In this document: piece after piece, positions 1 through 64,000 of the stretch | How the letters are laid out: every line of letters begins with the position of its first letter | Position numbering within the stretch: position 1 is the first letter of the stretch | Source: an uncultured delta proteobacterium | GTDB taxonomy: Bacteria; Desulfobacterota; Binatia; UBA9968 | Length of the DNA: 64,000 nt | Direction of reading: 5' to 3' | Assembly: GCA_963745835.1 (NCBI GenBank) | Contig: CAVUZH010000014.1 | Location: 160,001 to 224,000, forward strand | Notes under the pieces: generated by a model | Told to the model about the DNA's origin: nothing | The model's input: only the letters and a program-made list of their open reading frames with translations | Database searches by the model: none | Made by a program: the position numbers and the translations under genes

Positions 1-179
1 CGAATCCACGTTTCTTGGCTGACCTCCAACCCCTCGGTCAAGCCTCTCACAAAACACGTCTTGCCCGTTCCCAGTTCTCCGACAAGACCAATAATTTCGC
101 CGCCTTGCAACAGCTTTCCTAAGCTATTGCCCAAGCGTCGGGTATGCTCGGCGGAGCGCGAAATAACCGCCCAATGCAT
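1..179 (-). CDS. tsaE: tRNA threonylcarbamoyladenosine biosynthesis ATPase TsaE (runs off the window edge)
   Basis: Manual translation MHWAVISRSAEHTRRLGNSLGKLLQGGEIIGLVGELGTGKTCFVRGL with Walker A GELGTGKT; lies directly downstream of nnr. Confidence 0.9.
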   Translation of the reverse strand, partial: MHWAVISRSAEHTRRLGNSLGKLLQGGEIIGLVGELGTGKTCFVRGLTEGLEVSQETWI

Positions 180-232
180 CAGCAACGCCGCTCCATAAAC
201 ACAACTAGTATATTTTGCAGGAAATTTCGAGT

Positions 233-1786
233 CTAAACGGCAGCCGATAGGGTGCGAAGACCAGCGGGTAATCCGTCGATGATATCGGAAGCAATCATGC
301 CGAGCATCCCTCGCTTCGCAGCAATTCGGTCCGCGATAAAACCATGCAGATAAACCGCCAACTTCATCGCCTCTTCAGAAGAGAGCCCTTGGGCGAGGAG
401 CGCTGCCAAGATGCCTGCGAGAACGTCCCCCATGCCACCGCTGGCCATGCCCGGATTGCCCGTCGGATTGATGGAAATTTTGCCGGCAGGCGTGGCGAGA
501 ACTGTGCGCGCGCCCTTAAGCACTACATAGCAGCGATGTTCGGTCGCAAATGCACGCGCCACGCCGATGCGGTCCTTGTTAACGTCCCGTGCGTCTTTGC
601 CGATGAGCCGCGCCATCTCACCTGGATGAGGCGTCAAAATCGGCGCAGTCCTGGCCTTGCGCAGCCGATCGATATCGAGGGCGAGGTTATTCAGTCCGTC
701 GGCGTCGATCACCCAGGGTATACTCAAGTGACGTAACAGCCAACGCAAGTTGTTTCGCGTAGAATCGGTGACGCCGATGCCGGGACCAAATAACGCCACC
801 GTCTTGCGTTCCAACAGCCGGCGCCACTCATCCTCAGTCAAAGATTCGGTTTCTTCCTCGGCAGTGTCTCGCAACGGTTCGGTCATCACCTCGATCATGG
901 CGCCGGCAAAAACATTGTTAAGCGATCGCGGCGCTGCCAAACTAGTCAATCCCGCGCCGGCGCGCATGCATGCGCGGCTGGCGAGAATGGCCGCGCCTGT
1001 TTTCCCCCGGGAACCGGCGATCACCACGACGTGTCCATACGTTCCCTTGTGCGAATCCGGTTTCCGGACCGGAACTAACGGACGTATTTCTTCAGGGGTC
1101 AGAAGTTCTGCAGCGGGCGCCACCTCGGCTACTGCGGCCGGCTCGATGCCGATGTCGGCAACTACAAGCTCGCCGACATATCGCACGGCTGGATAGATCA
1201 CTTGCCCTAGCTTGGGATAACCCAGCGCAACGGTCATGGCAGCTTGAACGCCCCCCCCCAGCGGTGTTCCTTTGTCAGCATCCAGCCCGGAAGGTATATC
1301 AACGGCGACAATCGGCAATCCGGATTCGTTCATTGCGCGGATAACGTCGCCGTAAATTCCGCGGATCTCATTTTTTGTGCCGGTACCCAGAATCGCATCC
1401 ACCAGCAATCCTTTGCAGGCGATTGATTCGCTGAGCAATCCCAGATGATCGGCATCGATGCCGACCACCTTGCCTCCGGCTGTCAAATACCCCTCTAGGT
1501 TGTGCGCTGCGTCGCTGGAAATCTCGTTGGGTTTGGCCAACAGGGCGATTGCACAGGATACCCCTTGCTCTCTGAGCAAGCGGCCCACCACAAAACCATC
1601 GCCGCCATTGTTACCTTTGCCGGCAACGACCAAGACACCTTTGCTCGCCGGTTCGACGAAACGCTCAAGAATGGCCTTCACAACCCCCGCGCCGGCGCGC
1701 TCCATCAGCGTAAGACTCGGAATGCCATACTTCTGGATCGTCAATCGATCCATCTCGCGCATCTGCTCGGAGGTAACGACAATCAT
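233..1786 (-). CDS. nnr: Bifunctional NAD(P)H-hydrate epimerase/dehydratase (NnrE-NnrD)
   Basis: GKGNNGGDG, DIPSG, HKGTYG, DADGLN, TPHPGEM and GGMGDVLAG motifs; start moved to ATG 1786. Confidence 0.95.
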   Translation of the reverse strand: MIVVTSEQMREMDRLTIQKYGIPSLTLMERAGAGVVKAILERFVEPASKGVLVVAGKGNNGGDGFVVGRLLREQGVSCAIALLAKPNEISSDAAHNLEGYLTAGGKVVGIDADHLGLLSESIACKGLLVDAILGTGTKNEIRGIYGDVIRAMNESGLPIVAVDIPSGLDADKGTPLGGGVQAAMTVALGYPKLGQVIYPAVRYVGELVVADIGIEPAAVAEVAPAAELLTPEEIRPLVPVRKPDSHKGTYGHVVVIAGSRGKTGAAILASRACMRAGAGLTSLAAPRSLNNVFAGAMIEVMTEPLRDTAEEETESLTEDEWRRLLERKTVALFGPGIGVTDSTRNNLRWLLRHLSIPWVIDADGLNNLALDIDRLRKARTAPILTPHPGEMARLIGKDARDVNKDRIGVARAFATEHRCYVVLKGARTVLATPAGKISINPTGNPGMASGGMGDVLAGILAALLAQGLSSEEAMKLAVYLHGFIADRIAAKRGMLGMIASDIIDGLPAGLRTLSAAV

Positions 1787-1792
1787 AATTAG

Positions 1793-1872
1793 ACCGTCCA
1801 AGCCGTTCAAAATGTTCAAAGCGTTAAAGCCGCCGGATCTAACGGCTTGAACGGCCTGAACGGTTTGAACCT
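1793..1872. repeat. Degenerate 9-bp tandem repeats (CCGTTCAAA-like) forming an inverted pair
   Basis: ccgtccaag/ccgttcaaa/atgttcaaa/gcgttaaag, then aacggcttg/aacggcctg/aacggtttg in the pdxJ-nnr spacer. Confidence 0.6.
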
Positions 1873-1874
1873 GT

Positions 1875-2597
1875 TTATTCTTTAGCCTTGCTCAGCAGAT
1901 CCTTCATCTCGCGAACCGCTTGCTTGATGCCGACGATAATCGCTCGAGCAATGATACTGTGGCCGATATTGAGCTCGGCCATCTCGGGGATCTGCGCGAT
2001 GGCCAGAACATTGTCGTAATTGAGGCCGTGGCCGCCGTGAACCTCGAGTCCGAGACTCTGCGCAAGCTTAGAAGCTTCGATAATTGTCTGCAGTTGCTTC
2101 TCGCGCTCGAGGCTTAGAGCGTTGCAATAGGCGCCGGTGTGAATTTCAACCGCATGCGCGCCAGCGTCGCGGCTGGCTTCGATCTGCGCCGTCTCCGGGT
2201 CGACAAACAAACTTACGCGCACAGCGAGGCTCTGCAATCGTTGCGTCCCCTCGCGAATCTTTTGTCGATGAGAAACGACATCCAAGCCGCCTTCAGTGGT
2301 GAGCTCTTCCCGCTTCTCCGGTACGAAGCAAGCGTCATCGGGACGGACCTTTTCGGCAAAGGCGAGCATCGCCGGGGTTACGGCCATCTCCAGATTGAGC
2401 TTGGTGTGCAGGCGCTGGCGCAGGATCCGCACATCTCGCTCTTGAATATGGCGCCGGTCTTCGCGCAGGTGCACCGTGATGCCGTCGGCGCCGGCGGTTT
2501 CGGCCAGCAAAGCGGCTTCGACTGGATCCGGCACGTCTACCCGCCGCGCCTGGCGCACGGTCGCAACGTGGTCGACATTGACTCCCAAGCGAATCAA
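1875..2597 (-). CDS. pdxJ: Pyridoxine 5'-phosphate synthase
   Basis: [34 protein letters not shown] and ELNIGHSII motifs; TTG start overlaps the glmM stop. Confidence 0.96.
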
Positions 2598-4045
2598 TCC
2601 TTCACTCCTATTTCCGTACGGATTTCGTCGGCGATCTCCTGCGCCATGGCGCAAATCTTATCTTCGTCTTCGCCTTCCAACATGATCCGGGCCAGCATCT
2701 CCGTGCCGGAATAGCGCACCAGCGTGCGGCCGCGGCCGTTCAGTGATTGCTCCACAGAGGCAATCGCCCGACTCACCTTTGGCATCGCCTGAAATTCTTT
2801 TCTTTCCGTCACCCGAACGTTTAACAAAATTTGCGGCATGCGCGTAAAAATACGCTTCAACTCGCCCAGGCGTTTACCCTTTTCGACCATGAGCGCGAGC
2901 ACCTGCAAGCAGGTAATGGCGCCATCCCCGGTGGTATTGTGGTCCAAAAACAGAATGTGTCCGGACTGTTCGCCGCCGAGATTGTAGCCACGTTCGAGCA
3001 TGCGCTCGACCACGTAACGATCGCCCACCTCGGTTCGCTCGAGATTCACCCCGATCGCTTTAAGGGCAAGATCGAGGCCGAGATTGCTCATCACCGTGGC
3101 CACGACCGTGCGTCCTTTGAGGGTGCCCTTTTCCTGCATGTCTTTGGCGCAAATGGCCAAGACTTGATCGCCATCGAGAACCTCACCCGCCTCGTCGATA
3201 AAGATAGCGCGGTCGGCATCGCCATCCAGAGAAACGGCAAAATCGGCTTTCTCGTGGAGCAACACGTCGCGCGCTGTTTCGGGGTAGAGAGCGCCGCAGT
3301 GGTGATTGATATTTTCTCCGTCGGGATGCACCCCTATGGGAATCACCTGAGCGCCCAGTTCCGATAACATTTCGGGAACCACTCGGTAGGCCGCGCCGTG
3401 ACCGCAATCCACCACAATGCGCAGGCCCTCCAGGGTCAAATGACGCGGAAAACTATTCTTGACGAAGACATTGTAACGCCCTACTGCGTCGGAAATGCGA
3501 AACGCCTTGCCGATTTGCGACGCGGTGGGCCGCTCGCGATCGGCTTCTCCACTGAAAATCATCTCTTCCATGCGCGCTTCGACTTCGTCGGGCAGCTTGA
3601 AACCGTCGAAGGAAAAAAACTTTATTCCGTTATCTTGATAGGGGTTATGAGAGGCCGAGATCACTACTCCCGCGTCGGCGCGCATAGTGCGGGTGAGAAA
3701 CGCCACCGCGGGTGTCGGTAACGGACCGACCAGTTGAACGTCCGCCCCCATTGAGCAAATCCCGGAAGCCAGCGCGGTTTCCAGCATGTAACCGGACAGG
3801 CGAGTATCTTTGCCGATAAGAATCTTATAGCGATGCGCGGTATCGCCGCCGAGAGTTTTAACCAACGATGGCGATTTCGACCGGCCCGATCCTTGAGTAG
3901 GCTGAGCGATGGGATCATGCAATACCTTGGCAATGGCTCGCCCTAGCTTTAGAGCCATTTCTGATGTCATGGGTTCCTGATTGGCAATACCGCGGACACC
4001 ATCAGTGCCGAACAGACGTCGCTTTTGTTTTTGGACTTGAGCCAT
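2594..4045 (-). CDS. glmM: Phosphoglucosamine mutase
   Basis: [35 protein letters not shown] and RYSGTE motifs. Confidence 0.97.
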
Positions 4046-4064
4046 GATGTCGCTCCTAACCGAC

Positions 4065-4994
4065 CTATGAATGAGATTTACTGATTTTAACTTTAAAGTG
4101 CGCCGGCTTTCGCTCCGCCACTTTAATTTCAGCCGGGAGATTGAACTTCAGGTCCACAGAATGCTCGCCCGGCGGCAAGCCATCGAGATCCACATACACC
4201 TGATCTGCGCCAAGCTCCAGTTTATCGAGAATTCTGCGCGGCCCGAATAGCCGCACCTGAGCAGACTTCGGTGTTATCACGAAGTCGCCGCTAGCTCCGC
4301 GCGCGCCAATCTCGACGTTTTTGAAATCTTTGATCGAATCCTCTTCCAGAATCGTGATCGTGACCGATACTTGCTCAGGCATAAATGACAATGGCTTTCC
4401 ATCGGTTGAAAGCCGAACGCTGCGCTTGATTGAACTGCGGCTTCCTTCGACGTCGATCGGCAATGTCTCGACTAAACTCATGCGGCGGATTTCGTCAGCC
4501 GGGCCCCGCACTGAAATCGACTCGGGCTGCACCGCCGTTTCCTCGATTTTGTAGCCGGCCAAAGGCTTGCCAGAAAGCCGGATGCTCACGGGCAGTTCCC
4601 GTTTAATCACCGGGTCAAGTCGCAAGTGAAGGATCGGCGGCGTGATGCGCGCAACGGTCACTCCGCGCGGAATGTTAAACGAACTCGGTCCCAAGGGAAA
4701 GCTCAACGAACCCGATTTGCTTCCGTAAAGGTCCACTGGCAACTTCAAATCGTCGGCATCGAGAGTGGAGACTAAGGTTCGGGGACCACTGAGTCGTAAA
4801 ACAACGTAATCGACACGGTTATCGAGCACCATTAGATCGGATGGGATGTTGCGAAACTCAACGGGAACCTCAATGGCTCGTTCGATATCCCGATGGCCGG
4901 CAATCCATAGCCCTAGGGCTATGATCAAGGAGAGCACTGCCAGGCCGACATTGCTCGATGCCGTTGAACCGATTTGCCGCCAGATCTCCTTCAT
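4065..4994 (-). CDS. cdaR: YbbR/CdaR-family diadenylate cyclase regulator
   Basis: N-terminal TM helix and repeated beta-rich YbbR-like units; lies between cdaA and glmM. Confidence 0.85.
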
Positions 4995-5746
4995 AGCTTC
5001 ACGAGACCCTCGAGTGCGTTGCGCAGCCGCGATGCATCGAGTCTCTCGGTGAGATTGCCACCCACCACCAGTGCGATCGTACCCTCTTGTTCGGAAACCA
5101 CAATTGCTACGGCATCGGTTTCTTCCGTCACTCCGATGGCGGCGCGATGGCGAGTGCCTAGGGTCGTGCGAAGATTAGGGGTTGCGCTCAATGGCAGGAG
5201 ACAGCGAACTGCGGTTACGCGTCGTTTCTGAATCACCAGCGCGCCATCATGAATCGGCGACCCTGGTAAAAAGACGCTTTCAATGAGCTCGCGGCTGACC
5301 CGGGCGTCCAATCGGGTGCCGATCTCGATGTATTCGTTCAAACCGACTTCGCGCTCCAGCACGATCAGGGCTCCGACTCGCCTGGAAGCGAGATTGCGAA
5401 TGGCCTCGGTAACTTCTTCAATGATGTCCTCGCGCCGCTGCACCATCCTCTCGGCGCCGAAAAGTGGCGCCGTTCCCACCTGCGTCAAGGCGCGACGAAT
5501 ATCGCTCTGAAAAATCACGATTATAACGAGAATGATCGACGCTAAGAAATTATCTAAGATCCAGTTGAGCGTGAACAGACCAAGAACGCGGGATAAGACG
5601 TAGGACATCAAAATGACGGCTAGGCCGATCATCATCTGCATCGCGCGACTGCCGCGAAGCATCTGCAACAAACGGTAAATCAGATACCAAATAATGCTGA
5701 TATCTAAACCATCCTGCCAACGCAGCTGACCCAAAACTTCCGTCAT
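4991..5746 (-). CDS. cdaA: Membrane diadenylate cyclase CdaA (c-di-AMP synthase)
   Basis: Three N-terminal TM helices, then IHDGA and GTRHRAA DAC motifs. Confidence 0.95.
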   Translation of the reverse strand: MTEVLGQLRWQDGLDISIIWYLIYRLLQMLRGSRAMQMMIGLAVILMSYVLSRVLGLFTLNWILDNFLASIILVIIVIFQSDIRRALTQVGTAPLFGAERMVQRREDIIEEVTEAIRNLASRRVGALIVLEREVGLNEYIEIGTRLDARVSRELIESVFLPGSPIHDGALVIQKRRVTAVRCLLPLSATPNLRTTLGTRHRAAIGVTEETDAVAIVVSEQEGTIALVVGGNLTERLDASRLRNALEGLVKL

Positions 5747-5925
5747 CGCCCACCTATATTAAGTAATTACCAAACAGTTTCGTCGTCGCCTTTCCCGATC
5801 AAGTAGTTGCCCCAAAAACTCCGTCAACGCTCACCTGAATCAAGCAAGTACCAACCAGTTTCGTCGTGGCCTTCTCTATCAAGTAGTTGACGCAAAATTC
5901 CGTCATCGCCCACCTGAATCAAGCA
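5741..5925. repeat. ~40-bp tandem repeat, about 4.5 copies, alternating A/B types
   Basis: Units start with CGTC at 5741, 5781, 5822, 5862 and 5901; copies 1/3/5 resemble each other, as do 2/4. Confidence 0.85.
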
Positions 5926-6812
5926 AACGGCCCAAGCCGAATCGCGTCGGCCACGCGAACAGCGCGAACGGTTTCGCTCACATCGTGGACGCGCAAAATG
6001 TTGGCCCCGCTCAAGGCCGCCGCTACTGCCGCGGCCAGACTGCCTTCAAGCCGCTCCTCTGGACCCGCCGCATTTAAAATCTTCCCGATAAATGCTTTTC
6101 GTGAGACGCCGATCAACAGCGGCTGCTCAACCGATTTCAACGACTGTAAATTCTTGAGCAGCGCGAGATTGTGCGCCAAGGTTTTACCGAAGCCGATGCC
6201 CGGATCGATAATAATCTGTTCCTGACCAATTCCCGCCTGGTTAGCGCTGCGAACGCGCTCCGTCAGAAATTCTCGCACTTCCCGAATGACATCACCGTAG
6301 TGCGGCTCCCGTTGCATGGTTCGGGGCTCTCCCTGCATGTGCATGAGAATGATCGGCACGCCTTCACGGGCAACCAGCGCCGCCATCCCCGGATCGAATC
6401 GCAGCGCGCTGATATCATTGACGATGTCGGCGCCCATGTCCAAAGCGGCGCGGGCGACAGCTTCTTTGTAGGTATCAATGGAAATCGGCACTCTGGATAC
6501 ATTACGCAGCTCTCGAATCACCGGAAGCACGCGCCTTAATTCTTCGTCGAGGGATACTGGGTGAGCCCCTGGCCTGGTTGACTCGCCGCCAATATCGAGG
6601 ATTTCGGCACCCGATTCGATCATCTCGAATCCATCAGCGGCTGCTCTTGCACTATCGAATCGTTTGCCGCCGTCATAGAAGGAGTCCGGGGTTACATTGA
6701 TGATACCCATAACAACCGTATGGCACGTGATATCTATGCGGCCATGCCGAGTATCTAGAACTCGCCTCGGCGAATCATGGGCACTATCAATAGGATCTAT
6801 GGTGGAATTCAC
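5919..6812 (-). CDS. folP: Dihydropteroate synthase
   Basis: MGIINVTPDSFYDGG, DIGGESTRPG, IDPGIGFGK, GVSRK and RVHDV motifs. Confidence 0.97.
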   Translation of the reverse strand: MNSTIDPIDSAHDSPRRVLDTRHGRIDITCHTVVMGIINVTPDSFYDGGKRFDSARAAADGFEMIESGAEILDIGGESTRPGAHPVSLDEELRRVLPVIRELRNVSRVPISIDTYKEAVARAALDMGADIVNDISALRFDPGMAALVAREGVPIILMHMQGEPRTMQREPHYGDVIREVREFLTERVRSANQAGIGQEQIIIDPGIGFGKTLAHNLALLKNLQSLKSVEQPLLIGVSRKAFIGKILNAAGPEERLEGSLAAAVAAALSGANILRVHDVSETVRAVRVADAIRLGPFA

Positions 6813-7094
6813 ATTAAGACAGTCTACGAAGTGGCGCTCTGCCGAGCGTGCATTGCGCAGGCCGAAATGACAGAGCGAATAAGTTTGCCGCTCAACGAGA
6901 ACCGGCCTTTGGTTTGTCTCGGGTCTACAATTCTCTGCCGCTGTAGTCTATGCGGTGAGCCCAGCACCAGGCATCTATGACAATGAGAGTATTCGTTTCG
7001 CTCCCTCACTGCGTATGGGTCAGCCGGCAGAGGACTCAACTATTGCGAATCTGGATTGACATGACATTGTCGCAACTAAACGTGACCACAAGTC

Positions 7095-7138
7095 CAAAGA
7101 AGCAGGATCGTTTCGCGCCGTCACGAAACGATCCTGCG
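7095..7138 (-). terminator. Intrinsic terminator after ftsH
   Basis: Perfect 14-bp stem GCAGGATCGTTTCG/CGAAACGATCCTGC followed by TTCTTT on the minus strand. Confidence 0.75.
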
Positions 7139-7178
7139 ATATCAAAGATAAGACTGAGAGTAGAGTATTTAACCCGAA

Positions 7179-9017
7179 TCAAGCAACGGCTGCTGCCCGT
7201 GTCGGGTTCAGCGGGTCGCCGCCGTTGCCACTAAAGTCTCTAACGATGGCGTCGATTTCCGAGCCGTCCAAAACTTCTCGTTCAAGAAGCGATTCGGCGA
7301 CTTTGTGAAGCAGCGCCAGATTCGTTTTAAGAAGATCTTTCGCCTTGTGATAACTCTCCTGGATGATGCGTCGAACCTCACCATCGATCTCAATGGCTGT
7401 GCTTTCAGAGTAGTCAGCCGTCTGAGTGAAATCCCGCCCCAAAAAGATTTCCTCTTCCTTCTTGCCGAAAGTCATCGGACCGAGTTTTTCGCTCATACCC
7501 CATTCACAGACCATCCGGTGCGCGAGTTCAGTGGCCTTTTCGATGTCGTTTCCAGCGCCGGTTGTCATATGATTGAGGACCAGTTCCTCAGCGACCCGAC
7601 CGCCAAAGAGAATGACGAGATTATTGAGCAAATACTCTTTCGGGTACGTGTGCTTCTCATCCATCGGCAATTGCTGAGTCAAACCCAAGGCCATGCCGCG
7701 GGGAATGATGGTGACTTTGTGAATCGGATCGGCGCCGGGAAGCAGCTTCGCCACCAACGCATGCCCTGCTTCGTGAAATGCGGTAATGCGCTTTTCTTCG
7801 TCGCTGATAATCATGCTGCGCCGCTCGGCGCCCATCATCACTTTGTCTTTGGCCAGCTCAAAATCGCGCATATCGACTTTGTCTTTGTTATTGCGCGCCG
7901 CGAGCAGAGCGGCTTCATTGACCAAGTTTTCGAGGTCCGCACCGGCAAAGCCCGGCGTCGCCCGCGCCAGCACGGCGATGTCGACATCCGAGGCGACTGG
8001 AACTTTGCGGGTATGCACCTGCAAGATTCCCTCGCGGCCTTTTACATCCGGCCGTGGCACCACTACCCGCCGGTCGAACCGGCCTGGTCGCAACAGCGCC
8101 GGGTCCAAAACATCGGGCCGGTTGGTCGCGGCAATCAGGATGACACCTTCATTGGCTTCGAAGCCGTCCATCTCGACCAACAACTGATTGAGGGTTTGCT
8201 CCCGTTCATCATGGCCGCCGCCAAGACCAGCGCCTCGATGCCGTCCCACTGCATCAATTTCATCGATGAAGATAATACAAGGCGCGTTTTTCTTACCTTG
8301 CACAAAGAGATCACGTACTCGTGACGCGCCCACACCGACGAACATTTCAACGAAATCCGAGCCACTGATGCTAAAAAATGGCACGCCCGCCTCGCCTGCG
8401 ATTGCGCGGGCGAGCAGGGTCTTCCCCGTTCCGGGAGGACCCACAAGCAAGCAACCTTTAGGAATGCGGCCGCCCAGCCTGGTAAACTTTTTGGGATCTT
8501 TTAGAAACGCGATGATTTCCTGGAGATCGTCCTTAGCTTCTTCCGCGCCGGCTACATCAGAAAACGTAACCCGGTGCTGATTCTCCGTAAGCAGTTTCGC
8601 CCGGCTTTTGCCAAACGACATCGCCTTGCCGCCGCCGACCTGCATCTGGCGCATAAAGAAGACCCAGACACCAATCAGCAGTAGCATTGGGAACCAGTTG
8701 ATCAGCAGCACGTAGTACCAAGGCGAATCATCCTCGGGCTTGGCGGCAATCTTAACTTTCTTCTCACGCAGACTCTTGACCAACTCAGGGTCATCAGGGG
8801 CGAAAGTGCGGAAACGCTCGCCATTTTTGTATTTGCCTTGAATATTGTGACCCTGAATAACGACTTCTTGGACTTCTCCACGTTCCACAGCCAGCAGGAA
8901 TTCACTAAAAACAACTTCAGGATCGCGGCCGGCCTGCTTACTAAAAACGCTGAAGATGCCGAGAAGAACCAGCAGCAGGACCAACCAGAGAGCGATATGT
9001 TTTGATGATTGACTCAA
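7179..9017 (-). CDS. ftsH: ATP-dependent zinc metalloprotease FtsH
   Basis: Two TM helices, [17 protein letters not shown] motif and HEAGH zinc motif. Confidence 0.98.
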
Positions 9018-9088
9018 CCCGAATCCTCCGATTTCAAGAACCAGAAAAGACTAACACACGCAACCAGTTAGATCAATATAGAGTTTTC

Positions 9089-10504
9089 CTACCTAGGTTG
9101 AGGAATTACCTTCAAATGCAGAGAAATCTTGGTCGCCCATCCGATCCGGGCCGAATCACTCCGGCCGTATCCGGGTATCCACAGGATTTCGTTATCCATG
9201 ACGAGCAAAGGTAATGCCGCTCGTGTACGCAACGGCAATTGATTGGCAATGAATAAATCTTTGACCTTTTTATGTCCGCCCATTCCCAAGGGCTGAAATC
9301 GGTCACCCTTTCGGAAATTTCGCACTAGCAGGTTGCCCTTTAAGAGATCGGCATCGAACACAGCTTCCATGAAGTTATCCGGCAATTTTCCCGGCGCCGG
9401 ATCAATTAATTCGCTGACAATCGTGATGCCGGCCTCTATCACCGTTAAAGTCGATCCAGGTTTAAACTGATAGCTATAGCATCTTGGTTTAACATTTGGA
9501 CGATCAAAGGTAATCGTTTCGTATTCGCGTGCCAATTGCCAACCGCCGGGAAGAGCCAGGCGGCCCTGAGGCGCCCCAGCAGCGATCAACGACAGCGCTG
9601 ATTCTACATGATCGAAGTCTATGGCCCGCAAGTGACCGCGTCTCTGTTCGAACCAAAGCCGTATCACTCGCCTCTGAAGAGCCTTGTTGAGGTTGAGAAA
9701 GAGCTTACGACTTAATTTGTTTCCATCGCTCACGTTCTCCAGCTGCTGCCGGGTCAGCTCCGCAAGGTAGTCCTCCTCGTCGCCCAGCACGTGCGCTTGA
9801 GCGCAGAGCCGTGCCGGCAGTTTACCGCCGAACCTCTCGCCCACTTGCGGCATGAGTTTTAGACGGATCCAGTTGCGCAAAAAGAACAAATCCCTATTAC
9901 TGCTATCCGTACGATAAGGGAGTTTCCGCTGCTCAAGAAAATCCATCACCTCTCTTCGCAAGGCATTAAGCAAGGGCCGAATCAGCAGCACATTTGCGCA
10001 ACGGCGATCACCCGCAACCGTCAGTTGACGCATTGGCGCGATGCCGCGGAGGCCGGTTCGACCTGCGCCACGGAATAGCCGCATGACAATCGTCTCGGCT
10101 TGATCGTCTGCGGTATGGGCCGTTGCCACCGCATCGAGGCGACGTAGTTGAGCTGTTTCAGCAAAAAATTTGTACCTTTCGAATCGGCCGATCTCTTCGA
10201 GGCTAGTTTTACGCGAAGCTATTTTGAGTTGCGGTAGATCGATTTCTTTTAGATGACAGATCAAACTTAATCGCTCCGCCAATCGAGCAACAAATCGCGC
10301 GTCCTCGATCGCTTCTTCGCCACGAATTCCATGCTGTAGATGGGCAACTTCGATCGTAAGCTCAAATTCTTCGCGCAGATCATAGAGAAGATAAAGCAGA
10401 GCTACAGAATCCGGCCCACCCGAGACGGCAACTAAAATCCGCTGGCCAGGAGACAGCATCCGCTGCTTCTCGATCGTTTGTTTAAATTTTCTTGGCAAAT
10501 CCAT
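9089..10504 (-). CDS. tilS: tRNA(Ile)-lysidine synthase
   Basis: AVSGGPDS PP-loop, TAHTADDQAET, DSSN and RNWIR motifs, C-terminal KKVKDLF; upstream of ftsH. Confidence 0.96.
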   Translation of the reverse strand: MDLPRKFKQTIEKQRMLSPGQRILVAVSGGPDSVALLYLLYDLREEFELTIEVAHLQHGIRGEEAIEDARFVARLAERLSLICHLKEIDLPQLKIASRKTSLEEIGRFERYKFFAETAQLRRLDAVATAHTADDQAETIVMRLFRGAGRTGLRGIAPMRQLTVAGDRRCANVLLIRPLLNALRREVMDFLEQRKLPYRTDSSNRDLFFLRNWIRLKLMPQVGERFGGKLPARLCAQAHVLGDEEDYLAELTRQQLENVSDGNKLSRKLFLNLNKALQRRVIRLWFEQRRGHLRAIDFDHVESALSLIAAGAPQGRLALPGGWQLAREYETITFDRPNVKPRCYSYQFKPGSTLTVIEAGITIVSELIDPAPGKLPDNFMEAVFDADLLKGNLLVRNFRKGDRFQPLGMGGHKKVKDLFIANQLPLRTRAALPLLVMDNEILWIPGYGRSDSARIGWATKISLHLKVIPQPR

Positions 10505-10675
10505 ACTATGAGGGGAGTCTGCGCAGTTTCCGCATCGGAATCAAGAAGAAAGCTCGGTTGAATCACCGATCGCTACCGAGCGGCTATGGATCGATCGTGT
10601 GAATCTAATGAGGTTGGAAGAACGGTTTGATATTCTGAAATTCAATCTCTAGATCAAGGATGAGTCAGGCCGGCG

Positions 10676-11674
10676 TCACTCACCATAGAGATTCTTGATA
10701 AAGCCGCTCTGCTCGAGCTCTCGCAAATTCGCCACATCGATAAAGCTGCCGGGCTGAAGACTTTTAGCCTTTGGATTTCGCGAGCTCATCTCATCGAGCA
10801 CCATCTGAATGCCTTTGGTGGTTGGATACGGCACCCGCGGCATCACTTTGACCGCATAATGCTGGTAGGTCTCTTCCAGAGCATCCGCTTCACTGATGCG
10901 CGAATACTTACCGATTACCTTCATGGAAAAGGCTTTATCGGTCTTCAACCGATGCAAACCTTCGACATAAGCGCGCAAGTAGCGACGGATCGTCTCCGGA
11001 TTTTCACCCAGATAGCGCTGTGTGGTAACCACACCGGCGCCCTGATAGTCAACACCGATGGCGCTCAGGTCCGCCAACATAGAAAAACCCAGCTTGCCGG
11101 CCCGAAGATGTAGCGGCGATGACAGTAAGCCCCCGTCAACACTTTTGGCGATCATTCCAGCCAATGTCTCTTGTGAGCCGCCCATCTGGATCAAGGCCAC
11201 CTCCCGGTCGGGCGCTATTCCCCATTGTCCCAATACGTAACGCAAGAGAAAATCGTCCGATGTACCGAAACGCGTCACGCCGATTTTTTTACCCCTTAGC
11301 TCCTCCGGTTTCTTTATCTCCGGTCTGACCATAATTTTCTGCCCGGGCTTGTGATTAGGCCCGGCAAGCATCACCAAGTCAGCGCCTGCCAAATTGGCCT
11401 GAATCACCGCTGGAATGGCGATCTCGGCAATCGGAATCTCTCTAGCCAACATGGCTTGAACAACCTTGGAGCTGCCGCCGATGTAGATTAGCTCGACTTG
11501 CAGTCCGTGCTTCTCGAAAAGCCGTGCTTCTTTGGTGACCCAAAGCACAGCCATGGAACCGACAGTGGTCGGATAGGCAACATTAAGTTTGATGGTCTGT
11601 GCGATCGCAGACCAAGGCTTAGTGCCGCAGGCTAGCAGCAATGCTAGAAATGCTATCTTGATCTTCACGAGCAC
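10676..11674 (-). CDS. ABC transporter substrate-binding protein, NitT/TauT (SsuA/NMT1-like) family
   Basis: Signal peptide, FEKHGLQVEL and ELRGKKIGV motifs; no permease adjacent. Confidence 0.85.
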   Translation of the reverse strand: MLVKIKIAFLALLLACGTKPWSAIAQTIKLNVAYPTTVGSMAVLWVTKEARLFEKHGLQVELIYIGGSSKVVQAMLAREIPIAEIAIPAVIQANLAGADLVMLAGPNHKPGQKIMVRPEIKKPEELRGKKIGVTRFGTSDDFLLRYVLGQWGIAPDREVALIQMGGSQETLAGMIAKSVDGGLLSSPLHLRAGKLGFSMLADLSAIGVDYQGAGVVTTQRYLGENPETIRRYLRAYVEGLHRLKTDKAFSMKVIGKYSRISEADALEETYQHYAVKVMPRVPYPTTKGIQMVLDEMSSRNPKAKSLQPGSFIDVANLRELEQSGFIKNLYGE

Positions 11675-11824
11675 CTCGTTTGTGAAATGGCTTTGGGATT
11701 TTGGATTTTGGATTGGACTAGCAGATCGGGAGTGGATAGCTCATGCAGCCGCCGAATGTACGATCCGGGATGAAGCGAGAGGCGGGAGCCGACGTTCAAC
11801 ACCTAACACCTGATACCGAACCCG

Positions 11825-12904
11825 CTATGGGTGAACCGATTCCAAAAACCAGTCGGTCGGAATCTCTCGTCCCACTCGGGCCTCCCGAGCACGCGCCAGC
11901 ACTTCGCTGCCAACTGCGGCGAACTGCAAGCCGAGACCTACGTTATTACAAAAGCAACTGATCGCCTCGTCCTTGGTCCTTCCCGGATGCTGCCCGTTTA
12001 CTAACTGCGAAATCGTCGGCAAGTCCCACAGCGGAGTATCTTCCCGTGTAAGCGGATGCGCCCAACCTTCAGCGACATCCGGAATCGATTGCGGATCGAC
12101 GCCGCCAATGACGATTTGAAACGGCTTGGCCTCTTTCCAGTGGATGATCAGCGGGTCCGATCGCTGGTAGGTGGAGGCGTCCAGCTCGCAAGGCTTGACG
12201 CAGGATACATGGACTCCCGGCTTAAGCAACTCACCAGGAAACAGAGCGGAAATTGAATTCGTGGTGCAGGTAACGATATCCGCGCCGTCGATGGCCTCAG
12301 CGGCGCTACCGGCTTCGACAAGTTCCGCGGAAATATTGTTGCTCCACTCCTCCAGGAAACGACGCCGGGAGTCTGCGTTGGGGCTGAAGACTCTGACTTT
12401 CTTAAGATCACGCACCAAGCTAAGCGTAATTAGATGAGCGCTGGCTTGCCACCCACTTCCGAGCAGCGCCATCACAGATGCGTTCTTGCGCGCGAGATGA
12501 CGCGCGGCGATTGCGCTGGCCCCTGCGACGCGGAGTTTCTGCACATAACCGTCGGGGAAAATCGCCAGCGGCTCACCGGTTTCAGTGCTGAAAAGCATGA
12601 CCAGGCCAACGTAACGATTGCCCCCGGCAACTGGAAGCTTGTCTTTGCGCACGCCGCCGTTCTTTTCGTACCACGTAACCACGCTTGAATTGAGGCGCAA
12701 TGCCGCGATTTTGCGATTCGGCAGAACACCGCTCATGGTTTTGTATTCGTAGAATTCATTTGGCTTGGTCGGACTGAAAACATCATAGCGCGGCACCGTC
12801 GCTGCCATGCCACTGCCGAGATCGCGATAGGCCTCTTCTAGGACTTCGAGACAAGCGCCCACCGGCAGAATCTTTTCAATATCTTCGTTCGATAAAATGA
12901 GCAT
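11825..12904 (-). CDS. Ornithine cyclodeaminase/mu-crystallin family protein
   Basis: ETGEPLA..LRVAGAS, LGSGWQA, ADIVTCTT and GLGLQFAA (F in place of the usual D) motifs. Confidence 0.88.
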   Translation of the reverse strand: MLILSNEDIEKILPVGACLEVLEEAYRDLGSGMAATVPRYDVFSPTKPNEFYEYKTMSGVLPNRKIAALRLNSSVVTWYEKNGGVRKDKLPVAGGNRYVGLVMLFSTETGEPLAIFPDGYVQKLRVAGASAIAARHLARKNASVMALLGSGWQASAHLITLSLVRDLKKVRVFSPNADSRRRFLEEWSNNISAELVEAGSAAEAIDGADIVTCTTNSISALFPGELLKPGVHVSCVKPCELDASTYQRSDPLIIHWKEAKPFQIVIGGVDPQSIPDVAEGWAHPLTREDTPLWDLPTISQLVNGQHPGRTKDEAISCFCNNVGLGLQFAAVGSEVLARAREARVGREIPTDWFLESVHP

Positions 12905-13171
12905 TGGCTACCTCCAGGCGGCACGCTGCCATAGTTATTGCCATGGAAGGATTTTTTTTCAAAGCCTTTCACGCGCGCGCGGTTGTTGACACGAGGCTAG
13001 TGCTGTTGTCATATCAGACGACCGGATATTTATCGATGATTTAACATCGGCTCATTGAGCACGTTGAGATCCGGATGCGGTTTCGTTCGCGCACCACATC
13101 TATTCAAGTAGTCTATTCAAGTAATTCTTCCCACACCCTTGACCGACGCGCCAACAGCACCGCGCCTGACT

Positions 13172-14473
13172 ATGACCACCCATTTACAGCCGAAGCGGCG
13201 GCGATTCTTCTACGGTTGGTACATCGTTGGAGTCGCGATTTTGGTCAACATCGCCGGAACATTTGCCTTCTCGAGCACTTTGAGCATTTTTCTCAAGCCG
13301 ATCACTGAGGAGTTAGGAGTTACACGCGGCGCATTTTCGTTGATCCGCACTTTCGAGATCGGCATCGCCGCTATGATCGTGCCGCTCCTTGGCCCATGGC
13401 TCGATCGGCACGGCGGACGGGGCATCCTCGTCGTCGGAGTACTGATGGAGGGGACGGGCTTGTTGCTTTCCAGCCTCGTGCATAGTTTCTGGCAATTTGT
13501 TCTGGTGCGCTGCTCGCTTGTAATTGCCGGCGAAGCTTTACTGGGTTCGTTGGTCATCAACGTCACCATCGCTCAGTGGTTCGTGCGCAACCGCGGACGC
13601 GCCATGGGCATTGCCAACTTGGGAACCGGCATTGCCAAGCTCGGCATACCGCTGATCGCGGCATCGTTGTTTGTCCTAGTCGGTTGGCGCGGGACCTGGG
13701 CGGTATTCGGCATCATCGCGCCTATTCTGGTGGTGGCGCCGGCGCTGATCTTTGTACGTAGACGACCCGAAGACATGGGACTTCAACCGGACGGAGCAGC
13801 GCCACCTCAAAGCTCTGAGCTATTGCCAGCTAACGGTCTGAGGCCGTCGAATGCCCGACCAAGAAGTCTGTTCCGTGAAACCTCATGGAGCCGGTCGGAG
13901 CTCGTGCGATTGCCAGTCTTTTGGCTTCTCGTAGTCACCTTCGGCATCGCCAGCATCGGCATCGCCGGTCTCAATCTGCACATCTTTTCTTATGTCACCG
14001 ATATCGGCTACTCGCCTCTGATCGCGGCTTCTTTTATGAGCACAATAGCGCTAACACAACTCGGCTCCACACTTGTTTGGGGTGTACTCGCCGACAGATT
14101 CGATCTTAGGAAGGTGTCCTGCATCCAGTTCTTGATCCAGGGAGTAGGACTGGTGATCGCCATAGTTAGCGTTGATATTCGTCTCGTTTACCTGGGGTTC
14201 TTTCTGTATGGCACCGGATTGGCTGGGAGCTTTGTTCTGCGTGAAGTGATCTGGGCTAATTTCTTCGGCCGAGCGTCTCTAGGGAAGGTACGCGGACTGT
14301 CGCTATTCTTTTCTCATCTATTCGCGGCCAGCGGTGCGCCTTTCTTCGGCTTTCTTCACGATCGCATGGGCAGTTACAATATATCCTTTACGATCTTTTC
14401 CTGCGCTCTATTCACATGTGCATTTTTGATCTTGTTTGCTAAACCGCCAATGGACCCGTCGAACAAGGAATAA
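13172..14473 (+). CDS. MFS transporter (OFA/monocarboxylate-like)
   Basis: About 12 hydrophobic segments, FYGW N-terminus, WF..RGRAMG and motif A (GPWLDRHGGR). Confidence 0.9.
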   Translation: MTTHLQPKRRRFFYGWYIVGVAILVNIAGTFAFSSTLSIFLKPITEELGVTRGAFSLIRTFEIGIAAMIVPLLGPWLDRHGGRGILVVGVLMEGTGLLLSSLVHSFWQFVLVRCSLVIAGEALLGSLVINVTIAQWFVRNRGRAMGIANLGTGIAKLGIPLIAASLFVLVGWRGTWAVFGIIAPILVVAPALIFVRRRPEDMGLQPDGAAPPQSSELLPANGLRPSNARPRSLFRETSWSRSELVRLPVFWLLVVTFGIASIGIAGLNLHIFSYVTDIGYSPLIAASFMSTIALTQLGSTLVWGVLADRFDLRKVSCIQFLIQGVGLVIAIVSVDIRLVYLGFFLYGTGLAGSFVLREVIWANFFGRASLGKVRGLSLFFSHLFAASGAPFFGFLHDRMGSYNISFTIFSCALFTCAFLILFAKPPMDPSNKE

Positions 14474-14597
14474 AACAAAGTACTGCCTTACGGCTCAAGT
14501 CAATCACTTATCTCCGGTCGCTGTTGACAACTTTCTTTGGCGCCACATAATTGTTTGTTATCACAGGATACGAATAGCGAATAGAAGGATAAGTTCG

Positions 14598-15038
14598 GTG
14601 TATTACTTTGCTTACGGCTCAAATCTGAACTGGCCACAGATGCAACGTCGTTGCCCGTCATCACGTTTCATTTGCATCGCCAGGTTGCCGGATTATCAAT
14701 TCGGCATCACGCGCCATTCGCGCTTGCGCAACTGCGGCACGGCCAATGTGATTGCAGCCCAGGGCAAGGAAGTTTGGGGCGCCGTATACGACATCTGTGA
14801 TGAGGACTTGCTCATGTTGGATAGCTTTGAAGACGGTTATCGCCGCGAGATTTTGCCGGTTTTTGGCCTAAACGGCGGAGAGGCGCCGTTTCAGGCGCTG
14901 GTTTATATCGCCGAACTGGAGCTCGATGTTCCATTGCCCAATGCCGAATACAAGCGATTGATTTTAGAAGGCGCCAAACATTGGAAGCTACCTAGCCTCT
15001 ATCTTTCGATACTCGAGGAGATAGAGGCAGCAGGATAA
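14598..15038 (+). CDS. Gamma-glutamylcyclotransferase (AIG2-like) family protein
   Basis: YFAYGSNL, VWGAVY and LDSFE motifs; GTG start assigned. Confidence 0.88.
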   Translation: MYYFAYGSNLNWPQMQRRCPSSRFICIARLPDYQFGITRHSRLRNCGTANVIAAQGKEVWGAVYDICDEDLLMLDSFEDGYRREILPVFGLNGGEAPFQALVYIAELELDVPLPNAEYKRLILEGAKHWKLPSLYLSILEEIEAAG

Positions 15039-15214
15039 TCCGGTCAGCGATCAGAGTTCCAGCAATAAAGAAAATCTTGCGAGAACTGTTAGCGCCTCAT
15101 CGAGCATCCGCGACATCATCCGTTTCGGTTACCAATTCGACAGCGTCTCTTCATGGACAAGCCTTACTTCCTAGAGTAATATCTCGCTAGTTTCCTAAGA
15201 GCTACTTTTTACCA

Positions 15215-18200
15215 ATGGCATTTAACGCAACGCAGCTCTTCAGTCGCGGGCGCAATTTCACCGTTCATCCGCGTACCCACAAAATCGCTATTTGGACGGT
15301 CTCCGTCGTTGTTGCCTTTGGCGTGCTGCTGGGATTAGTTGCGCCGCCGCTACTACGCGGCAAAATAACCGCGGACCTTTCGCAAAAACTGCACCGCGAA
15401 GTCACCATCGAGCGGATCCGTTTGAATCCCTACGCCATGACCGCGACCATACGTGGTTTTCTGATGAAAGAGCGTCAGAGCCAAGCCACCGCAGTATCCT
15501 TCGATGAGCTGCACGTCAACCTGGAACTGCGGTCTATTTTCCGTCTGAGTCCGGTCATCAAAGAGCTTCGTCTGCTGAAGCCTTACGTCAATCTCGTGCG
15601 CAACGAGGATTTTAAGTACAACTTCCAGGATATAATCGACGACCTAACGTCGGGACCGTCCGGTGGTCCGACGCCAAAGTTCGCCTTGAACAACATTCAG
15701 TTGATCGATGGCCGAATTGAATTTGACGATCGGCCTGAACAGACCAAGCATTTGATTTCATCGATCAATATCGGCGTGCCGTTTATTTCCAGCCTGCCGT
15801 CCTATACGGATATCTTCGTCAAACCTTCGTTCTCGGCAGATATCAATGGAGCTCCTTTGCATATCGGCGGAGCCTCCAAGCCATTTCACAGCTCGCACGA
15901 AAGCACAGTCGATTTGAACATCGACAAACTGCAGATCAACAAGTATCTCGAATATTCGCCCGTAGCTCTGAATTTCAAAGTTCCTTCCGGCGAACTGAAT
16001 GGCAAGCTCAACGCATCCTTTAAGACCGCCAAGGAGAGCCCGTCGGTATTCACGATCACCGGGAATTTGGCACTAACGGAGCTGGCAGTCGAGAAAAATG
16101 GCGGGACGCCTTTTGGCAAGATTGCCGACCTAGACGTGGTAGTCGAGTCGATCGACGTACTCAACAATAAGACGCGCTTAAAATCGATCAAAGCTCACGG
16201 CCTGGAGTTGCATCTAGCCCGAAATCGCGATGGATCTTTGAATACCGCCGATTTGATTAGAACCTCGCCGAAAACGACTTCAGTCGAATCGACGAAAAAC
16301 ACTAAACCGCTAGGCTACGAAGTTGATGACATTCTGATCGATTCGGGCACCCTGCACTTCATCGATGAGTCTTTGCAGCGGCCCTATAAGACCCGACTCG
16401 ACAATATTCGCATCGCAGTAAAAGGATTGACCAATGAACCGGCCAAAGAGGCCGATATGGAAGTCTCGTTTGAATCGGATGCAAAAGAGCGGGTCAGCCA
16501 AACTGGCAAAATCCAGCTGGCACCGTTTGTGGCAGAAGGAAAGATAGCGATCGAGAGTTTTAAGCCAGGAAATCTAAGCCCGTATTATCAGAATGCCTTG
16601 GCCCTGGAGATCAAGGAAGGCTTATTAGAACTCTCCACCCAATACAGATTCGAAGCGAAAGACGATGGATCGGATCTAAAGTTCACCGATCTGAATGCCA
16701 ATTTAAAAACTGTGCGGTTGGATTTCCCCGGGCACCCGGAACCGCTTTGGCGCATTCCATCATTGATCATTAAAGACGGTACGCGTCGACGTCTCAGGTA
16801 AAACAGTCGTTATCGGCGCGATTCAAGGCAAAGATGGCATCGGGCACGTCCAGCGGGATAAAGATGGCACTCTGAACTATGCGCGCATCGTCAAGGCCCA
16901 ATCATCCACGGCGCCTGTTAAAGAGCCGATAAAAAAAGACGAGACCGAGTGGAAGGTCGAAGCCAAACAGATTGCTCTGGATAGCTTCAAAATCGACGTC
17001 GACGACCGCGGCGCCGCCGCTCCGGCGAAGTTCGCGCTGTCCGATCTTTTCGTTCGCGTCGACAACTTTTCCAACGCGAAAAATCAAGCCGGTAGGACCA
17101 GGCTGCGTACTCGCATCAACAAGAATGCTTCATTGCGGTTGAACGGTACCGCGGCTACGAATCCAATCGCGGCTAAGCTCGCAGTCGAGGCCTACGATAT
17201 CGATGTTCTGTCTCTGCAGCCTTACTTCGGCGATCAGGTCAATTTTCTATTGACCGGGGGGCGAATCAGCACAAAGGGCAGCTTTACGTTAGCTGGCGGC
17301 GGCACCGGTCCGGCAAAAGCAAATTATCAGGGCGGAATAGAGCTCTATGATTTCGCCAGTATAGAAAAGGACAATAAACAGGATTTGGTGAAATGGAAGA
17401 ACCTCGGGCTCCATCAGTTCGAATTGACATCAGAACCGCTGCAAGTGCGCATCGGCGAAGTCGACGTCAACGATTTCTACTCGCGCGTGATCATCGGTCC
17501 CGAAGGCAAGATCAATTTGCAAAACCTGACTGCGCCTAAAGCGCAGAACCAAGAGGAGGCCTCAGCAGCGCAGGCGCCTGCCAGCCCCGCCGTGGATACA
17601 CCGGATACTGAGAAGCGGGTCACCATCGGCAAAATCAATCTTCACGGCGGCAATATCAATTTCAGCGACTTCCTGGTCAAGCCCAACTATTCGGCTAACC
17701 TCACCGATGTGCAGGGAACCATTTCAGAGCTTAAACCGGAAGCGCCAGGCGATATCGACATCCAAGCTAAATTGGATGGATCTGCGCCGGTCGATATCGA
17801 TGGCAAAATCAACCCGCTGGGCAAAGAGCTGTTTTTGGACATCGTAGCCGACGCTCGCGAGATCGAGATGAATCCGTTCTCACCTTACTCCGGAAAATAC
17901 GTCGGCTATGGAATCGAATCGGGCAAGCTCTCGTTCAATGTCAAATATAAAGTCGAAAACCGTAAACTAACTGCACAAAACAAAATTATTCTTAATCAGC
18001 TGACCTTCGGCGAGAAGGTCGAGAGCCCGCAAGCCACCAAGCTGCCGGTGTTGCTCGCAGTCGCGTTGCTGAAAGACCGGAACGGCGTCATCGACGTCGA
18101 TCTTCCAATCAGCGGCTCTCTCGATGACCCGCAGTTCAGTGTCGGCGGCATCGTGCTTCGGCTGGTGATTAACATCATCACTCGAGCAGTGACTGCGCCG

Positions 18201-18821
18201 TTCGCGCTTCTCGGCTCCGCCTTCAGCGGCGGCGGAAGCGGTGGCGGCGAAGAACTGAGCTACGTTGAATTTGATAGTGGGCGCGCCAGTCTCAACCAGA
18301 TTGCTCAAGGCAAGATTGAGACGTTGGCAAAGGCGATGAACAATCGTCCGGCTTTACGTCTCCAACTGAGCGGCCGCGCCGATCCGGCCACGGACCTGGA
18401 TGGGCTTAAACGGGTTTCGATGGAGCGAAAAGTGAAGGCACAGAAATTACAAGAGCTGTCCGGCAAGGCCGACGCTCCTAAATCGGTTGACGAGGTGCAC
18501 ATCGAAAGCAGCGAGTATCCGCAATATTTAAGACAAGCCTACCGCCAGGAGAGTTTCCCAAAGCCGCGCAATGCCATCGGCCTGTTGCGCGATTTACCCG
18601 TTGTAGAAATGGAGAAACTGATGATCCAGCATGCCACCGTTGGCGAGGAGAATTTAGGTGAGCTTGCCAATCAGCGCGCTCAGACAGTGCGAGATGCGTT
18701 GGTGACGACCGGGCAGGTGAGCGCAGACCGGCTGTCTATCGTTCCCGCCAAGCCGCTCACCAGTGAAGAGAAAGCCAAGCTAAAAGGTAAACCCAACCGC
18801 GTCGATTTTTCTCTGAGGTAA
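15215..18821 (+). pseudogene. DUF748 (AsmA-like) envelope protein with one frameshift near 16784 (possibly a sequencing error)
   Basis: Repeated DUF748 units; the frame of ORF 17133 is already open from 16785 (VDVSGKTVVIG...); C-terminal LPISGSLDDPQFS and OmpA-like LANQRAQTV. Confidence 0.8.
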
Positions 18822-18946
18822 TCTTTTACCTCCGATCATTTCACAGGAGCAACTTGCGCGGACAAGCGCGTAAAGGCATTTCTCAGCGTTAAGTTGTGTA
18901 GCTTAATCTTCTGGTATAAACTCATGGCGATTCAGGAGGCGCCTTC

Positions 18947-19192
18947 ATGAACCAACCGAAGAAATCCGCAAACCCAAAAGTCACTATCATCGCCAGCAAA
19001 GGAGCGAACCAAGCTATCAATTATCTGTTGGAAGACCGTGACGAACTAGAATGGCTCGTAGCCATCGGCCGCAACAAGAAAGGCGATATTTTCTTTTACG
19101 ATACGGGCGGCGACATCATTCAAGACTTGGGAGCAATTTCTTACATAAAAGAGCGAATTCTAAGAGACTACTTCGGCGAGACGGATGAATAA
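18947..19192 (+). CDS. Hypothetical protein
   Basis: AGGAGG RBS; 81 aa; directly upstream of the DUF763 gene. Confidence 0.75.
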   Translation: MNQPKKSANPKVTIIASKGANQAINYLLEDRDELEWLVAIGRNKKGDIFFYDTGGDIIQDLGAISYIKERILRDYFGETDE

Positions 19193-19200
19193 CGTAGGCC

Positions 19201-20287
19201 ATGCGACAAACCGGGATTGCTCAACTCCCGCTCCACGGCGGCAAGGCGCCTGTATGGCTATTTCAAAGAATGGTCAGGCTGGGACGCGAGATCACCCGCC
19301 TCATAATTGAAAACGACGGACCTCAGGCATTCCTCCAACGGATAGCCGATCCATACTGGCTACAGTCTTTAGGTTGTGTTCTTGGCTTTGACTGGCATTC
19401 TTCCGGCGTGACCACCACGGTATGCGGCGCGCTTAAAGAAGGCCTCAAAGGCAGAGAGAAGGAACTCGGCTTGATTATCGCCGGCGGTAAAGGCGCGACT
19501 TCCCGAAAAACTCCTGGCGAGATTATTGCCGCAGGCGAGAAATATCCTCTCGATTGCAGTGCCGACGCCCTGGTTTACCTAAGCCGGCTCACCGCCAAAA
19601 TCGATAACAATGCAATCCAGGATGGGTTCCAGCTTTATCATCACAGTTTCTTTTTCACTATCAACGGCTCCTGGGCGGTGGTGCAGCAAGGCATGAACGA
19701 ACGCTTTGCCCGGCGCTACCACTGGTTCTCCGAAGACGTCCGGACCATGACTCTCGAGCCGCACACGGCGATCTGCAGCAATCTGCAAGAAAGAGCGGGC
19801 GCTCAATCTAGTTGCGTTGGATAGTCAACCGGCGCAGTCGATGATTACCAATCTCTCTCATGAGCGGCCGGAAAAACTCATTGGCGAAATCCAACGGCTG
19901 CAAACATTATCGTTGCCTTCGCATCATCAAGTTTCCGTCAGCGACATTCACCCGAAATCGATCGAAAAGATTCTGCTGAAAACCTACGAACGTAAAGTCA
20001 CGAACTTCGAAGAGCTGTTGAGCATGCCCGGAGTCGGCGCCAAAACTTTGCGGGCTCTCACTCTTATTGCTGATCTGGCCTACGGCACTGCCGCATCCTG
20101 GAAAGACCCGGTAAAATTTAGCTTCGCGCACGGTGGCAAGGACGGACATCCCTATCCGGTTGATTGCAAGCTATACGACGACTCCGTTGAATTTCTGCGT
20201 CGCACAGTGGAGCGAGCGCGAATTGAAAAACACGAGAAAGAGAACGCGCTAAAAAGACTGCAGAGACTTTTCGCCTCCGAGAATTAG
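19201..20287 (+). pseudogene. DUF763-domain protein split by one frameshift near 19800 (possibly a sequencing error)
   Basis: LPLHGGKAP and DWHSSGVTT in the first ORF; GVGAKTLRAL (HhH) and FSFAHGGKDGHPYPV in the second. Confidence 0.85.
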
Positions 20288-20344
20288 GACCAGAACTCAT
20301 AACGGCTCTTTCGCAACTCTCCTTAGCACTTCAGGCAAATACGT

Positions 20345-21601
20345 TTGACTCACTCGCTGCATTGGTCTAGCGTGCGGCGGATGTCTGCCATCGCCGGCTT
20401 TTTTGGCTTGGGTATGCTGGCGCCGGAGAAGCGGCGCTCGCTAAGCTTGGTTTATGCCGCAAGCCTGGCGCTTATGATGGGCGTCAATTTCATTCAACCC
20501 GCCTTGCCGGCAATGACCGAACCCTTCGGCATCAGCGATTCGGCTCTCTCGCTGATCATGACTGTTTTCACCGCGCCGGCCATTGTGCTGTCACCGATCT
20601 TTGGCGTGATCGCCGATATGTACGGCAGAAGATTGCTTCTCGCTGGCGGGCTCATATTGTTCGGCATCAGCGGCACGGCGATGGCACTGGCGACCAGCTT
20701 TACCTGGCTGCTAGTGTTTCGCGCGATTCAGGGAATTGGTTTCAGCGCCGTGATTCCGCTCACGATTGTTCTGATAGGCGATCTGCTCGATGGCGACGAG
20801 GAGATCGCCGGCCAAGGTTTGAAGGTGTTTCTCGATCGTATCGGCTACATGATTCTGCCGCCGCTGGGCGGACTGTTGGCTGCGTTTGCCTGGTACTGGC
20901 CCTTCACTCTTTATATCATCACCGTGCCGTTGGGGATAATGACGTTTTTCTGGATGCCCGAAACCAAAGGCAGCGTAACCAGCGGAACCCGCGCCTATTT
21001 GGGCGAGATGCTCAAGCTAACGCGTCATCCCCGCTTAGTCGTCGCTTTTTCGGCGGGTTTCTTGCGCTTCTTCCTTGACTATGGATTTCTGACTTACTTT
21101 CCCCTTTTTCTTGTGCGCACCCACGGCATCTCGACGGCAACAGCGGGCTTGTTGTATGTCTTCTTTTCAGCGGGCGCTATGATTACTTCCAGTCAGGCAG
21201 GGAGACTGGCGGCTGGCAGAGACAAGGCCCGGGTACTGTTTATCGCCTTCTTGGTCAGTGGCATCGCGTTGGTGGCTGTGCCGTTTATGCCCGGCGTCTG
21301 GTTGGTAGGCGGCGCGTTATTTTTTTATGGCATCGCCAACGGTGTCATCTCGCCGATGCAAAAGAGTTTGCTCACGCAGAATGCGCCGCTTCAAATGCGC
21401 GGCGGGATCGTGTCTTTCGATCGCTTGATTCAACAGGCTTCAAAAACTATCTCAACATCTGTGGTCGGCTTGCTCTTGATAACCGCAGAGCTGCCGACAA
21501 TTTTCTGGATGCTTGGATTGCTTTCTTTACTCAGCGTAGCGTTAATGGCGCTCTTACTGCCGTCACGCAAGTCCGCTCTGGCTAGCCCAAGCGTCTCCTG
21601 A
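20345..21601 (+). CDS. MFS transporter (DHA1-like)
   Basis: GVIADMYGRR motif A, FRAIQGIG, about 12 TM segments; start uncertain. Confidence 0.88.
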   Translation: MTHSLHWSSVRRMSAIAGFFGLGMLAPEKRRSLSLVYAASLALMMGVNFIQPALPAMTEPFGISDSALSLIMTVFTAPAIVLSPIFGVIADMYGRRLLLAGGLILFGISGTAMALATSFTWLLVFRAIQGIGFSAVIPLTIVLIGDLLDGDEEIAGQGLKVFLDRIGYMILPPLGGLLAAFAWYWPFTLYIITVPLGIMTFFWMPETKGSVTSGTRAYLGEMLKLTRHPRLVVAFSAGFLRFFLDYGFLTYFPLFLVRTHGISTATAGLLYVFFSAGAMITSSQAGRLAAGRDKARVLFIAFLVSGIALVAVPFMPGVWLVGGALFFYGIANGVISPMQKSLLTQNAPLQMRGGIVSFDRLIQQASKTISTSVVGLLLITAELPTIFWMLGLLSLLSVALMALLLPSRKSALASPSVS

Positions 21602-21660
21602 GTTCAACAGTGTTATTGCCGCGCTTCGAGAAAATCCTTTCGACCAACTTTCGGGCTGCA

Positions 21661-22533
21661 CTAAAAACCTTTGAACTCCGTTTCTTCGCGGCTCTCGGTT
21701 TCCAATTGGATGGTCGTGTGCTCGATGCCGAAACGCTGCTTGAGGGTTTCTTCGATACCGTTCAAAACTTCATGAAAATCTTCGCCGTCGACAATGACGG
21801 CGTGCGCGCTGAGGGTGAAAATCCCCGAAGTCACCGCCCAAACATGAAGATCGTGAACCGCCATGACGCCTTTCACATCCTCGATGGTGCGCTGGACTTC
21901 TTCGAGTCGAATCGTTTTGGGAACCGACTGCATAAGAATACTCAGTGCCTCTCTAATCAAGTTCCATGACGAGTACAGGATCAACAATCCGATAAAGACA
22001 CTGATCAACGGATCGGCCAGATACCAAGCGGTAAAATACATTATAAGCCCGGCGACAATGGCGCCCACGGAGCCGATGGCATCACTGATCACGTGCATGA
22101 ACGCGCCGTGAAGATTGAGATTATGGTGATGCGATTCGTAGAGAATGAAGCCGGCGGCAATGTTCACCATCAAACCAATTGTAGCGACAATGATCATGCC
22201 GAGGCTCTCTACTTCCGGTGGATTGTTGAGTCGATTGTACGCTGCGGCAAAAATCACCCCGACAATCAGCCAGAGTGCCAGGCCATTAAACAGAGCGGCT
22301 AAGATTTCCGCGCGATGATAGCCATAGGTGCTCTCCGCCGTAGCCGGCCGCCGAGCCATTCGAAAGGCAAAAAGACTGACGACGATGGCGCCGATATCGG
22401 ACAGCATATGCCCGGCATCGGAAAGCAAGGCCAGGCTATTGGTGAGAAAACCCGCAATGAGCTCCGCGAAGAAGTAGCCGAGGCTGATGGCGAGCGCCAA
22501 CTTGAGCCGCCGCGTCTCGCTGTGTCGTTCCAT
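21661..22533 (-). CDS. Cation diffusion facilitator (CzcD/ZitB-like Zn/Co/Cd efflux)
   Basis: SLALLSDAGHMLSD, HVISD, VHDLHVW and HTTIQ motifs. Confidence 0.93.
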   Translation of the reverse strand: MERHSETRRLKLALAISLGYFFAELIAGFLTNSLALLSDAGHMLSDIGAIVVSLFAFRMARRPATAESTYGYHRAEILAALFNGLALWLIVGVIFAAAYNRLNNPPEVESLGMIIVATIGLMVNIAAGFILYESHHHNLNLHGAFMHVISDAIGSVGAIVAGLIMYFTAWYLADPLISVFIGLLILYSSWNLIREALSILMQSVPKTIRLEEVQRTIEDVKGVMAVHDLHVWAVTSGIFTLSAHAVIVDGEDFHEVLNGIEETLKQRFGIEHTTIQLETESREETEFKGF

Positions 22534-22623
22534 ATTCGAAGTATTTTAGTACGCTACTCTTCCGGCCAGTACAGTTTCAAGAACAAACCGCGCTCAGGAT
22601 GAACGGAGAGTCTGCCTCTCTAT

Positions 22624-23808
22624 TTAACGAGATAGCGCTCCCCGGGCCTGAGTCTTCAACATCAGGAAATAAATCTTCCCGGGGCTATTCATATAACCCG
22701 CGTGAGCGCCCGCATCATCACCGCTGCCCATATACAGATCCGCGCGTTGAAAACCGCGGATCGCCCCGCCGGTATCTTGATTGAGCACAAAGCGAACAAA
22801 AGGCCGCCAGCCAATCAATCGCCCGGCGGCATTCAGAACCGGACTTTCACTGTAGATCAGCGCCGCGGCTCCCTTTGGAAAAAGACGAGAATCGGTCGCA
22901 ATCGATCGTCCCGTAGTCACCGGCACTTCGAGACTGCCAAAAGGACCTGTTTCAGTAACCCGGAAAAAGACGTAACTCTCATTATGCGCCATGATCTCGT
23001 CGCGCTGCTCAGGATTTTCCGCCAAGTGACGGCGTAAGCGCTGCATCGACATCTCGGTTTGGGAGATTTTGCCTTGATCGATGAGTAGCCGGCCGATGCT
23101 CCGATAGGGACGGCCGTTTTGACCGGCATAACCGATATGCACCTGCCTTCCATCCGGCAGGCGCAAAACACCTGAACCCTGGATGTGAAGAAAGAATAAC
23201 TCGATGGGATCCTTGACCCAGGCGATCTCAAGCCCGCGCCCGCGCAACAATTTCGCGTAATCAATCTCGCGCCGAGTGTAGTAAGGAGCAAAGCGGTCGC
23301 CCTCGACTCGCCCACTGATTTTTCCTGCAGTTTCGTCGGAACCTGCCGCAACGCCACCAAGGGTCACCAGATCCGTCGGTTTGCCATAGATCGGATAGCG
23401 GTATTCGCTGGTTTCGACAAGATTGCCTTCGATGACCGGTTGATAGTAGCCGGTAAATAACACTTCTCTCTGCTGTTCATCTGGGGTTGACGGTACCAGC
23501 TCAAAACGGGATTGAAATTCTTCAACGAAACACTGCCAACAGCTCCAGCGATCAAGCAGTCGATGGAGAGCCGCAAGGCTGGTCAGGACTTGTCCGGCAT
23601 TAACTTGCCGGGGTTGCTCTCCGACGATGCGATCTGCTGGAAGCTTCCTCAAATAGGATATGCTGCGATCGATAGCGAGCCGGAGCGACTCACTATCGAG
23701 GTCGTCCGTGATCGGCAGCGTGGATGCGACGATCTGGCCATGAACCAGTTGAATTCCGAGTAACAGCCACGTGAGCAAACCGAACAGCGCGAGAATTGGT
23801 TTCCGCAC
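22624..23808 (-). CDS. mltA: Lytic murein transglycosylase MltA family
   Basis: FTGYYQP, FFLHIQGSG, YAGQNGRPY, QDTGGAIRG and RADLY motifs; GTG start after AAGGAG. Confidence 0.9.
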   Translation of the reverse strand: MRKPILALFGLLTWLLLGIQLVHGQIVASTLPITDDLDSESLRLAIDRSISYLRKLPADRIVGEQPRQVNAGQVLTSLAALHRLLDRWSCWQCFVEEFQSRFELVPSTPDEQQREVLFTGYYQPVIEGNLVETSEYRYPIYGKPTDLVTLGGVAAGSDETAGKISGRVEGDRFAPYYTRREIDYAKLLRGRGLEIAWVKDPIELFFLHIQGSGVLRLPDGRQVHIGYAGQNGRPYRSIGRLLIDQGKISQTEMSMQRLRRHLAENPEQRDEIMAHNESYVFFRVTETGPFGSLEVPVTTGRSIATDSRLFPKGAAALIYSESPVLNAAGRLIGWRPFVRFVLNQDTGGAIRGFQRADLYMGSGDDAGAHAGYMNSPGKIYFLMLKTQARGALSR

Positions 23809-23854
23809 GGATACTCCTTGAACTCGACTGTCCATTCGTGCAAGCATTTTAGCA

Positions 23855-24223
23855 TTGAATGACAAAGAATTAAGAGAAGAAGCTGCCCGCGTGCTCGACG
23901 AATTACCCGAGGAGTTCCGAAGGCAGTTGCATAATCTCGAGATCGTAGTGCAGAAAAGACCGAGCAAACATCAGTTGGCGGAAATGGATTTAGATTCTCA
24001 CGAAGAGATCATCTACGGGCTCTACGAAGGAATCCCTTTGCCCGACCGGTCCGCGTTCGATCCGCCTATCCTGCCGGACAAAATAACTCTGTTCTCCGAA
24101 CCTCTGCTCAGCGACTTCCCTGATCCCGATGAACTGCGCGAACAGATTCGACTTACCGTAATACACGAGATCGGCCACTACTTCGGTATGGACGACGATC
24201 AAATCGAAAAGCTGGGTTATTAA
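23855..24223 (+). CDS. Minimal zincin-like metallopeptidase
   Basis: GLYEGIP, PDKITLF and HEIGHYFG motifs. Confidence 0.88.
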   Translation: MNDKELREEAARVLDELPEEFRRQLHNLEIVVQKRPSKHQLAEMDLDSHEEIIYGLYEGIPLPDRSAFDPPILPDKITLFSEPLLSDFPDPDELREQIRLTVIHEIGHYFGMDDDQIEKLGY

Positions 24224-24404
24224 CTTGAAGCGATCCGCGGTCAGAACGAACCGAGAAACCATCAGTGATTAAATCTGAACAAACTGCTCCCTCACCGCGA
24301 ACCACTCATTCTGATCCTGACATCCGATAGTGGACCCATTGAGAGTCATTTCGGATCAAGTCCCGCGACTTTAGCCTATTGGATGCTGGGCGATGTTCCA
24401 CCGC

Positions 24405-24647
24405 TCAGGTTTCGATGCCGATGAGCTCCATTATTTTGATCTGATCAAAGCCGACTACCGCTTCCCCGTCGACGATCGTCACGGGCGTGCTTTGATAGCC
24501 CATGTCGATCAACTCTTTTAATGCCGCCTTATCGGCGCGCACATTTTTTTCCACGAACTCGACGCCCTTTTGAGATAGAAACTCCACCTCCTTGTGACAA
24601 GGTCCTCAACCCGGCTGCGTGTAGACGACGATTGTTTTTGCCGCCAT
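24405..24647 (-). CDS. Glutaredoxin/NrdH-like selenoprotein (UGPC motif)
   Basis: GGAGG RBS; MAAKTIVVYTQPG-TGA-GPCHKEVEFL...STPV..VVGFD; TGA at 24606-24608 occupies the first Cys of CxxC; hairpin downstream. Confidence 0.88.
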
Positions 24648-24852
24648 CCTTACCTCCATAAGCGATTTCTACTCATAGTATCTTTTTGCAACTTGTGATG
24701 AAAGACGTAGCGTCGGCTATTACAAGGTCACCTCCAATTACTAAATAAGCTTTTGTGCATTGCCGATGCAGGTTACATGTTTCAAAGGCCGAGCCGGTTT
24801 GTTAATTTACTGATAGCTTTGTCATGTCTGAACAGAGACTTAAAAAATAACT

Positions 24853-26703
24853 ATGCGAATTTCAAAATCTGACTCGAAGCGCGCTTGCGTACTTGGGCTT
24901 TCTATTGGTCTCGGCTTACTGTTTGCGTTTTCTGCTTGGTCTCTCGATAGCCGGTCTCTAACATCGAGCGTTAACGTTCTGACAACTCATGCGCGATTCC
25001 TCTCATCCGAGAAGCTCACGGGCCGAGGCATCGATACTCCTGGTATAACGGTTGCGCGTGACTACATCGCCGGCGAGTTTGCCAGGCTCGGCCTGACACC
25101 TGGAGGTGACAACGGCAGCTACCTGCAATCCTTTGACGTTGCCACGGGTGTAAGGGTCAATCAACCTACAAGCCTCACCTTGGACAATCGACCAGCTCTG
25201 ACACTGAACCAGGATTGGACTCCATTAGGTTTTTCCGCTTCAAAAAAAATAGAAGCCCCGGTCGTGTTCGCGGGCTATGGCATTACCATAAAAGAGTATG
25301 GTTATGATGACTATCGGGACATTGATGCCAAAGGGAAAATTGTCATTGTCTTGCGCTACGAACCGCCGCCCAAGCACGCCAACAGCCCGTTCCGTAACTA
25401 TCCTAACAATTCGCTTCATGCTGCGCTCCGTACCAAAGCAAATAATGCGCGGGATCACGGCGCTGTCGGCATGATCTTGGTGGATCTGCATCATCAAGAC
25501 AATGCCAAAGGTGAACTCATCTCCACCAAAAACAGCTTGTGGCGCGGCGGGACCGGTTTGGTAGCCGTGCAGGCGGGGCGCGCACCAATCGAAAACTGGT
25601 TGGAGAGCCATGGTGTTTCGCTAACAGAGTTGCGCGGCAAAATCGATTCTGAGGAAAAACCGGCGTCCATGGAGGTGCCCGCCAGCACGGTGAAATTAGA
25701 AGTGAATCTGGAAGAGATTCGACAGCCCACAGAGAACGTTGTCGCCGTTCTTCCCGGTTCGGATCCTTATCTAAAAAATGACGGTGTGGTGATTGGCGCG
25801 CATTACGATCACATCGGCTTTGGCCACTATGGCACCCGCACTTCGAGCACTGAGGGACAGATTCATCATGGCGCCGATGACAATGCCTCGGGCACTGCTG
25901 TACTGCTGGATCTCGCGCGGCAACTGAGCGAAAGCGATATCAAACCGGCAAGGACGGTCGTCTTTGCCGCCTTCTCGGCGGAGGAATTAGGACTCTTCGG
26001 ATCGCGACACTATGTCAATCATCCCGCCGTCCCACTATTTTCGACCAAGGCAATGATCAACCTCGACATGGTGGGCCGTTTACGCGACGGGCGAGTGACC
26101 GTATTCGGCACACGTACTGCCCAAGAATTTAGCGGCATCGTAAAGAGTGCGGCCACGGAATTGGGACTGGAGATTGGCGAGTCCGATGGGATTGGACGGA
26201 GCGATCACATGGCTTTTTACAGCAAAAAGATTCCTGCGCTTCATTTCTTTACTGGCGTGCATTCCGATTATCATGCGCCCGGCGATACTTGGGACAAGCT
26301 CAATCTCGAAGGAATGGCGAAGATCAGCGAGCTGGTTTTGGCTACGATTCGGTCAATCGTTAACACCAATGCACCATTGAACTTTGTCAGCCTGCCATCA
26401 GTACCGCGCGCACAGGCGATCAGCGAAGGCCCGGCTTCGACGACCTATCTTGGCAGTATTCCGGACTATTCGGGGACGGACGAAGGGGTGCGGCTCGCCG
26501 GAGTTTCGGCCGGAAGCCCGGCTGCGCTGGCCGGTCTTCGTGCCGGAGATGTGATCGTCATGTTGGCTGAAACCAAGGTTCAAAATCTGGAGGATCTGAT
26601 GCTCGCCTTAGTCAGCAAGAAACCTGGTGATGAGGTCGAGATCGTCGTGCTTAGAGGAACGCAACCGCTCAAGCTTAAGGCAGTGCTCCGGGCTCGGGGT
26701 TAG
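24853..26703 (+). CDS. M28 family aminopeptidase with PA and C-terminal PDZ domains
   Basis: Signal peptide, GAHYDH, GADDNASG, AEELG, NLDMVG, SDH and DYH motifs; PDZ-like SPAALAGLRAGDVI. Confidence 0.92.
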   Translation: MRISKSDSKRACVLGLSIGLGLLFAFSAWSLDSRSLTSSVNVLTTHARFLSSEKLTGRGIDTPGITVARDYIAGEFARLGLTPGGDNGSYLQSFDVATGVRVNQPTSLTLDNRPALTLNQDWTPLGFSASKKIEAPVVFAGYGITIKEYGYDDYRDIDAKGKIVIVLRYEPPPKHANSPFRNYPNNSLHAALRTKANNARDHGAVGMILVDLHHQDNAKGELISTKNSLWRGGTGLVAVQAGRAPIENWLESHGVSLTELRGKIDSEEKPASMEVPASTVKLEVNLEEIRQPTENVVAVLPGSDPYLKNDGVVIGAHYDHIGFGHYGTRTSSTEGQIHHGADDNASGTAVLLDLARQLSESDIKPARTVVFAAFSAEELGLFGSRHYVNHPAVPLFSTKAMINLDMVGRLRDGRVTVFGTRTAQEFSGIVKSAATELGLEIGESDGIGRSDHMAFYSKKIPALHFFTGVHSDYHAPGDTWDKLNLEGMAKISELVLATIRSIVNTNAPLNFVSLPSVPRAQAISEGPASTTYLGSIPDYSGTDEGVRLAGVSAGSPAALAGLRAGDVIVMLAETKVQNLEDLMLALVSKKPGDEVEIVVLRGTQPLKLKAVLRARG

Positions 26704-26932
26704 CCCGTGCGGTGAGTCGCGGGCGTAAAACTGCTTCGACCTTGAACGAAGAACTAGATCAAGCCCCGGCGTAGCGATAAGTCTTCCTCTTAGACGGACC
26801 ATCCTCCCGAGTCTGCGCCGGTAAACACACATGTTTTCGCCGCCAGTCTAAGGAAAAATGCTCGCAGCGTGTAATACCTTATGTTAGTATAAATTCAGTG
26901 AATGCTGTGGTGACACTTCTAGGAGGCTGATG

Positions 26933-27538
26933 ATGATCAAGTTGTATACTTTCCCCCCGTCCACTAATTCCCGCAAAGTTAGAATTGCGCTGATTGAGAA
27001 AGGATTGGAATTCGAGCGAGTCAATGTCGACCTTACCAAGCGGGAGCAGAAAAACCCGGAGTACCTCAAACTTCATCCGTTCGGTCAGATTCCAACTTTG
27101 GACGACGAGGGATTTGTTATCTACGATTCGACCATCATCAACGAATACCTGGAGGACGAGTATCCTTATCCGCCATTGATGCCCAAAGACTCGGAAGGAC
27201 GTGCCCGGGCGCGCTTAATGGAGGATTTTCGCGACAATCACTTCAATGCTCATTTTGTTCACATCATTCAGGAGATTCGCAAACCGGAAGGCGAAAGGGA
27301 CAGCCAGCGGATGGACAACGCGAAGGCAGAAATCGCAAAAGCGTTCGACCGAATTGAATGGGAATTGGAAGGGAAAGAGTATTTGGCCGGCGCTTTCAGT
27401 CTCGGGGATATAGCTTTTATGCCGAACATCGACCTGCTGGATCGTTTTGGTATCGCTGTCGATCCGAACTATAAAAACACAACTGCCTGGATCGAACGTC
27501 TGAAAGCGCGGCCCAGCTTTGCCGCTTCAGCGACATAA
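26933..27538 (+). CDS. Glutathione S-transferase family protein
   Basis: HPFGQIPTL, YDSTIINEYL, FSLGDI and RPS motifs; GGAGG RBS. Confidence 0.93.
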   Translation: MIKLYTFPPSTNSRKVRIALIEKGLEFERVNVDLTKREQKNPEYLKLHPFGQIPTLDDEGFVIYDSTIINEYLEDEYPYPPLMPKDSEGRARARLMEDFRDNHFNAHFVHIIQEIRKPEGERDSQRMDNAKAEIAKAFDRIEWELEGKEYLAGAFSLGDIAFMPNIDLLDRFGIAVDPNYKNTTAWIERLKARPSFAASAT

Positions 27539-27546
27539 GCGGTTGG

Positions 27547-28263
27547 ATGACCGCACGCCTGATCTTCGCTTGGCTAGTTCATCTTTACAGCGCCCTCGGG
27601 GCAGTCATCGCCTTTATAGCGATTCTCTTCATTGAGCAGCTTCGTCTTCAAGAAACTTTCTTTCTAATGACATTAGCCGTCGCAATCGACGCTTCGGATG
27701 GCACTCTTGCGAGAGCGGCGCGGGTCAAAGAGTTGCTGCCGAACTTCGATGGAGACCGCCTGGAAGACATCATTGATTACTCCAACTATGTCGTCGTGCC
27801 GTGTCTGTTGCTCATCCGCGCCAATTTGTTGCCGTCTCAGGATGCGCTCTGGTTGATTGCTTTTCCTTTGCTGGCAAGCGCTTACGGCTTCTGTCAGAAA
27901 CAAGCCAAAACGGCCGATCATTTTTTCTTGGGGTTTCCCTCGTACTGGAATATCGTGGCTTTGTACCTCTACGTCCTAAGGGCCCCGCTTTGGTTCAACG
28001 CCTTTTTGATTCTGGCGTTAGCGATCCTTGTGTTCGTGCCGATTAGATATATATATCCAAGCCGGAGCCCGTACTTGCGTTCCTGGACAAACACTCTGGG
28101 CATTCTCTGGGGCCTCGCGATTTTGGCTATAATTTACTGGCTGCCTGACCCACCGCGTGAGATTGTTTTGGTCTCTCTTATCTTTCCAATTTACTACGTC
28201 TGCCTTTCCTTCTGGCTTGAATTGCGCCGGGTCAGACTCGAACATAACGAAAGTCCAGGTTAG
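27547..28263 (+). CDS. CDP-alcohol phosphatidyltransferase (phosphatidylcholine synthase-like)
   Basis: DASDGTLAR...DGDRLEDIID signature and FLGFPSYWN. Confidence 0.85.
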   Translation: MTARLIFAWLVHLYSALGAVIAFIAILFIEQLRLQETFFLMTLAVAIDASDGTLARAARVKELLPNFDGDRLEDIIDYSNYVVVPCLLLIRANLLPSQDALWLIAFPLLASAYGFCQKQAKTADHFFLGFPSYWNIVALYLYVLRAPLWFNAFLILALAILVFVPIRYIYPSRSPYLRSWTNTLGILWGLAILAIIYWLPDPPREIVLVSLIFPIYYVCLSFWLELRRVRLEHNESPG

Positions 28264-28264
28264 G

Positions 28265-29704
28265 ATGACCCAATTTCTTCGTCGCTCACTCGCCTGCGCT
28301 GTCGCGGTCTCGCTGCTAGTTGGCGGCTGGCTCATAATCAGAGCGGGCGCAGGGCAAAGCCAATCGACCTTCCCTAAGTACATTTTTTTATTCCTTGCAG
28401 ACGGCGGCGGCATCGCCCACCTCGAGATCACCCGTCAATACAACCGACAAGTGTATAATGAAGGAATGGTGATCAGCGACAGGATCATGAAGGAAGGAAG
28501 CGTCGGTCTAATGACAACGCATGCGGCGAATTCCCTTTCCACGGATTCCGCCGCCGCGGCCACCGCTCTGGCCAGTGGGTGTAAAGCCAACATCGGCGCC
28601 TTGGGTGTGTGCGCCGACGGCTCGGTACCGAGTACGGTGATGGAGCAGGCCAAAAAACGCGGCATGCGCATTGGGCTTGTAACGAATTCAACCGTCTACG
28701 ACGCCAGTCCCGCGGCGTTTGTCTGCCATGTTCCCAATCGTCGGCATTTCGCCTCGATCATCGATCGTTATCTTGAGCTCGAGCCGGACGTCATTCTCGG
28801 CGGTGGCAAAGAGCACTTTGTGCCCAAGGGCCAGCCCGGAAGCCGGCGCAACGACGAAACCGATGCGATCGCCGCCTTCCAAAAAAAAGGCTATCAGAAG
28901 GTTAGCAACAAACTCGAGCTTGAGCGGACTTCAGGTGGCAAACTTCTCGGCCTGTTCAGCGATAAAGAGATGAGCTTTGAGATTGAACGCAAAAAAAACA
29001 GCGAGCCATCGGTCTACGACATGACCCGTGCCGCGATTCGTAATCTGCACGATGATAATCCACATGGATTTTTCGCATTCATAGAAAACGAGAACATCGA
29101 TACCGCGAGCCATCTCTCCGATATCGCGGCCGTGATCCATGATTACCGCGAATTCGACCGCGCCGTCGCACTCGCCTACGAGTTTTACAAGAAGTACCCG
29201 CGCGAGACCCTGATCCTGGTTACCTCGGATCATGAGACCGGCGGGTTGGGTTTTACCATGGCTTTGAAAGATCTAAGCAGCACAAGATCGGACAACCAGG
29301 CAGCGGCCACCAACGCTGACCTAAAGAAGCTTCAAGCCATCACCATTTCGCTTCAGCAAGCGTCGCGGATTCTCGGACCGGCGCCTACGGAAGAGGGCGT
29401 CGATAAACTGATGCGGGAGCACTTCAGCGGATTCGCGCTGGCGCCGGAATTCAAACAAGCGATCATCGCCCGCCAGCCGCCGTCGCGCACGCTGTATATC
29501 GATCCAACCGCTCATGCTCTGGGATTGATGATCGCCAACAACACGCAAGCTTATTGGCAGACATCCTCGCATACCAACAATCCGGTTGCGGTCGCGGCAC
29601 TTGGAGTCGGCTCAGAACAATTCAAAGGATATTACGACAACGCTGATTTCGGCAAGAAGTTGTTAGCGCTCCTGGACGACAGCAGAACTTTACTCCGACG
29701 CTAG
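28265..29704 (+). CDS. Alkaline phosphatase family protein
   Basis: FLADG, TDSAAAAT (catalytic Ser), IDTASH, TSDHETGG and SHT motifs; signal peptide from ATG 28265. Confidence 0.88.
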   Translation: MTQFLRRSLACAVAVSLLVGGWLIIRAGAGQSQSTFPKYIFLFLADGGGIAHLEITRQYNRQVYNEGMVISDRIMKEGSVGLMTTHAANSLSTDSAAAATALASGCKANIGALGVCADGSVPSTVMEQAKKRGMRIGLVTNSTVYDASPAAFVCHVPNRRHFASIIDRYLELEPDVILGGGKEHFVPKGQPGSRRNDETDAIAAFQKKGYQKVSNKLELERTSGGKLLGLFSDKEMSFEIERKKNSEPSVYDMTRAAIRNLHDDNPHGFFAFIENENIDTASHLSDIAAVIHDYREFDRAVALAYEFYKKYPRETLILVTSDHETGGLGFTMALKDLSSTRSDNQAAATNADLKKLQAITISLQQASRILGPAPTEEGVDKLMREHFSGFALAPEFKQAIIARQPPSRTLYIDPTAHALGLMIANNTQAYWQTSSHTNNPVAVAALGVGSEQFKGYYDNADFGKKLLALLDDSRTLLRR

Positions 29705-29745
29705 CCGGCAGCCAACGATCCTGGTCGGGCCGGAGCGTGGTTAAC

Positions 29746-30870
29746 TTACCCCGCCACCGATACTCCAAACAACCAGCCCGCACCATAGGTGATTGCCGAG
29801 GCCAGCAAGCCGATACCCAGCATGCGCAGCCCGCTTATCCATGGCCCCTTCGCCGTAAAGATCGAGATAATCGCGCCCACGCCTAACAGTGCTAGACAGC
29901 TAAGCAACCCACTCGCGAACCAAGCAACTTGTCCGGAACTAAACAGATAAGGCAGCACCGGAATCAATGCGCCGACTATGAAAGCTAGAAACGAGCTCAG
30001 CGCCGCGGTCCAAGGCGATCCCAGCTCCGAAGGATTCAAGCCCAACTCTTCACGGGCGAGCGTATCAATAGCGGTCTTCGGATTGGAGATAATGCGTCGC
30101 GCCAGCATCGCAGCCTCTCTCTCGGGGATTCCCTTGGCTTGGTAAATTAACGAGAGCTCCTCCTCTTCCTCCTTGGGTGACATCTCCAACTCTTGTTGCT
30201 CCATAGCGATCTGCTGCTCGAAGAGTTCGCGCTGCGCGCGCATCGAGACATATTCACCCGCTGCCATTGAGAACGATCCCGCTAATAACCCGGCCACGCC
30301 GGCGAGCAGAACATACTCAGGCCTCGCATCAGCGCCCGCAAAGCCCATGACCAGACTGAAATTCGAAACCAGTCCATCGTTGATGCCGAAAACAGCGGCG
30401 CGCAGGCTGCCACCCCGCGATATCACGTGCCATCGTTCGCTGCCGATAATTGCGTCTTGGCTGGAAATCCCTTCGTCCATGGCGCGCAATGCGCGGCTGT
30501 GCGCTCTCTCCTCGGCTGGCAATCCAGCTGCCTCCGGCTGATTTAAGTATCCCGGCTCATCGCTGGCTTCCAGGCTACTGATAATTGGGATCACTCGATG
30601 GGTGCCGAAGTGCTTCGCCATCCAGCCCAGCACCCGGACCCGGACTGTGGGACGATATTCCGGCACTTGAAATCCGGCCGCCTCGATAAGCCGCACCCAC
30701 CGCCGCGCATGTCGCTCCTCGGTCTGCGCCATTTTTCGAAAAATCACCGCGCGCTTCTCGTCTTTTTCAGCGGCGGCCAGTGCGCGATAGAGCTCAATGC
30801 CGTCCATTTCGACGAGATAGTTTTGTCGGTAACGCGCAACATCCGCTGCACTGATCTCCTGCGTAGGCAT
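29746..30870 (-). CDS. Rubrerythrin/ferritin-like domain fused to a VIT1/CCC1 transporter (MbfA-like)
   Basis: E..H pairs (EERH, ERAH) followed by FGINDGLVS and SMAAGEYVS. Confidence 0.9.
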   Translation of the reverse strand: MPTQEISAADVARYRQNYLVEMDGIELYRALAAAEKDEKRAVIFRKMAQTEERHARRWVRLIEAAGFQVPEYRPTVRVRVLGWMAKHFGTHRVIPIISSLEASDEPGYLNQPEAAGLPAEERAHSRALRAMDEGISSQDAIIGSERWHVISRGGSLRAAVFGINDGLVSNFSLVMGFAGADARPEYVLLAGVAGLLAGSFSMAAGEYVSMRAQRELFEQQIAMEQQELEMSPKEEEEELSLIYQAKGIPEREAAMLARRIISNPKTAIDTLAREELGLNPSELGSPWTAALSSFLAFIVGALIPVLPYLFSSGQVAWFASGLLSCLALLGVGAIISIFTAKGPWISGLRMLGIGLLASAITYGAGWLFGVSVAG

Positions 30871-31050
30871 CACGCGTCCTTTGCCAAGCCGTAACTTCGC
30901 TTCATTTTCTCGGCATTCTATCTCGGCTTGTTACCCAGGGAATTGCTCGGACTGCCCTGCAAGGTTCATCCTTGCCACAGGGCGGCTTGCCTAGTCAAAT
31001 TTTATTCATTCGCCTTGCATGCACTGATAAATTCATTCTAGGTTAGCAGC

Positions 31051-32259
31051 ATGCTGAGTTTTGTCGACGTTGAAGAAGCACGAAAACGCATCCGCGACCA
31101 AATCTACCTCTCGCCCCTCTCGTATTCCGAAACCATTAGCCGGATGAGCAGCAGTGAAGTCTTTTTCAAGTTGGATAACTTGCAAATGACCGGCTCATTC
31201 AAAGAACGGGGCGCGCTCAACCGTTTGCTGACCCTGACGACGGACGAGGGCGAGCGCGGTGTGATTGCCGCTAGCGCCGGCAATCACGGTATGGCAGTGG
31301 CATTTCACAGTCGGCGCCTGAATGTTGAGTCCACGATAGTTATGCCGGTTCATGCCCCGCTGATCAAAGTGGGACGGGTGCGACTATACGGCGCACAGAC
31401 CATATTGCATGGCGAAGATTACGATGGAGCTTTCACCGAAGCCCAGCGGCTGAGCCAGGAAAGAGGGTTGACGTTCCTGCACGCGTTCAATGATCCGACA
31501 ATCATCGCCGGTCAAGGCACCATCGGTCTCGAGCTCTATGAGCAAAATTCACATTTAGACGCCGTTATCGTCCCGGTGGGCGGCGGAGGTTTAATTGCCG
31601 GTACCGCACTGGTCCTCAAGGTTCTCAATCCGCATATTCAAATCATCGGCGTACAGGCGGAGGCCATACCCTCTATGAAAGCGGCACTGGAGATAGGTGC
31701 GCCGATTAGGCTCGCGCCGGCAACCACGATCGCCGACGGCATCGCAGTGCGCAGAGTCGGCGAGACAGCATTGGAGCTGGTCAAACAGCACGTCGATGAG
31801 ATTGTCACAGTAACCGAAGGTGAAATTGCCAATGCTGTGCTGCTTTTATTAGAGATAGAAAAGACCATCGCCGAAGGCGCCGCTGCGGCTCCCCTCGCCG
31901 CGCTCATCAACAAGAAGGTCTCTTTACGAGACAAGAACATTGCCCTGATCGTTTCCGGCGGCAATATCGACGTCAATCTGATATCGCGGATTATCGAAAA
32001 AGGACTCATTCAAGATGGACGACTGAGCCGTTTTTCCGTGGTAATCTCGGATCGGCCGGGGAATCTGGCAAGGCTCACTCAACGAATCGCCGACCTCGAT
32101 GCCAATATCTTGCAAATCGGCCAGAGCCGCGGCTTCGGCCGAATTGCCATTGATCAAACGGAAGTCGAACTAGTGGTCGAGACAGCCGGTTTGGATCATG
32201 TCGAACGGATTAGAAACCAGTTGAGCAAAGACGGCTTTCAAGTTCGATGGGAAAGTTAA
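31051..32259 (+). CDS. ilvA: Threonine ammonia-lyase with C-terminal ACT domain
   Basis: TGSFKERG, SAGNHG, VGGGGL, SGGNID and DRPG motifs. Confidence 0.93.
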   Translation: MLSFVDVEEARKRIRDQIYLSPLSYSETISRMSSSEVFFKLDNLQMTGSFKERGALNRLLTLTTDEGERGVIAASAGNHGMAVAFHSRRLNVESTIVMPVHAPLIKVGRVRLYGAQTILHGEDYDGAFTEAQRLSQERGLTFLHAFNDPTIIAGQGTIGLELYEQNSHLDAVIVPVGGGGLIAGTALVLKVLNPHIQIIGVQAEAIPSMKAALEIGAPIRLAPATTIADGIAVRRVGETALELVKQHVDEIVTVTEGEIANAVLLLLEIEKTIAEGAAAAPLAALINKKVSLRDKNIALIVSGGNIDVNLISRIIEKGLIQDGRLSRFSVVISDRPGNLARLTQRIADLDANILQIGQSRGFGRIAIDQTEVELVVETAGLDHVERIRNQLSKDGFQVRWES

Positions 32260-32479
32260 ACGCGCGTCGCTTTAAGCGCGTGATGCACTTTGGACGCCGT
32301 ATCGTTTTTATCAACTGAGGGCGAAAATTGAAATCAAACGGATCGGGGATGACTTCAATGAAGACTATCCGCGCAGTCACATCCTGTTGATTCAGAAAAA
32401 CTACCTGCCTGTTTGGATCGCAGTGCTAGTTGGCAAATTAGCAACTGGATATTACATTATAAATGGAGGTGTGATTTCT

Positions 32480-32707
32480 ATGAAGACGATCAAGAAAAAA
32501 CTGCTCATCTTAGTGATCGCGGCGGTTATGATTGCGCCTGCGGGTTGTAAGAGGAGCGAGGATGGTGAAGGCTCTGCAGAACAAGCCGGTAGAAAGATCG
32601 ACAACGTTCTCGAAAAAGCCGGTCAGGAAACCGGTAAGCTAATGGAACGAGTGGGCGAGTCCATGCAGAAGGCGGGAGAAAACATGCAAGACAGTTCGAA
32701 AAAATAG
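32480..32707 (+). CDS. Small lipoprotein
   Basis: GGAGGTG RBS, basic N-terminus, hydrophobic core, APAGC lipobox, AEQAGRKID repeat-like body. Confidence 0.75.
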   Translation: MKTIKKKLLILVIAAVMIAPAGCKRSEDGEGSAEQAGRKIDNVLEKAGQETGKLMERVGESMQKAGENMQDSSKK

Positions 32708-33478
32708 CGTTACAAAAGAAGAGTCCACCACGAAATTAGATCCTTCAGCAGCATCGGCAAGCTTCGGACGTTGCTTGCTGATCACCTTCTCACGAACTCA
32801 CCTACACAGCTAAGTCCGCGAAGCAAACCGCTTCATCTCAGTCGTATTAGCTGAGCGTCATCAACGCAGTCCGATTACATGGGATTATTTGAGACAACAC
32901 GAGCTACTCCGCGCCATATAACGGATCTCTCTTCCTTGGCATTTTCCGATTGAATCCTCCCCGCAGCACTATGTGCGACGTAATAAACGTTCTGATAGCA
33001 GTTGGTGTTCGGTTCGAGGTTATTTTCACCTATCACATCATTTTTGCGCTTTGAGATAATTTTGCGAGCCAAGCTCGCGCAAGTATCTCTCGAGTTAAAC
33101 GGCTTGTAGCGTTTGTCATGAGTCGATGGACTTTGTTGACACTCTTTTTCCCGTTTAACGCTCCTAAGTGCGCAAAGGAAACATAACAGGTTGTTATCTA
33201 CCGCTAACTGAGCGCGCATCAATGTCATTAAATGCAGTAATCCAGTTGTAAGCACACTACCTCAACCTCACACTCATAGAAGAGCATTCAGGCGTTACAG
33301 ATCGTTCGGCTAATCTTGGAGGAATCTTTCGGTCCTTCGTCCACGACCCGCGCCCAGGGAACTAAGCGAACAGTAATGTCTCCAACAGCGCAAATACTTC
33401 GTGCGCAATATCAGACGAAAACTTCCTTCGAACCCCTAAACTGACTCATGCGGGAGAAGCAAAGAAGCACCATTTCAA

Positions 33479-33494
33479 TGGCATATGTGTTGCT
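33479..33494 (+). promoter_or_regulatory. Sigma54 (-24/-12) promoter
   Basis: TGGCAT-ATGTG-TTGCT with exact GG-N10-GC spacing, about 200 nt upstream of the surface-protein gene. Confidence 0.65.
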
Positions 33495-33697
33495 GAAACA
33501 GTTCTCGCAACGTCGAGATCCGCAACAGAGCCACAAACACAAAGCAGCCTTACAAAACTGAGTAATGCTGCTCCGGTGGCCTTCGAACAGGCCGCGGCCA
33601 ATCTTTCGTGCCAAGTGATAGCCGATAAAGAAACATCGATCATACACAGGGATGCGGCAATAGTGCATCCATTGAATCGATTTTTTGGAGGATAGTA

Positions 33698-35752
33698 ATG
33701 CTGTATTTCCGCTCAAGCTTTTGGTTCATTCTTGCACTTGCAATCGTATCGAATGTATTCCCAAGCCATATTGTCTCTGCCGCTCAGCTAACACTTAGTT
33801 GGACTGACGCGTCGGATAATGAGGATGGCTTCGGTATCGAACGGCGAACCGATACTAGCGGGACCTTCGCGCGCGTTGCGAGTGTTTCACCTAACGTTAG
33901 TACGTACACAGATCCCAACCTGGCAAGTAGTACTACTTATTGTTATCGTGTTAACGCATTCAACTCGGCCGGCAGTTCTGCATACACCAACGAGATTTGC
34001 GGTACGACTCTGGCCGCAAGTTTCACACTGACCTTAAATCGTTCCGGGAATGGTACGGTCACCAGTTCTCCGAGCGGCATCAGCTGTGGAAGCGATTGCA
34101 CTGAGGTCTACACTGGAGGTAGCGTCGTAAAATTAACTGCTGCGCCCGCCAGCGGTTCGACTTTCGCCAACTGGTCCGGCAACGCGGACTGCAGCGACGG
34201 TAGTGTTACAATGAACGCCAACATAACATGCACCGCAGTATTCAATCTCATAAGTACATATACGCTTTCAGTAAGCCGCGTTGGTACCGGCACGGGCACT
34301 GTGACTAGCAGCCCCACGGGAATTAATTGCGGCAGTGCATGCACGGCAAGTCTTAGCAGCGGAACAAACGTCAGTCTTGTTGCCACAGCTGCTTCGGGTT
34401 CGACATTCGCCGGCTGGTCAGGCAACTGCACGGCGGCCGGGAGCGTTACAATGACTGGCAACATGGCCTGCACAGCAACTTTCAACTCCTCTGGTTATAC
34501 GTTAACGAGTACTGTGGTTAATGAAGTGACATCAAGCGGGAGTCCTAGTGGAACGGTCGTCAGCAGTCCCGCCGGAATAAACTGCGGGACCGACTGTACA
34601 GAGAGCTATCCTGCGGGACAGATGGTTACTTTAACACCGAAGCCGGCAGCCAATTCTAAGTTTAAGTCGTGGACAGGACATGCCGATTGCGCCGATGGGT
34701 CGGTAAAAATAGATGCCAATAAAACCTGTACCGCAACATTTATCCTTAACACACTAAGCCTTTCTGTTTCGAAGACTGGCAATGGCACCGTTACCAGCAC
34801 TCCCTCTGGGGTCAATTGCGGCGCCGTTTGTTCCTTTAACTTTGTCGGGGGAACAGCCGTAACGTTAAAGGCCACCCCTGACGCAGGGTTTGCATTCGCG
34901 GGTTGGACCGGAGGCTGCACCGGAACAGCGGATTGCAAGCTAACGCTATCGTCCAATACAACCGTCACAGCAAATTTTGTTAACAGCTTTAGCGATAGGA
35001 TCGGTATTTACCGCCCGTCCACCGGTGAGTGGTTCTTGGACCGCAACGGCAATGGCTGGTGGGACGCCGCTGATACTCACGCCGAAACTTTCGGCGAATC
35101 ATCCGGAATACCCGTAGTCGGCGATTGGAACGGCTCAGGCAAAACTAAAGTCGGCTTGTTCGTACCCGAGACATCACAGTGGTTCTTGGATCTCAACGGC
35201 AACGGGATTTGGGATGACTGTGGAGTGGATGTTTGTGTAAAATCGTTCGGCCAGTCAACGGATCTGCCAGCAGTCGGACAGTGGACCACCACTCCCGGCG
35301 ATTCGCTCGGCGTTTTTAGACGGTCAGAGAAGAAATGGTATCTCGATATCAATCGCAATAAGGCTTTGGATGGATGCCGCACCGATGAATGCCCGAGCTT
35401 CAGTGTCTACGTGAACGGAGATATACATGTGACAGGTGATTGGACGGGCAGCGGGACCACTCAATTGGGACTGTTTCGTCCGAGCACCGGTGAATGGTTT
35501 CTCAATCGGGATGGCAATAGATCCTGGAATAACTGTAAAAAGGATACCTGCATCACCAATTTCGGTGAGGCTGGCGACCTGCCTGTGATTGGCGATTGGA
35601 ATGGAACAGGCATAAGCAAGATCGGCGTGTTTAGACCGGCAACCGGCGAATGGTTCTTGGATCTAAACGGCAATGGCAAGTGGGATGACGGTATCGATCT
35701 ACAGTTGTCATACGGTGAATCCGGGGATGTTCCCATCGTTGGCAAATGGTAA
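33698..35752 (+). CDS. Secreted surface protein: Fn3 domain, four Cys-containing InlB-B/Flg_new-like repeats and FG-GAP-like repeats
   Basis: Signal peptide; LSWTD..YCYRVNAFN; four GTV.S.P.GI.CG..C units; repeated GDW.G.G...GxFRPxTGEWFLD. Confidence 0.88.
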   Translation: MLYFRSSFWFILALAIVSNVFPSHIVSAAQLTLSWTDASDNEDGFGIERRTDTSGTFARVASVSPNVSTYTDPNLASSTTYCYRVNAFNSAGSSAYTNEICGTTLAASFTLTLNRSGNGTVTSSPSGISCGSDCTEVYTGGSVVKLTAAPASGSTFANWSGNADCSDGSVTMNANITCTAVFNLISTYTLSVSRVGTGTGTVTSSPTGINCGSACTASLSSGTNVSLVATAASGSTFAGWSGNCTAAGSVTMTGNMACTATFNSSGYTLTSTVVNEVTSSGSPSGTVVSSPAGINCGTDCTESYPAGQMVTLTPKPAANSKFKSWTGHADCADGSVKIDANKTCTATFILNTLSLSVSKTGNGTVTSTPSGVNCGAVCSFNFVGGTAVTLKATPDAGFAFAGWTGGCTGTADCKLTLSSNTTVTANFVNSFSDRIGIYRPSTGEWFLDRNGNGWWDAADTHAETFGESSGIPVVGDWNGSGKTKVGLFVPETSQWFLDLNGNGIWDDCGVDVCVKSFGQSTDLPAVGQWTTTPGDSLGVFRRSEKKWYLDINRNKALDGCRTDECPSFSVYVNGDIHVTGDWTGSGTTQLGLFRPSTGEWFLNRDGNRSWNNCKKDTCITNFGEAGDLPVIGDWNGTGISKIGVFRPATGEWFLDLNGNGKWDDGIDLQLSYGESGDVPIVGKW

Positions 35753-35776
35753 ATCGAAGACTCTCCCCATTCTGAT

Positions 35777-35809
35777 GTGCGACAGCTCCGTCAAACGAAG
35801 CTGCCGCAC
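35777..35809 (-). terminator. Hairpin between the convergent surface-protein gene and tRNA-Ser
   Basis: GTGCGGCAGCTTCG/CGGAGCTGTCGCAC stem with G-U pairs on the minus strand. Confidence 0.55.
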
Positions 35810-35888
35810 GAGCTTTTGTAATAATGTCGATACGAAGTGATCCAACTAAAGCTCTACGAGTCGTTCAGAAACACCCATTGGCAGGCCT

Positions 35889-35977
35889 TGGCGGAGGGGG
35901 CGAGATTCGAACTCGCGGTGCACTAAGTGCACGCCGGTTTTCAAGACCGGTGGTTTCAACCGCTCACCCACCCCTCC
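35889..35977 (-). tRNA. tRNA-Ser (anticodon TGA)
   Basis: GGAGGGG/CCCCTCC acceptor stem, CCGGT-CTTGAAA-ACCGG anticodon arm, long variable arm, GTTCGAATC T-loop, encoded CCA. Confidence 0.97.
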
Positions 35978-35986
35978 GATAAGTAA

Positions 35987-35999
35987 AATCAACTACTTA
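35987..35999 (+). promoter_or_regulatory. IHF binding site next to att
   Basis: AATCAACTACTTA matches WATCAANNNNTTR exactly, 9 bp from the att repeat. Confidence 0.7.
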
Positions 36000-37155
36000 G
36001 GTTAGCTGCGGATTTGTCGGCAGGATTCGTTTGAACACTATTGGAACAAATTCCGAACGCTCTTGCAACGTCTCCGGGCTTTAGATTCACATATCGCTGA
36101 TGCATGGCGACACTGTTATGGCCCGCCGCTTTCATCGCGATATCGACGTGAACGCCCTGCCGCGACCATTCCGTCTTTGCGCTGTGCCGGTAGTCATGGA
36201 AACGAAAATTCTCCACTTTGGCTCGCTTGCGCGCGACTCTCACGGCCTGGGTGATCATTTCCTTGGTTATTGCTCGGCCGTCATCTCTGGTGAACACAAG
36301 TCCGTTCACGTTGGCAACGATATTTTCCCCCCGTTTCTCCCGCTCGATCTCATCGAGAATTTCAAGAACCCTGTCGGTTAATGGCGCGCGCTGCTCGACG
36401 CCCGTTTTGACTCTACCGCCAGCGGGTACGATCTCCCGCCGCTGTTTGTCTATCATGTTCTTGGTCAACCGAATGATATCGACTTCCGATAAGCACGTTT
36501 CCCGCGCCACTATAGCAATGCGCCTAAGCCACGCAGGATAAGCGTCGAGCATCGCCGTTTCTTCATTGGCGTCTAGGATCCGGTCGCGCTGCGATCGCTG
36601 TATCAAACCAGCGAACGACGGCGCCGCAGCCTCGATTTCGTTCTCCCTTGCCTTATTAAGCATATGACGAAAGCAAGAAAGCTCATTAGCCACGGTTCCC
36701 GATGAAACTGTCTTGGCAGCCGCTTTGCCATTGCGGATGATATGCTCTTGAAGCCGTTCGGTTCTATACTTGAATAGGTGCTCTCGCTTTATCTCAGTTA
36801 ACAGTATTGAACCGAGCAGACGCTTAATGGTTGCAACTAGATCACACTCGCGGCTGAATGATCGCTTGGTTTTGATTTCCTCAAGCTTGAGATAGCATTC
36901 GCCCCACTTGGCAACCGTCATTCCCTCTTCCGGCTTGTTTTTCTCCGCGTCAAAATCCTTTTCGATCGCGTTTTCGCCCTTGAGCCGATCGAGCTTCCTT
37001 CTGGCTATCTTGAGATTGCCGCCGAGGGCAAATTTTCTACGCTTACCACTCCAGTCTGTGAAAATCCCATAGTAGCGCGTTGACCATTCGCCAGAGCTCA
37101 GATGGTATCTGCATGAATAGAAGTGCTCGTTAATCTTCTCGAGTATCTGTTTCAT
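35989..37155 (-). CDS. Tyrosine recombinase/integrase
   Basis: FRFHDYRH, AGH and RY catalytic motifs; GAGGAG RBS; abuts the tRNA. Confidence 0.95.
   Translation of the reverse strand: MKQILEKINEHFYSCRYHLSSGEWSTRYYGIFTDWSGKRRKFALGGNLKIARRKLDRLKGENAIEKDFDAEKNKPEEGMTVAKWGECYLKLEEIKTKRSFSRECDLVATIKRLLGSILLTEIKREHLFKYRTERLQEHIIRNGKAAAKTVSSGTVANELSCFRHMLNKARENEIEAAAPSFAGLIQRSQRDRILDANEETAMLDAYPAWLRRIAIVARETCLSEVDIIRLTKNMIDKQRREIVPAGGRVKTGVEQRAPLTDRVLEILDEIEREKRGENIVANVNGLVFTRDDGRAITKEMITQAVRVARKRAKVENFRFHDYRHSAKTEWSRQGVHVDIAMKAAGHNSVAMHQRYVNLKPGDVARAFGICSNSVQTNPADKSAANLSS
36025..36054 (+). repeat. Putative integrase arm-type sites (left end)
   Basis: ATTCGTTTGAACACTATTGGAACAAATTCC, nearly identical to 51890-51919. 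Confidence 0.75.
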
Positions 37156-37272
37156 TGTTATCTCCTCAGCGATAGAAGTTGATCCGCTACCCATTTGAAA
37201 TTTCGTGGTGCTCTACTTCTCCCTTGCTCCGATCCTTTTGCTCCAATGTTTTACTATCGCTGTATGGCACCG

Positions 37273-37497
37273 TCAAGCGGGACTACGTTTCTTTCCGCTA
37301 TATTGACGCGCTGCATCAACCCGATAACCTTTGAGATCTTTCGCCGAGATCAAAAGAACCTTATCTTTAACAAGTCGGGTGCGCTCTCCCCAACTGGCTG
37401 CAAGACGACCTTTCTTGATCGCTTCGTGAATTGCGCCCCGAGTAACTCCCAGCTTCTTTGCCGCTTCAGTTATCGTGTAGCTTTTCTTTGTAATCAT
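37273..37497 (-). CDS. Excisionase-like HTH DNA-binding protein
   Basis: YTITEAAKKLGVTRGAIHEAIKKGRLAA; directly upstream of the integrase. Confidence 0.85.
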   Translation of the reverse strand: MITKKSYTITEAAKKLGVTRGAIHEAIKKGRLAASWGERTRLVKDKVLLISAKDLKGYRVDAARQYSGKKRSPA

Positions 37498-37514
37498 CTT
37501 TTGAGGGTGTTTAC

Positions 37515-38443
37515 TTAGTCATTCATCTTAGCTTCATCGGGAAGGGTTGCTCGGATGCTAATCTTTAATGCTTCTGCGCCTGCTTTGGTGTTTGTCGAGT
37601 TCCAAAGTATCGTGTGCATGTGATTAGTATCGAAGTGTGTTCCGTGTCGGTGGAAGAAAGACTCTTCACAAGTATAGAAGACCGGCTTTCCTAAGCCTTC
37701 CGCGAAACCCGCCTCCCAATAAGCGCCTCGGTTGTCTTGTGTCAAATCAACGACAAGAAAACGGCTTGTCCTAATTTCGACTCTAAGGCGATTATCGATT
37801 GAGCCTGCGCTAGGAGATTCGTCTAACCGGTAAAGCAAGAAGGCAGTTTTCCCGACTTCGGTTTTAAACGCTGCGAATGCAGCGTCGACTTGAGTGTTGC
37901 CGAACGGCATGGCCATAAAAGCCTTCTTACTTTCAGAGCGTCCCCGCTTTAGTTCCCAATAGCGATCCCACCCTTTGAGCTTCAAGACTAATTTCGCGCC
38001 CTCTGTATCAAGGAAACCCTCTTGGTCCAAATTCCTGACCAAATCTATGAGCGCACTAGATTGATACGCGCCTATTACCGGAAACAGTTTGGAAGCCTCA
38101 CAAGGTACGGGCATGCTAGGCGCTGAGTTGTCTCGGTCCAAATCAAAAGGTTATCGGCCTGCTCTCTGGCAGTTGGAATATCCCGCTCCTCAACAACTTG
38201 TTTGACTAATTTCGATGGTACTATGGGCTGATCGGCTCTCTGCATTTTGCGGATCGCGTGCATTAAAACAGGACGAACTTTTGGCGCTTTTTGAATCGCC
38301 TCAGTTATTTCGGAGTCCGCCGATTCTTCAAGGAAAAATTCTCCGCATGAGGGACACCGAACATCCAATCTCGTATTCAATGGACCTACGAAAGAAACGC
38401 GAGCATCGGTTCTTTCACAAGCAGGACAGTTTCTTGTGGTCAT
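37515..38443 (-). pseudogene. Zn-ribbon plus nucleoside 2-deoxyribosyltransferase(NDT)-like protein, split by a 1-nt indel near 38135
   Basis: N-terminal CPAC...CPSC; C-terminal AFMAMPF...VVDLT..NRGAYWEAGFAEGLGKPV...HFD. Confidence 0.75.
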
Positions 38444-38542
38444 GCGCGTTGGTATCACCCTTTCGCGGCAAGTTTCAATTTAAAAATCGTCGGTTCCTGC
38501 CTTGCTTCCGTTCACCTGTTGATATAAATCGTCGCGTCGAAG

Positions 38543-38803
38543 ATGACTATTGGTCTTGCCGTACTGTACGGATGGTGGGTCATCGTCGCCTGCTTCCTTG
38601 GCTGGGTCCTAATCGGCACAATCAAGCGAGAATCATTTCTGGTTAAATACTTCCCGAAATTTTACCGCCGCATCGTTTCGCTGCATCGACTTAAAGATAC
38701 CTTAAAGGTCCTAGCAGGCTTGATACTGCTCGTTGCATTTGCCGCCGCAATAGTTTGGTTATTCGATGTGCAACCGGGTACGTTTGGACAGCGTCACTGG
38801 TAA
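38543..38803 (+). CDS. Small membrane protein (2 TM)
   Basis: 86 aa with two hydrophobic helices and a basic loop. Confidence 0.6.
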   Translation: MTIGLAVLYGWWVIVACFLGWVLIGTIKRESFLVKYFPKFYRRIVSLHRLKDTLKVLAGLILLVAFAAAIVWLFDVQPGTFGQRHW

Positions 38804-38997
38804 ACCCGGTTTTCTTCATTCCTTGCTCAATTTCAACAAAATTTCCCAGCCGCGCGCCTGATCCAGCGGCGCCGGCGCCATTAAAGAGATAATCGCCGTC
38901 CCGGGCAGATAAAAGAGGCGAATGGAGTTCTGGCGGCGCGGCTGGGGCAACCTTCTCTCTTGTTGACAATCTCCAACGTTAAATTCAAAGTGGCTCA

Positions 38998-39358
38998 ATG
39001 TCTCTTAGCAATCTCGATAAACTACTCGGCATGCTTACTATCACAATCAAAGAATTTTCGTTTCCACTGAACTACATACTTCTCGCGGCAGCATTCCTTT
39101 TTTTCTACGGCAATTTTCTACGGAGCTCATTTGGTCGTAAGTGGCTTGGCGCTTTTTTTGGGAGTTATAGCGGCGCAGTCTTGGCGTCAACGGTATCCCC
39201 GGATCTATCTTGACAACTCAACTGCGCCTTGGGGCGATCGACCATTAACACGAGACCGTCCGAACTTGCGTCTGTTGAGATTATTAGGAACATCATTCCT
39301 ATGGATCTTGGTAGCGATTTTGATGTTTTTTGCCTTTGTCCTATATCTAAATCGCTAA
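38998..39358 (+). CDS. Small membrane protein, probably one gene frameshifted at a T8 tract near 39100
   Basis: Removing one T joins ORF 38998 to the frame of ORF 39131 (…AAAFLFSTAIFYGAHLVVSGLALFLG…). Confidence 0.5.
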
Positions 39359-39432
39359 CCTTGGATAGATGCGCCTTCCGGGCGCGTCCCCGTCCCCTAC
39401 TGGTAAAAATTGACTTCGGAAAACGGCAGGTA

Positions 39433-39575
39433 TTGTGCTATTAACGCCGCCCTCGCTGCGCAGCGATACCGTTACGCCCAACCTTTGACTCCCGTCAGAG
39501 GCCGCTGCGCTGGCGAGGCCCAAGGACTCCTACCCTCTGCGAAGCGGTCGGATCGAAAGATTCGGCCCCTTTGCA
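39433..39575 (+). ncRNA. Structured repeat, copy A (candidate ncRNA or 5' leader)
   Basis: TTGTGCTATTAAC, nested stems CCTCGC/GCGAGG and GCGCAGCG/CGCTGCGC, inner hairpin, CT-rich linker, 17-bp GAAA-capped hairpin. Confidence 0.65.
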
Positions 39576-39602
39576 TCTCAGAAGGAATCGTTAAACTCAT
39601 TC

Positions 39603-39716
39603 ATGGGCAAGTTTCGTGCGTTTTTCAGTGAACACTGGAAAGACATAGTTAGCGTCGCGTTGTTAATGCTCGCCCTTTTTCTATGTGGCAAACTTGTTAA
39701 CTGGCTCGTTTTTTAG
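39603..39716 (+). CDS. 37-aa single-TM peptide
   Basis: MGKFRAFFSEHWKDIVSVALLMLALFLCGKLVNWLVF; starts 28 nt after repeat A. Confidence 0.6.
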   Translation: MGKFRAFFSEHWKDIVSVALLMLALFLCGKLVNWLVF

Positions 39717-39763
39717 ATAACAATTTCGAATGACAGCGGCACCACTTGATCAACTCCTACCCG

Positions 39764-39899
39764 TTGTGCTATTAACCGCGCCCTCGCTGCGCAGCGCAAT
39801 CCAACTTTTTTGATAACCCAAAATCAAAGGCACTGCGCCGCGAGCTTTAGGCCCTCTCCTCTGTGAAGGGGTCGGATCGAAAGGTTCGGCCCCTTTGCG
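39764..39899 (+). ncRNA. Structured repeat, copy B (candidate ncRNA or 5' leader)
   Basis: Homologous to copy A with the same fold; substitutions keep pairing and add G-U pairs. Confidence 0.65.
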
Positions 39900-39947
39900 C
39901 CTTGACAGTACAGTTCCTTGTGATAATCAGCTCTCCCATTTTGCACC

Positions 39948-40049
39948 ATGGAGAACGCATCAATGATGGTACTTTTGTTTTACTTTCTCGTTGCACTATT
40001 AACCGCCGTTACAGCTTCTGCGCTCATCGGTTGGTTTCTTACAACTTAG
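39948..40049 (+). CDS. 33-aa single-TM peptide
   Basis: MENASMMVLLFYFLVALLTAVTASALIGWFLTT; follows repeat B. Confidence 0.5.
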   Translation: MENASMMVLLFYFLVALLTAVTASALIGWFLTT

Positions 40050-40220
40050 TCCTCGTTCACTTCAAAAATTGTGATCGAGTATCCTGATGGATAGGTTCTA
40101 TGGCTTCTGGAACTAGAAAAGAAACACGTACTAATCCTCTCCGTTGGCGCTTCGAGTGCTTTTCTCGCCACGAAGCTCAACCTCGCCTGGCCAGTGTGTT
40201 GATACGCCGCCCATAAAAAC

Positions 40221-41127
40221 ATGCCCGCACCTGGTACTGGCATCCTGTCGTTTGGGCTAGTGGCGATCCCGGTCCGCATCCATACCGCGACACATAGCGA
40301 GAACGTCTCTTTTCACCTGCTGCATGATAAATGCGGCTCGCGTGTACGCAATCAGCACTATTGCCCAGTGTGTAACATCGTCGTTGAGCGTGCAGATCTT
40401 GTCCGCGGCTTCCAACACGCCAAAGATCAGTATGTGCCGATCACGGAAGAGGAACTCGAAAGCCTCGAGGCCGAAGCTAACAGGAGTATCGATCTCAAAG
40501 AGTTCATCCCGCTTGATTCAGTCGATCCGGTCTATTTCGAGAACACTCACTATCTCGGCCGCCGACAAAGGCGGAGAGAAGCCGTATCGGCTCTGGCTGA
40601 TGCCATGGCAAAGAGCGGCCGTGTCGCGATTGCCGAGCTCGTAAGCCGCGGCAAAGAGCAGCTCGTCCTGATTCGGCCGTACCGGAAGGGTTTGGTCCTT
40701 CACACGATGTATCTACGCTGATGAGGTGCGGGACTTCAAACAGGTGCCCAAAGGCGAGAACGTGAAGGTTTCGGAAACCGAATTAGAGCTCGGCGTCGGT
40801 CTAATCGACCGGCTTACATCCGAGGAGTTCAAGCCGGAGAATTACAAAGACGAGTATCGCATCCGCGTCCTGGGGATGCTGGACGAAAAGAGCAAAGGTA
40901 AGGATATCGTGCTCGGAAAAGCGCCGGCGCCGAAGCACGGAAAAGTGATCGACATCATGGAAGCTCTAAAGCGCAGCATGGAAAGAGTGCCGGCGAAGAA
41001 GAAAACCCACAAGGGCGGGCCGCTAAGAAGAGAAAGAAGCTATCATAAGATCGTCCACCCACTCCCACGCAACGTCGGAATGGGCGGAAGCCGAGGCGCT
41101 TGGCTGGAGCGAAGTGCGGCTTTTTGA
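40221..41127 (+). pseudogene. ku: Ku (NHEJ end-binding) protein with several indels
   Basis: GILSFGLVAIPV, DPVYFE..YL, YKDEYR and VIDIMEALKRS motifs; frame changes near 40558, 40592 and 40712. Confidence 0.9.
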
Positions 41128-41593
41128 AACTACCAGATTTTAGTGCCATCAAAAGCGACGTCGCCTGTTCTGAAGGTAAGACGGCTTCGTATCTCTCCCC
41201 GGCGCCGCACTATACACCAACAGCAAGTTTCTTTAGACATCCTTGGCATATGCCCATCTATATCGGGTGGCCTCCGATAGGCCGATCCGGCAGATCTAGC
41301 AGAGATCCTAAGTTCCGAGCATCTTTTATCCACCCAGCGCCGCGCTGAACACTTCTACGAACACTGCCGGCCGCTTGTCAATTGGTTGGCGTGCCATGTC
41401 AATATTGACTACCCTTACCCTCAAACATGCGCATATGATGTCCTTGGAAGGAAAATTCATGACATTTAGGTCGGTGTCACTTTTGCGGTTAGCAATGGGC
41501 TATGCGTAAATTGCGGGACTTACTCCTCCCAACGATGAAGATCTATTACTCGTCTTTTCTTGCGTGACTTTATGCCGTAGCTTAAAGAAAAGA

Positions 41594-43246
41594 ATGGATC
41601 AGCAAGAAAAATTTCGGTCTCACACAAAAGAAGACCCCATCTCTGTGGCACTCGAGTCCCGCCACAGGTTCCAGTGGTGGGACTATCCGATTTTCGCAGC
41701 ACTGACTACAGCCCACCTGACGGTATTCGGCTTTGTCCTCTACCAATGGATCAACCAGATCGACAAAACCTACGCCAATTTTATCTTCCCGCTATTGGTG
41801 AGCACCGTCCTCCTGCAGCTTATACTTTGGGAATGGCGGTGGTTAGCCCTTCCGTTTATGCGCGTCCCGCGGCCGATACCTGCAGCCTCCGGTTGGCAGA
41901 TCGCTGTGGCTGTAACATTCGTACCTGGAGCGGAGTCGATCGAGATGCTCGATGAGACAGTCGAAGCACTCGTCGGTATGGATTATCCCCACGACACCTG
42001 GGTGCTCGACGAAGGGGACGACGCAGAAGTCCGCGAGCTCTGTCAAAGACATGGGGCGCGGCATTTCTCGCGCCGGCACATGCTTCAATACCAAACGGAA
42101 AGCGGCCCGTTCAAGTCCCAGACAAAGTACGGCAACTATAATGCGTGGTTAGCGGAGCACGGCTACAGGAGTTATGAACTCGTCGCGGCTTTTGATAGCG
42201 ACCACATTCCGCGCTCTGACTACTTGCAGCAAGTGCTCGGCTATTTCGCCGATGAAAGCATTGCGTATGTCCAGCCGGCACAGGCGTACTACAACCAGCG
42301 CGCAAGCTTCATTGCTGCGGCTGCGGCGGAAGAGACCTATGCCTACTATTCGTCAATCCAGATGGTTAGTTTCGCCGTTGGGTTTCCAATGATAGTTGGA
42401 TGCCATAACACTCACCGAGTCACTGCACTGCAGGAGATAGGCGGGTTCGCGCCGCATGAGGCAGACGATATGGTCATGACGTTGCTTTACAGGGCAAACG
42501 GCTGGCGAGGGGTTTACGTACCACAGATTTTAGCTCGCGGCCTTACACCCGTAGACTGGCCAAATTACTTGAAGCAACAGCGCCGGTGGGCTCGATCTGT
42601 ACTTGACTTCAAGATCCGTATTTTCCCGAGGCACGCCTCCCGGCTGCCGCTGCTTGAGCGCGTTCTCACGTACCTACACGGTCTCTATTATCTACAAGGG
42701 CCGTTTACGGCGTTACAGATATCACTTCTGCTTTTCATGCTGGTGACAAATCTCGTGCCCGACGGACCTGGAATGTTATTCTTGCTTCAGACAGGGGCGA
42801 TCTGGCTCACGGTGCTCATCTGCGATTTCTACCGGCAGCGCTTCTTTCTGGACCCAAGAAGCGAGTTTGGTTGGCATTGGCGCTCAGCATTTGTTGGCTT
42901 CGTGAAGTGGCCGTACTTCATGCTCGCATTTGACGATGCGATCCGTGGAAACTATGGAATTTACCCGATTACCCAGAAGACGCCGGCCTCTAGAAACGCG
43001 ATTGGTTTCGCTATCACTCATGCGGCGGTGCTCGTCTTAGTTGGCACTGCGTGGACCATCGATCTCTTTCGCGGCTCCGCAGAGTTCATACCGCTACACA
43101 TCGCGACCGGTTTCACGGCCATTGCGTCTCTTGCGGCCGTAATCACCTCATTTCGTGATTTTCCGCCACCATATGAGTCAGAGATTTACCAGCGCTGGAA
43201 TCGACGTCAAGAAACAGATCAGCTTCGGGATGCATATCCCGGCTAG
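41594..43246 (+). CDS. Processive GT2 (cellulose synthase-like) glycosyltransferase
   Basis: LDEG, KYGNYN, FDSDH, VQPAQ, ADD and QQRRW motifs, flanked by TM helices; frame intact. Confidence 0.9.
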   Translation: MDQQEKFRSHTKEDPISVALESRHRFQWWDYPIFAALTTAHLTVFGFVLYQWINQIDKTYANFIFPLLVSTVLLQLILWEWRWLALPFMRVPRPIPAASGWQIAVAVTFVPGAESIEMLDETVEALVGMDYPHDTWVLDEGDDAEVRELCQRHGARHFSRRHMLQYQTESGPFKSQTKYGNYNAWLAEHGYRSYELVAAFDSDHIPRSDYLQQVLGYFADESIAYVQPAQAYYNQRASFIAAAAAEETYAYYSSIQMVSFAVGFPMIVGCHNTHRVTALQEIGGFAPHEADDMVMTLLYRANGWRGVYVPQILARGLTPVDWPNYLKQQRRWARSVLDFKIRIFPRHASRLPLLERVLTYLHGLYYLQGPFTALQISLLLFMLVTNLVPDGPGMLFLLQTGAIWLTVLICDFYRQRFFLDPRSEFGWHWRSAFVGFVKWPYFMLAFDDAIRGNYGIYPITQKTPASRNAIGFAITHAAVLVLVGTAWTIDLFRGSAEFIPLHIATGFTAIASLAAVITSFRDFPPPYESEIYQRWNRRQETDQLRDAYPG

Positions 43247-43866
43247 GATAGTAATGGATTTCTGGTTATCAGCAGCGTGCCCCTTCTCGTACGAACAACA
43301 TTGGCCGTAAAGCATTCTCCTAAGGACACCGCGCGCAATTCCTGGCTGAATCAGAACATTCCCCGGGCTATCAACTGTTAGGTTTCACGCATTAGTCATT
43401 TGAAGGCCGAGCTTCCGCCACACATACTTATTCAGCTATAACCCCAACTCTGTGCCATCACACTGGGTTGACGGCATTGAATGATCTTTTCTTACGCGTT
43501 CCCCGGCGGGGATATGCGCGTCTAAGGCAGTCGAAATACACCCGACCATGGTTTTGCAGAAATTCGATGACGATCGTTTGCCGCTGCTTTCCAAGGCCGC
43601 ACTTAGAGCAGACAAATGAAAAAAAGCTTTCTCCAAGTCATCGACGGAGTACATTTCGAAATCGATGTTGAACTCTTGCTCAGTGTTACAAGCGGAGTAA
43701 CTTTTCGGGTTCTAATCTCGTATTGTTGTTGAAAGATGACCGCCAGCCGCGCGAGTAGGACGTTGCCGTCTCCGTCTTTCGCCACGCTGCTCGTTAACCC
43801 CACGTTAGATCGAGCGGCCGGGTATCGACCTAATCAAGATCAAGTTCCGTTTCAGTTTTGATCATC

Positions 43867-44333
43867 CTAAAAATCTCCCGGCGGCTTTCGGCGGCATTTT
43901 GCTACTCGATATTTTTCGAAAGGATCATCATCATTCGGTGAAACTTGTTTGACCTTGCTGCGCGACGCCGGCGAGCAGCCGAACTCTGCCAGGCCTTGCC
44001 GAAACGAATCGAAAGCGGTCTTTGCGATTACTACCTGTGACTTGGCGCATTCGCCACTGCTCTCAGTGCGATGCGTAAACTCGGGTTTCAGCTTGTCGAT
44101 TCCCTACGATATACTGACCACCGTTCGCAGATTGCCGCGAATAGAAACATGTTGAGAGACGTTAGAACGCTGATCTTGACCAGCTGCGCATCCCAGCACT
44201 CACGGCCGTAATCGTCCAGCCATGCCGGCGCTTCTAGTTCATTTGGAGGTTCTGGCTGCGGTTCATCCAGGTTTACCCGATCTTTTCGGAAGGTTCCGCG
44301 GAGAATCTTTGATGCAGTCGGTGTTCGTCTCAT
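43867..44333 (-). pseudogene. P27-family terminase small subunit remnant
   Basis: PTASKILRGT..EP..PAWLD N-terminus; LAEFGCSPASRSKV C-terminal motif in another frame. Confidence 0.82.
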
Positions 44334-44538
44334 CTAGTAGGGGTCCTTTTTAAACATTGACAGCGTCAAGACAGCGGGCTTAGCTGGTAACCCGTTGAAA
44401 AAGCCCTGGAGAATTGACCCGCCGCCTTACCCCCTGCGGCACAAGTGCCTGCTACTAGCCCAGCCATACATGTCCTTTGTGGGGATTAGATCGGTCTTGT
44501 TCTTGCGCAGAGATCGGTCAATGTGAACGGAGGTGAGG

Positions 44539-44670
44539 ATGCTAACTGACTCGATCATAAGGATAGCTATGGTGGTTGGATTTCTATCGGCCATGATTCT
44601 TTGGCTCTATAGTCAAAGGGTTTATCTTCTGCCCCATCTATTGTCGATCAATGCCGTTTTTCTCGAATGA
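44539..44670 (+). CDS. 43-aa single-TM peptide
   Basis: GGAGGTGA RBS; MLTDSIIRIAMVVGFLSAMILWLYSQRVY... Confidence 0.6.
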   Translation: MLTDSIIRIAMVVGFLSAMILWLYSQRVYLLPHLLSINAVFLE

Positions 44671-44912
44671 CACTCACGACACGACGCCTCCAGGTTGCCT
44701 CATCATCGGTCCCGCCGCGCGCCTTGATAAGCTTGTGGTCAACCGTATTCGAGGGTTCCAACCCGCATTTCGTACACAATGGATTCTGCTCCAAGCTCGC
44801 CTCCGGATCTTGCGCCAGGCGCCACCGTAACCGCGAGCCGCCGAGTTCGGTCGCCTCTTTTCAGGATCAATCCAGTTTCGAGGTCGAAGTACTTTGCCGC
44901 ATATGGGCTCTT
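44622..44912 (-). pseudogene. HNH endonuclease (packaging-associated type) remnant, copy 1
   Basis: Read across frames: NSAARGYGGAWRKIR...PLCTKC...VDH...GGTDD..NLEASCRECHSRKT. Confidence 0.85.
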
Positions 44913-45001
44913 CTGTGGCGCCTTTCGTCACCTTGACTAAATACGTGATTTTGATATTAACGGCGCCCGCTTGGGGAAGATCCGGGAGACACATCGCTTG
45001 A

Positions 45002-45151
45002 ATGAAGTCGAATAAATCACCGAAGCGTCGGCGCGACATATACGTTCTTTCCATCCTAATCATCGGCGCGCTACCGCTGACACTCATCGTGGCACTGGCG
45101 GTGTATTTATTCGTCTCATACGTGTTCGAGCTCTTGCTCGCTGCCTTCTGA
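45002..45151 (+). CDS. 49-aa basic-headed TM peptide
   Basis: MKSNKSPKRRRDIYVLSILIIGALPLTLIVALAVYLFVSYVFELLLAAF; upstream TTGACT-16-TATTAA at 44933-44960. Confidence 0.6.
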   Translation: MKSNKSPKRRRDIYVLSILIIGALPLTLIVALAVYLFVSYVFELLLAAF

Positions 45152-45373
45152 CTCGGTGCTAAAACTAACTCTCATCAGCGTTGGCACACTGGTATTCCGT
45201 TCTCCAGATCTCCAAAGAATTGATCCCGTTAGGGGATACCGCTAGGTTTTCCTCATGCGCAGAGCTAAGTTGAAACATTTGCCCGAATTAGATATGGGCT
45301 TGGCAGCAATCATTTTGGATTGTCGTGATCGGGATTTTTTAATCATAGCACTGCTGAGATGCTGCTAAGTAGT

Positions 45374-45667
45374 TCATCTTCGCCCCTATCGGTAATGAAC
45401 TAGCGCTGTCTTTCGGTTGTGACACTCACGATATAGCGCCTGCAGATTGCTTTCGTCATCGGTTCCGCCTTGTGCCTTCGTGAGAATATGATCAACAGTG
45501 TTGCTCGGCGCCTGGTTGCATTTCATGCAGATCCGGATGGTGCTCTAAAACGCAAGCGCGAATCTTCCGCCACGATAGCCGTAACCACGCTGGGCTGAAT
45601 TGCCACGCCTCTTTTCTGGATCAATCCAGCCGCGAGGCTTTAGCGTCTTTGCCGAATAGGGGCTCAT
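45374..45667 (-). pseudogene. HNH endonuclease remnant, copy 2
   Basis: Read across frames: MSPYSAKTLKPRGWIDPEKRRGNSAQRGYG..WRKIR..CMKC..VDH..GGTDDESNLQALYRECHNRKT. Confidence 0.85.
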
Positions 45668-45748
45668 CTATTCCGGCCTTTTCATCGCCTTGACTAAAAA
45701 CCTGTATTTGATACGTACCCCGCGCATTTTTTGCACCGGGAGGTTCAC

Positions 45749-45871
45749 ATGACCAAACTGCGCAATTGGTGGTCGAACTTCGGCGAAGACACCATGCTTG
45801 TTTCAGCAATACTCGGTCTTGTGCTCGGCCTTTATTTTCTCGTTGCATATCTCTTCATCCGGACCATTTGA
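45749..45871 (+). CDS. 40-aa single-TM peptide
   Basis: GGGAGG RBS; MTKLRNWWSNFGEDTMLVSAILGLVLGLYFLVAYLFIRTI; upstream TTGACT at 45690. Confidence 0.65.
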   Translation: MTKLRNWWSNFGEDTMLVSAILGLVLGLYFLVAYLFIRTI

Positions 45872-45949
45872 TGCGGGTTGCGCCATAAACTAACTCTGTT
45901 CATGACTGCCAACTGGTAATCACCTAAGGAAAAGTGAAGATTCATCCCC

Positions 45950-47700
45950 GCTTGGCTTGATCTATGGCTCGGCCTAATCAATCGAGATCACTCATCGCCA
46001 ACTTCGCAACTTCGGGGTAGTTCTCTGCAATCTCTTTGCAATGACTCACGACCCGGCCTCCGTTGCGATCATTCTAGCGTCCGCCCAAATCGTAGCTCGC
46101 TACTGGTAGCGAACCAGTTCTAAAACCATCGCTTTCGATACCGTCGCGAATCCGTCTAAAGTCATGATTCGCCTTCTCCACTTCCCTGAGCCCGAGAAGT
46201 TGCCGTTTGACCGCTGCGAGAACCGGGGGTCGTTTAGCGGCGCAGGCTTTGAGACTCTCTTGGCTGAGCAGCCGATCCTCAACAGACATGCCGCCTTTAA
46301 ATCGCTTCATCAAATGAAACGCTCACGGCCTTGGAGTTCTTCCAGCTCCTCGTGGATTGACGATTTTGTATCGATTTCAAAACTGGATTCGATGGCCGCT
46401 AAGGTCTCTGAATCGTTGGACCGCGAGTGATCTAGCTTTGATAATTGGTGCAAACTGTCGCCGAAGGTCATCAGACGATTCAGTCTTGGCTGGTCTTGAG
46501 AGTCGCGCACGTGCAGAAGCGCAAGCCTTCTTCCACAATTTCTCGCTCTCTTCGTTAAGAATTTGATTCAACGTGCGCGTGAGCGTTGGGGCATCGCCGC
46601 TGTCTCTGTGATTTCCAAAGAATCGTAAACAAAAAGTTCCGCATCCCCGCTCACGCATCTCGACGCTGAGCTTATGCCGGTTTGCATACTGGCATTGATA
46701 GGCGTCTCTCACCTCGTGGATTGTGGTGGCAACAATGGCTTTTGGCGCGAGACCGCGGCGAATGCATATGTATTTGCCGTCGCGGGAACAATAGCCGTCG
46801 ATGCGGGAGGGATATTTTATGCAGCCGTAGAACTCTCCTCGATAAAGTAAAGTTCCGGGATATCGTTTATCTAAAGCTTAATCCCTGCCGTTTCCGCTGT
46901 GAACTCCGCGAGTTGACGTTCGATTGGGTTTTCGTCGTGTTTGCTGATCATATCGTAAAAGTGCATTTTAAGCTCCCTGTATTCACCGGGCGGCGCGCCG
47001 GCGGGCGGGCTCTAATCGCCAGCGGTGCGCCGGGGTTCAGTAATGGCTTTGGCCGCGGTCGTAGCCTGCTTCCGTTGACTACGTTTTTCTTGTTTTCGTT
47101 GTGCTTTCATTTTTTGGTCGCTTCACGGTTCATTTTCCTGAAATTCAATCCAGACATTTTCCGACTCCTTTAACTTGCAATTGAGCGCCGGGCTTCCCGT
47201 TCCTGGCTCACGATCCATTTTTCGAGCGCTTCCTCGCATACTCGAAAAGTTTTTTTCTCTTGCCGCTGCGTACGAACAACGCGGAGATTGCGCCGGCTGT
47301 GATCATTATGATGATGGTCGATTCGTGCAGCTGCAATTTGAAAGCGACCTAGCCAACGGTGAGCAGCTGCCCGGGTGCCGCGACTTTCGGCTTTGCCTTC
47401 GTCGGCTTCTCCTCAGGAATGTTCTGCTCAAAATTCATTCGCGACTCAGCTTTCGTAGAAAACTCAGACGCGCCGCCACTGGCCTCAACTTTTCCGGCAC
47501 GCTGCGATCTCGGTGTCGCACAGCTTCAAGATCAACCCCAAACAGCCGGCGCCAGATACCAACAATCTGATTCAGTTCGTCCGATTGGTTCTCTGGCAAG
47601 ACTGTTTCAGCGAGTTACTGAAGCTCGGCTGCACGCTTGAGCCTTTCGAGATGCTCTTCCCTTTCGCTGACATTGCGGCCTTGCGCTTTTGCGGTTGCAA
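45950..47700 (-). pseudogene. Degraded run of small hypothetical island genes
   Basis: Protein-like fragments interrupted by stops and frame changes (e.g. ORFs 46074-46313 and 46310-46510); no family recognised. Confidence 0.4.
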
Positions 47701-47726
47701 TAGCCAGGTCGCCCCGCCGGATTCGA

Positions 47727-49669
47727 TCAACGAGACTCATTCCAGTCGTTCGCTTTCCCAAGGATCGGATTCTGTTCCCGAAGTATCCGGTTTAAGATTC
47801 TGTTCCTTTCTGTTCCCATTCTGTTCCGAGTTTCTGGGGAACAGAATTTCGTCAGCGTTAGCAAGGGTTTTTCCCGATTTTTTCGATTCTGTTCATGCTT
47901 TTCCGCGTTCTTCTGTTCCCTATAGGGAATAGAAAGAGAAGACGTAGTAACGTGACTATGCGTAACCGTGGTCAGGTCCGCTGCCAGAGAGTAACAAAAA
48001 GGCTTGCCCTTCTTACCGTCGCCTGTACGTTCAAATTTGCCGTCGCGAAAGAGCTGCCTTAGAGCCTTTGATACGATTATGGTCCCCAACGGTAGAGCAT
48101 CCGGGACCGCCTTTTCGACCACGTCGCCGCCTTCCATTTCTACGAACTCAAGAATTTTCGGCGCGGCTTCTTCGATCTCCGCGTCTTCCATCGTGCCCTG
48201 GATTTCGATTCGCCCTGTTGTTTTGTTAAAGCCGATCGCCGTCTCGGAAAAGTTTTCGCCGCCGCGTTGGTCTGATCTGAGAATCCGCCGCTCACTGTTC
48301 GGAAGGCGTTTCAAAAATAAATAAGTGTAGCAGAGCCCGCGAATCGCCGTGCTGCCGATCGCCGCATCAAGATCATCGGCTGATTCTTTTTTTGCGTGAT
48401 GCAGCATCATGATGTGACAATTCCCCTGACGCGCCGCATCGAGTACGGGCTCAATCTTGTTCGTGACTTCCGCGTAGTCGTTCAGATCTTTAAACCTAAG
48501 CAGCTTCTGTAGAGTGTCGATCACAACTAGCTTCACGCCTTTTTGTTTGATGGTGTGCAGTAGCCAATCGATACAATCGCCTGGCGCCGATCCGGCGTGG
48601 AGATAAAGCGGGCCTGATTCTCGTAATCCAAAACTGACAAAAACGTCAGCAATCTCAGAAAGAGAGCCGTTAAGGAAAAGGTAAGCAACCGGACCTTGCT
48701 GGATTGCACGTCCTAAAAATGGTTCACCGCGTACGACGCACATACATCAATCACCAATCGTGAAAGTTTTTCGACCTTCGGGTTCGCTACGACAGCCGAA
48801 CCGCCGCCAACCGGTAAGCAATCCTCAACTACCCAACGCGTAGGAGCCTTAGGCGCCTGAAGGATGTCTTTCGCGGTTAATAATTCAGGCCATAGATTAG
48901 CCTGCCCTTTGAGCTCGACGGTTCTGGTAAATGGCGCCGCTGCTTCTACCACCGCTAAGAGATCCTCTTTGCTGTGCGAGCTGAGATAATCTGAGACGTC
49001 ACCCTTTTGCGGTAGATCCGGCAGAGAAATGAGTTTGACTGATTTCGCCAGGGGTAACAGCGATCGCGCCACCGAAAGGCCATGCTCTCGGCCCGGATCG
49101 TCATTATCCGGAAAGATGACAACGTGCTTGCCTTTAAGAGCTTCGCTGTAGGACTGAGCCCATTTACCAGCACCGCCGATGTTTGTTGTGGCAGCTAGAG
49201 CAAGCCCCGTTAGCTTATCCGCATCCTTCTACCCTTCCGCAATGTAGACAATTTCCGAGTTTAGAATTTCCGGAAGGCGATAAAGTACCCGGCGGGTACC
49301 ATTCATGCCTGGAATAAATCGGCGGCTGACAACATCAAAGCGTTTTTGAAAGACGTTTTTTGACCTAGTCCGGCAAGCTCGATAGAGTGGCTTCTGACCT
49401 TCGTCAAGGTAGACATACCGCGCAGTGACTGGATCATCCTTTGAAGGCCCACGATTCTCATTCCCCGCTAGATCGCGCCATGTCAGATTTGCTGCATCGA
49501 TTATGGTTTTTGTTGCGCAGCCGGCTGACATTTGAGTAGGATCTCCCGCCTTCGACTTCGGATCTGCTTAAGGAGTTTTTTTATCTTCGTTAGAAGGGCA
49601 GCGAACCTTGAAGCTGCGGCCGGATCGCTGTGGATTGTCGAAGCGCGCGATGACTTGGTCCAGCGTCAT
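47727..49669 (-). pseudogene. Primase-helicase (Zn-binding, TOPRIM and RepA/AAA_25-like domains) remnant
   Basis: VRCPS..ED...AGC Zn domain; YIAEG*KDAD (nonsense codon), FPDNDDPG and KGDVSDY; helicase LVVIDT, LHHAKK and GSTAI; degraded Walker A. Confidence 0.88.
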
Positions 49670-49928
49670 CTTATAAACCTTCCCGGATCTTGCTGAGTAC
49701 AATGCGGTATTTCCCTATAACAAGCGCAGCGGATTCGAACAGAACGTCGAGGCAAGTTTCGACTGACTTTTCGGCCTCGACTTGATCGCCTTCAGCGCCG
49801 CGCAAGAACGTGTATGCGATATCATCGAGTCGGCGAATTAACAATAATTGTTAACGAATAGACTATGATGAAGAACGCTTTGCGAAGACTTGCCTCGAAA
49901 CCAAACACGAAAATAGCAGACTGGCTGC

Positions 49929-50600
49929 GTGGCGCGTGCAGAAGTTTATGCTGCGCTTGCGAACGTGGCGGATCTGTCAGAGCTCGAGTCGTGGCAAAAA
50001 GTCAAGCTAGTCGCCGATGCTTCGAAGGCTAAAGTGGTTTCCAATCTCGCGAAGCAAAAACCGTCGAGGCAAAGCGATTATTTGCATCACTTAAACGAAA
50101 TGGAATACCGCCCGAATGGCTGGTACTCGTCGAAATTCATCCTTGGGCTCACCGATTCATCAACGACATTCTCGATCATGGTAAAGCTGATGTTAGGGAA
50201 TTTCAGAAACACATCAGCCGACCGGAGGAAATATTTATATTGGAAGATTTCGGAACCTGCGTTTCATACGAGCCTCAAGGTTTACGTAAACAGGTTTGTC
50301 AGAATCTCTGGGAGACTCACCACGTCTGAAATTTTCCTATTTCGGCGTTGTCCGATCTGCCGAACAATTTTCGTGATGAATGGCAAGCAAAAGTATTGCG
50401 ATCAGAAATGTACCGCCCGGCCGGCTGGACCCCGGACAGATTATATGCGCGGATACATGAAGGAACGACGAGCGGCATACGGGAAGAAAAGCGCGAGACC
50501 TGAGGCAAATCGCAATTACCTTTTCTGGTCCCACTTTCGGATCGCTTCCCTTTTTGCCTCGGGAATCTTCGAATCCAACTCTTTGATGCGTTTGGGATAA
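49929..50600 (+). CDS. Hypothetical protein with CGNR-like Zn finger, divergent from the primase
   Basis: RRCPICRTIF...QKYCDQKC followed by an Arg-rich helix; ends uncertain. Confidence 0.55.
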   Translation: MARAEVYAALANVADLSELESWQKVKLVADASKAKVVSNLAKQKPSRQSDYLHHLNEMEYRPNGWYSSKFILGLTDSSTTFSIMVKLMLGNFRNTSADRRKYLYWKISEPAFHTSLKVYVNRFVRISGRLTTSEIFLFRRCPICRTIFVMNGKQKYCDQKCTARPAGPRTDYMRGYMKERRAAYGKKSARPEANRNYLFWSHFRIASLFASGIFESNSLMRLG

Positions 50601-50642
50601 GGAGATCATTTGCTCAGCGATAATGTTAATCGCCCGAAGAGT

Positions 50643-51836
50643 CTACTGGACAGCCGTCTGAGGGAATGACTTGGCCAGCGGAAATTCCGGATGAGGATTT
50701 ACAAACTTAAGATTTGTGGCTGAAAGGCTCACAATATTCCCCGCGCGTTTAGAGTCGTACGATCGAAACTAAATGTTAGCAAATTTACATGTTGACGTGA
50801 CGGATTCCAAAGAGCCTGGCGGCAACTGCTTGAAAGCCGGCGCCTTGTTGCAGTTCTTCCCAATCCTTGTCCTCGACCTCTTCAATCAAACAGTTAGAAA
50901 AGAAGGGCGTTTGCCACAAAACTGAGAAGCGCCCTTTTTAAGATCATCGTATATCGCCTCGAGAACCTTGCTTGCTTCTGCGCTTTCGCATCTCACGATT
51001 GTGGTACTTTCCGAGCCACTAGCAACAGTATAATAAGCGAACGGACAGTGTAAAGGGGCAAGTGCCTCTGCTAACCCGAGGTGGGATTCAATACGTAAAT
51101 CAGCAGGCAACTTTTTGATTTCAACATCCAGATTCGCAACCTTTGCGGCATAACGATCGGAGCGTAAAAGTTCTTTGATCGTATTTGCTAAGGAGCCGAA
51201 TAAAGCTTGATCCGCCCCCATTCTACCTTCTGATTTGATCAAGACAGCAACACGTCGGCCTGTATCCTTCAACTCAGCGAAGAGAACATCCGATAAAAGA
51301 TAAAAGTCACTTTTCCTAATCTTACGTCCTGCATCAATACTTTTTCTTTTGCACTCGATCTCTACCTGCAAATCGTCCTTATACTAGTAGATCGTAATCT
51401 CCAGATCCCGCCAAATCGATGAACTTTACGTCATAACCCCGGTTACAGAAGTGAATTGCGATTTGAAGTTCGAACAGGAATCCTTTGATCGATTCATCAT
51501 CAAAAATACTTCCTCTCAACCTTTTTAAGACTTGTCCGATGCCTTGTGCGCAATACGATTAAGCAGCTTGATATAGGCATACATTTGCGAAGAATCAGCA
51601 TCAAGGTGCTTCCGTATCGTTTTACCCTGCCTACTTAATTCTAAGTAATGCTTCACGCAAACAGCCAAAGGATTCCGCTGGCGCAGATAGTCTCGATAAA
51701 CATCAGCGATAGAAAGGGATGGTAGTTTTTCATATTTGAGGAGTTTTTTTCGCCATCGTTCTTACGTCGTCCACTCAAAAAACCGCCTGAGCTCACGTAC
51801 TACTTCCTTGTCATGCATTTCCGGATTGAATCTCAT
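50643..51836 (-). pseudogene. PD-(D/E)xK nuclease-like gene remnant
   Basis: Read across frames: FLFELQIAIHF..GYDV....YDLL....VEIECK; internal stop and several indels; AT-rich. Confidence 0.6.
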
Positions 51837-51889
51837 TTCCCTTCCTACTCGCGTTTAGAAAACCTTGAGCAGGACTCTAGTTAAAAGCT

Positions 51890-51919
51890 ATTCATTTGAA
51901 CACTATTGGAACAATTTCT
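51890..51919 (+). repeat. Putative integrase arm-type sites (right end)
   Basis: ATTCATTTGAACACTATTGGAACAATTTCT, matching 36025-36054. Confidence 0.75.
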
Positions 51920-52049
51920 ATGCGGAATCGTGCGGAAAGCGGAATGTAACAGAAACAGCAGGATTCATTCAAACAGTGAAACACAAGCGAACACGGGAAG
52001 TTATTGCTAACTCCCCGCTTTCGCTTCAGCTTTGACAAATCGATGTTCA

Positions 52050-52091
52050 GGTTTTTAAGACCGATGGTTTCAACCGCTCACCCACCCCTCC
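52050..52091 (-). repeat. att site: displaced 5' half of tRNA-Ser with 2 substitutions
   Basis: GGAGGGGTGGGTGAGCGGTTGAAACCATCGGTCTTAAAAACC versus tRNA ...ACCACCGGTCTTGAAAACC. Confidence 0.93.
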
Positions 52092-52528
52092 CTACGATCG
52101 ACTTGAATTACATACGCGCCGGTGCGCTTCCGCAGTCTTCTTAGGAGTAGAAAGAAATTCTGCACGGTCCTGAAGGCCTTTTGCAATGTCCGGGCTCTGC
52201 AAGCGAACATTCCCCCATTTCAGTCCAAACTATCAATTCCTTGGTCATTTCCCCAATCAAGCATCAACACTGCGCTCCGTACTCTCATCCGCTCCAAAAA
52301 ACACATTTCCGCTACTTGCCATTCCAGTGAAGATTTCATAGTAGTTTGGTTGCTGCTCTTTACGGTTTAATTGCCTCCGCCTATACGCTGGCTTTCGTCG
52401 TCCATGTCATTTTGACAATAGATTGACGATTTAAAGTGTCAGTCAAAGAGCAAAAGTTTGAAATTCATCAACTTACACGTGGTCTTTTTATTGCTGCTGG
52501 AGCGGACACTATTCGAAGGAGGAATAAA

Positions 52529-52723
52529 ATGCCGACCTTTGCTGATAAGGAAGTTCAAGCTAGACTGCTAAGAGAAATTCAAGAACTTTATGAAAAAAGG
52601 GGTCAAATCGAAGCCGATATCAGGGCGTTGGAGGCGAAAAGCAAACTCCGGATCGAAAAGGCAGCACTTCAAGAAATTGACGCATATAAAAACCTGAATC
52701 GTACGCGCGCACAGCCATCCTGA
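52529..52723 (+). CDS. Small coiled-coil hypothetical protein
   Basis: AAGGAGG RBS; 64 aa with a heptad-like charge pattern. Confidence 0.65.
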   Translation: MPTFADKEVQARLLREIQELYEKRGQIEADIRALEAKSKLRIEKAALQEIDAYKNLNRTRAQPS

Positions 52724-53291
52724 TGAGTTTTACAAGTGAGCCGTTGTACCCCAACCCTGTTTATTACAATAACGTTCTCCGTCGTTTACTTATGCCTAAT
52801 CCTGCCACTATGCCTCATCTGCCGATTTATCCGTCCCGCCCGCTCGCCTGGCCCAAGAAGTGGCGCTGGGAAATGCGTGCCTAGAAAGTGTTGCGAGCAT
52901 CACTCTCACCGTGATGCGGACAATCGGGACGAAGGCGACATTGGAGCAATAGTGGAGTCGTTGTGCCCGCAGAACGCGCCTGATAACGCATCCCACGTGA
53001 GCTTTTGATCTTTCCGGAGAGTTGATTGTTCTTCGCAGTCTCTAATCTGCTTTCACCAACGGAGGCAGTCCTCAAGCTTCCACCATCGGTACATTCTCAA
53101 TTCGGCGACACGTCCGGGTGATAGTATTTCGATTTCTTCCACTTAAGCTCGCTTTGCTCGAGGGCTGTCGATTGATCCCGTTGAACTTCTGCGTCCAGAG
53201 GTGAGGTCATCGAGCGGCAATGCCCCTGTGAGTCTATCCTAGCGTCAGCAAACATGCCGGAATGTTACGTGAGCGACCCTGCACAGCGATG

Positions 53292-54939
<1,648 letters not shown>

Positions 54940-54943
<4 letters not shown>

Positions 54944-55665
54944 GGAATGACGAACGGCAAATCTAGATCGGTTTCAAGCTCTAGCGAGCACATCGCGCGG
55001 ACCGGCCTGAAGCTTCGGCGATGAATCGGCGATGGTCCAAATCGCCGCAAAGCTTCCATATGTGCGACGCAGCTATATCCCTTGTGATGCGCAAAGCCGT
55101 ACTCGGGATAACTTTTATCGAGTTCGACCATCATCGTGTCACGCGCCACTTTAGCTATTATCGAGGCGGCAGCAATCGAGACACAAAGCTGATCGCCTTT
55201 TATGATGGTTCTTTGAAAAGGCAGTTGTTTGAAAACCACGTTCATCTGAAACAACTCAGCCGGGATCTTTTGGTTCCCGTCGATGAGCAAACAATCGGGC
55301 GCCGGCCGCAAGGCGCGAAAGGCCTTGACCATTGCAAGCAAACTCGCCTGGAGAATATTGATCCGATCGATCTCCTCAACCTCAACAACACCCACGCCCC
55401 AGCATAGGGCTGACTCTCTGATTGTCGGCAGCAAACTTTCACGCTGCTCCGCTGTTAACATTTTCGAATCTCTAATGGCCGAATGCGTGAAACCCTGCGG
55501 CAGCACGACTGCCGCGGCTACCACCGGCCCTGCCAAAGGGCCTCGGCCCACTTCATCCAGTCCGGCAACGCACTTAAAGCCACGCGAGTATGACTGTCGT
55601 TCAATCGCGCCCTGCTTTACAGGCCGGGCGAAGTCTTCCGACAACATGAATTGTTTGCCACCCAT
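54940..55665 (-). CDS. rnhB: Ribonuclease HII
   Basis: GLDEVGRGPLAGPV, DSK, IDG, KGD...AAASIIAK and HKGY motifs. Confidence 0.96.
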
Positions 55666-55836
55666 TGTGTTTCCCTTTTAGCCAAAAGAGAAAACAACTG
55701 CAAATAAGAAGGTTCAAAGGCGATTCAATTCACCGCAACGGATATGTTGTTGAAGAGATCCGTCTTTCCAAGCATAGATGCGTCACATCTACGATTCGCA
55801 TTGGAATTGACGGTGTCCATGTGCTAGAAAATCTCG

Positions 55837-56121
55837 ATGCTTATACGCGAAGACGTTGCACAGCTAGCGCTGCTGGCCCGCTTGCGCTTGCTGCCTCAGG
55901 AACTAGATCAGCTAACCGTCGAGCTTCAGAGTATTTTGCAGTACATGGATAAACTCCGGGAGCTGGATACCTCGGAAGTAGAGCCTTTCACCCAGGCTGT
56001 AGACACATCCAATTCACTTCGAGAGGATGTAGTTACCAACACCTCTGATCCAGATAGAATATTGTCGAATGCGCCCGCAAAGGCGAAGAGCTTTTTTAAA
56101 GTTCCAAAAATCATCGAATGA
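55837..56121 (+). CDS. gatC: Asp/Glu-tRNA amidotransferase subunit C
   Basis: LARL...LDTSEVEP...LRED...FKVPKIIE; overlaps the gatA start. Confidence 0.95.
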
Positions 56122-57584
56122 ATTTATCCGCAATGACGCTTCATGAAGCCAGCGAGAAACTGCGTAAGCGCGAAGTTTCGTCGCAGGAGCTGACTGAAGC
56201 CGTTTTCCAACGAGTTGCGCAAACGGAGGGTATTATCCGCTCCTACATCACCCTTTGCCGTGATACCGCCATCGCGCAGGCAAAAGAAGCCGATAAGAGG
56301 CTCAAGCAAGGACCATCCGCTTCTCCTTTACTCGGAATCCCGATCGCGCTTAAAGATAATTTGCTGACCCAGGGTTTAAGGACAACCTGCGCGTCAAGGA
56401 TATTGGAGAACTTTATTCCCCCCTATGATGCTACTGCCGTGGCAAAAGTTCGTTCGGCTGGCGCGATAATTACCGGCAAGACGAACCTGGATGAGTTCGC
56501 AATGGGTTCATCTGCTGAAAACTCAGCGTTCTTCTCGACGCGCAATCCCTGGCACGTGGAACGCGTACCCGGAGGATCTTCAGGTGGATCCGCAGCATCG
56601 GTGGCAGCTGATCAATGTATAGCAGCAATAGGAACTGACACCGGAGGCTCGATTCGTCAACCAGCGGCTTTCTGCGGCATCGTTGGGATGAAACCAACCT
56701 ACGGCCGGGTTAGCCGTTACGGGGTGATCGCCTTTGCTTCTTCCATGGATCAAGTAGGTCCGATGACGAAGAACGTTCGTGATTGCGCGCTCCTGCTCGA
56801 AACAATAAGCGGGCACGACCCGGCGGACTCAACATCGATCAGACTCCCCGTTCCATCATACTCGCAATTGTTAACCGACGAAATTGCCGGGTTACGTTTG
56901 GGTATTCCCAAGGAATATTTCACCGCAGGATTACAGTCGGCCGTTGATGAGGCTGTTATGAACGCCATTCGTCAGCTTGAAAAGCGCGGCGCCATTATAG
57001 AAGAAATCTCATTACCGCATACCGAGTACGCGGTGGCCGTGTACTACATCATCGCAACTGCGGAGGCCAGCTCAAACCTAGCCCGCTATGATGGAATGCG
57101 CTATGGCCAGCGCGCTGTCGGCAGCGATTTAACCGAAACCTATATGCTAAGTCGAGCACAAGGGCTTGGGCCAGAGGTGAAGCGACGTATTATGCTTGGC
57201 ACCTATGCACTTTCAGTCGGATATTACGACGCCTACTATCTGAAGGCACAAAAGGTTCGCGCTTTAATCCACCGGGATTTTGACGCGGCGTTTAAACATT
57301 GCGACGCCATTATCACTCCCACGTCGCCCACCACGGCCTTCAAGATCAGCGAGAAAATACAAAACCCGCTTGAAATGTACCTATCAGACATTTGTACGAT
57401 TTCGATCAATCTCGCCGGTGTGCCCGCGATCTCGGTACCCTGCGGTCTGGACGGTGAAGGATTGCCGATCGGAATGCAGGTCATTGGAAAACCTTTTGAG
57501 GAGGCGACCATTTTGCGCATCGCTCACGCTTACGAACAACAAACAGAGTGGCACAGGAAAAAACCTGCTTTATCTGTGGCATGA
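56118..57584 (+). CDS. gatA: Asp/Glu-tRNA amidotransferase subunit A
   Basis: [19 protein letters not shown] amidase signature and EVKRRIMLG. Confidence 0.97.
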
Positions 57585-59020
57585 AATACGAAACCATCAT
57601 CGGACTTGAAGTTCATGCTCAGCTTCTGACCGACTCGAAAATTTTCTGCGGCTGCTCCACCAGATACGGTGCGGCACCAAACAGCAATACTTGCATCGTC
57701 TGCGCTGGATTTCCTGGTGCCTTACCGGTTTTGAACAAAAGGGTTGTAGAGTTCGCCGTACGGGCCGGGCTCGCGATGAATTGTAAAATCGCCGGCTACA
57801 GTCGCTTGGCGAGAAAAAATTATTTCTATCCTGATTTGCCCAAAGGCTATCAGATTAGCCAGTACGAGCTTCCGATCTGCACCAACGGCTACATTGATGT
57901 CGACGTGGAGGGCTCTACGAAACGCGTTCGTTTAACGCGGATCCATATCGAGGAGGATGCGGGAAAAAATATTCACAATGCATATGATGACTCGAGTTTG
58001 ATCGATCTAAACCGTTCCGGAGTGCCGCTGCTGGAGATTGTCAGTGAACCCGATATCCGCGATGCTGTCGAAGGGGTAACGTATCTGAAAAGCTTACGTG
58101 CAATTCTTCGGTATCTGGAAGTCTGCGATGGTAACATGGAAGAAGGCAGCTTTCGCTGTGACGCAAACATTTCGGTACGCACCATCGGAACCGAGGCCCT
58201 AGGAACCAAAGTTGAAATTAAGAACCTGAACTCCTTTAAAGCTATTGAGAAAGCGCTGCAGTATGAGACAGAACGCCAGATTGATACACTTTCCGCAGGT
58301 GGAAGCTTGGCTCAAGAAACGCGGCTGTGGGACGAAAACAACGAGCAAACTCGCTCGATGCGATCTAAGGAGTCGGCTCACGATTATCGATATTTTCCGG
58401 ACCCTGACCTTTTACCGATCAATCTAGATGAAGCATGGATTCAAAAACTCCGTAGCACTTTACCTGAGCTTCCCGACGCACGAAAAGTACGTTTTAAGTC
58501 GCAGTATGGACTTCCATCCTATGATGCCGAGCTGCTCACCAACCGCAGAGATGTTGCCGACTATTTTGAGGCCGCGATTACCATTTGCCCGAATGCCAAA
58601 GCACTGAGCAATTGGATAATGGGTGATCTGTTCCGCCTCCTAAAAGCACGGAAGCTCGATGAACAGCTCCGAATCGACAATTGGCCGCTCCAGCCGACAC
58701 AATTGGGCGAGTTGGTGCAACTGATCGATCAAGGCAAAATCAGCGGAAAAATCGCGAAAATGATATTTGATGCCTTGCTCGATACGAGCGAATCGCCGCA
58801 GGGCATTATAACCGCACGCGGCTTGGAGCAGGTCTCAGATCCCGCAAGCCTCGAGAGGTCAATAGACCGGGTTTTGACGAACCATGGGAAACAGGTCGCC
58901 GCTTATCGCGGCGGTAATGAAAAAATTTTCGGCTTTCTTGTGGGGCAAGTCATGAAAGCTTCACAAGGGAAAGCTAATCCGCAAAAGGTCAATGAATTGT
59001 TAAAAGCAAAACTTTCTTGA
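57581..59020 (+). CDS. gatB: Asp/Glu-tRNA amidotransferase subunit B
   Basis: [26 protein letters not shown] and YRYFPDPDL; ATG 57581 overlaps the gatA stop. Confidence 0.97.
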
Positions 59021-59069
59021 ATCATCGATTCAAACAGAGCTGTTTAAGCTAGATATTAAGTTGAAAAAA

Positions 59070-60875
59070 TTACGGTAGAGAAGAACGAACCTCCGGCCGA
59101 TAAGCCTGGGGAAGATTGAGAATGATTCCGATTAGCCCATTATCACGAATGCTTTTAAGTTGCCGCTCAGCCTCATCTCGTAGCCGAAAGTTTCCAACAC
59201 GTACTCTTAATGATTCGCCTGCGCTAGCTTCAGTCATGGAGACAGCATAGCCGCGCTGTTCGAAAGTGTCTGCCCAACTCCGTGCTTCAGAGCGATCCTT
59301 AAAGGCTACTTGAATAATGTAACCCTCAAGAGCTTTCGGCATAGGTTTCATGAGGGGTTTAATTTCCGATAGGTGTTCCATATGTTTGGCGTGAACAGGT
59401 ACAGCTTGCTGTTCAACAGTCTCTGCCTCACCGTTTTGCAGCTCTGACGCTGTGATCGGCGCCGGCACCGCCTTTTCCGGATGTGCGGGTTTCGGATTTA
59501 TCTTCGTAAGTGATGCTATATGGCCTAACCGCTCGCCTTCGCTGTCACGCTTTGGGGTTGTAGCAGACGATGAAGCCACTTCAGTCGATCCAAGGGCAGG
59601 AAGTGCATGTATCCCCAAATCCGGTTGTGAAACTTCATTTGGCCGCGCTTCTCCCATTGCAGCCGGACGCTGAGAACCGGCCATGTCCGGGGGCATTTCG
59701 TTTTGTTCTTTTTCTTTAGGTACTCCAACCAAGCTTATCAATTCGGGTGTTTTTTCTTCTTTCTTTTCAAGCTGAAGTTTCGCTTCGATTGCTTTCGCAT
59801 CGACTTGCGCGTGGGAAAACTCCACGGCACTGGGAGCGGCTCGCGTCGCCTCAACGACTCCCGTCGGGAGCATGGGATCCTGATCAGATTGGGTTGCTGA
59901 TTCTTTGGCAGAACCTGTTCCAACCGCCTCGATGTTCTCACCAACAATGGAACTGATCTTTCCCTCTGGAATGAGCTCTTCCTTAGTCCCTCGACTCCCA
60001 TTCGGAGTTGTCGTTTCACGGCCAGTTTCGCTTTCAGAAGCTGATATCGCTTTCTTCTTCACCCCAACAGAGCCTTTCCCGTCATTCACTGGGTTGGCAA
60101 CTTCATTATGACCCGGCTTCTGTGCTAGGACCGGATTCTGGTCCGGTTTTGCTTTGGGCAGCTCCGGCAAGAGAACTTGTTCCTGAATCGGTGCACGTAC
60201 GTCGGGCGCGGGCCGTTGCGCACGGAAAGACAAAAGGTTCGCCTGGCCCTCCGGCTCCATGACGAAAATAACTGCCTCAGCCAGGAGTGTATTCTCACCT
60301 AAATCTTGTCTTAAGAATGCCCTTACTTTCTCCTTGGGCAAATAGACGATCGCGCGCTCCGTGCTCATGCGGGAGCCCAGCATTCGCCAGGTAAAATTCA
60401 AGCCGTAACCGGACAGTTCTCTATCGTTATAAATTTCCGAATCACTGGCGAGGATCACAAGTAACTCTCTGCCATAGAGGGAAAACAGCCGCGCCACTTT
60501 TTCGCTGTACTCCCCTGCTTCGAAGTTCTCACCCGTTCCAAGTACCACCTCAAGGAAACGTTCGTCAGGAAATTTAACTGCAGAATGCGTAAAAAAACCC
60601 ATCCCCCCCGACGACCCAAGATTGTTCGCAAATTGCAACTTCGACGTTTTTGGATTCGCCATAATCATTTCGATCAAACGAACTAGCTTCTCTTGGTACT
60701 TCTCCCCCAGATACCGGGCTTTCTGCGTGCTATAATGCGACGCGGGCGTAGCAATTAGGCTAGCAGCGGAAAGCTGTCGCTTTGTATCACCATCTTGAAT
60801 TGTGCAACCATTAACCACTATCGCAAACATCATCCACAAGAGAGCTATCCATGCACCGCGTACTTTTAACAGCAT
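59070..60875 (-). CDS. Lipoprotein with a long low-complexity linker and C-terminal SPOR domain
   Basis: VNGC lipobox-like signal; YIIQVAF...LRVRVGNF..EAE SPOR motif; GAGGA RBS. Confidence 0.8.
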   Translation of the reverse strand: MLLKVRGAWIALLWMMFAIVVNGCTIQDGDTKRQLSAASLIATPASHYSTQKARYLGEKYQEKLVRLIEMIMANPKTSKLQFANNLGSSGGMGFFTHSAVKFPDERFLEVVLGTGENFEAGEYSEKVARLFSLYGRELLVILASDSEIYNDRELSGYGLNFTWRMLGSRMSTERAIVYLPKEKVRAFLRQDLGENTLLAEAVIFVMEPEGQANLLSFRAQRPAPDVRAPIQEQVLLPELPKAKPDQNPVLAQKPGHNEVANPVNDGKGSVGVKKKAISASESETGRETTTPNGSRGTKEELIPEGKISSIVGENIEAVGTGSAKESATQSDQDPMLPTGVVEATRAAPSAVEFSHAQVDAKAIEAKLQLEKKEEKTPELISLVGVPKEKEQNEMPPDMAGSQRPAAMGEARPNEVSQPDLGIHALPALGSTEVASSSATTPKRDSEGERLGHIASLTKINPKPAHPEKAVPAPITASELQNGEAETVEQQAVPVHAKHMEHLSEIKPLMKPMPKALEGYIIQVAFKDRSEARSWADTFEQRGYAVSMTEASAGESLRVRVGNFRLRDEAERQLKSIRDNGLIGIILNLPQAYRPEVRSSLP

Positions 60876-61031
60876 TCCTCGCTCCTCTAACTTCGACCCG
60901 AATCGCCGAGAACTTTGCTTGACAGGGGTCCTTCTTAAATTATAATGAAACGGTTTTATGAAGAATATATCAACAAGATAGTTGCAAATTACCGCAAAGA
61001 CAATCTTTTTTTGACACAACGAGATTAATGT

Positions 61032-62489
61032 ATGGCAATTGGCGAATTACTTAGAACCAGGGGCATTATAACCGACGAGCAACTGCAGACTGTGCTACGG
61101 CAACAGAAGATCGCCGGGGGTCGCCTCGGCGATAATCTTATTTCACTCGGATACATCAGCCGCGAGAGGTTAGATGGCATTCTTCACGAGCCCCCGCACA
61201 TTCCAAAAACCGCTGACGAAACCGGACTAGAAGGCAATTTTCTACTTAATTGTCTTTTGCGGACGATGTACGTGTCGGCACTGCAAACTATCCCGGAGGT
61301 TTCCGAACACATCAAGTTAACTCGAGCTGTGGTCGAGGAACTGCTTACGATAGCCAAAAAGGAAGCTCTTGTAGAAATTCGTGGGCCGTCGGAAAAAAAC
61401 CACAACGTTATGCGTTATGCGCTTACGAATGCCGGTAAGGAGCGCGCTAGTGAGGCCCTGCGGCTTTGCGAATACATTGGACCGATTCCCGTGCCGCTGC
61501 AGACCTATCAGCTGCAGGTGCAAAAACAGACGATCACAAATGAAATCGTCAGCATAGATAAACTTAAAAAGTCGATGTCTCACCTAGTTTTGTCGGAGGA
61601 AGTCGTCAGAAGACTCGGGCCCGCGTCGAATTCAGGCAGAGCAATCTTGATCTACGGTGCTGCCGGGAACGGCAAAACTGCTATGGCAGAAGCTCTAATA
61701 AGCGCCTTCGAGCAAGCGGTTTACATTCCCTATTGCATCGAAGCAGATGGCCAGATTATCAAAATCTTCGATCCTTCCGTTCACGTCCCGTTTGGCCCGG
61801 AGCAGCCAGCCATCAGCAGCGACAAGCATCCTATGTTTTTGCCTCACCTCCCCTATGATCCTCGCTGGGTCCGCTGTAGGAGACCCTATATTATTTCCGG
61901 AGGTGAATTGACGTTAGCAATGCTCGACTTGGACTTCGACATTCATTCAAAATACTATGAGGCGCCCCTTCAGATGAAGGCAATTGGCGGAATATTCGTT
62001 ATCGATGACTTCGGACGTCAGCGTGTGCGACCTCATGAACTATTGAACAGGTGGATCTTTCCTCTGGAGCGCAAACTCGATTACTTGACGCTTCATACGG
62101 GCAAAAAGTTTTCCGTGCTGTTCGATCAGCTTGTCATCTTTGCCACCAATTTTCCACCAGAAGAACTTATGGATGCAGCGCAGTTACGCCGTGTTCATTA
62201 CAAGATAAAGATCAGCCCACCCACCGCAGACGAGTACAGAGAGATATTCCAGCGCGTCTGTGAATCTTATGGATTGGAGTTTTCCGAAGAGATTATTGCG
62301 TACCTGCTCAACTCGTTTTACGTCAAGCACAAAGTTCCCTTTGCCGGATTTCACCCGAAATTCATCGCCGAGCACGTCATCGCTGCCTGCAACTATTTGG
62401 GCACTCAGCCACGTATTACGCGTCAACTGCTTAACGATTCACTCGAAAACATGGTGGTTCTGCCTAATTCCTCCCCCTCTAAAGAGTAA
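61032..62489 (+). CDS. AAA+ ATPase with N-terminal MshEN-like domain
   Basis: IGELL..RGII....L...[19 protein letters not shown]; Walker A GAAGNGKT and Walker B VIDDFGRQ. Confidence 0.85.
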
Positions 62490-62496
62490 TCACCTA

Positions 62497-63781
62497 ATGT
62501 CGAGACAGCTGGCTCTACTCATCTACTCAATTGACTCTTCCGTTTCCGGTTTATCCAGACTTTTGGAGGCTCGGGACTGTTTTATCCACGAAACGCGCTC
62601 CCTCGAAGAAGCCGAGCACGCATTCAACGCGTTTCCAATTGATCAATTGAAGTTTGTCTTCGCAGATCTAACACTCTGTCGTAGTAACACATGGCCTCGG
62701 TTCTTGGATCGGATCTACCAACTCGGCACGCAAGTGACTCTGGTTTGTTATCATCCCCAGAATACGCACGCGCTTTACACTCTCTTGGGGCAAGCCAGCC
62801 ACCCTTCAACCGATTTGCTCACGCCGCATGCGATTAAATTACCTCTGATGATCGGCGAAACCCCCCAGTTCTATGAAGTGCTAAACCTGGCGAATCGATA
62901 TGCTATGCACGACATCACCGTTCTCATTACCGGTGAAACCGGGACAGGCAAGGAAGTCATGGCCCAATATATACATTCAAGCGGTTCTCGGGCGACGAAG
63001 CCGTTTGTAGCTTGTAACATGACTGCGATTCCTGAAACTCTCGTCGAAAGTGAACTATTCGGTTACGTGCGAGGCGCGTTTACCGGCGCGGAGAAGAACA
63101 AGAAGGGACTCATTGAAGCTGCGGAGGGCGGCACGCTTTTTTTGGATGAAATCGGCGAGCTCGCGCCGGCCATTCAGCTGAAACTTCTGCGATTTCCTCG
63201 AAACTCGTCAGTACTATCGTGTAGGCGAATCCACACCAAAATCCAGCGATGTCAGAATCGTTGCTGCCACCAATAAAGAGCTCGAGGAGGCCATTCAGGG
63301 AACCGGATTTCGAAAGGATTTGTATTTTCGCCTGAACAGCGCTCGCATCATTCTCCCCCCTTTACGAGGCCGCAAAGAAGATATCATCCTGATGGTTGCA
63401 AACTTCGTCTATCAAGCTTGTAAGCAATTCCACAAGCCGCTCAAAAAGCTGAGCAGTTCGGCTAAGGCCTTATTCCTAGACTATCCGTGGCCAGGCAACA
63501 TCAGAGAACTTAAAAGCGTCGTTGAAAGTGCCGCGATGGTTTCGGATGGTCAATACATCACAATCGCCGATTTACCCATGAACCTGCAGCACTATGCGAC
63601 CGGACACCGAGAGGAGATCGGAACCAAGGCGATCAAAAATATCGAGGAAGGTGAGAGAATTCTAATTGAGGACGCGCTCCGGCAAACCAACGGTAATAAA
63701 GCCAAAGCCGCCGAAGCCCTCGGTATATCAACACGCACGCTCTACCGAAAGATCGAAAGGTTCGAGCTCTTGCAGGAGTAA
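62497..63781 (+). pseudogene. Sigma54-dependent Fis-family activator with one frameshift near 63195 (possibly a sequencing error)
   Basis: [14 protein letters not shown] and FLDEIG; after the shift [21 protein letters not shown] and a Fis HTH. Confidence 0.88.
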
Positions 63782-64000
63782 TCAGATACATCAGCCAACT
63801 CTGGCTTAGGAGCCCCACGTTCTTTCCTCAGTTCGACTGGAGTCTCAGTTCCGCTGCCTAGGTCAACTGAACCTTGTAAAATCCTTCTCGTATCACTTTG
63901 GAATTTGAGCTTCAAAAATCGGTTTGCCGATGGGCAGCCCGTTCCTTCCCTTATCTTCACCTGCTGAAGAGTGTGGCATGGACTTTCCAAGAGCCCTAAG

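Follow-up and report, generated by a model that had tools for sequence, protein, structure and literature searches.

The locus raises the question of whether small hydrophobic peptides and structured RNA elements, which an earlier note on the window (the whole 64,000-nt stretch of DNA that was analysed) described as alternating between positions 38543 and 40049, form one modular system, and of what such a system would do. The regular array of four peptides and three elements is not one array. Two of the elements (A and B) are copies of a dispersed unit, a promoter followed by a hairpin, that recurs in front of genes for small membrane proteins. The unit is a new kind of gene leader, though a fairly ordinary one, and a toxin system is undemonstrated.

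Composition of the apparent array

Three of the four co-oriented ORFs (ORF1, ORF3 and ORF4) are encoded on the forward strand as described, and each has hydrophobic segments in a Kyte-Doolittle window. The fourth, 'ORF2' (38998-39358), is in fact two overlapping forward-strand ORFs in different frames (38998-39213 and 39131-39358), the first of which has no hydrophobic segment. 'ORF2' is a near-orphan, and its sole homologue (P0093) fuses the N-terminus of the ORF that begins at 38215 to the ORF2b part; the region from about 38293 to 39150 is missing in a relative. ORF1 (38543-38803, forward strand, 86 aa, hydrophobic segments at residues 1-28 and 50-80) lies outside the repeated unit. It is also a near-orphan: a search of 5.8 billion proteins returned two homologues (85-93% identity), no paralogue was seen in the genome, and Pfam, PHROG and PADLOC gave no match. 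The first GC-rich element (element 1, 38845-38946) is an isolated inverted repeat, unrelated to A and B, for which a search of the genome returned the self-match only. Its fold is not clearly better than chance (forward strand, z -1.82, 10 of 200 shuffles as good; reverse strand, z -2.33, 4 of 200). Of the three elements described as folded, it is thus A and B (z -5.10 and -4.30; none of 200 shuffles folds as well) that are significantly structured. ORF1, 'ORF2' and element 1 are unrelated, strain-specific filler.

ORF3 (39603-39716, forward strand, 37 aa, hydrophobic segment 13-37) belongs to a family that we call P3 (HMM E 1.7e-22). ORF4 (33 aa, from 39948 or 39963 to 40049, forward strand) does have a hydrophobic segment, but it is only the N-terminal transmembrane stump of a longer, disrupted gene of a second family, P2 (39948-40216, forward strand; P2 HMM E 1.6e-15, homologue alignment and frame translation). 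The ORF at 40100-40216 is the C-terminal basic tail of the same gene. Intact homologues of 84-89 aa align to the two pieces together, and the lesions are a frameshift near 40040 and an in-frame TGA near 40085. Because 'ORF2' is two frames, ORF4 a fragment and element 1 unrelated, the alternating pattern is a juxtaposition. Assembly lesions or decay can make one gene resemble an array of tiny peptides.

Two further parts of the description stand. The last two elements are homologous (A and B, compared over 39433-39575 and 39764-39899, share 33 nt at 94% and 46 nt at 89% identity), and the proteins encoded after them, P3 after A and P2 after B, are unrelated. This 'variable cargo' can be explained by deletions in an operon of the form leader-P1-P2-P3, where P1 is a third small family; one deletion junction is visible in such an operon at a relative's locus (L053, the second match).

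The promoter-hairpin unit

The unit is about 115 nt long and is present in 13 copies in the 7.3-Mb genome (nhmmer E<=3.8e-14; the next match has E 0.094). It comprises a sigma-70-like promoter (-35 TTGAT and an extended -10) and then a 21-bp two-part hairpin, in which a 15-bp outer stem of nearly fixed sequence is combined with a 6-bp inner hairpin and a variable, C/A-rich internal loop of about 15-35 nt on the 5' side. The base of the hairpin falls close to where transcription is predicted to start. The promoter part is almost never seen apart from the hairpin (13 copies and one extra occurrence).

Copy A (39410-39528, forward strand; 95.8 bits with the covariance model R1) has a degenerate -35, an extended -10 at 39436-39444, and hairpin arms that fold at 39450-39465 and 39503-39518 with the inner hairpin between them. 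It is followed by a second, very stable hairpin and a short T run that together are terminator-like (39538-39575, forward strand; fold and repeat D1). Copy B (39741-39855, forward strand; 86.1 bits with R1) has its -35 at 39746-39751, its -10 at 39770-39775 and its folded hairpin at 39781-39845, followed on the same strand by a copy of the second hairpin (39862-39898; repeat and fold). A promoter-like stretch at 39902-39927, after the second hairpin of B, was noted by eye and is unscored by the promoter scan. The degenerate -35 of copy A, and the silence of the automated scan on the unit, count against reading it as a leader; that silence is due to the final A of the unit's -10.

Sequence conservation within the unit is uneven. 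Mean column identity is 0.88 in the -35, 0.68 in the spacer, 0.93 in the extended -10, 0.95 in the 5' arm, 0.68 in the loop, 0.92 in the 3' arm and 0.67 in the tail. This profile, high in hexamers and stems and low in spacer and loop, fits a selected promoter and selected stems, not a uniformly young repeat. In the stems, 96.8% of cells pair, compared with 35-47% when the partners are slid, and five pairs are changed on both sides; the observed values were reached by 0 of 500 shuffles. True compensatory changes are few (6 cells in five pairs, mostly from one or two diverged copies), and kinship among the copies inflates the statistics. In one diverged copy (L051), several stem positions have been rewritten and the stem still pairs. 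G-U and U-G cells number 54, and A-C and C-A cells 8. Together, pair conservation and this asymmetry indicate a structure in RNA of the same sense as the ORFs downstream. The median fold-energy z is -3.33 over 27 copies (mononucleotide shuffles).

Contigs from four RNA libraries (four studies) cover only 39246-39854 of the region 38400-40400, the uncovered parts being uninformative. The contigs are strandless, with a depth of 2-3.3, and some span the promoter and the sequence upstream of it, so that they may reflect DNA carry-over or read-through; we take them as a weak hint of transcription of the locus.

R1 identified the unit in four of seven genus-mates. It was found in none of 29 genomes of the family's other genera, none of 24 of the order and none of 150 further genomes of the class (all with R1). 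Thus, among the genomes searched, the unit is apparently restricted to one genus. No named RNA or protein family fits the locus, as the earlier note anticipated: Rfam cmscan of 37000-42000 on both strands (4227 families) gave no match at E<=1, BLAST of 39405-39905 against phage and plasmid collections gave no match, and Pfam, PHROGs, PADLOC and NCBIfam assigned no family to the small ORFs. A literature search (preprint supplements were outside its scope) found neither such a leader nor any Ku-coupled small protein described.

The pairing of a conserved non-coding unit with different small membrane-protein genes is upheld by a wider census, which drew on the class genome sample and on four metagenome loci reached through the P2 protein. 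In 26 of 36 copies, a same-strand P1, P2 or P3 ORF (HMM E<=0.01) starts no more than 135 nt downstream, and in 28 one lies within 700 nt; the other 8 have no HMM-detected P gene downstream. At the four metagenome loci, which had been found through P2, the leader was upstream in every case. The three genus-mates without the leader (G002, G003 and G007, each 95-96% complete) yielded no P2 either. One orphan copy (C14:425.5k) has no gene downstream and faces a convergent DUF1232 gene; it lies about 500 nt from a 3' remnant of Ku and so looks like a deletion product.

Small membrane proteins, Ku and the island

P1 (about 30 aa), P2 (28-90 aa) and P3 (about 37-45 aa) are, as predicted from their sequences, small single-pass membrane proteins. 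The families are multi-copy, are arranged as P1-P2(-P3) operons, and at four loci (the window and three others) lie on or beside integrase-bearing elements. A P3 profile search returned 58 cluster representatives at E<=1e-3. Coding selection is evident for P2 (19 sequences; differences at the three codon positions 2079/1497/3079, dN/dS about 0.30), and the corresponding counts for P3 (five sequences) are 191/110/214. The AlphaFold2 model of P2 has a confident N-terminal helix (pLDDT >90, residues 1-30) and a tail of low confidence. In the ESM Atlas the best scores (P3 0.86, P2 0.83) are under the level of meaning, and the P2 alignment had no match among viral contigs. The locus adds two uncharacterised small membrane-protein families, of which one, P2, is repeatedly encoded just a few bases ahead of Ku on elements that bear an integrase.

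Ku follows the disrupted P2 gene in the window (40221-41127, forward strand), starting 4 nt past the P2 stop and split here into two frames (40221-40721 and 40726-41127). It is 89% identical in DNA to an intact paralogue (C3:1268k) that matches PF02735 (E 1.9e-48) and, along its full length, TIGR02772 (E 3.4e-83, 279 bits against the curated cutoff of 150). Ku lies within 1.4 kb downstream of 11 unit copies, which represent 8 loci. The recurrent order is leader-(P3-leader-)P2 and then Ku within 4-23 nt; in 8 loci only a few bases separate the end of intact P2 from Ku, and in the metagenome loci with a basic-tailed P2, Ku begins 7-23 nt after P2 in all three. Ku-linked P2 proteins are 72-89 aa long and have a conserved basic cytoplasmic tail with a WRFECFSRH motif. 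The tight coupling suggests that P2 has a role related to Ku on the mobile element. Should the two be linked physically or through regulation, P2 would be a new factor assisting the end joining of bacteria on mobile elements. Otherwise, the locus would simply be an expression cassette specific to the lineage, which duplicated cargo genes reuse.

The locus had been placed on a satellite, and the surrounding genes agree with this. A BLAST search with the tRNA region as query, run on the window and the genome, recovered a 42-nt direct repeat (95% identity). The left copy (35936-35977) is the 5' half of a tRNA-Ser gene (anticodon tga, 35889-35977, reverse strand; ARAGORN), the integration target, and marks the island boundary; the right copy (52050-52091) gives an island of about 16.1 kb. 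On the reverse strand, the island encodes a tyrosine integrase (35989-37194; PF00589 E 1.1e-18, phrog_1 E 1.9e-38), a small HTH_17 protein that is excisionase-like (37273-37497; PF12728 E 9.1e-7, phrog_2907 excisionase E 5.5e-4), a terminase small subunit-like (TerS-like) gene (44088-44333; phrog_83 E 1e-11) and a primase/helicase-like (AAA_25) replication gene (47727-48743; PF13481 E 1.1e-12, phrog_239 E 1.4e-10). Capsid and tail (structural PHROG) families gave no match among 24 island ORFs scanned with Pfam and PHROGs. The island has an integrase with flanking att direct repeats and, at the level of domains, its own replication gene and a TerS-like gene with no structural match.

The gene set thus resembles that of a phage satellite, and the locus is cargo at its integrase end. 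PICI-type satellites are similar in their size of about 16 kb at a tRNA, in having integrase, excisionase-like HTH, primase/helicase and TerS-like genes, and in the position of accessory genes next to the integrase end. They differ in that the cargo here is Ku and small membrane-protein genes, and the island is known from genes alone in an uncultured host. Two more small membrane ORFs on its forward strand have no leader: a P3-like ORF of 49 aa (45002-45151; picked by eye from the ORF list, hydrophobic segment 11-49, no HMM score) and a P3 paralogue of 40 aa (45749-45871; weak P3 HMM match, E 0.22, near database P3 members).

Readings of the unit

We consider it somewhat probable that A and B represent a genus-specific, cis-acting, 5'-terminal leader hairpin common to the small-membrane-protein and Ku operons, acting as follows. 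A sigma-70-type promoter would drive a transcript that starts at about the base of the hairpin, and the hairpin would work in cis as a 5'-terminal stem-loop, as judged from geometry alone. It could shield transcripts from 5'-end-dependent decay, and/or serve as a common handle (for RNase III or an RNA-binding regulator) through which a small regulon is co-regulated. The mode of action would probably not involve masking of the ribosome binding site: in 20 transcripts modelled from a guessed 5' end, the mean unpaired probability of the Shine-Dalgarno (SD) window is 0.28-0.76, with no consistent masking by the leader.

Stem-loops at the 5' end stabilise several bacterial mRNAs, including the ompA 5' UTR hairpin of E. 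coli and the ermC and aprE leaders of Bacillus. The unit is similar to these in having a stable, self-contained hairpin at or a few nucleotides from the predicted 5' end, directly upstream of the SD, with the ribosome binding site free. Here, however, one promoter and hairpin recurs 13 times in a single genome before three unrelated families and Ku, and its stems are conserved in sequence across species; a stabilising role is predicted from the geometry. The unit is a hitherto undescribed leader RNA motif, with structural support, from a soil lineage that is uncultured.

The function first proposed for the locus (addiction, superinfection exclusion or abortive infection) did not gain positive evidence. 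P1-P3 would be membrane-damaging toxins, restrained by an antisense or trans-acting RNA (possibly from stand-alone A and B), in type I toxin-antitoxin-like or abortive-infection modules that stabilise the island or exclude phages. Known type I loci (hok/sok, tisB/istR-1, ibs/sib, aapA/isoA) encode short single-helix hydrophobic proteins, are multi-copy and have structured 5' UTRs, and they are often on mobile elements. The P1-P3 loci share all of this: the small proteins have a single hydrophobic helix, the genes are multi-copy, with integrases at or beside four loci, a structured 5' leader is common to them and many copies are decayed, and A and B resemble separate short RNA genes with their own terminator-like hairpin. 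Type I toxins are usually <60 aa, a size that P3 and P1 fit; Ku-linked P2 is longer, at 72-89 aa.

Several features of the loci differ from this pattern, and we regard a toxin-antitoxin reading as unlikely. No recurrent antisense promoter was found in the window and three paralogous loci, by a weak scan that misses even the unit's own promoter, and no second locus complementary to the P2 translation-start region was found beyond the P2 copies, also a weak test. The SD is not consistently sequestered. Full-length P2 has a conserved basic tail and lies 4-23 nt from Ku, the genes form P1-P2(-P3) operons, and a dN/dS of about 0.3 for P2 indicates ordinary purifying selection; neither PADLOC nor Pfam returned a toxin match.

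A broader role on the mobile element could also be envisaged. The hairpin would be a switch, read by a nuclease or binding protein or decoyed by stand-alone A and B, that releases membrane-active peptides and Ku when the satellite or a helper phage is active. The basic tail of P2 would hold Ku at the membrane or modulate it, and Ku would protect linear satellite DNA or spoil the cos ends of competitor phages. One report has end-joining mis-repair of cos sites as antiphage in mycobacteria (PMC12848934). As a whole, we think this scheme quite unlikely to hold.

The units, or at least A, B and the orphan copy, may instead be stand-alone sRNA genes acting in trans, for example by titrating a protein that binds the P and Ku leaders. 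With a strong second hairpin and a second promoter-like stretch before the ORF, the leader in A and B may be a short RNA of its own instead of a 5' UTR, and the same second hairpin and promoter-like stretch stand between leader and ORF in C3:1061k. The orphan has no downstream gene to lead, and the stems are conserved in sequence and not in pairing alone, which suits recognition by a protein. Nevertheless, in 26 of the 36 copies an SD and ORF follow directly, at no more than 135 nt, and no terminator intervenes. Of the 13 genome copies, just A, B and C3:1061k have the second hairpin, and it was absent from all the relatives' copies that were inspected; the U run after it is only three residues long, and the orphan may be explained by deletion. 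We regard it as very unlikely that these copies are stand-alone genes acting in trans.

Correia elements (CREE) of Neisseria have a high copy number and lie beside unrelated genes. Like the unit, they are genus-specific dispersed repeats of about 100 nt with an inverted repeat, and one account describes them as able to supply a promoter and, once transcribed, a hairpin that RNase III can bind or cut, with an effect on how the neighbouring gene is expressed (PMC2649163). The unit could then be a self-spreading repeat of this MITE-like kind that gives its neighbours a promoter and a hairpin incidentally. The earlier note had held that a genome-wide repeat without a link to peptides would undo its case; the unit is indeed genome-wide, but linked to peptide genes and not a random REP/MITE. 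CREE have terminal inverted repeats. The unit begins at the -35 and stops shortly after the 3' arm; its inverted repeat is internal and leaves out the conserved promoter, and its two ends do not form an inverted pair. The copies are just 13 in 7.3 Mb, 28 of 36 stand before members of the same three gene families, the genus-mates have both leader and P2 or neither, and hexamers and stems are conserved, with spacer and loop variable. We find it highly unlikely that the unit is a self-spreading repeat of this kind.

Also highly unlikely is a reading of the inverted repeat as a DNA operator, with two repressor half-sites over the transcription start, and not as an RNA structure: the arms are well conserved and lie at about +1, where repressors often bind, but the distance between them varies by about 15 nt or more among copies, the inner hairpin is conserved too, and the excess of G-U over A-C cells is expected for one-strand RNA and not for a DNA palindrome.

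Integron cassettes with attC sites were considered and rejected. The island integrase had no match to the integron-integrase model (its best NCBIfam score is 33 bits against a cutoff of 220), and two other integrases beside units score 44-56 bits against the TIGR02249 cutoff of 265. In integron cassettes the attC site lies at the 3' end, and its paired core sites (consensus RYYYAAC ... GTTRRRY) form the base of the folded structure. In the unit the stem base reads CCCTCGC/GCGAGG, and the conserved sequence goes with the ORF downstream of it, not with the ORF upstream.

The small ORFs and folded elements at 38543-40049

ORF1 (86 aa), ORF3 (37 aa) and ORF4 (33 aa) are present on the + strand within 38543-40049 as first described; ORF2 (38998-39358), described as a single ORF, is actually two overlapping ORFs in different frames, ORF2a (38998-39213) and ORF2b (39131-39358). 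A protein database search returned only two close homologues of ORF1. The single homologue of ORF2b (P0093, from a very close relative) fuses the N-terminus of the ORF that starts at 38215 straight onto ORF2b. Because P0093 makes this direct join, the region ~38293-39150, which holds ORF1, element 1 and ORF2a, is an inter-strain insertion or deletion.

The homology proposed for the last two of three folded elements is borne out: A (39433-39575, before ORF3) and B (39764-39899, before ORF4) have two repeat blocks in common, 33 nt at 94% and 46 nt at 89% identity. Folding far beyond that of shuffled sequences was found for these two (z -5.10 and -4.30; 0/200 shuffles as good), but not clearly for element 1 (38845-38946), a GC-rich inverted repeat with no other match anywhere in the genome and a folding energy that does not clearly exceed chance (z -1.82 and -2.33; 10/200 and 4/200 shuffles as good). 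A search of Rfam gave 0 matches at E<=1 across 37000-42000.

A promoter-like plus hairpin unit (the leader) makes up the initial ~115 nt of both A and B and is present in 13 copies in this 7.28-Mb, 25-contig genome (nhmmer, all E<=3.8e-14; next match E 0.094). Searching with a covariance model of these 13 copies identified the unit in 4/7 genomes of the same genus, where completeness of the three genomes lacking it is 95-96%, and did not find it in the genomes searched from the other genera of the family (0/29), the order (0/24) or the wider class (0/150 further sampled genomes). Within this search the unit appears to be a genome-wide, genus-restricted repeat. We analysed 36 copies (13 from this genome, 18 from genus-mates and 5 from metagenome loci).

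Mean column identity over the 27 full-length distinct copies is high in the -35 (TTGAT; 0.88), the extended -10 (0.93) and the 5' and 3' arms of the hairpin (0.95 and 0.92), and lower in the promoter spacer (0.68), the internal loop (0.68, with a length range >15 nt) and the tail (0.67). Much of the variation in loop length comes from copies in which a short C/A-rich motif is duplicated in tandem (C16:479k and C3:1157k on two contigs of the source genome; loci L043 and L046). Searched on its own, the promoter part is found in the 13 copies and at one extra site that lacks the hairpin (L064:17039-17072; G000 C3:1168038-1168071) and is followed by a non-membrane 71-aa ORF.

Of the 21 pairs in the structure, 15 form an outer stem, whose 3' arm has a bulge of 1 nt, and 6 form an inner hairpin. 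Paired cells make up 96.8%, versus 35-47% with partners slid, five pairs have changes on both sides, and 0/500 shuffles match the observed values; in these controls significance is inflated for related sequences, and most stems are invariant. Several stem positions are rewritten in both arms of a diverged copy (L051). Stems contain 54 G-U/U-G cells versus 8 A-C/C-A cells, an excess that would be expected of a sense-strand RNA helix and not of a DNA palindrome. Median folding z over the 27 copies is -3.33 (mononucleotide shuffles). In A and B, 6-7 nt separate the end of the -10 from the first stem pair, and therefore the predicted start would place the hairpin at the extreme 5' end of the RNA.

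Five RNA runs contain 5-9% of sampled words of 38400-40400. Near-identical contigs from four of these (four studies) tile 39246-39854 only, and two additional RNA-library contigs are other leader copies. With a depth of 2-3.3, unstranded and without ends, the contigs are compatible with preferential transcription of the stretch from A through ORF3 to B. The start of one lies 5' of the -35 in A, and the contigs could derive from carried-over DNA.

Cargo genes of the leader and the link to Ku

HMMs were built for three families of small membrane-protein ORFs that recur 3' of the unit copies, none of which has an annotation. P1 (~30 aa) has a weak coding signal (n=5 sequences; codon-position differences 96/75/98). 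P2 has a conserved N-terminal hydrophobic helix and is a protein under purifying selection (n=19; differences 2079/1497/3079 at codon positions 1/2/3; dN/dS ~0.30). P3 (37-45 aa), to which ORF3 belongs (HMM E 1.7e-22), begins with a charged segment, in which an acidic pair is conserved, and continues as a helix; when 1.84 billion representatives were searched with its profile, 58 matched at E<=1e-3, of which 9 reached E<=1e-10.

A conserved non-coding unit paired with variable cargo had been proposed. The pairing stands: a P ORF on the same strand starts <=135 nt 3' of the unit in 26/36 copies and <=700 nt in 28/36, and some of the remaining 8 have degenerate P-like ORFs (by eye). One copy without a P ORF is an orphan followed by a 3'-end remnant of Ku (C14:426162-426253), and another precedes an ORF of another kind, 78 aa long and hydrophobic at its C-terminus. 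Two relatives (L031, L043) encode leader-P1-P2 and then either an ORF resembling P3 or a P3-like stretch that extends P2 in frame, and in one relative a deletion fuses the 5' arm of a leader directly into P3. Because of these arrangements, variable cargo can arise through deletion and duplication inside an operon, and an independently mobile RNA element is not required.

ORF4, rather than a peptide gene of 33 aa, is the N-terminal part of a longer P2: in intact P2 proteins of 84-89 aa the N-terminus aligns with ORF4 and the C-terminus with a separate ORF at 40100-40216. The middle part of the window copy is in a second frame, broken near 40040 by a frameshift and near 40085 by an in-frame TGA. 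The 73-aa P2 of a genus-mate has 32 database homologues (48-102 aa), and P2 had no match in the three genus-mates that lack the leader. AlphaFold2 gives a confident helix for residues 1-30 and a low-confidence tail.

Ku begins 4 nt after the P2 stop in the window, where it is split over two frames (40221-40721 and 40726-41127); a paralogue (G000 C3:1268723-1269547), 89% identical, is intact. Leader-P2-Ku, or the window order leader-P3-leader-P2-Ku, recurs in 8 loci. Among these 8, one example of the double-leader layout is in another species (L053/L072) and one locus is on a metagenome contig (L090). Metagenome loci found via P2 all have the leader (4/4), and where P2 has a basic tail Ku lies 7-23 nt 3' of it (3/3); P2 copies that do not lie beside Ku end in different tails. 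Most interesting here is the recurrent close pairing, as judged from gene order, of a small membrane protein with Ku on integrase-bearing islands. A 5' remnant of Ku was seen just upstream of one leader copy (C3:1061605-1061772). A further end-joining-related remnant, an ATP-dependent DNA ligase domain fragment (L064:3777-4148, minus strand, contig C3), lies ~2.2 kb 3' of the leader-P2 module at C3:1157k, on the same strand.

Many genes in these loci (L061, L063, L065, L070, L071) are split into adjacent ORFs that match consecutive parts of one family, including NfeD, ABC_sub_bind, integrase and, in two genus-mates, Ku. This suggests assembly indel errors or widespread decay, and therefore some of the tiny ORFs may be artefacts or decay products.

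Possible roles of the leader

Immediately downstream of the unit come the ribosome-binding sites of the small membrane-protein genes and, via P2, of Ku. When 20 modelled transcripts were folded, the leader did not consistently mask these sites (unpaired probability 0.28-0.76). We lean slightly towards reading the whole as a promoter with a 5'-terminal hairpin, a self-contained stem-loop that would stabilise the mRNAs or serve as a shared regulatory handle. Recognition of the stems by a protein or nuclease is hinted at because their sequence is conserved beyond pairing alone. We hold the anatomy much more confidently than the mechanism. Literature searches gave no description of the leader or the P families; it is a lineage-specific 5' leader, absent from Rfam, reused by duplicated cargo genes.

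The addiction, exclusion or abortive-infection role suggested in the earlier note, with the P proteins as type I toxins, fits their small size and hydrophobicity, the mobile element, the structured leader and the decayed copies. It is nevertheless unlikely, being at odds with the operon structure, the size of P2 and the P2-Ku coupling, and no antitoxin RNA was found in (weak) antisense tests. That A and B are stand-alone small RNAs, as an extra hairpin and a second promoter-like stretch after each might indicate, is doubtful indeed, since these features occur in 3 copies only. A Correia-like mobile repeat is very improbable, as the ends of the element, its copy number and its association with genes are all contrary to this. 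We give hardly any credence to a DNA operator, given the strand asymmetry and variable spacing of the hairpin.

The surrounding island

The satellite setting proposed earlier holds up. The 5' half of tRNA-Ser is repeated in direct orientation over 42 nt, at 35936-35977 and 52050-52091, and the two copies flank a 16.1-kb island with genes for a tyrosine integrase and HTH_17/excisionase-like, TerS-like and AAA_25 primase/helicase-like proteins; 0/24 ORFs scanned have a structural PHROG match. This gene set is apparently that of a phage satellite. Three more unit-bearing loci in this genome have tyrosine integrases or fragments shortly upstream on the opposite strand. An integron cassette/attC reading was rejected because none of the integrases is of the integron type and attC core sites are missing from the hairpin.

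Adjoining the excisionase-like gene is an overlapping gene pair (37515-38458, minus strand) that may be satellite cargo. One gene encodes a 208-aa protein with a weak, below-cutoff nucleoside 2-deoxyribosyltransferase-like match (E 4.4e-4) and a match to phrog_16139 (E 1.3e-19), and the other a 127-aa zinc-ribbon-like protein; PADLOC gave 0 matches for either. At 44648-45871, two paralogous ~290-nt segments (44668-44956 and 45420-45713, 68% identity) have HNH-endonuclease-like fragments on the minus strand (by eye). After each segment comes a small membrane ORF resembling P3, convergent and without a leader (45002-45151; 45749-45871). Elsewhere in the genome, a 561-aa TIR-domain protein with PADLOC matches to SAVED-TIR and ThsB-like models is encoded directly upstream of one leader copy (L062:4033-5715; G000 C16:251032-252714).

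Follow-up and report, generated by a model that had tools for sequence, protein, structure and literature searches.

Structured leaders are known in the mRNAs of type I toxins, and stem-loops that stabilise a message from its 5' end are familiar from the ompA leader of E. coli and from the ermC and aprE leaders of Bacillus. RsaE and RoxS are Rho-independent sRNAs that act in trans through C/U-rich anti-Shine-Dalgarno seeds, and the conversion of a leader into an sRNA is thought to be one of the routes by which sRNAs originate. As for the toxins of type I systems, one survey gives as search criteria tandem repetition and, for the protein, short length, hydrophobicity, a single membrane segment and a polar tail (PMC2887945).

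The locus described here consists of two repeats, A and B, which lie on the + strand of a window of 64,000 nucleotides (the whole stretch of DNA that was analysed) from an uncultured delta proteobacterium. The reading that we prefer, and to which we assign a probability of roughly 0.7, is that both repeats belong to a genus-restricted cassette in which a promoter is joined to the folded 5' leader of mRNAs for type I toxin-like peptides. The following sections describe the architecture of the two copies, the evidence that their fold is under selection, the distribution of the family and the peptides that follow it, and the other explanations are weighed along the way.

Architecture of the two copies

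The original prediction described two repeats with a shared fold and named a series of sequence features, all of which are present at 39433-39899. The box TTGTGCTATTAAC opens both copies, and a repeat search placed it at 39433 and at 39764, with the predicted offset of 331 bp. Copy A (39433-39580) and, downstream of it, copy B (39764-39905) are each built of a promoter-like box, a stem-loop, a linker and a hairpin, and their alignment gives 72% over 148 nt, with E = 2e-12 against the 7.3-Mb genome. A third similarity to the box, of 18 nt (39989-40006), was rejected as chance, since it lies within the ORF that follows copy B and is absent from the paralogue and the orthologue. The locus adjoins a tyrosine recombinase and a tRNA-Ser, and the GC content around it (0.47-0.54) is unremarkable.

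Upstream of the stem, most copies of the family carry TTGATY, then 18 nt, then TGTGCTATNAA (TGTGC-TATNAA), an arrangement that we take to be a sigma-70-type promoter with an extended -10 element. In copy B (promoter-like region 39746-39775) the TTGATC box that had been predicted 18 nt upstream of TATTAA was found at 39746-39751, followed by an 18-nt spacer and TGTGC-TATTAA, with the -10 hexamer at 39770-39775; this geometry recurs in most of the 29 copies of the genus and of the 31 distinct copies from metagenomes. The promoter-like region of copy A (39410-39444), read from the sequence and compared with the other copies, has the common TGTGCTATTAA box with TATTAA at 39439-39444 and is without the TTGATY box 18 nt upstream; an alternative promoter-like pair is formed there by TTGACT (39410-39415), a 15-nt spacer and TATTGT (39431-39436). 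A strict scan for consensus promoters returned no site on either strand between 38400 and 40400. The predicted start, 6-8 nt after TATNAA, would coincide with the first bases of the stem, so that the helix would form the very start of the RNA.

The leader stem-loop of copy A (39451-39518) appears in both the minimum free energy (MFE) and the centroid folds, scores 89.9 bits with the covariance model and is backed by covariation in the family. Its outer helix is formed by CCUCGCUGCGCAGCG (39451-39465) with CGCUGCGC/GGCGAGG (39503-39510 + 39512-39518), and its inner hairpin by CCUUUGAC/GUCAGAGG, where 39482-39489 pair with 39494-39501. The corresponding stem-loop of copy B (39783-39844), also obtained by folding, scores 64.2 bits; its outer helix joins 39783-39797 to 39830-39844 (CUCGC/GCGAG + GCGCAG/CUGCGC), and its inner hairpin is UUUUGAU/AUCAAAG, 39808-39814 with 39823-39829. 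As had been noticed from the letters alone, the inner hairpin differs in sequence between the copies and the folds keep its pairing.

In both copies the stem-loop is followed, as anticipated, by a C/U-rich linker and a GAAA-capped hairpin. The linker occupies 39519-39537 in A, where it includes CUCCUACCCUCU, and 39845-39862 in B, where it includes CCCUCUCCUCU. The hairpin of A (39538-39575) has 16 pairs broken by one C-C mismatch and is followed by UUUG only; that of B (39863-39898) is a stem of 16 bp followed by UUUGC, nearly identical in the metagenome orthologue L078. Beyond these elements lie small hydrophobic ORFs on the + strand. Copy A precedes an ORF of 37 aa (39603-39716) of the type that we call ORF3, which is kept in the orthologue (L078:312-422), and copy B precedes an ORF2-type ORF of 28 aa (39963-40049), with GGAG at 39950-39953 and an upstream in-frame ATG at 39948 that would give 33 aa.

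Selection on the fold

The claim that the fold is strand-specific was borne out by folding energies. On the + strand these are -62.2 kcal/mol for A and -58.4 kcal/mol for B, with z-scores of -4.4 and -4.6 against dinucleotide shuffles, and at most 1 in 200 shuffles folds as well as either copy; for the reverse complements z is -0.4 and -1.3, respectively.

The wider family makes it possible to see what is conserved in this fold. The shared outer helix is CCUCGC-U-GCGCAGCG with CGCUGCGC-Y-G-GCGAGG, including a conserved U-G pair and a one-base bulge, and it surrounds a variable 5' internal loop (15-40 nt) and the inner hairpin, whose consensus is CCUUUGAC/GUCAAAGG with a variable loop. In the 29 copies of the genus (28 of them distinct), 94.2% of the 625 pair cells are standard pairs, versus 36-52% when the partners are slid by 1-3 columns. 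Two-sided changes occur in 11 of the 23 pairs, versus 4.5 +/- 1.2 in shuffles (0/500 of which reach 11), in alignments that were fitted to the model and whose copies are related to each other. These changes fall in 5 of the 15 outer pairs and in 6 of the 8 inner pairs; most copies hardly vary in the outer stem, and the covariation there comes from a few divergent ones. Copy L037 is such a case: UGAACAGGG/CCCUGUUC replaces UGCGCAGCG/CGCUGCGC and a 16-bp stem is still formed. Among the 41 metagenome copies, two-sided changes were found in 7 of the 8 inner pairs, the outer helix being largely fixed there by the exact-stem pattern used in the search.

Pairs of the U-G and G-U kind recur throughout the family (one pair is U-G in 24 of 28 sequences), and switches from A-U to G-U are seen. 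Such pairs and switches would be mismatches on the - strand, and they argue for a fold of RNA on the + strand. Taken together, the z-scores, the covariation and the G-U pairs in the 29 and the 41 related copies uphold the proposal that selection acts on a + strand RNA fold.

The same observations bear on the notion that the repeat acts as DNA, either as a palindromic operator for a repressor or as a hairpin of the attC, REP or MITE kind. The perfect palindrome CGCTGCGCAGCG, which adjoins the -10 box, the unusual invariance of the stem sequence and the position beside the recombinase and the tRNA would all suit such a role. However, only on the + strand do the U-G and G-U pairs form and the fold z-scores stand out, compensatory changes keep the stem strands complementary across a gap of 40-60 nt, and the copies are dispersed, each with its promoter and ORFs, rather than arranged in an array; in most copies, inspection by eye revealed neither terminal inverted repeats nor target duplications nor attC cores. 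We regard a role at the DNA level as very improbable.

The outer stem is present in the MFE fold of 24 of 27 segments that comprise the leader and the following start, and in these models the leader is predicted to fold independently of the downstream ORF. Sequestration of the Shine-Dalgarno (SD) sequence by the leader was also considered and set aside, as the folds show no consistent pairing of this kind, with SD positions that were chosen by regular expression and are rough in some rows. Conservation is concentrated in the helices, and both the internal and the hairpin loops vary in length and in sequence. A stem so nearly invariant in its sequence is therefore probably also read by a protein or a nuclease.

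Distribution of the family

A covariance model was built from 13 genomic copies, in which the first ~95 nt are the shared part. In this genome the model finds 13 copies at 52-100 bits, the next match reaching 18 bits, and within the window A and B are its only matches. Four of the seven other genomes of the same genus hold copies (6, 5, 2 and 3; 16 in all). Outside the genus, the model found no copy in 22 other genera of the family, represented by 29 genomes, nor in two further families of the order, represented by 24; several of the genomes searched are incomplete. The lineage is uncultured and comes from soil and rhizosphere.

Broader searches gave a similar picture. An exact two-stem pattern, run against one genome per species, returned nine loci, eight of which are true copies in four assemblies, labelled Deltaproteobacteria bacterium, Candidatus Binatia bacterium, uncultured delta proteobacterium and Pyrinomonadaceae bacterium (the last being one contig of 3.9 kb). 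The match in Massilia was rejected as chance (18 bits, on the opposite strand). Metagenome contigs yielded 41 loci, 31 of them distinct and all scoring 77-103 bits, and viral contigs yielded no match to the two-stem pattern. Rfam 15 has no match at E up to 10 in 38000-41500, and a tRNA is the only Rfam match at gathering level in the window. Judged by these sequence searches, the RNA family is genus-restricted and multicopy within the genomes covered. Neither the size of the family, 13 copies of the first ~95 nt in the genome, nor the rarity of the linker and hairpin, found in 3 of these 13, is visible from the A/B pair itself.

The peptides encoded downstream

What follows the leader is, in 24 of the 29 genus copies (a tally read by eye), a set of one to three ORFs from three families of small hydrophobic peptides, which begin after a few nucleotides or after a short hairpin. 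In the remaining five copies there is one other hydrophobic ORF, there are two decayed remnants, and two have none. The usual order is ORF1 (~30 aa), ORF2 (28-73 aa) and ORF3 (~37 aa). It had been proposed that the RNA is either an sRNA that targets ribosome binding sites (RBSs) or a regulatory leader, and the second part of this proposal is favoured by the RBS and small hydrophobic ORFs that come directly after the fold in these 24 copies; the first part is not supported, as discussed below.

The three ORF families show in-frame constraint to different degrees. For ORF2, pN/pS is 0.40 in frame versus 1.27 and 1.35 in the other frames (31 of 34 distinct sequences; two fusions by read-through and one sequence truncated at the end of its contig were dropped). 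The values for ORF3 are 0.57 versus 1.07 and 1.19 (6 of 7 sequences, one with an indel having been dropped), and those for ORF1 are 0.61 versus 0.81 and 0.96 (11 of 14, without a frameshifted copy, a duplicate with a long start and a false match). Stops or frameshifts interrupt the ORFs of several copies.

The peptides, of 28-73 aa, were read from their sequences as membrane peptides of a single helix with a polar or charged C-terminus. They match nothing above the cut-off in Pfam, NCBIfam, PADLOC or PHROGs; a match to Ldr_toxin, at E = 0.027, fails the cut-off. Searched against 1.84 billion proteins, a profile of ORF2 matches 102 representatives at E <= 1e-3, and for 67 of these the E-value is <= 1e-10; the ten that were looked up are all called 'hypothetical protein' or are unnamed.

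The linker and hairpin module

Among the 13 genomic copies, the C/U-rich linker and the GAAA-capped hairpin are confined to A, B and C3_1061578, and the metagenome relatives L078 and L083 also carry them. A different contig carries the paralogue of the B region; there the module is absent and the leader runs straight into ORF2. The module therefore looks like an insertion of ~95 nt. The hairpin motif was found in none of the seven other genomes of the genus; its occurrences in 4 of 53 genomes of other genera were rejected as chance, as they fall in apparent coding sequence, two of them in the same conserved gene, and have no match to the leader model. Covariation in the hairpin was sought among six sequences, two of them shortened by the coordinates chosen, and no compensatory change was seen.

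Directly 3' of the hairpin, B, C3_1061578, L078 and L083 have a second promoter-like box, TTGAC(A/C) or TTGAGA, with a TG-extended -10-like hexamer 16 nt beyond it. In copy B, where it was read from the sequence (39902-39929), it consists of TTGACA (39902-39907), a 16-nt spacer that ends in TG and TAATCA (39924-39929). The same second box occurs without the hairpin in L096. The hairpin has many G-U pairs and a tail of UUUG only, and a terminator scan that needs 5 T in 8 calls neither copy; we infer that it probably stops or attenuates transcription. The hairpin and the box that follows it suggest, as far as motifs can tell, that transcription is divided here into two units. In copy A, where the second box is missing, ORF3 can be reached only by reading through the hairpin. 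The L078 unit that lies upstream of ORF3 has lost the leader stem but still has its promoter box, together with a C-rich stretch and a hairpin that has been remodelled, and the stem is thus dispensable there.

These features raise the question of whether A and B are stand-alone sRNAs of ~115-140 nt that act in trans, each from its own promoter and with a C/U seed that would pair with SD regions of the paralogous peptide mRNAs, or of other genes, and repress their translation in the manner of an antitoxin. The succession of a stem-loop, an unpaired C/U-rich stretch and a strong hairpin is the layout of many sRNAs. The TTGAC -35-like box that comes directly after the hairpin in B, C3_1061578, L078 and L083 also fits this idea, as does the separate promoter-like box with which the peptide ORF is provided in B, C3_1061578 and L078 (the contig of L083 ends before any ORF). 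Moreover, the linker and hairpin of B are identical to those of the orthologue L078 at 40 of 43 positions, versus 82% over the whole aligned region. Against it, the linkers do not pair with the expected targets any better than with others: in a target search that took the family's own start regions, linker duplexes with 32 of these have a mean of -14.6 kcal/mol versus -13.0 kcal/mol (sd 4.0) for 1500 background starts, and 1 of the 32 lies below the 5th percentile of the background. Specific targeting of RBSs by the C/U-rich linkers, the part of the original prediction left aside above, is not supported. The need for read-through to ORF3 in copy A, the tail of UUUG and the result of the terminator scan speak against stand-alone sRNAs as well, and so do the 10 of 13 genomic copies that are without the hairpin and run straight into ORFs. 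On balance we consider it unlikely that A and B are such sRNAs.

Another way of looking at the module is to consider the leader and the hairpin as one attenuator, of the riboswitch or thermosensor type, that gates transcription into the peptide gene. A structured leader, a terminator-like hairpin and then an ORF is indeed the classic layout, and in copy A read-through must be possible. However, an attenuator of this kind is hard to reconcile with helices that are conserved and loops that vary, the opposite of a ligand pocket, or with the 10 of 13 genomic copies that have no terminator-like hairpin. Moreover, the folds offer no alternative pairing of the leader with the hairpin or the SD, and the Rfam search described above, at E up to 10, gave no match. 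We hold the attenuator to be highly doubtful.

Traces in RNA libraries

At least half of the sampled words of the 1-kb stretch around the locus are present in each of thirteen DNA runs, and five runs recorded as RNA contain small shares of them each. Contigs from four RNA runs (three studies) cover parts of the stretch at a depth of 2-4; contigs of this sort cannot establish the ends, strand or level of an RNA, and neither the stretches that they leave uncovered nor the small shares of words in the RNA runs say anything about the level or absence of expression. One of them, X19, comprises 39441-39573 and eight more bases (to ~39581), at a depth of ~3.6, with adapter-like letters on both sides that we take to be Illumina adapter ends. 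It gives a weak hint of a molecule of ~140 nt that would start just within the TATTAA box and end 6 nt beyond the hairpin, and to that extent it favours a short sRNA, although at such a depth a contig cannot prove where an RNA ends. Its start, ~39441, is ~9 nt upstream of the one predicted from TATTAA; it would fit the TTGACT-15-TATTGT pair of copy A and not the TATTAA-predicted start. The contigs 39386-39597 (X16) and 39650-39854 (X18) bridge both promoter boxes, which would indicate either read-through from upstream or DNA carry-over in the libraries. A discrete RNA of ~125-140 nt from A and B is possible in view of the terminator-like hairpin, the second promoter-like box of B and the one contig from an RNA library.

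Proposed role of the cassette

The promoter-plus-leader cassette would work as follows. A sigma-70-type promoter with a TGTG-extended -10 would be followed, at or near the predicted 5' end, by a bipartite stem-loop of ~70-85 nt, and the whole would head short operons, each encoding between one and three small membrane peptides with a single helix. Placed at the 5' terminus, the stem would shield the mRNA from nucleases; alternatively, it would be a fixed recognition site for a nuclease or an RNA-binding protein. Either way, the stem is predicted to set the output of a peptide that could do harm. Copies A and B would have gained a C/U-rich stretch and a GNRA-capped hairpin between the leader and the ORF, and the hairpin would yield extra short RNAs of ~115-140 nt that consist of the leader only, with the peptide gene of B placed on its own downstream promoter.

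A bolder reading takes A and B to be decoy RNAs derived from the leader, which the inserted hairpin (and, in B, the new promoter) has cut loose from the ORFs, and which would serve as antitoxins of the sponge type. Without base pairing, their stems would mimic those of the remaining peptide mRNAs and so titrate away whichever nuclease or RNA-binding protein recognises them. If true, this would mean co-regulation of the whole family of toxin-like peptides, but we think it distinctly improbable. In a bold variant, the stem would act in cis on RNA polymerase and carry it through the hairpin, by analogy with the put RNAs of phage HK022, which act in cis on the polymerase.

Returning to the cassette as leader, its interest is threefold. 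It is a well-supported structured RNA family without an Rfam entry, from an uncultured soil lineage; one shared promoter and leader ties together three unnamed families of tiny membrane peptides and provides a handle for their annotation; and the copies that bear the hairpin may show a leader in the course of turning into a separate small RNA.

Comparison with known systems

The systems that resemble this locus most closely are the type I toxin-antitoxin loci in repeated copies, such as ldr-rdl, ibs-sib and zorO-orzO of E. coli and Fst/par of Enterococcus. These likewise encode hydrophobic peptides of <70 aa, each with a single predicted membrane helix and a tail that is polar or basic. Shared with those loci are also tandem and dispersed repeats whose similarity extends past the ORF into a structured 5' UTR, and a narrow taxonomic range. 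The repetition used as a search criterion in the survey mentioned at the outset (PMC2887945) has its counterpart in the 13 copies found here, two of them 331 bp apart. There are also differences. An antisense antitoxin was not found by the consensus promoter scan of 38400-40400 or by linker pairing, and the sole RNA candidate lies upstream on the same strand; up to three different peptides are found per operon here; and the peptides match no toxin family, being toxin-like by their sequence features. Membership of the type I toxin-antitoxin class is thus not established.

The likeness to RsaE/RoxS-type sRNAs lies in the order of elements in A and B, that is, a 5' stem-loop, an unpaired C/U stretch and a strong 3' hairpin. 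Unlike those sRNAs, A and B have only three U in the tail and no enriched pairing to start regions, and the 5' two-thirds of them are common to the mRNA leaders of 10 other loci. With the 5' stabiliser stem-loops, in turn, the leader shares a stable and modular helix that is predicted to lie at the 5' end or only a few nucleotides from it, but it is far longer (15 + 8 pairs) and far more conserved in sequence than a simple protective hairpin would require. A full-text literature search found nothing on small RNAs of Binatota, and the co-mentions of Binatia with toxin-antitoxin systems were unrelated. Both the RNA family and the three families of peptides seem to be undescribed, while the kind of element that they form is a familiar one.

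Genomic context of the leader and peptide genes

In the region that precedes copy A, the first of the two bipartite stem-loop leaders in the window, a gene for tRNA-Ser (anticodon TGA; minus strand, within 35889-37497) adjoins a tyrosine recombinase (35989-37194, minus strand) that faces its 5' end, together with an excisionase-like ORF of the HTH_17 type (37273-37497, minus strand). This arrangement suggests that an element is integrated here, the boundaries of which were not found. Two overlapping ORFs of 208 and 127 aa follow on the same strand (37515-38458), and PADLOC returned a match to neither of them. The longer one matches PHROG 16139, a family of unknown function (E = 1e-19), as well as giving a weak nucleoside 2-deoxyribosyltransferase-like match that falls below the cut-off (E = 4e-4); the shorter one carries a zinc-ribbon-like motif. 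Just 5' of copy A, on the plus strand, there are two small hydrophobic ORFs of 86 aa (38543-38803) and 75 aa (39131-39358), neither of which has a family match.

On the other side, downstream of ORF2 (a small hydrophobic peptide gene that follows copy B), lies a Ku gene (40221-41127, plus strand) that an in-frame stop (40722-40724) splits in two. The first half (40221-40721) matches the Ku domain with E = 1.9e-40; for the second half (40726-41127) the match is to PHROG 4873, in its C-terminal part. Four further loci (L026, L029, L039 and L040) likewise have a Ku gene 3' of the peptide ORFs. Between ORF2 and Ku, a plus-strand stop-to-stop frame (approximately 40095-40196) matches the profile of the ORF3 peptide and is devoid of a proper start; it is present as well at L029, L039, L058 and L013, and it may represent a third peptide gene, either decayed or recoded.

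Paralogues and variants of the leader unit

The segment 39698-40290 has a paralogue on another contig of the same genome (C3; L013:2950-3400), with an identity of about 90%. The paralogy begins within the last 18 nt of ORF3 and extends through leader B and ORF2 into the beginning of Ku, and the L013 paralogue is without the linker, the hairpin and the second promoter of copy B.

Two leader copies, L055 and L050, obtain the same score (93.7 bits), one of them in a Candidatus Binatia assembly and the other on a contig of 3.9 kb from an assembly that bears the title Pyrinomonadaceae; the latter may reflect a binning or labelling mix-up and not a second lineage.

In a metagenome orthologue (L078:180-310), the unit 5' of ORF3 has lost the entire leader stem by deletion and retains the promoter box, a C-rich stretch and a remodelled hairpin. 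A different module, common to L009:3566-3760 (own genome, C14:425565) and L096, follows the leader instead of the hairpin, and in L096 a second promoter and then ORF2 come 3' of it. This shared module may constitute another 3' part for an RNA otherwise made of the leader only.
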